IMG/VR virus record: IMGVR_UViG_2609460005_000002
Length of the DNA stretch: 7,368 nt
DNA from: a virus
Lineage: Duplodnaviria > Heunggongvirae > Uroviricota > Caudoviricetes
Reading direction: 5' to 3' (one strand)
In this document: piece by piece, positions 1 to 7,368 of the stretch
How positions within the stretch are numbered: the first letter of the stretch is position 1
How the letters are laid out: every line of letters begins with the position of its first letter
Made by a program: the position numbers and the translations under genes
The notes under the pieces: generated by a model
What the model saw: only the letters and a program-made list of their open reading frames with translations
Databases searched by the model: none
Told to the model about the DNA's origin: nothing

Positions 1-507
1 CAGTCCACGGTCAAAAAAGCGGAAATCAAGGTGGAGCTGCTGCCGAAGTACGCCGCCTGGGCAGAGGGTGTCCTGGCTGCCGGAGGCGCTCAACAGGATG
101 ACGTGCTGATGTACGTGATGCTGTGGCGCATTGATGCCGGAGATTATGCCGGGGCGCTGGAGATCGGGCGTCATGCCCTGCGTCATGGCTGGGTGATGCC
201 GCTGGGTAACCGCAACGTGCAGACCGTGCTGGCAGAGGAAATGGCAGATGCAGCCCAGAGCGCAATGCTTGCCGCCACCGGCTTTGATGCCGATCTGTTG
301 CTGCAGACGCTGGAGCTGACAGACGGTATGGATATGCCGGACCAGTCACGGGCGCGTCTGCATAAAGCGATTGGCGCTGTCCTGAGTGAAAACAATCCGG
401 CGTCCGCCCTTAATCATCTCAACCATGCGTTACAGCTCGATCCCCGCTGTGGCGTGAAAAAAGACAAACAGCAGCTGGAGCGCAGACTGCGCAATGACAG
501 CCGCTGA
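1..507 (+). CDS. M: Terminase small (endonuclease) subunit, P2 gpM-like; 5' end lies outside the window
   Basis: Frame 1 is open from nt 1 through the listed ATG at 31 to TGA at 505-507, so the ORF continues upstream of the window. It sits immediately upstream of the gpL and gpX homologues, matching P2 late-operon order (M-L-X). Identity rests on synteny and recalled family resemblance, not a search. Confidence 0.7.
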   Translation, partial: QSTVKKAEIKVELLPKYAAWAEGVLAAGGAQQDDVLMYVMLWRIDAGDYAGALEIGRHALRHGWVMPLGNRNVQTVLAEEMADAAQSAMLAATGFDADLLLQTLELTDGMDMPDQSRARLHKAIGAVLSENNPASALNHLNHALQLDPRCGVKKDKQQLERRLRNDSR

Positions 508-602
508 CAGAACGTGCCCCCGCGCACGGGCGGCACGGGGTGGCGAAAGGCACTGCCACATCAAAACCCCGTCCACCGCCCTCTATTTCAGGAGAAAGCA
601 GC

Positions 603-1067
603 ATGAAGTTTGTTGCGCCAGAACAGGCACCGGAACAGGCGGAAATCATCAGGAATACGCCGTTCTGGCCTGATGTGGACCTGTCGGAGTTTCGCAGTGT
701 CATGCGCACTGACGGCACGGTGACGCAGCCGCGTTTAAAGCAGGTTGCGCTGTCGGCAATTTCGGAGGTCAACGCAGAGCTGTATGAGTTTCGCAGACGT
801 CAGCAGATGCTGGGGTATGCGTCGCTGGCTGAGGTTCCGGCGGAACAGCTGGACGGCAAAAGTGAGCGCGTTCAGCACTATTTCAACGCGGTTTACTGCT
901 GGGCACGCGCCATGCTCAACGAACGTTACCAGGACTATGACGCCACGGCATCCGGTGCGAAGCGGGGCGAGGAACTGGCGGAAGCAAGCGGTGATTTATG
1001 GCGTGACGCCCGCTGGGCCATCAGCCGGGTGCAGGATGCGCCGCACTGCACAGTGGAGCTTATCTGA
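603..1067 (+). CDS. L: Head completion/stabilisation protein, P2 gpL-like
   Basis: ATG at 603 is preceded by GGAG (591-594) at 8 nt spacing. The upstream GTG at 540 in the ORF track has no RBS and adds a Pro-rich extension. The translation (…NAELYEF…LWRDARWAISRVQ…) resembles P2 gpL, and the position between M and X is canonical. Confidence 0.85.
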   Translation: MKFVAPEQAPEQAEIIRNTPFWPDVDLSEFRSVMRTDGTVTQPRLKQVALSAISEVNAELYEFRRRQQMLGYASLAEVPAEQLDGKSERVQHYFNAVYCWARAMLNERYQDYDATASGAKRGEELAEASGDLWRDARWAISRVQDAPHCTVELI

Positions 1068-1270
1068 TGAAAGTGCGTGCGCATCAGTATGACACGGTGG
1101 ACGCACTTTGCTGGCGTCATTACGGGCGCACGCAGGGTGTCACGGAGCAGGTACTGAAGGCAAATCCGGGGCTTGCCGAATACGGCCCCTTTTTACCTCA
1201 CGGGCTGCAGGTGGAGCTGCCGGACATTCCGACCACCACCACCGTGCAGACCGTCCAGCTATGGGACTGA
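1067..1270 (+). CDS. X: Tail protein X, P2 gpX-like (67 aa)
   Basis: ATG overlaps the gpL stop (TGATG at 1065-1069), with GGAG about 8 nt upstream. The 67-aa product (…YGRTQGVTEQVLKANPGLAEYGPFLPHGLQVELPD…) matches the gpX family pattern and size. Confidence 0.85.
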   Translation: MKVRAHQYDTVDALCWRHYGRTQGVTEQVLKANPGLAEYGPFLPHGLQVELPDIPTTTTVQTVQLWD

Positions 1271-1273
1271 ATT

Positions 1274-1489
1274 ATGACGCTTGAGCGAATCAGCGCCTTT
1301 ATCACGTATTGCATCGCCGTCGTGCTGGCCTGGCTGGGCGATTTGTCCATCAAGGATGCCTCAACGCTGGGCGGCCTGATGATTGGTGTGCTGATGCTGG
1401 CTATCAACTGGTACTACAAACACAAAGCCTACCAGCTTCTGCGCGACGGGCAGATCTCGCGGGAGGACTATGAATCCATCAATCGTTAA
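1274..1489 (+). CDS. Holin, small class II-like with two predicted transmembrane helices
   Basis: 71-aa product with two hydrophobic segments (about residues 7-22 and 31-47) and a charged C-terminal tail (KHKAYQLLRDGQISREDYESINR). It lies directly upstream of, and overlaps, the endolysin gene. It is shorter than the P2 gpY prototype, so orthology to Y is not claimed. Confidence 0.7.
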   Translation: MTLERISAFITYCIAVVLAWLGDLSIKDASTLGGLMIGVLMLAINWYYKHKAYQLLRDGQISREDYESINR

Positions 1490-1982
1490 ACGCTGCCTTG
1501 TCGGGGCCGTGCTGGCTATTGCTGCCACGCTGCCGGGTTTTCAGCAGCTTCACACCTCCGTGGAGGGGCTGAAACTGATTGCCGATTACGAAGGCTGTCG
1601 TCTGCAGCCGTATCAGTGCAGCGCGGGTGTCTGGACCGACGGCATTGGTAATACATCTGGCGTCATTCCAGGCAAAACCATTACGGAACGACAGGCAGCG
1701 GAAGGGCTGATCTCCAACGTGCTGCGTGTGGAGCGGGCGCTGGAAAGATGTGTGAAGCAACAGCCGCCACAAAAGGTGTATGACTCGGTGGTGTCGTTTG
1801 CCTTCAACGTGGGGACAGGCAATGCCTGCAGCTCCACGCTGGTGAAATTGCTCAATCAGCGGCGCTGGGCGGATGCGTGCCGACAGTTGCCGCGCTGGGT
1901 TTATGTGAAAGGTGTGTTTAATCAGGGGCTGGATAACCGCCGTGCGCGGGAGATGGCCTGGTGTTTACAGGGAGCAAACTGA
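1470..1982 (+). CDS. SAR endolysin (T4-type lysozyme fold, GH24), P21 R / P1 Lyz family
   Basis: The N-terminus is weakly hydrophobic and Gly/Ala-rich (CLVGAVLAIAATLPGF), typical of a signal-anchor-release domain. The catalytic region reads E41-G-C43…C50…T56 (DYEGCRLQPYQCSAGVWTDGIGNT). The downstream motif SFAFNVGTGN…STLVKLLNQ…RWVY is recalled as conserved in P21 R-like lysozymes. GGGAGG lies 4 nt before the ATG. Confidence 0.9.
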   Translation: MNPSIVKRCLVGAVLAIAATLPGFQQLHTSVEGLKLIADYEGCRLQPYQCSAGVWTDGIGNTSGVIPGKTITERQAAEGLISNVLRVERALERCVKQQPPQKVYDSVVSFAFNVGTGNACSSTLVKLLNQRRWADACRQLPRWVYVKGVFNQGLDNRRAREMAWCLQGAN

Positions 1983-1983
1983 A

Positions 1984-2361
1984 ATGAAAAAGAAAGTAAT
2001 CAGCGGGCTGTTTCTGATGTTATGGATGGGGCTGTTAATCGAAGCAATGGTGTATCCGCAGGGGATTTTTCCGGTACTGGCAGCGTCCGGTGTCTGGGTA
2101 GCCTGTCTGCTGACATGGGCGGTAATTCCGGTAGCACTGGCTGCGTTAATTAAGAATGGCCCGCTCTGGCAGGAGTTGAGGGCATCTTTGCTGAAGACAA
2201 TTACCCGAAAAGAAAACGTATTTATCAGCTGGGTGATGCGATTGCTGATTGTCGTAAGTCTCGCCTGGACGGGGTGGGCTATTACCCTGGTCTTTTATCT
2301 ACTGACCGTTATTGCCTTCTGGATCACCCGTAATCAGATGGCGCAACAGGTAGCAGCATGA
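1984..2361 (+). CDS. lysA: LysA-like polytopic membrane protein (putative lysis timing / antiholin-like factor)
   Basis: ATG at 1984 is preceded by GGAG (1971-1974). The 125-aa product has 3-4 hydrophobic helices (LFLMLWMGLLIEAMVY; VLAASGVWVACLLTWAVIPVALAALI; LLIVVSLAWTGWAITLVFYLLTVIAFWI). It sits between the endolysin and lysB, as lysA does in P2. The ORF-track start at 1912 lies inside the endolysin gene and was not used. Confidence 0.65.
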   Translation: MKKKVISGLFLMLWMGLLIEAMVYPQGIFPVLAASGVWVACLLTWAVIPVALAALIKNGPLWQELRASLLKTITRKENVFISWVMRLLIVVSLAWTGWAITLVFYLLTVIAFWITRNQMAQQVAA

Positions 2362-2786
2362 ACCGGTTGCTGCTGGTTGTGCTGGCGTTATTACTGGCGG
2401 CGCTGGGCTGGCAGGCGTGGCGGCTGGCTGATGCCAGCCAGACCATTAGCACGCAGGCAGACGAGCTGAAGAGCAAAAGCCAGGCACTGGCAAAGAGCAA
2501 CAGCCAGCTTATCAGCCTGTCCATTCTGACTGAAACTAATAACCGGGAGCAGGCGCGGCTCTATGCCGAATCAGAACAGACCAGCGCGCTGCTGAGACAA
2601 CGACAACACCGGATCGAGGAACTGAAACGTGAGAACGAGGATTTACGCCGCTGGGCTGATATTCCTTTGCCTGCTGACATTATCCGGCTGCGGGAACGTC
2701 CGGCACTCACCGGAGGTGCAGCTTACCGTCAGTGGTTGTCCGCGAGTGACGCCGTGTCGGCTGGATCAGACAGCGCTGCGCACTAA
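2358..2786 (+). CDS. lysB: Inner-membrane spanin (i-spanin), LysB/Rz-like
   Basis: ATG overlaps the lysA stop (ATGA). The product has an N-terminal signal-anchor helix (LLLVVLALLLAALGWQAW) followed by a long charged, coiled-coil-like periplasmic region (…RQRQHRIEELKRENEDLRRW…). The o-spanin gene is embedded in its 3' end. Confidence 0.85.
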   Translation: MNRLLLVVLALLLAALGWQAWRLADASQTISTQADELKSKSQALAKSNSQLISLSILTETNNREQARLYAESEQTSALLRQRQHRIEELKRENEDLRRWADIPLPADIIRLRERPALTGGAAYRQWLSASDAVSAGSDSAAH

Positions 2787-2919
2787 CGGTGATCTGAACG
2801 CGTTGCTGGATGAAACGGAGGCCGCCTGGGCGGTCTGTGCAGACAAAGTGGACATGATTATTGCCTGTCAGGAGCGAAACAGTGAACAAACCACAATCCC
2901 TGCGCCACGCCCTCAATAA
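2629..2919 (+). CDS. lysC: Outer-membrane lipoprotein spanin (o-spanin), LysC/Rz1-like, embedded in the lysB 3' end and overlapping the R 5' end
   Basis: GTG start at 2629 with GAGGA (2616-2620) at 8 nt spacing. The signal peptide has basic n-region residues and the lipobox L-S-G-C, with Cys21 encoded at 2689-2691 and Gly at +2. The mature part is Pro- and Cys-containing. It lies in the +1 frame relative to lysB. Confidence 0.75.
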   Translation: MRTRIYAAGLIFLCLLTLSGCGNVRHSPEVQLTVSGCPRVTPCRLDQTALRTNGDLNALLDETEAAWAVCADKVDMIIACQERNSEQTTIPAPRPQ

Positions 2920-3313
2920 AGCGGTGCCTTATGTCCGCAATAACCCGGACAAACTGCATCTGTTTGTGGATAACGGTTCGCTGGTTGCCACGGGGGCCAG
3001 CTCCATGTCATGGGAGTACCGTTACACCCTGAACGTGGTGATAGAAGATTTCAGCGGCGACCAGAATCTGCTGATGGCCCCGGTTTTGCTGTGGCTGCGG
3101 GATAACCAGCCCGATGCCATCAATAATCCGGCGTTACGGGAAAAGTTATTCACCTTTGAGGTGGATATTCTGCGCAATGATGTCTGTGATATCAGCCTGA
3201 ACCTGCAACTGACGGAGCGTGTGCTGGTCAGTACTGACGGCAGTGTGTCGAGCGTTGAAGCTATAGCGGAACCTGATGAACCTGAAGAAATGTGGACGGT
3301 GAAACGTGGCTGA
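2882..3313 (+). CDS. R: Tail completion protein, P2 gpR-like
   Basis: GTG at 2882 is preceded by GGAG (2870-2873) at 8 nt. The ORF-track start at 2861 is TTG with no RBS, so the exact start is uncertain. The translation (…LRHALNKAVPYVRNNPDKLHLFVDNGS…PVLLWLRDNQPD…) matches the gpR family pattern. Confidence 0.8.
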   Translation: MNKPQSLRHALNKAVPYVRNNPDKLHLFVDNGSLVATGASSMSWEYRYTLNVVIEDFSGDQNLLMAPVLLWLRDNQPDAINNPALREKLFTFEVDILRNDVCDISLNLQLTERVLVSTDGSVSSVEAIAEPDEPEEMWTVKRG

Positions 3314-3752
3314 ATTGCAGAAGGTGGACGACTGGCTGAGTGCCTTGCTGGCGAATCTGGAGCCAGCCGCAAGAAGCCGTATGATGCGCCAGCTGGCGCA
3401 GGAATTGCGCCGGACACAGCAGCAGAATATCAGGATGCAGCGCAATCCAGATGGCAGCAGTTATGAACCGCGCAGGGTAACAGCACGCAGCAAGAAGGGG
3501 CGCATCAAACATCAGATGTTTGCAAAGCTGCGCACCACAAAATACCTGAAAACTGCCGCCAGCGCCGACTCTGCCAGCGTACAGTTTGAAGGCAAGGTGC
3601 AGCGTATTGCCCGTGTTCACCATTACGGCCTGCGTGATCGCGTCAGTCGCAAAGGACCGGAGGTCCGTTACGCAGAGCGCCGCCTGCTGGGTGTAAATGA
3701 TGATGTTGAGGCAATGACCCGCGACATGATTCTGCAATGGCTGGCGGGGTGA
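3306..3752 (+). CDS. S: Tail completion protein, P2 gpS-like
   Basis: GTG start at 3306 overlaps the R stop by 8 nt. The 148-aa product is basic; its position after R and before the V promoter matches P2 order. Confidence 0.8.
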   Translation: MAELQKVDDWLSALLANLEPAARSRMMRQLAQELRRTQQQNIRMQRNPDGSSYEPRRVTARSKKGRIKHQMFAKLRTTKYLKTAASADSASVQFEGKVQRIARVHHYGLRDRVSRKGPEVRYAERRLLGVNDDVEAMTRDMILQWLAG

Positions 3753-3755
3753 TCT

Positions 3756-3775
3756 TTGTATCAGCACTGATACAA
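3756..3775 (+). promoter_or_regulatory. Late-promoter activator site (Ogr/Delta-family zinc-finger activator) upstream of V: TGT-N12-ACA dyad
   Basis: A perfect inverted repeat TTGTATCA-GCAC-TGATACAA (3756-3775) contains TGT (3757-3759), 12 nt, then ACA (3772-3774). It lies in the 68-bp S-V gap, where P2 carries its PV late promoter. The dyad is centred about 55 bp upstream of the V ATG. Confidence 0.6.
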
Positions 3776-3820
3776 GTTGCAGCACTGCCGCCTTTCTTCC
3801 CCTGATGGCAACCTTTCCCT

Positions 3821-4399
3821 ATGAACGCACAATTAACCGAAATCATGCGCCTTATCACCAATCTGATCCGCACAGGTGTAGTCACCGAAGTGGACCGGGA
3901 AAACTGGCTTTGTCGGGTGAAAACGGGCGACCTTGAAACCAACTGGATTAACTGGCTGACGCTGCGCGCGGGTAATGCCCGCACATGGTGGAAACCATCG
4001 GAAGGTGAGCAGGTGGTGCTGCTGAGTCTGGGAGGCAATCTGGAAACCGCGTTTGCGCTGCCCGCCATCTATTCGAATCAGTTCGCGCCACCGTCGACGT
4101 CGGCGGACGCCTGCGTGACAGAACATCCTGACGGTGGCTGGTTTGAATATGAACCCGCCACCGGGCGCTGGTATGTCAGGGGCATCAAATCAATGGTCAT
4201 TGAGGCCGCTGATAACATCACCATGAAAACCAGTGAGTTTGTACTGGAGGCTGACCGCACGCGCATTAACAGCGAAGTGGTGATCAATGGTGGCGTTACC
4301 CAGGGCGGCGGAGCGATGAGTTCTAACGGGATTGTGGTTGATGCACATCAGCATACTGGCGTCCTGAAAGGCGGCGACACAACCGGAGGCCCGGTATGA
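3821..4399 (+). CDS. V: Baseplate spike / assembly protein, P2 gpV-like
   Basis: 192-aa product with an N-terminal …LIRTGVVTEVD…RVKTGDLETNWINWLTLRAGNARTWWKPSEGEQVVLLSLGG… pattern and a C-terminal HQHTG…GGDTTGGP motif, as in gpV spikes. No clear Shine-Dalgarno precedes the ATG. Confidence 0.85.
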   Translation: MNAQLTEIMRLITNLIRTGVVTEVDRENWLCRVKTGDLETNWINWLTLRAGNARTWWKPSEGEQVVLLSLGGNLETAFALPAIYSNQFAPPSTSADACVTEHPDGGWFEYEPATGRWYVRGIKSMVIEAADNITMKTSEFVLEADRTRINSEVVINGGVTQGGGAMSSNGIVVDAHQHTGVLKGGDTTGGPV

Positions 4400-4755
4400 C
4401 GCTTTATAGCGGGATGAACAATACCAGCGGTAAAGCCATTACTGATATTGACCATCTGCGCCAGTCGGTGCGGGACATTTTGCTGACGCCGCAGGGTAGC
4501 CGCATTGCCCGTCGGGAATATGGTTCCCTGCTGTCGGCACTGATAGACCAGCCACAAAATCCGGCATTACGCCTGCAGGTCATGTCGGCAGTGTATGTGG
4601 CGCTGAGTCGCTGGGAGCCAAGGCTGACGCTGGATTCCATCACCATCAACAGCAATTTTGACGGTTCAATGGTGGTGGAGCTGACCGGGCGGCGGAATAA
4701 CGGTGTGCCTGTTTCCCTTTCCGTATCAACAGGAGCAGAGAATGGCAGTGATTGA
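4396..4755 (+). CDS. W: Baseplate protein, P2 gpW-like (T4 gp25-like family)
   Basis: ATG overlaps the V stop (ATGA), with GGAGG (4385-4389) at 6 nt. The 119-aa product (…RREYGSLLSALIDQPQNPALRLQ…) matches the gpW/GPW_gp25 pattern. Confidence 0.85.
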   Translation: MTLYSGMNNTSGKAITDIDHLRQSVRDILLTPQGSRIARREYGSLLSALIDQPQNPALRLQVMSAVYVALSRWEPRLTLDSITINSNFDGSMVVELTGRRNNGVPVSLSVSTGAENGSD

Positions 4756-5650
4756 CCTTTCGCAGTTACCTGCGCCGCAGATTGTGGATGTGCCGGACTT
4801 TGAGACGCTGCTTTCCGAACGCAAGGCCGAATTTGTGGCGCTTCATCCGAAAGATGAGCAGGAAGCAGTGATGCGTACGCTGGAGCTTGAATCTGAACCC
4901 GTCACCAAATTGCTGCAGGAGAACGCTTACCGTGAGTTGCTTCTGCGCCAGCGCATTAACGAAGCCGCGCAGGCTGTGATGGTGGCTTACGCGATGGGCA
5001 GCGATCTTGACCAGCTCGCTGCCAACTACAACGTGAAACGCCTGACGGTGACACCTGCTGATGATGACGCTGTACCGCCTGTTGCGGCTGTGATGGAAAG
5101 TGATGAAGCGTTACGCCTGCGTGTGCCTGCAGCCTTTGAAGGACTTTCAGTTGCGGGGCCAACTGCAGCTTATGAATTTCATGCCCGAAGCGCCGACGGT
5201 CGGGTGGCGGATGCCAGTGCAACCAGCCCGGCACCTGCAGAGGTGGTGCTGACTGTTCTGAGCCGCGAAGGCGATGGAACTGCAGAAAAGGACCTGCTGG
5301 ACGTGGTGGAAAAAGCTCTGAACAGTGAGAACGTACGCCCGGTGGCTGACCGTCTTACGGTTCGCAGCGCAGAAATCATCCCGTATCGCGTGGAAGCCAC
5401 CATTTTTCTCTATCCGGGACCGGAAGCAGAGCCGGTAATGGCAGCGGCAAAAGCCAGCCTGCAGAAGTACATCGCCAGTCAGACGCGTCTTGGTCGGGAT
5501 ATTCGCCGTAGCGCCATCTTTGCCGCCCTGCATGTTGAGGGTGTGCAGCGTGTGGAGCTGGCTTCTCCTCTGGCGGATGTGGTCCTGAACAAAACACAGG
5601 CGGCATCATGTACGCAGTGGAGCGTAACCAACGGAGGAACGGATGAATAG
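4742..5650 (+). CDS. J: Baseplate wedge protein, P2 gpJ-like
   Basis: ATG at 4742 with AGGAG (4731-4735) at 6 nt. The 302-aa product begins MAVIDLSQLPAPQIVDVPDFETLL and contains FEGLSVAG and RLGRDIRRSAIFAALHVEGVQRVEL, as in gpJ. The ORF-track start at 4703 lies inside W and lacks an RBS. Confidence 0.9.
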   Translation: MAVIDLSQLPAPQIVDVPDFETLLSERKAEFVALHPKDEQEAVMRTLELESEPVTKLLQENAYRELLLRQRINEAAQAVMVAYAMGSDLDQLAANYNVKRLTVTPADDDAVPPVAAVMESDEALRLRVPAAFEGLSVAGPTAAYEFHARSADGRVADASATSPAPAEVVLTVLSREGDGTAEKDLLDVVEKALNSENVRPVADRLTVRSAEIIPYRVEATIFLYPGPEAEPVMAAAKASLQKYIASQTRLGRDIRRSAIFAALHVEGVQRVELASPLADVVLNKTQAASCTQWSVTNGGTDE

Positions 5651-6248
5651 TCTGCTGCCACCGGGTTCAACACCACTGGAGCGCCGACTGGCGCAAACCT
5701 GCAGCGGGATTTCTGATCTGCAGGTGCCGCTTCGTGACTTGTGGAATCCGGCGACCTGTCCGGTCAGCTTCCTGCCTTATCTCGCCTGGGCGTTCTCTGT
5801 GGATCGCTGGGATGAGGGCTGGACTGAAAGCGTCAAACGTCAGGTGGTGAAGGATGCTTTTTATATTCATCAGCATAAAGGAACCACCAGTGCAGTGCGG
5901 CGGGTAGTGGAACCGTTCGGCTTTCTGATCCGCATTATTGAGTGGTGGCATACCGGAGAAACACCGGGCACGTTTCGTCTGGATATCGGCGTGCAGGACC
6001 AGGGCATCACTGAAGATACCTATCTGGAACTTGAGCGACTGATAAGCGATGCCAAACCATGTAGCCGTCACATGATCGGCATGTCCATCAACCTGCAGAC
6101 CAGCGGCCCGCATTGGGTGGGAGCCGCCAGCTATCTTGGCGAAGAAATCACGATCTATCCGTATATCAACGAAACAATTATTTCCGGCGGCACCGCGCAT
6201 GAAGGCGGGGCGGTCCATGTTATTGACACAATGAGAGTGAATCCATGA
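5643..6248 (+). CDS. I: Baseplate protein, P2 gpI-like
   Basis: ATG overlaps the J stop, with GGAGG (5633-5637) at 5 nt. The 201-aa product has LWNP..CP…LPYLAWAFSVDRWDE and GTFRLDIGV…AKP.SRH motifs typical of gpI. Confidence 0.85.
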   Translation: MNSLLPPGSTPLERRLAQTCSGISDLQVPLRDLWNPATCPVSFLPYLAWAFSVDRWDEGWTESVKRQVVKDAFYIHQHKGTTSAVRRVVEPFGFLIRIIEWWHTGETPGTFRLDIGVQDQGITEDTYLELERLISDAKPCSRHMIGMSINLQTSGPHWVGAASYLGEEITIYPYINETIISGGTAHEGGAVHVIDTMRVNP

Positions 6249-7368
6249 GCACAAAATTTTATACCCTGCTAACGGATATTGGCGCGGCGAAACTTGCCAG
6301 CGCCGCCGCGCTCGGTGTGCCGCTAAAAATTACTCATATGGCGGTGGGCGATGGCGGCGGAGTATTGCCAACGCCGGACGCAAAGCAGACGGCACTGGTA
6401 AATGAGAAACGCCGGGCTGCGCTGAATATGCTTTATATCGACCCGCAGAACAGCAGCCAGATTATTGCTGAACAGGTGATCCCTGAAAACGAGGGCGGTT
6501 GGTGGATACGTGAAGTGGGCCTGTTTGATGAGTCCGGGGCATTGATTGCCGTGGGCAACTGCCCGGAAAGCTATAAGCCGCAACTGGCTGAAGGCAGCGG
6601 GCGCACCCAGACCGTGCGCATGGTGCTGATAACCAGCAGCACGGACAATATCACCCTGAAAATCGACCCTGCTGTAGTGCTGGCAACCCGCAAGTATGTG
6701 GATGACAAAGCACTGGAGTTGAAGGTGTACGTGGATGACCTGATGGCAAAACATCTTGCCGCACCGGACCCGCATTCACAGTATGCACCCAAAGAAAGTC
6801 CGACGTTTACCGGGACACCCAAAGCGCCAACGCCAGCAGCAGGGAATAACACCACGCAGATTGCGACCACCGAGTTTGTTCAGGCGGCTCTGACGGCTCT
6901 TATTAATGGTGCGCCAGCCACGCTGGACACGCTGAAAGAAATAGCCGCAGCCATTAACAATGATCCGAAATTCAGTACCACCATTAACAATGCGCTGGCA
7001 CTGAAAGCGCCGCTGTCGAGTCCGGCACTCACCGGAACGCCAACCGCACCTACTGCGGCACAGTCGGTCAACAATACACAAATTGCCACCACGGCATTTG
7101 TGAAATCGGCGATTGCGGCAATGGTGGGTTCTGCACCTGCGGCACTGGATACACTGAACGAACTGGCGGCGGCGCTGGGGAATGACCCGAACTTTGCCAC
7201 GACAATGCTTAATGCACTGGCAGGTAAACAACCGCTGGACAATACGCTGACTAATTTGAGTGGAAAGGATGTAACTGGTCTTCTCACATACCTTGGTTTG
7301 GGAGAAGCGGCGAAAAGGGATGTGGGCACAGGAGATAATCAGATACCGGATATGGGAGCATTCGCTTC
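6245..7368 (+). CDS. H: Tail fibre protein, P2 gpH-like; N-terminal about 374 codons, 3' end lies outside the window
   Basis: Absent from the supplied ORF track because there is no stop in the window. ATG at 6245 overlaps the gpI stop (ATGA). Frame 2 is open to the window end. The translation begins MSTKFYTLLTDIGAAKLASAAALGVPLKITHMAVGDGGG…NCPESYKPQLAEGSGRTQT and contains NNTQIATTAFV…LDTLNELAAALGNDPNFATTM…NALAGKQP, as in the conserved N-terminal part of P2-type tail fibres. Confidence 0.85.
   Translation, partial: MSTKFYTLLTDIGAAKLASAAALGVPLKITHMAVGDGGGVLPTPDAKQTALVNEKRRAALNMLYIDPQNSSQIIAEQVIPENEGGWWIREVGLFDESGALIAVGNCPESYKPQLAEGSGRTQTVRMVLITSSTDNITLKIDPAVVLATRKYVDDKALELKVYVDDLMAKHLAAPDPHSQYAPKESPTFTGTPKAPTPAAGNNTTQIATTEFVQAALTALINGAPATLDTLKEIAAAINNDPKFSTTINNALALKAPLSSPALTGTPTAPTAAQSVNNTQIATTAFVKSAIAAMVGSAPAALDTLNELAAALGNDPNFATTMLNALAGKQPLDNTLTNLSGKDVTGLLTYLGLGEAAKRDVGTGDNQIPDMGAFA
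6800..7231 (+). repeat. Two tandem copies of a roughly 70-aa tail-fibre repeat within H (diverged at the nucleotide level)
   Basis: Copy 1 (about 6800-7009) encodes PTFTGTPKAPTPAAGNNTTQIATTEFVQAALTALINGAPATLDTLKEIAAAINNDPKFSTTINNALALKA. Copy 2 (about 7022-7231) encodes PALTGTPTAPTAAQSVNNTQIATTAFVKSAIAAMVGSAPAALDTLNELAAALGNDPNFATTMLNALAGKQ. Conservation is at the protein-motif level, with a period of about 222 nt. Confidence 0.6.

Follow-up and report, generated by a model that had tools for sequence, protein, structure and literature searches.

A probable cysteine-dependent (P1 Lyz-type) SAR endolysin in the lysis cassette of a P2-like prophage

The endolysin of a P2-like (Peduoviridae) prophage was identified as probably a cysteine-dependent (class I, P1 Lyz-type) SAR endolysin. 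By analogy with the P1 enzyme, it is probably kept off through a disulfide until lysis. The gene lies in a 7,368-nucleotide stretch of tailed-phage DNA (IMG/VR record IMGVR_UViG_2609460005_000002), the whole of which is called the window below; coordinates of the gene, its parts and its neighbours are collected in Table 1. The reading of the enzyme as a caged SAR endolysin is supported by homology and by covariation of its cysteines. Class I SAR endolysins are cysteine-dependent, whereas class II enzymes carry E-x8-D-x5-T and a SAR domain without Cys (bioRxiv 10.64898/2026.09.09.750462). The endolysin has the features of class I: a Cys (C50) where the catalytic Asp would otherwise stand, a Cys two residues after the catalytic Glu (E+2; C43), and a Cys in the SAR-like segment (C9).

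Table 1. Features of the lysis cassette and of the endolysin in the window
Feature	Coordinates	Strand	Assignment or basis
Holin gene of the HP1 holin family; 71 aa, with two predicted TMDs and a C-terminal tail that is charged	1274..1489	+	PF16080, phrog_20
Endolysin gene, 170 aa + stop	1470..1982	+	Probable cysteine-dependent (P1 Lyz-type) SAR endolysin
Residues 1-8 (MNPSIVKR), short N-terminus, presumably cytoplasmic, basic K7 and R8	1470..1493	+	Read from sequence
Residues 9-24 (CLVGAVLAIAATLPGF), SAR-like segment of weak hydrophobicity with C9 (codon 1494-1496) at its N-terminal edge	1494..1541	+	Composition, hydrophobicity
GH24 / T4-lysozyme-type catalytic domain, residues 39-161	1584..1952	+	Pfam PF00959, E 2.7e-39, profile positions 2-125 of 125
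Catalytic and putative caging motif: E41 (1590-1592), C43 (1596-1598), C50 (1617-1619), T56 (1635-1637)	1590..1637	+	Ungapped alignment to P1 Lyz
C94 (1749-1751) and C120 (1827-1829), predicted to form a structural disulfide	1749..1829	+	Co-presence/co-absence in alignment A1
C137 (1878-1880) and C165 (1962-1964), counterparts of P1 C150/C178 and predicted to form a structural disulfide	1878..1964	+	Conservation
LysA-like membrane protein, 125 aa, about four hydrophobic stretches, possibly lysis-timing factor	1984..2361	+	NF038378, phrog_162
LysB, Rz-like inner-membrane spanin subunit	2358..2786	+	phrog_89 Rz-like spanin, E 3.4e-45; PGAP name LysB
LysC, Rz1-like outer-membrane lipoprotein spanin subunit, 96 aa, lipobox LTLSG|C	2629..2919	+	PF23793, NF038368

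Catalytic motif, N-terminal segment and relation to P1 Lyz

The endolysin gene is the longest ORF of its frame. GGAGG stands 3 nt ahead of its ATG, and its first 20 nt are shared with the 3' end of the holin gene upstream. The translation scored 134.8 bits against PF00959 (cut-off 22.3), which places it in GH24, and the catalytic triad E-x8-(D/C)-x5-T of that family is represented by E41, C50 and T56. Seven cysteines are present (positions 9, 43, 50, 94, 120, 137 and 165). The arrangement E41-x-C43-x6-C50-x5-T56, pointed out in an earlier note, was read directly from the 170-residue translation as Y40-E41-G42-C43-R-L-Q-P-Y-Q-C50-S-A-G-V-W-T56, i.e., E-x-C-x6-C-x5-T. Chance is not at issue for this motif because it is inherited within a homologous family (PF00959).

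When the endolysin was compared with PDB entries by phmmer, the closest solved relatives were P1 Lyz structures (1XJT, E 2.9e-26; 1XJU, E 7.4e-25), with P21 R reaching only 1.5e-17. The motif stretch aligned gap-free to P1 Lyz ('aEGCrrdPYmCpAGVWTdgignt'), with endolysin E41/C43/C50/T56 set against P1 E42/C44/C51/T57. C50 fell on the catalytic position, as the earlier note had claimed, opposite P1 C51 and P21 D44, and the P1 Lyz numbering on which the note relied agreed with AF125376.2 (Cys at 13, 44, 51, 91, 118, 150 and 178). By ungapped inspection, C50 presumably also corresponds to D20 of T4 lysozyme (EGLRLKIYKDTEGYYT).

The endolysin and P1 Lyz share the GH24 fold, the motif E-G-C-x6-C-x5-T with identical spacing, seven cysteines each (endolysin C137/C165 matching P1 C150/C178), and a weakly hydrophobic N-terminal segment that follows basic residues and has a Cys close to its cytoplasmic end. 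They differ in that identity is only 35-37%, the hydrophobic segment is shorter (16 residues in the endolysin vs ~19 in P1, by inspection) and less hydrophobic, and C9 directly follows K7-R8, 34 rather than 31 residues ahead of the caging Cys. The middle pair is C94/C120 rather than P1 C91/C118, with both endolysin partners shifted by +4; 12 residues are inserted behind the NxG motif in P1 Lyz; and P1 lyz is unlinked to the holin gene lydA, whereas the endolysin gene is part of a compact holin-endolysin-spanin cassette. C9 was not paired with P1 C13 in the phmmer alignment. C13 of P1 Lyz is said to attack the C44-C51 bond.

An AlphaFold model of the endolysin had a pLDDT of 93.1, with residues 11-30 above 90 and arranged as helices against the body. 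The best Foldseek match in the PDB was 1XJT ('active form of P1 Lyz'; TM 0.86 over 173 columns, N-terminal segment included), vs TM 0.58 for 1XJU ('secreted inactive form'). The model is not independent evidence, since the PDB used for training contains 1XJT.

SAR domains were recognised in sequence as uncharged, weakly hydrophobic, Ala/Gly/Ser/Thr-rich N-terminal segments after 1-3 basic residues, the basic residues before the hydrophobic stretch being typical of SAR endolysins (PMC9239132). The endolysin N-terminus has this layout: K7-R8 is directly followed by C9, which opens a 16-residue uncharged stretch (C9-F24) containing 7/16 Ala/Gly/Thr (4 Ala, 2 Gly, 1 Thr). The mean Kyte-Doolittle value of the segment was 2.08 (over 15 residues) vs 2.44 for P1 Lyz, and C9 stands at the edge of a weakly hydrophobic, SAR-like segment, in line with the earlier description. 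A crude hydrophobicity sum, which applies no position weighting and cannot tell a SAR domain from a signal peptide, rated the segment as marginal.

Conservation and covariation of the cysteines

Homologues were collected in an alignment (A1) of 27 sequences with 36-97% identity, 24 of them full-length. The N-terminal Cys occupied one alignment column in 24/24 full-length homologues and in each case marked the cytoplasmic edge of a hydrophobic stretch that showed no other conservation. E41, C50 and T56 were invariant and C43 was at least 90% conserved. C137 and C165 were each at least 90% conserved, and this pair was found in 15/16 sampled phage endolysins, Asp-type ones included; the two would pair with each other in the endolysin. 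C94 and C120 were present together or absent together, some of the sequences that lacked them carrying a pair at the P1 positions (C91/C118), and these two are predicted to form a structural disulfide. C9 also showed no variation among 79 IMG/VR loci and was found in 116/117 close clusters covering the position; the single-protein viral scan returned only relatives of 97-99% identity and informs on prevalence, not on diversity.

Diversity was covered by a set of 150 representatives of clusters at 50% identity. Twenty-two of these, the query and P1 Lyz among them, combine a hydrophobic N-terminus with C43 and C50; the N-terminal Cys was present in 18, and the remaining four appear N-terminally truncated. 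C43 and C50 were both present without an N-terminal extension in 20/150. The pair thus also occurs in many GH24 enzymes that lack such an extension and is therefore no proof of caging; on these alignments, the discriminating feature is the third Cys, in the hydrophobic segment, rather than the C-x6-C pair. The three-Cys topology had been put forward in the earlier note as the hallmark of P1 Lyz. This stands for the N-terminal Cys, which is conserved and covaries, and does not stand for the C-x6-C pair alone.

Covariation was assessed in 16 annotated phage endolysins with a hydrophobic N-terminus. This sample was used instead of the Asp-type contrast among the 150 representatives, which was too small and unreliable (3 sequences with odd, long N-termini). 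The N-terminal Cys was present in 8/8 endolysins with Cys at E+2 vs 0/8 without (Fisher exact test, p ~8e-5).

Alternative readings and related endolysins

With an ordinary cleavable Sec signal peptide, C9 would be lost, the N-terminal segment would have no role in regulation, and the product would be a soluble periplasmic lysozyme. This is quite unlikely. The layout would suit a signal peptide (basic n-region K7-R8, short hydrophobic core, A16-I17-A18 as a possible signal-peptidase motif), as would a hydrophobic stretch shorter and weaker than that of P1 Lyz; however, a removed segment would not retain a Cys in one column among homologues with 36-97% identity, nor would a discarded Cys covary with a Cys of the mature domain. 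The AXA-like motif lies within the hydrophobic core, with Pro22 close after it, and P1 Lyz has a similar AIA motif, which is reportedly not cleaved. In the AlphaFold model, residues 11-30 (pLDDT >90) lie against the catalytic domain, which is also the arrangement of full-length active P1 Lyz. Klebsiella phage KP12 peg.319 (OM835953.1) belongs to an identical cassette, and its product matches the endolysin at 167/170 residues (98%); after purification, this protein caused lysis of K. pneumoniae lawns (Kim et al. 2023, PMC9902359). The purified protein ran at full-length size (18.6 kDa; PMC9902359), which argues weakly against cleavage given overexpression. The same paper noted that the SAR domain is conserved and that TM-align gave 0.83 against 1XJT; the cysteines and control by disulfides are not among its topics. 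Very improbable is a soluble cytoplasmic endolysin released via large holin holes, with the N-terminal helix as part of the globular fold. The AlphaFold model does fold this segment onto the body, TMD1 of the holin is quite hydrophobic, unlike the SAR-type TMD1 of the S21 pinholin, and Pfam puts the holin in the HP1 family with the P21 S family below threshold. Seven Cys as likely disulfides nevertheless suit a periplasmic protein, two basic residues followed by 16 uncharged ones form a SAR/signal-anchor layout, and homology to P1 Lyz spans the full length. SAR endolysins are known to function with any membrane-depolarising holin (P1 LydA).

The enzyme might instead be a SAR endolysin under topology and refolding control only, like P21 R, with its cysteines structural or incidental and C50 an uncaged substitute for Asp; this too is unlikely. 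Phage 21 R/E. coli RrrD (PDB 3HDE, 3HDF, 4ZPU; class II) resembles the endolysin as a GH24 enzyme that begins with a SAR domain and has an equivalent of the C137/C165 pair, and it illustrates SAR endolysin control without any cysteine, conformational rather than covalent. Many soluble GH24 enzymes, moreover, have a C-x6-C pair without an N-terminal Cys, and natural variants with G43 (P0089) or V9 (P0098) exist among close relatives. P21 R differs, however, in having Asp (D44) at the position of C50, as the earlier note had stated, and also in having Val at E+2 and a SAR domain without Cys; the endolysin has both C50 and C9. The three cysteines strictly co-occur where the N-terminus is hydrophobic. 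A free Cys pair seven residues apart in an exported protein is expected to be oxidised in the DsbA-containing periplasm, and the pair of the endolysin would likely be so. P1 Lyz, the nearest solved relative, keeps its catalytic Cys in a disulfide until activation (PMC3556154). Caging as in the Lyz103 type (Erwinia phage ERA103; represented by vB_EamP-S2), in which the disulfide brackets the catalytic Glu and a catalytic Cys is not involved, is scarcely credible and conflicts with the sequence itself. The S2 enzyme of this type is likewise a SAR-type GH24 protein with Cys in the SAR segment and at E+2, but its cage is C42-E43-G-C45 and its catalytic residue Asp, whereas the endolysin has Tyr at E-1 (Y40-E41-G42-C43) and Cys at the catalytic position (C50), and is nearer to P1 Lyz in sequence and fold.

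Lysis cassette, proposed mechanism and significance

The holin encoded directly upstream matched Pfam PF16080 (Phage_holin_2_3; E 4.3e-9, 36.7 bits, cut-off 28.8) and the phrog_20 holin (E 1.9e-26), bears the PGAP name 'HP1 family phage holin' and is 26% identical to the HP1 holin. Its score against the P21 S holin family (PF04971) was 23.2 bits, under the 26-bit cut-off, and its TMD1 (ISAFITYCIAVVLAWLG) is strongly hydrophobic. In phage P2, K/Y take the same late-operon position between gene X and lysA/lysB/lysC as the endolysin and holin here. The P2 Y holin belongs to another Pfam family (PF04550). P2 K (165 aa) has no hydrophobic N-terminus and no sequence similarity to the endolysin (BLASTP E 0.015, over 24 residues only), which bears out the earlier view that the enzyme is not of the P2-K type. 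Where P2 carries its unrelated Y/K pair, this cassette has the HP1-family holin and the endolysin; the holin-endolysin pair has been swapped as a module. Haemophilus phage HP1 (Peduoviridae, U24159) is likewise P2-like, with an HP1-family holin directly upstream of its Lys, in which C11 falls within a hydrophobic N-terminal segment and the motif reads E47-G-C49-x6-C56-x5-T62; HP1 Lys is 35% identical to the endolysin, longer (186 aa), and has a longer linker between hydrophobic segment and catalytic domain and a P1-like insertion. The P2-like phage PSP3 was considered as a further SAR-endolysin carrier on the strength of a Vibrio phage note ('ENLYS_BPPS3_SAR-endolysin') and was rejected; the PSP3 endolysin is P2-K-like and unrelated to the query.

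The LysA-like protein matched NCBIfam NF038378 (DNZ54_00345 family, E 1.2e-35) and phrog_162, with weak similarity to P2 LysA over 32 aa only; the annotation of P2 lysA reads 'nonessential; affects timing of lysis'. In a Yersinia phage with a related lysozyme gene, lysB is directly next, without a LysA-like gene between. LysC matched Pfam PF23793 (E 2.4e-14) and the NCBIfam P2_Rz1 equivalog NF038368 (E 3.4e-35, profile positions 2-85 of 85), and lysC overlaps lysB in another frame. Programmed frameshifting was considered as the origin of endolysin-LysA fusion proteins and found to be unsupported: the junctions lie at three different G runs, each amounting to a single lost base. Such a fusion was found in 0/79 IMG/VR loci. 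The cassette is present in 1031/5426 complete E. coli genomes (about a fifth).

By analogy with P1 Lyz, the GH24 domain would be exported to the periplasm by Sec, with K7-R8 and C9-F24 serving as a weak, uncleaved N-in anchor in the inner membrane. While the enzyme is tethered, catalytic C50 (in place of Asp) would be disulfide-bonded to C43, and it is proposed that the enzyme is therefore inactive; C9 would sit at the cytoplasmic edge of the bilayer, kept reduced. Depolarisation of the membrane by the adjacent HP1-family holin would let the weak anchor exit the bilayer, upon which attack of the C9 thiol on C43-C50 would yield C9-C43 and set C50 free. The N-terminal segment would then pack on the catalytic domain to give an active muramidase, with C94-C120 and C137-C165 as putative structural disulfides, and the LysB/LysC spanins would then disrupt the outer membrane. 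With an unusually short SAR segment (16 residues) and a Cys abutting K-R in this widespread Peduoviridae clade, release and exchange might not follow depolarisation spontaneously and might need the conserved LysA-like, four-TMD DNZ54_00345 protein encoded downstream as a retention/release factor, like the Mu gp25 releasin. This is a long shot; if true, LysA-type proteins would gain a defined molecular role as SAR endolysin retention/release factors.

The finding is not new in kind: cysteine-dependent SAR endolysins are an established class, and HP1 Lys has the same triad of cysteines. The feature is real but ordinary and its discovery value is small; its value lies in annotation, because public records say only 'lysozyme' or 'endolysin'. 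Where this enzyme or the KP12 orthologue is produced for antibacterial use, a dependence of activity on both redox state and the N-terminal segment is to be expected. The covariation of the three cysteines offers a simple sequence rule separating cysteine-dependent from cysteine-independent SAR endolysins. The comparisons support the view that a very common P2-like prophage lineage of E. coli, Klebsiella and Salmonella uses a P1 Lyz-type endolysin with an HP1-family holin, not P2 Y/K.

Catalytic motif and N-terminal segment

The 170-aa endolysin (cysteines at positions 9, 43, 50, 94, 120, 137 and 165) was assigned to the GH24 phage lysozymes (PF00959, E 2.7e-39). Phage P1 Lyz was the top solved match (1XJT, 2.9e-26; 1XJU, 7.4e-25), followed more weakly by P21 R and RrrD (about 1e-17) and T4 lysozyme (about 6e-4). 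The alignment to P1 Lyz (AF125376.2; cysteines at 13, 44, 51, 91, 118, 150 and 178) ran without gaps across the motif Y40-E41-G-C43-RLQPYQ-C50-SAGVW-T56, so that E41, C43, C50 and T56 correspond to P1 E42, C44, C51 and T57. An earlier note, made from the sequence alone, had picked out these four residues and drawn on the P1 Lyz numbering; both were right when checked against the translation, the ungapped alignment and AF125376.2. The Asp that it placed at the catalytic position of P21 R was found as D44 in PDB chains 3HDE and 4ZPU, where the motif reads E35-G-V...D44...T50 and the N-terminal segment carries no Cys.

Residues 1-8 (MNPSIVKR) ended in two basic residues and were followed by an uncharged stretch, C9-F24 (CLVGAVLAIAATLPGF), with Ala, Gly or Thr at 7 of 16 positions. 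The segment was shorter and less hydrophobic than that of P1 Lyz (Kyte-Doolittle 15-mer maximum 2.08 vs 2.44). According to a published description, a SAR (signal-anchor-release) domain starts with basic residues and continues as a weakly hydrophobic, small-residue-rich stretch often overlooked by hydropathy programs (PMC9239132). By composition residues 1-24 match this description, in agreement with the earlier placement of C9 in a weakly hydrophobic SAR-like segment. Taken alone, the same composition is also compatible with a signal peptide, and evidence was therefore sought for retention of the segment and its contact with the mature domain.

The AlphaFold2 model computed from the alignment reached a mean pLDDT of 93.1, with residues 11-30 above 90 and folded as short helices packed against the body. 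In a Foldseek search of the PDB the top match was 1XJT ('active form of P1 phage endolysin Lyz'), at TM 0.86 across 173 columns including the N-terminal segment; 1XJU ('secreted inactive form') gave TM 0.58. The model, itself dependent on 1XJT, fits an N-terminal segment that would belong to the mature active fold.

Cysteine conservation and covariation

A HMMER scan of 1.84 billion cluster representatives returned 16,206 relatives, of which the best 150 were examined. A hydrophobic N-terminus together with C43 and C50 was present in 22 non-redundant sequences among these 150 (query and P1 Lyz counted); in 18 of the 22 the N-terminal segment included a Cys, and the remaining 4 appeared N-terminally truncated. 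Within a 27-sequence alignment (36-97% identity), C50 was invariant, C43 was at least 90% conserved, and the N-terminal Cys occupied one column in 24/24 full-length sequences, always at the cytoplasmic edge of the hydrophobic stretch (KRC, KLC, AIC, GTC, GGC, KTC, GSC, SAC), the remainder of which was unconserved.

Covariation was assessed in 16 distinct sequences obtained from the query, P1 Lyz, HP1 Lys, P21 R and 13 annotated phage endolysins chosen for a query match at or near the N-terminal region (in 12 of the 13 the alignment begins no later than query residue 18, and the remaining one bears the annotation 'SAR-endolysin'). Cys at E+2, the second residue after the catalytic Glu (query C43), was present in 8 of the 16. 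All eight had the N-terminal Cys, which was found in none of the eight endolysins without the E+2 Cys (Fisher exact test, p about 8e-5, an indication and no strict probability because the sequences share descent). The catalytic position was Cys in six of the eight (query, P1, HP1, Yersinia 201.16, Vibrio PE001 and Klebsiella phi5.4) and Asp in Klebsiella K59PH2 and Era103-like Erwinia S2 (C42-E43-G-C45). Linkage between the two cysteines would not be expected of a signal peptide removed by cleavage.

Two query relatives from the protein searches were natural close variants: P0089 (87% identical; 'lysozyme [Dryocola sp. LX212]') has G in place of C43, and P0098 has V in place of C9. Apart from these, all seven cysteines were invariant in 79 IMG/VR loci and in nearly all of 120 close clusters. 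The two variants may offer naturally occurring tests of the caging model, unless they are errors.

Both motif cysteines occurred without an N-terminal extension in 20 of the best 150 diverse representatives, several with C-terminal extensions past the catalytic domain. The relatives P0164, P0168, P0190, P0191, P0215 and others are GH24 enzymes that read FEGC-x6-C-x5-T and lack an N-terminal hydrophobic segment; several are C-terminally extended, and most lack the C137/C165 pair. Because many GH24 enzymes without a hydrophobic N-terminus share the motif, the catalytic Cys and E+2 Cys are widespread beyond SAR endolysins. The earlier note is corrected on one point: taken alone, E-x-C-x6-C is no hallmark of caging; what discriminates is a third Cys located in the hydrophobic N-terminus. 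A further relative, P0177 (242 aa), has E-x-C-x6-C, no N-terminal extension and a Cys-containing hydrophobic segment near its C-terminus (WLWLAGLMIGLACWIAH), and might represent a version of the three-cysteine arrangement anchored at that end.

C137 and C165 aligned with P1 C150 and C178 and were near-invariant, Asp-type SAR endolysins included. C94 (1749-1751) and C120 (1827-1829) were both shifted four residues relative to C91 and C118 of P1 Lyz; among homologues they were both present or both absent, and in some homologues that lack them the pair sits where P1 has its own. Homologues carry one or the other arrangement of this middle pair, which resembles a disulfide moved one helical turn. 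By analogy with P1, we infer that C94-C120 and C137-C165 would be two structural disulfides, leaving three cysteines for the regulatory switch.

Lysis cassette in P2-like phages

The window (7368 bp) represents the late-gene part of a P2-like (Peduoviridae) prophage. Across its entire length it was 96-97% identical to Escherichia phage 500465-1 (Wadgaonvirus), as it was to many prophage records from Klebsiella and E. coli. Gene order was taken from annotated relatives and family scans of the window.

Gene order in the window
Feature	Coordinates	Strand	Length	Family or position
Small terminase gene, 3' end				first in gene order
Head-completion gene L				after small terminase
Tail gene X	1067-1270
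Holin gene	1274-1489		71 aa	PF16080
Endolysin gene	1470-1982	+	170 aa	GH24, PF00959
LysA-like membrane protein gene	1984-2361
LysB	2358-2786
LysC	2629-2919	+		P2_Rz1 equivalog
R, S, V, W, J, I, beginning of H				3' of LysC, in that order

An E. coli E10 chromosome segment was 100% identical to the holin-to-LysA stretch. This cassette was present in 1031 of 5426 complete E. coli genomes (about 19%), where PGAP names its genes 'HP1 family phage holin', 'lysozyme' and 'DNZ54_00345 family protein'; close relatives of the endolysin lay on at least 595 IMG/VR contigs.

The holin belongs to the HP1 holin family and was not called a pinholin, its match to the P21 S pinholin family being sub-threshold. 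When 1274-2361 was compared with P2 (NC_001895, 6716-7934), X, lysB and lysC were syntenic on the flanks, with P2-type spanins kept, and the LysA-like gene had marginal similarity to P2 lysA (E 0.002 over 32 aa). P2 differs in having another holin (Y, PF04550) at this position and an endolysin, K (165 aa), that lacks a hydrophobic N-terminus and is unlike the query in sequence, as the earlier contrast with a P2-K type had it; the same is true of PSP3. P2-like phages have therefore swapped the holin-endolysin pair as a module. The arrangement seen in the window recurs in the Haemophilus phage HP1, also P2-like, whose HP1 holin gene precedes that of a lysozyme carrying C11 within a hydrophobic N-terminus and the motif E47-G-C49-x6-C56-x5-T62. 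A CDS note in Vibrio phage PQ189371, 'ENLYS_BPPS3_SAR-endolysin', was considered as a reference to PSP3 and rejected, the PSP3 endolysin being P2-K-like; the mnemonic ENLYS_BPPS3 presumably denotes another phage, e.g. PS34.

The o-spanin LysC appears to be a 96-aa ORF with a lipobox (LTLSG/C), and its match covers the P2_Rz1 equivalog profile in full (positions 2-85 of 85); near-identical phage records annotate a 3' fragment only (39 aa in NC_049342, 57 aa in KP12).

Of the 120 top-ranked close protein clusters, about 40 were fusions of endolysin and LysA-like protein (276-296 aa); such fusions were absent from the 79 IMG/VR loci. Most have the junction NRRAR/RWPGVYREQTEM, equivalent to a single G missing from the GGG run at 1948-1950, and others map to the two other G runs (1925-1928, 1970-1972). 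Because the lysA frame is open from 1912 (1912-1986), any one-base loss within a 72-nt stretch joins both genes and drops C165. Several fusions came from complete NCBI chromosomes, and one fusion cluster was on 30 contigs. Slippage mutations in decaying prophages, or sequencing errors in homopolymers, probably account for them.

Proposed activation and precedent

What is shown for the query protein is its sequence-level features; the P1 Lyz scheme is the best-supported account of it, with topology, release and disulfide exchange drawn by analogy. The enzyme would be exported by Sec with its N-terminal segment kept as a weak, uncleaved anchor, and a C43-C50 disulfide would tie up the catalytic Cys during tethering. 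Upon depolarisation of the membrane by the holin, the anchor would leave, C9 would attack C43, and C50 would be freed. Which Cys attacks which in the P1 Lyz scheme was reportedly set out by Xu et al. in 2005. The catalytic Cys of P1 Lyz is locked in a disulfide until activation (PMC3556154), the Dsb system acts on its SAR domain (PMC9239132), and SAR endolysins fall into recognised classes, a cysteine-dependent 'class I' and a cysteine-free 'class II' (bioRxiv 10.64898/2026.09.09.750462).

Klebsiella phage KP12 peg.319 was 98% identical to the query and lay in the same cassette. After purification it lysed lawns of K. pneumoniae, and its AlphaFold model was aligned to 1XJT (TM 0.83) and a Lyz SAR domain described; its cysteines were not discussed by its authors (PMC9902359). 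The query is a known kind of enzyme. Given the KP12 precedent, HP1 Lys and the frequency of the cassette in complete E. coli genomes, the finding of the earlier note is correct and well reasoned, but ordinary.

Follow-up and report, generated by a model that had tools for sequence, protein, structure and literature searches.

The lysis cassette in our window (the whole 7,368-nt stretch of viral DNA that we analyzed) is very probably an ordinary block of the Fels-2 type, as found in Felsduovirus, Wadgaonvirus, and their relatives, with an endolysin that uses the signal-arrest-release (SAR) mechanism of P1 Lyz and with an old exchange with genes Y and K in its history. Its difference from P2 is old, widespread, and already described. 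The cassette is a five-gene lysis block in the late operon, between the tail genes X and R. We describe these features:

1067-1270, + strand: gene X, tail/baseplate protein (PF05489, E = 2e-34)
1274-1489, + strand: class II holin, 71 amino acids, HP1/S21 superfamily (PF16080, PHROG 20)
1289-1339, + strand: predicted helix 1 of the holin, residues 6-22, ISAFITYCIAVVLAWLG (from hydropathy)
1358-1417, + strand: predicted helix 2 of the holin, residues 29-48 (aligns with the pore-forming TMD2 of S21)
1470-1982, + strand: SAR endolysin, 170 amino acids, GH24, P1 Lyz type (PF00959, 1XJT)
1494-1541, + strand: predicted SAR anchor of the endolysin, C9-F24, CLVGAVLAIAATLPGF (from hydropathy and conservation)
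1590-1637, + strand: catalytic and caging motif E41-G-C43-x6-C50-x5-T56 (from alignment to 1XJT, P1 Lyz)
1984-2361, + strand: lysA homologue, 125 amino acids, four predicted transmembrane helices (NF038378, PHROG 162)
2358-2786, + strand: lysB, inner-membrane spanin, Rz-like (PHROG 89, E = 3e-45)
2629-2919, + strand: lysC, outer-membrane lipoprotein spanin, Rz1-like (PF23793, E = 2e-14)

The holin and GH24 lysozyme genes are placed between a P2-type X and lysB. When we recomputed the open reading frames, they matched those of a preliminary description of this DNA, including the coordinates. That description was correct about the holin and the endolysin, but it left the third gene of the interval 1274-2361 undescribed. 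The three start codons follow Shine-Dalgarno sequences (GGGA 5' of 1274, GGGAGG 5' of 1470, and GGGAG 5' of 1984), and the conserved N-termini of the homologues support them as well. The holin gene shares the 20 nt at its 3' end with the endolysin gene, the stop codon of the lysA homologue overlaps the start codon of lysB (ATGA), and lysC overlaps lysB and extends into gene R. We searched in and around the cassette for internal promoters, terminators, RNA families, and repeats, and found nothing above chance.

Distribution of the cassette and its exchange with Y and K

Close relatives of this cassette are easy to find. Nucleotide identity is 96-97% to Wadgaonvirus phages and to many prophages of Klebsiella and E. 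coli, and protein identity is 98-100% to peg.318-320 of Klebsiella phage KP12. Across the block, the proteins are 80-93% identical to those of Fels-2. In Fels-2, SopEPhi, and Wadgaonvirus phages (500465-1, 4LV2017, and KP12), the gene order is the same as in the window, and the holins are 80-100%, the endolysins 92-98%, and the spanins 80% identical. All 50 of the Fels-2-like and related species-level loci that we examined have the same holin/endolysin pair. More broadly, the pair is present in 1,031 of 5,426 complete genomes of E. coli (P2's Y/K are present in 1,498) and in 83 of the 508 phage records that bear gpX (the Y type is in 129). In other words, the pair is common at this position, but it is not the standard content of most P2-like genomes. 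NCBI names the two proteins "HP1 family phage holin" and "lysozyme," and a 2023 paper on KP12 discussed the similarity to P1 Lyz, the conserved SAR domain, the P2-type arrangement of the spanins, and pinholins (PMC9902359). With a cassette that is abundant, named in RefSeq, and discussed in print from a near-identical copy, the significance beyond annotation is slight.

Compared to P2, only Y and K have been replaced. In P2 (and in 186 and PSP3), the lysis genes occupy the same site between X and R, and LysA, LysB, and LysC are homologous. As had been proposed, the flanks follow the order of P2 (L, X, lysB, lysC, R, and S encode proteins that are 35-61% identical to those of P2), while the holin and endolysin have no significant similarity to P2's Y and K. 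For the X protein, identity is 61% with P2 and 93% with Fels-2. Y is a class I holin with three helices (PF04550), a family that the window's holin does not match. K is a soluble enzyme that resembles lambda R and has no match in Pfam (PGAP names it GH104 or GH24). Nor did we find significant similarity of the holin or the endolysin to orf24 or P of 186, or to orf9 or orf10 of PSP3. Among the phages that the preliminary description suggested for comparison, Fels-2 carries this pair, but 186 and PSP3 carry the Y/K type.

The holin and endolysin genes do move as a unit, as had been suggested: six prophages with 186-like backbones have a class II holin and a SAR lysozyme. L077, which is one of them, and its relatives share 84-99% identity with 186 or PSP3 in L, lysB, R, and S, and at the corresponding position, 186 and L075 have Y and K. 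Between L077 and 186, nucleotide identity of 91-93% breaks off some 30-40 nt short of the end of X and picks up again roughly 35 nt inside lysB. X is a conserved left flank, and its 3' end and the 5' end of lysB are the left and right recombination junctions in these relatives. Four of the six swapped prophages have lysA (L077, L078, L080, and L084). The holin-endolysin pair would have replaced Y and K, or vice versa, by recombination in X and lysB, at their conserved ends. This is a clean natural case of a holin and an endolysin that move together among P2-like backbones.

This exchange would have happened long ago, in the lineage of the phage and not in this genome. A recent swap, in which a P2-like or 186-like ancestor of this phage gained a foreign holin/endolysin cassette, seems extremely improbable. 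Swaps of exactly this unit are known on 186-like backbones, but in the window, the holin, the endolysin, and the upstream genes are equally similar to Fels-2: nucleotide identity is 87%, without a break, from base 1 until the endolysin gene ends (1989), and similarity is back at 83% from lysB onward. The GC content is about 0.57-0.58 throughout the holin and endolysin genes, and we looked for a step at the borders of the cassette and found none. Also, the pair is present in every Fels-2-like locus. So the proposed module swap holds for the phage family, as 186-like prophages carry either cassette, but not as a recent event in this phage, which is Fels-2-like throughout.

The endolysin, the spanins, and the LysA homologue

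The endolysin was proposed to be of the SAR type, and its homology to P1 Lyz, its SAR-like N-terminal anchor, and the invariant residues C9, C43, and C50 agree with this. It matches PF00959 (E = 3e-39), and its best relative with a solved structure is P1 Lyz (1XJT, E = 3e-26), a match that settles its fold. It is 37% identical to P1 Lyz, 92% identical to the endolysin of Fels-2, and 98.2% identical to KP12.peg.319. The E-x8-(D/C)-x5-T triad of GH24 is present as E41, C50, and T56. Together with C43, these residues have spacing identical to that of E42/C44/C51/T57 in P1 Lyz, and EGCR.PY.C.AGVWTDGIGNT is conserved between the two proteins. E41, C43, C50, and T56 do not vary across 51 homologues (53-98% identity). 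Like P1 Lyz, this endolysin has a cysteine in the predicted SAR helix (Cys9, the counterpart of Cys13) and a caging cysteine (C43, equivalent to Cys44) paired with the catalytic cysteine (C50, equivalent to Cys51), which is the signature of the P1 Lyz subtype. In contrast, R21 of phage 21 has an E-D-T triad and steric control, instead of the E-C-T triad and cysteine cage. HP1 Lys, another GH24 enzyme, resembles our endolysin in having a hydrophobic anchor at its N-terminus and an EGC...C motif. P1 is less similar beyond Lyz: its lysis genes are spread over several operons, and Lyz's partners (LydA, LydB, and LydD) are unrelated in sequence to the window's holin. We tried the pinholin LydD as a relative of the holin and rejected it (hhalign probability of 0.15%, no similarity).

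The predicted anchor (C9-F24) lies immediately after K7 and R8. Its mean Kyte-Doolittle hydropathy is 2.08 over 15 residues, and by hand count, it has an uninterrupted core of 13 residues and is 44% G/A/T. V6, K7, and C9 do not change among 51 distinct homologues, and the other positions of the anchor do. The N-terminus is probably not cleaved, judging only from the invariance of Cys9, which would be senseless in a segment that is cut off. Could the stretch instead be a cleavable Sec signal peptide, so that the enzyme is secreted and controlled in some other way? The core is short, and A-I-A at 16-18 could in principle be a site for signal peptidase. But cleavage would lose Cys9, which is invariant along with C43 and C50; the SAR mechanism of the homologous P1 Lyz is established (Xu et al. 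2005, as cited in PMC9025707); and a free, active, secreted lysozyme would kill the cell too early. We consider a signal peptide very unlikely.

We noted some database errors for these proteins: the endolysin is annotated with truncated starts, and LysA is labelled "endolysin." Also, the activity of the near-identical KP12.peg.319 has a published test, for which the listed primers mismatch the gene.

The spanins form a two-component system, with matches to PHROG 89 and PF23793, a lipobox in LysC (LTLSGC), and overlapping genes. LysB is 80% identical to its Fels-2 counterpart and 35% identical to P2 LysB (over a BLAST alignment of 79 residues), and LysC is 39% identical to P2 LysC.

The remaining gene encodes a member of the LysA family. 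For NCBIfam's NF038378, it scores 122 bits, compared to 121 bits for P2 LysA and a cutoff of 40, and for PHROG 162, the E values are 6e-43 and 2e-67. The alignment includes YPQ and GW motifs, and the four helices and the site between the endolysin gene and lysB also fit the family. By analogy to P2, the protein is probably a regulator of lysis timing or an antiholin: in the P2 record, lysA bears the description "nonessential; affects timing of lysis" (see also PMC3091744). The gene is accessory and dispensable. Of 51 species-level loci, 27 lack it, as do about 27 of the 71 viral contigs whose holin is identical. (Our scan of viral contigs was seeded with a diverse alignment of holins and gave 80 contigs, all of which have a holin that is 100% identical.) The window has lysA, but about a third to half of its relatives do not. 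It is the only piece that varies locally, as close relatives of the window either lack lysA or have a very divergent allele. For example, Fels-2's lysA is very divergent and split into two open reading frames. We considered whether positions 1990-2357 were a non-homologous replacement relative to Fels-2, but NCBIfam and linked BLAST hits identify the Fels-2 reading frames as the split lysA.

As a small membrane protein with several helices, encoded within the cassette, the LysA homologue might instead be a second holin or a factor for SAR release, and not an antiholin. The family occurs with unrelated holins (Y in P2 and class II here), which would be odd for a protein that binds one holin. 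However, lysA is lacking in about half of the otherwise intact cassettes, so it cannot be an essential hole-former, and P2's lysA is nonessential and related to timing. We judge a second holin or release factor to be unlikely.

The holin and the size of its holes

The holin matches PF16080 (the HP1 holin family, 36.7 bits, cutoff of 28.8) and PHROG 20 (E = 2e-26). PF16080 also matches 11 of 11 diverse members of the holin family, while the score for PF04971 (23.2 bits) is under the cutoff of 26. The holin is 100% identical to KP12.peg.320, and PGAP's name for the identical protein is "HP1 family phage holin." Haemophilus phage HP1 is the source of the name of the Pfam family, but despite the name, the similarity of the HP1 holin to ours is weak (hhalign probability of 11%). 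Also, HP1's cassette follows the gene for the tail tube instead of X.

The preliminary description had given the holin 71 residues and two helices, and we find hydrophobic segments at residues 6-22 and 29-48. With two predicted helices, a loop of six residues (DLSIKD), a charged C-terminal tail (five basic and four acidic residues), and an adjoining endolysin gene, it fits class II. Helix 1 is preceded by MTLER, which is net neutral. Its mean Kyte-Doolittle hydropathy is 2.12 (the range among 41 distinct homologues is 1.4-2.3), the summed Hessa dG is -0.56, and G/A/S/T account for 35% of its residues. By hydropathy, which is only a proxy, helix 1 is strongly hydrophobic, on a par with an ordinary membrane anchor, and does not look like a SAR helix. 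In helix 2, G34 is invariant and the NWYY(K/R) end is conserved, and there are few polar residues to line a pore. As for a dual start, there is no in-frame start codon upstream, between the stop codon of X and 1274, and there is no second methionine ahead of helix 2; the gene has a single start codon.

Profile comparison identifies the holin as a distant homologue of the pinholin S21 (hhalign probability of 93%, E = 3.5e-7, using a reference sequence that is 100% identical to that of phage 21). PHROG 20 includes the window's holin, S21, and the HP1 holin, and the N-terminal E(R/K)IS aligns with DKIS of S21. In both phages, a 71-residue holin with two helices and a net-neutral N-terminus adjoins a GH24 SAR lysozyme. 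S21 can form holes only if helix 1 exits the membrane. That helix is rich in G/S/A, with a six-residue insert, and its hydropathy is below 1.0 over every span of 17 residues, as compared to 2.1 for helix 1 of our holin, which bears out the earlier impression that ours is the more hydrophobic. S21's helix 1 is about 55% G/A/S/T (by hand count), and S21 has a dual start (S71/S68). So among the traits of a pinholin, the window's holin has the relationship to S21 and the SAR partner, but not the SAR-like helix 1 or the dual start.

This type of holin was found solely beside SAR GH24 lysozymes (in 51 species-level loci, in the roughly 74 viral contigs that extend as far as the endolysin gene, and in phage records). 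Among about 125 loci, with holins as little as 29% identical, none has a soluble endolysin beside the holin. The survey of pairings covered P2-like prophages, and a wider search for proteins listed close relatives only, all of which belong to PF16080. The partners of Y-type holins are soluble enzymes of the K type or M15, and the partners of lambda-S-type holins are M15 or another soluble enzyme. Exclusive pairing may be due to simple linkage in one ancestral cassette.

Does this holin form small holes? We lean slightly towards holes that are small, or towards a holin that is needed only to depolarize the membrane (like a pinholin). According to published statements, genes for SAR endolysins usually adjoin genes for pinholins (PMC9025707, PMC9239132). 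Nearly as credible, we think, is a canonical holin of class II, with large, non-specific holes and a pairing with a SAR endolysin that is historical, not obligatory. The hydrophobic helix 1 and the single start both favor large holes, as does the separate regulator of the LysA type, which in P2 accompanies the canonical holin Y. The annotators of phage Midge (whose locus tags are prefixed CPT) also call a homologue "holin class II," and not a pinholin. Furthermore, P1's SAR endolysin Lyz functions with LydA, a canonical holin that makes large holes (PMC9025707), so hole size is not determined by which enzyme is the partner. The remote homology to S21 argues against large holes, and so does the absence of soluble partners, given that Y-type and lambda-S-type holins each take at least two kinds of soluble enzyme. 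Our search of full-text literature found no experiments on this type of holin.

Proposed course of lysis and implications

From homology, we infer the following mechanism. The Sec system would export the endolysin, and its weak N-terminal SAR helix would tether it to the inner membrane. The tethered enzyme would be inactive, with the catalytic Cys50 locked in a disulfide with Cys43, as in P1 Lyz. Meanwhile, the class II holin would build up in the membrane until it triggers at a set time, and the membrane potential would collapse. The SAR helix would then exit the bilayer and Cys9 would attack the Cys43-Cys50 bond, which would free the active site, so that the wall is degraded. The LysB/LysC spanin pair would disrupt the outer membrane. 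The LysA homologue would merely adjust the timing and would be dispensable.

A more specific proposal, which we consider possible but doubtful, is that this relative of S21 forms depolarizing pinholes while helix 1 stays in the membrane, with the timing set by a separate LysA that is agnostic about the holin. If helix 1 stays in place and LysA sets the timing, then pinholins would have a second mechanism of gating, and proteins of the LysA family would act without binding one particular holin, as they occur with Y of class I as well as with class II holins and half of the loci have lost them. More broadly, the window's holin is a very common relative of S21 whose helix 1 resembles a permanent anchor, so it bears on how general the topological-switch model of S21 is.

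Gene content of the lysis region

The window is the late-gene run of a P2-like prophage, with these genes:

Late genes in the window
partial, plus strand: M', late gene
603-1067, plus strand: L, late gene
1067-1270, plus strand: X, late gene
1274-1489, plus strand: holin (PF16080, PHROG 20)
1470-1982, plus strand: endolysin, a GH24 lysozyme (PF00959)
1984-2361, plus strand: third membrane-protein gene, lysA (NF038378, PHROG 162)
2358-2786, plus strand: lysB
2629-2919, plus strand: lysC
3' of lysC, plus strand: R, S, V, W, J, I and the start of H, in that order

The window shares 96-97% nucleotide identity with Escherichia phage 500465-1 (Wadgaonvirus, Peduoviridae), with Klebsiella phages 4LV2017 and KP12, and with many Klebsiella prophages, and several complete E. 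coli chromosomes are 100% identical to it over the holin-endolysin stretch. By BLASTP, L, X, LysB, LysC, R and S are 35-61% identical to their counterparts in P2 and 80-93% identical to those in Fels-2. The holin shares 80% and the endolysin 92% identity with the Fels-2 proteins, but BLASTP found no significant similarity between them and P2 Y/K, 186 orf24/P, or PSP3 orf9/10. The preliminary description, of a two-helix holin of 71 amino acids and a SAR-type endolysin between P2-like flanks, is correct. The holin's hydrophobic segments span residues 6-22 and 29-48, and the endolysin is a GH24 lysozyme. The start codons of holin, endolysin and lysA are backed by ribosome-binding sites and conserved N-termini. 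For gene R, the ORF finder gave the TTG at 2861, but comparison with Fels-2 R (VNKPQSLR...) makes the GTG at 2882 the probable start. S and V are just 68 nt apart (3753-3820), so the window lacks P2 orf30 together with the control region that flanks it. Contig JAEWTL010000006.1 (our L007; 3.2 kb), which bears the label "MAG: Bacillota bacterium", encodes L, X and holin that are 98-100% identical to the window's; it is most likely a mis-binned enterobacterial prophage fragment.

The preliminary description covered the holin and the endolysin and left the third gene of the interval undescribed. Its product has 125 amino acids, four predicted helices and no match in Pfam. Against NCBIfam NF038378 (cut-off 40) it scores 122 bits, compared to 121 for P2 LysA, 149 for the "putative antiholin" of phage Midge and 126 for the Fels-2-type allele. 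These four proteins are joined by chains of BLAST hits and by YPQ and GW motifs that they share in a multiple alignment, and PHROG 162 includes both the window protein and P2 LysA. On this sequence evidence we identify the gene as lysA, so the P2 order Y-K-lysA-lysB-lysC is retained in full, with only the first two genes of another kind. Similarity to Fels-2 is lost exactly across 1990-2357, where Fels-2 has a highly divergent lysA in two ORFs. These small ORFs, between the endolysin gene and lysB (3211-3586 of L002, the Fels-2 locus), match positions 1-61 and 76-124 of PHROG 7356; they are halves of one LysA-family protein, so the Fels-2 gene is split or frameshifted.

Alignment to contig L100 shows lysA as a clean indel, about 378 bp long. 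The lysA slot could be scored in 71 IMG/VR contigs whose holin is 100% identical to the window's: about 44 have lysA, and in the other 27 or so it is missing and the endolysin stop overlaps the lysB start. The slot is also empty in 27 of 51 species-level loci. Because it is missing from part of both sets, lysA is accessory, in agreement with the P2 record ("nonessential; affects timing of lysis"). This polymorphism was noted at loci L100, L115, L145 (3709-3712), L011 and L013, among others, and it persists even among cassettes whose holins are 100% identical. The LysA family occurs with class I holins (P2 Y) as well as class II ones, an odd pattern for an antiholin that is specific to its holin.

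The endolysin and its partner holin

Near its N-terminus, the endolysin has two basic residues (K7 and R8) and then a short hydrophobic segment rich in Ala and Gly, CLVGAVLAIAATLPGF. P1 Lyz (1XJT; E = 3e-26, 37% identity) is its best match among solved structures, and the block EGCR.PY.C.AGVWTDGIGNT is conserved between the two. Its triad is E41, C50 and T56, and C43 lies two residues past the glutamate; the corresponding residues of P1 Lyz (E42, C51, T57 and C44) have the same spacing. Across 51 distinct homologues (53-98% identity), V6, K7, C9, E41, C43, C50 and T56 are invariant, unlike the other positions of the anchor. It is established for P1 Lyz (Xu et al. 2005, cited in PMC9025707) that a disulfide cages the catalytic cysteine while the enzyme is tethered, and that the cysteine in the SAR helix frees it after release. 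The invariance of Cys9 fits this mechanism, which the window enzyme probably shares. The A-I-A motif at residues 16-18 is, by itself, compatible with a cleaved signal peptide, but the invariance of Cys9 disfavors this.

The holin scores above the curated cut-off for PF16080 (HP1 holin family) and just below that for PF04971 (P21 S). From its sequence and its neighbors, we lean towards pinholin-like behavior. The holin's family profile aligns to S21 (93% probability, E = 3.5e-7; the S21 sequence was verified against phage 21), and S21, the HP1 holin and the window holin all belong to one PHROG. The N-termini also align (E(R/K)IS vs. DKIS in S21) and both are net neutral, as would be needed if the N-terminus must cross the membrane. 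Pinholin genes are the usual neighbors of SAR endolysin genes (PMC9025707, PMC9239132), and in none of the loci we examined does this holin lie beside a soluble endolysin, in contrast to the Y-type and lambda-S-type holins, each of which occurs with two or more kinds of soluble enzyme. However, the pairing of this holin with SAR lysozymes might be mere linkage, and P1 Lyz also functions with a canonical holin, LydA (PMC9025707).

It is quite possible, though somewhat less likely, that the holin is instead a canonical one that would form large holes. The mean hydropathy of helix 1 (ISAFITYCIAVVLAWLG) is 2.1, and just 35% of its residues are small or weakly hydrophobic, unlike helix 1 of S21, which has a six-residue G/S/A insert and a hydropathy below 1.0 throughout. 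Pinholin-like behavior is also disfavored by the scarcity of polar residues in helix 2 and by the absence of a dual start from the gene.

Prevalence and annotation

A gpX homologue is present in 508 of 50,697 phage records; of all these records, 129 have a Y-type holin vs. 83 with the window's type. At the megablast level, the holin-endolysin stretch is found in 1,031 of 5,426 complete E. coli genomes, and P2 Y-K is found in 1,498. NCBI's pipeline annotates the products as "HP1 family phage holin", "lysozyme", "DNZ54_00345 family protein", LysB and LysC; in the homologous cassette of phage Midge (CPT locus tags), they are "holin class II", "SAR endolysin", "putative antiholin", i-spanin and o-spanin. 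The KP12 proteins are 100%, 98.2% and 96.8% identical to the window's holin, endolysin and LysA. The 2023 paper on this Klebsiella phage reported that the endolysin has a conserved SAR domain and is structurally similar to P1 Lyz (1XJT), and that the spanin genes overlap in the P2-type manner; it also sought a partner pinholin (PMC9902359). A 2010 paper had noted that Burkholderia P2-like phages have lysis genes unlike those of P2 at the X-R position (PMC3091744). Since the pair was already annotated and discussed in print, our finding is a rediscovery: the feature is ordinary and already known.

Some of these records contain errors. In the methods of PMC9902359, the forward primer for KP12.peg.319 is identical to that for an unrelated KP1 gene, and with up to 4 mismatches, the printed primers match neither end of peg.319 (1097-1609 of contig L170) nor the window gene. 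Because they match neither gene, the lytic spot test for KP12.peg.319 cannot be accepted at face value. The KP12 record is filed under Vequintavirinae; its contig is P2-like. The RefSeq endolysin of Fels-2 (L002 2697-3206) has a GTG start (VAVLAIAATL...) that drops the conserved MNPSIVKRC, which is in frame upstream; in ON470620, the endolysin is truncated at the same start. PHROG 162 mislabels the LysA-family membrane protein as "endolysin", and the error has therefore passed into re-annotated RefSeq phage records (NC_001895, NC_049342 and NC_047818), including for P2 lysA, so the cassette seems to hold two endolysins.

Cassette exchange among P2-like prophages

We classified the genes downstream of gpX in 80 loci (one genome per species). 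Many Photorhabdus homologues of gpX (55-70% identical) have no L, holin, endolysin or lysB nearby (L052-L056, L058, L059, L061, L072, L074, L081, L083, L085 and L086). In the two that we inspected closely (L055 and L072), baseplate genes V, W and J lie directly 3' of the gpX homologue. These loci are possibly tailocin-type clusters rather than prophages.

All Fels-2-like backbones have a SAR lysozyme beside a class II holin, and so do the related backbones, in which holin identity falls as low as 37%. The same slot holds a lambda-S-type holin with an M15 peptidase in Yersinia and Xenorhabdus, or with a 131-amino-acid enzyme without a family assignment in Photorhabdus. In Photorhabdus viridis (L069, 2691-3492), it holds an S21-like holin of 87 amino acids, whose helix 1 is rich in Gly, Ser and Ala (ATYGSAGLIAFFAG), and a GH24 lysozyme that is anchored at its N-terminus and whose triad is E-x8-D-x5-T (an E-D-T SAR lysozyme). 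This pair resembles the pinholin and R21 of phage 21 much more closely than the window's pair does.

The preliminary description raised a possible module swap. For a recent swap in the window itself, neither the identity profile against Fels-2 nor the GC content gave any sign: identity is an unbroken 87% across 1-1989 and 83% from 2358 on, and there is no GC step at the cassette borders. Exchange at the level of lineages does stand. Six 186-like prophages (L076-L080 and L084), whose L, LysB, R and S are 84-99% identical to those of 186 or PSP3, encode a class II holin that shares about 31% identity with its Fels-2 counterpart, together with a SAR lysozyme that shares 61-66% with the window's endolysin; four of the six (L077, L078, L080 and L084) also have a P2-LysA-like lysA. 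Phage 186 (L004) and locus L075 have Y/K in the lysis slot. Between L077 and 186, nucleotide identity of 91-93% stops about 30-40 nt 5' of the X stop and returns about 35 nt into lysB, and the intervening 1.18 kb is unrelated. These junctions are direct evidence that the holin-endolysin pair moves as a unit. We read the window's difference from P2 as an ancient exchange of cassettes at the level of lineages.

Follow-up and report, generated by a model that had tools for sequence, protein, structure and literature searches.

The 68 bp between genes S and V of a P2-like prophage raise the question of how V is transcribed and translated: a dyad of the late-promoter type lies some 55 bp before the V ATG, and no Shine-Dalgarno (SD) sequence is visible in front of that ATG. 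The whole stretch of DNA analysed, referred to here as the window, is 7368 bp long and represents the late morphogenetic region of the prophage, reaching from the L homologue as far as the start of H. Over positions 3300-4400 it shares 95-97% identity with Peduoviridae phages of Klebsiella and E. coli, for example phage 500465-1 (Wadgaonvirus). The gene S homologue has a GTG start and closes the upstream late operon, and its position matches that of the S-type gene of phage 500465-1 and of P2. Its TGA stop codon (3750-3752) is followed by the S-V gap (3753-3820, 68 bp in full) and then by the V ATG at 3821. Using open reading frames (ORFs), Pfam and annotated relatives, the gene order was read as S, gap, V, W, J, I, H, with the gap heading a late operon syntenic with the one behind PV of P2. 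The ATG of W overlaps the V stop codon (ATGA at 4396-4399) and is preceded by a strong SD of its own (anti-SD pairing of −9.5 kcal/mol). An Rfam search gave no match anywhere in the 7368-bp window. The features used below are the following.

3306-3752, plus strand: gene S homologue (tail completion/virion morphogenesis); ORF, Pfam Phage_tail_S, E = 4.9e-42
3756-3775, no strand: predicted activator-binding dyad TTGTATCAG-CA-CTGATACAA; TGT-N12-ACA, matches the family consensus
3786-3791, plus strand: weak −35 region TGCCGC (−35 to −30); a poor match, as expected of an activator-dependent promoter
3809-3814, plus strand: predicted −10 hexamer CAACCT (−12 to −7), in the family register, with GG before it at 3807-3808
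3821, plus strand: predicted transcription start on the A of the V ATG (T 3820 = −1); from the P2 annotation and the promoter register
3821-4399, plus strand: gene V, baseplate central spike, 192 aa, ATG start; Pfam Phage_base_V (1.1e-17) and GpV Apex motif
4396-4755, plus strand: gene W homologue, next in the operon; ORF, annotated as baseplate wedge subunit in a relative

The full dyad sequence, TTGTATCAGCACTGATACAA, occupies 3756-3775. Two perfectly complementary arms of 9 bp each (3756-3764 and 3767-3775) flank a central CA that is non-complementary, giving 18 symmetric positions out of 20; the element had been described as a perfect 20-bp palindrome, which overstates its symmetry. The TGT-N12-ACA announced for the gap is present as a perfect match at 3757-3774, together with the T and A flanks of the extended TTGT...ACAA form, and the whole fits the family consensus TTGT(R)(Y)(S)A-N4-T(S)(R)(Y)ACAA. 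The TGT-N12-ACA consensus of late promoters is summarised in PMC3931495. The centre of the dyad had been put at 3765/3766, about 55 bp upstream of the V ATG. The measured distance from this centre (3765.5) to the A of the ATG was 55.5 bp; the centre also lies 44.5 bp upstream of A-11 (3810) of the −10 hexamer, which is the family register.

Within the window, TGT-N12-ACA was not enriched (2 matches versus 1.56 expected), and an inverted repeat with arms of at least 9 bp was seen in 18% of shuffled windows, rendering both counts uninformative as significance tests. Both results, like the missing terminator between S and V, would suit a palindrome that arose by chance or that serves an unrelated DNA-binding protein, with V expressed by read-through alone. 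Significance was judged by the position of the motif relative to the V ATG across loci, not by enrichment within the window. The second match in the window, TGTCGGCTGGATCAGACA, lies at 2755-2772 inside a lysB-like gene; it has no TTGT/ACAA flanks, G at the implied −11 and −7 positions and no −10, and was set aside as a chance occurrence. An 8-nt exact direct repeat, CAGCACTG, is found at 3762-3769 (the dyad centre) and again 18 bp downstream at 3780-3787, over the weak −35 region. It is missing from the Citrobacter version of the promoter (locus L086 of our set) and is probably due to chance as well.

For the comparison across loci, 160 V-homologue loci were collected (80 viral contigs and 80 genomes, one per species, from Escherichia to Xenorhabdus and Photorhabdus). 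The 80 nt upstream of each located V start were compared and collapsed to 68 regions less than 80% identical to one another. A perfect TGT-N12-ACA was found upstream of V in 49 of these 68 distinct regions, the chance rate being approximately 0.015 per sequence by our estimate. Of the 51 perfect occurrences in the 68 regions, 35 had their centre at precisely −55.5 relative to the A of the ATG and 49 had it within −54.5 to −58.5. In regions lacking a perfect match, most one-mismatch sites lay at −55.5 or −56.5. V genes 97-98% identical to that of the window can be preceded by sequence that is unrelated as far as the ATG, and the dyad and the −10 are nevertheless kept in register. Because dozens of upstream sequences that are otherwise unrelated carry the motif at one and the same distance from the V ATG, the dyad was considered to stand above chance. 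This positional conservation, the TTGT-N12-ACAA sites at other late promoters of phage 500465-1 with its Ogr_Delta gene, and the annotation of the homologous P2 site as the PV activator site make a fortuitous palindrome, or a site for an unrelated protein, with read-through alone extremely improbable.

The arms of the dyad can also form a 9-bp RNA stem just past the S stop codon, and P2 has a terminator after S, so that an RNA hairpin ending the S transcript (a terminator or a 3′-end stabiliser) was weighed against a promoter element. The original prediction had excluded an intrinsic terminator on account of a missing U-tract, and this was borne out: no T-run follows the dyad, GTTGCAGC coming next instead, and a terminator scan did not report the dyad. 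Intrinsic terminators combine a G+C-rich hairpin with a T-run; here the stem is A/T-rich, with 3 of 9 pairs G-C, and the RNA fold of 3740-3830 was not unusually stable (z = −1.18). Pairing was then compared in 45 distinct regions whose dyad lies at −55.5. Consistent complementarity was confined to the outer four base pairs (TTGT/ACAA), and nine contiguous pairs were seen in the window alone. The inner 12 bp showed no covariation in these 45 regions (91 complementary cells versus 95.3 ± 6.9 expected in shuffles) and thus pair no more than column composition predicts. Each half-site independently resembles TTGT-R-Y-S-A. Since only the outer pairs are complementary and the half-sites are alike, the dyad is read as a site for a dimeric or two-fold DNA-binding protein and not as a hairpin. 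The motif also stays fixed to the V ATG when the distance to S is 570 to more than 1400 bp, and a hairpin serving the S transcript is accordingly very unlikely.

The window (7.4 kb) ends in gene H, and the activator gene lies outside it. Phage 500465-1 matches the window at 95.5% identity over the region, and its S-V gap is identical. It encodes a 72-aa Ogr_Delta zinc-finger protein (E = 9.2e-21) directly after the D homologue, as in P2 and 186. Further TTGT-N12-ACAA sites were found in this phage between the terminase and scaffold genes (TTGTGTGGTTGTCGGTACAA; PO/PP) and before the sheath gene (TTGTGTGAATAACGACACAA; PF). Applying the 55.5-bp rule, leaders of approximately 30 nt, ending in GGAG or AGGAGG, are predicted for the scaffold (PO) and sheath (PF) transcripts, in contrast with V.

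Pairing with the anti-SD was calculated for the 20 nt before each of 14 gene starts. The value for V (−1.8 kcal/mol) was the weakest of the 14, confirming the earlier observation that no SD precedes the V ATG; it was weaker than that of approximately 70% of random 20-mers from the window, and 9 of the 13 other starts gave −5.6 to −10.3 kcal/mol. V thus has the AUG start without an SD that is expected of a leaderless mRNA. The ATG at 3821 comes first among the in-frame starts that follow a stop codon, with none further upstream. From this codon, the V N-terminus (MNAQLTEIM...) aligns from Met1-Asn2 with P2 V and 186 Orf32 (48 and 51% identity, respectively). The in-frame ATG at 3845 (Met9) was rejected as the V start; it has no SD (+0.1 kcal/mol) and the Met is not conserved. 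Among the homologues, the V start was ATG, at or nearest the homologous position, in 163 of 164 loci, that is, in all loci with a callable start; the script that called the starts selected for ATG, hence this count is not an independent test.

A position profile was prepared from the 45 distinct regions with the dyad at −55.5, numbering the A of the ATG as +1. TTGT occupies −65 to −62 and ACAA −49 to −46; T-T-G at −35 to −33 is weak and G-G-C is common at −14 to −12. A-11 was present in 43 of the 45 regions and T-7 in 44, a pyrimidine preceded the start codon at −1 in 39, and +1 was A in all 45. Within the sigma-70 −10 hexamer, no positions are better conserved than A-11 and T-7, and a pyrimidine at −1 followed by A at +1 is the preferred context for a transcription start. 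This register places the transcription start on the V start codon. In these alignments, the dyad, the −10 and the ATG hold one fixed register across dozens of unrelated upstream modules, which is a modest addition to knowledge.

In the window, no promoter was called in the S-V gap by a sigma-70 consensus scan. CAACCT keeps both A-11 and T-7, and TGCCGC is a poor −35, giving the sigma-70-type −10 with a poor −35 that is expected of activator-dependent late promoters of the P2 family. Transcription of V is predicted to start on, or within a base of, A3821. Because CAACCT and TGCCGC are weak matches, a start displaced by 1-2 nt is possible, and the −10 hexamers of P2 and 186 lie one base further from the ATG, from which it follows that the register tolerates some play.

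In the P2 RefSeq record (NC_001895), the PV activator site spans 10239-10266, its centre being 10252.5. Transcription of the V operon is annotated there as starting at 10308, on the first base of the V coding sequence and 55.5 bp from the centre of the activator site, so that the P2 V mRNA is recorded without a leader. Comparison with PV, as had been proposed, thus yielded the same 55.5-bp geometry, with the start annotated on the A of the V ATG. The dyad had been called unusually close to the V start; this distance is in fact the norm across V homologues. Its assignment to an Ogr/Delta/B-type activator was upheld by the conservation of position and by the sites and the Ogr_Delta gene of the relative, whereas the anomaly in spacing was not. 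As for the three explanations offered for that spacing, a leaderless or nearly leaderless V mRNA was retained; a different spacing rule falls away, since with the predicted start the −55 position is obeyed, and so does a different V start, given the conserved Met-Asn.

The S-V gap is therefore best explained, with a probability of roughly 0.85, as the PV late promoter of a P2-like (Peduoviridae, Wadgaonvirus-like) prophage, of the Ogr-dependent type and probably giving rise to a leaderless V mRNA. The leaderless call is inferred from homology with P2 and from promoter geometry. Alternatively, the dyad might be the late-activator site while V has a short leader or another start codon and is translated conventionally or from an internal initiation site. 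The one-base shift of the −10 in P2 and 186 shows some flexibility, and an in-frame ATG is available at 3845. A-11 and T-7 are, however, exactly in register with the ATG as +1, neither ATG is preceded by an SD (−1.8 and +0.1 kcal/mol), and ATG 3821, the first in-frame start, aligns with Met1 of P2 V and 186 Orf32 while Met9 is not conserved. With the P2 start also annotated on the ATG, such a leader or alternative start is unlikely.

For the leaderless PV transcript, the following mechanism is proposed. Elsewhere in its genome, the phage would encode a small zinc-finger protein of the Ogr/Delta/B family. This activator would bind the TTGT-N12-ACAA dyad centred at −55.5 and bring in the sigma-70 RNA polymerase of the host, the −10 of the promoter being recognisable (CAACCT) and its −35 poor. 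In P2, published work has the late activator recruiting polymerase through its alpha subunit. Starting at A3821, the polymerase would produce a V-W-J-I-H... mRNA without a 5′ leader and without an SD for V, and V would be translated by the leaderless route, with ribosomes binding the 5′-terminal AUG. The downstream genes would use ordinary SD sites, W being coupled to V in addition through the ATGA overlap. Because the gap is compact and has no terminator, read-through transcripts from upstream would carry the V AUG internally and without an SD; V output would then come mainly from leaderless transcripts initiated at PV. Leaderless translation is usually modest in E. coli, and a modest yield would suit a low-copy spike protein.

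This architecture is already documented for PV of P2-like phages and is ordinary, not an anomaly. P2 PV resembles the promoter in the window in standing before V-W-J-I-H, in its site at −55.5, in a V gene without an SD, in a CAAyCT-type −10 and in the homologous V N-terminus. It differs in its S-V gap of 940 bp, which holds a 786-bp cargo gene (orf30) and a terminator, the window having a bare 68-bp promoter; in its imperfect dyad (TGT-N11-ACA by our reading), where the window has a perfect motif with 9-bp arms; in its −10, CAATCT, one base further from the ATG than CAACCT; and in V itself, which is merely 48% identical. The orf32 promoter of coliphage 186 (protein B) is likewise found in a compact gap, of 69 bp, after the S homologue (gene O), and lacks an SD; CATTCT lies one base upstream of the −10 position of the window and a TGT-containing element approximately 56 bp before the ATG. 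Its site differs in not being within one mismatch of TGT-N12-ACA, and the promoter is unannotated in the record used. Neither P2 PV (L001:10239-10266) nor 186 p32 (L002:9660-9685) contains TGT-N12-ACA within one mismatch, and the window site is closer to the textbook consensus than the type-phage sites that defined this promoter class.

PF and PO/PP of P2, 186 and 500465-1 resemble PV in having a TTGT-N12-ACAA activator site and in depending on a protein of the Ogr family. They differ from it by their leaders, which in P2 carry an SD and span 23 to 40 nt (23 nt for P, 40 nt for O and approximately 25 nt for FI in the P2 record) and are predicted at approximately 30 nt for PF and PO of 500465-1; PV has none. 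Outside this family, the leaderless mRNAs of lambda (cI, from PRM) and of Tn1721 (tetR) are similar to that of V in being translated from a 5′-terminal AUG without an SD. Those are regulatory genes behind unrelated promoters, whereas V is a structural late gene heading a polycistronic operon. According to Shell et al. 2015 (PMC4633059), the few leaderless genes that have been studied in E. coli come from lambda, P2 and Tn1721; Christie & Calendar 1985 is among the references they list for these genes.

The S-V junction was also compared as a site of exchange (window 3753-3820 versus loci L004-L163). Gap lengths were bimodal. Most compact gaps measured 65-79 bp, among them those of the window (68 bp) and of 186 (69 bp), whereas the long ones, which hold inserted cargo, ranged from 570 to more than 1400 bp. 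This marks the junction as a hotspot for cargo insertion. Where phages have near-identical V genes, their homology stops right at the V ATG. In one locus, L077, the −10 region is that of the window but the dyad is different, so breakpoints also occur inside the promoter. Since unrelated upstream sequences keep the register of dyad and −10, the promoter is taken to be exchanged as a module whose downstream boundary is the transcription and translation start. In four Xenorhabdus prophages (L137, L138, L141 and L158), a promoter-proximal piece including ATGAAYAC... appears, by eye, to be duplicated some 30-75 nt before the V ATG. The promoter-adjacent ATG of L137 opens a 10-codon mini-ORF (MNTQLSIPTL), the TGA of which overlaps the real V ATG (ATGA). 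This arrangement, again read by eye, would swap leaderless translation of V for a leaderless mini-ORF coupled to V.

A related geometry was observed at the terminase gene when the 80 nt before the terminase large-subunit ATG were compared (500465-1, L003:10196-10270, and loci L164-L243). In the Wadgaonvirus-like lineage, PO and PP share a dyad, and its centre is exactly 55.5 bp away from the ATG of the terminase large subunit (the P homologue). These upstream regions have TAGGTT, TATGTT or TAGGCT at −12 to −7 and are without an SD or a predicted leader; T-12, A-11 and T-7 were kept in 46 of 46 distinct versions. P2 and 186 have a 23-nt leader before the terminase gene, in P2 with a GAGG-type SD. 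By this geometry, the terminase operon may be a second leaderless late operon in the Wadgaonvirus-like lineage.

When the region is annotated, 3821 should stay the V start even though no ribosome-binding site precedes it, and the 68-bp gap should carry the label of an activator-dependent promoter. Taken alone, the locus has little significance: PV and the leaderless V mRNA of P2, known since 1985, are found again in a P2-like prophage of Klebsiella/E. coli. The P2 late-promoter paper of that year, by Christie and Calendar, is said to have described both. We tentatively suggest, as a conjecture somewhat short of an even chance, that leaderless V is a selected, family-wide device of P2-like phages and no peculiarity of P2, in which promoter modules of unrelated sequence, exchanged along with cargo genes, always restore the dyad, the −10 and the ATG as +1. 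V would thereby be tied exclusively to activator-dependent transcripts and its yield held below that of the SD-driven downstream genes, an arrangement perhaps extended to the terminase operon. As a large collection of naturally occurring leaderless promoters, those upstream of V would help in studying how the choice of start site and leaderless translation stay in step.
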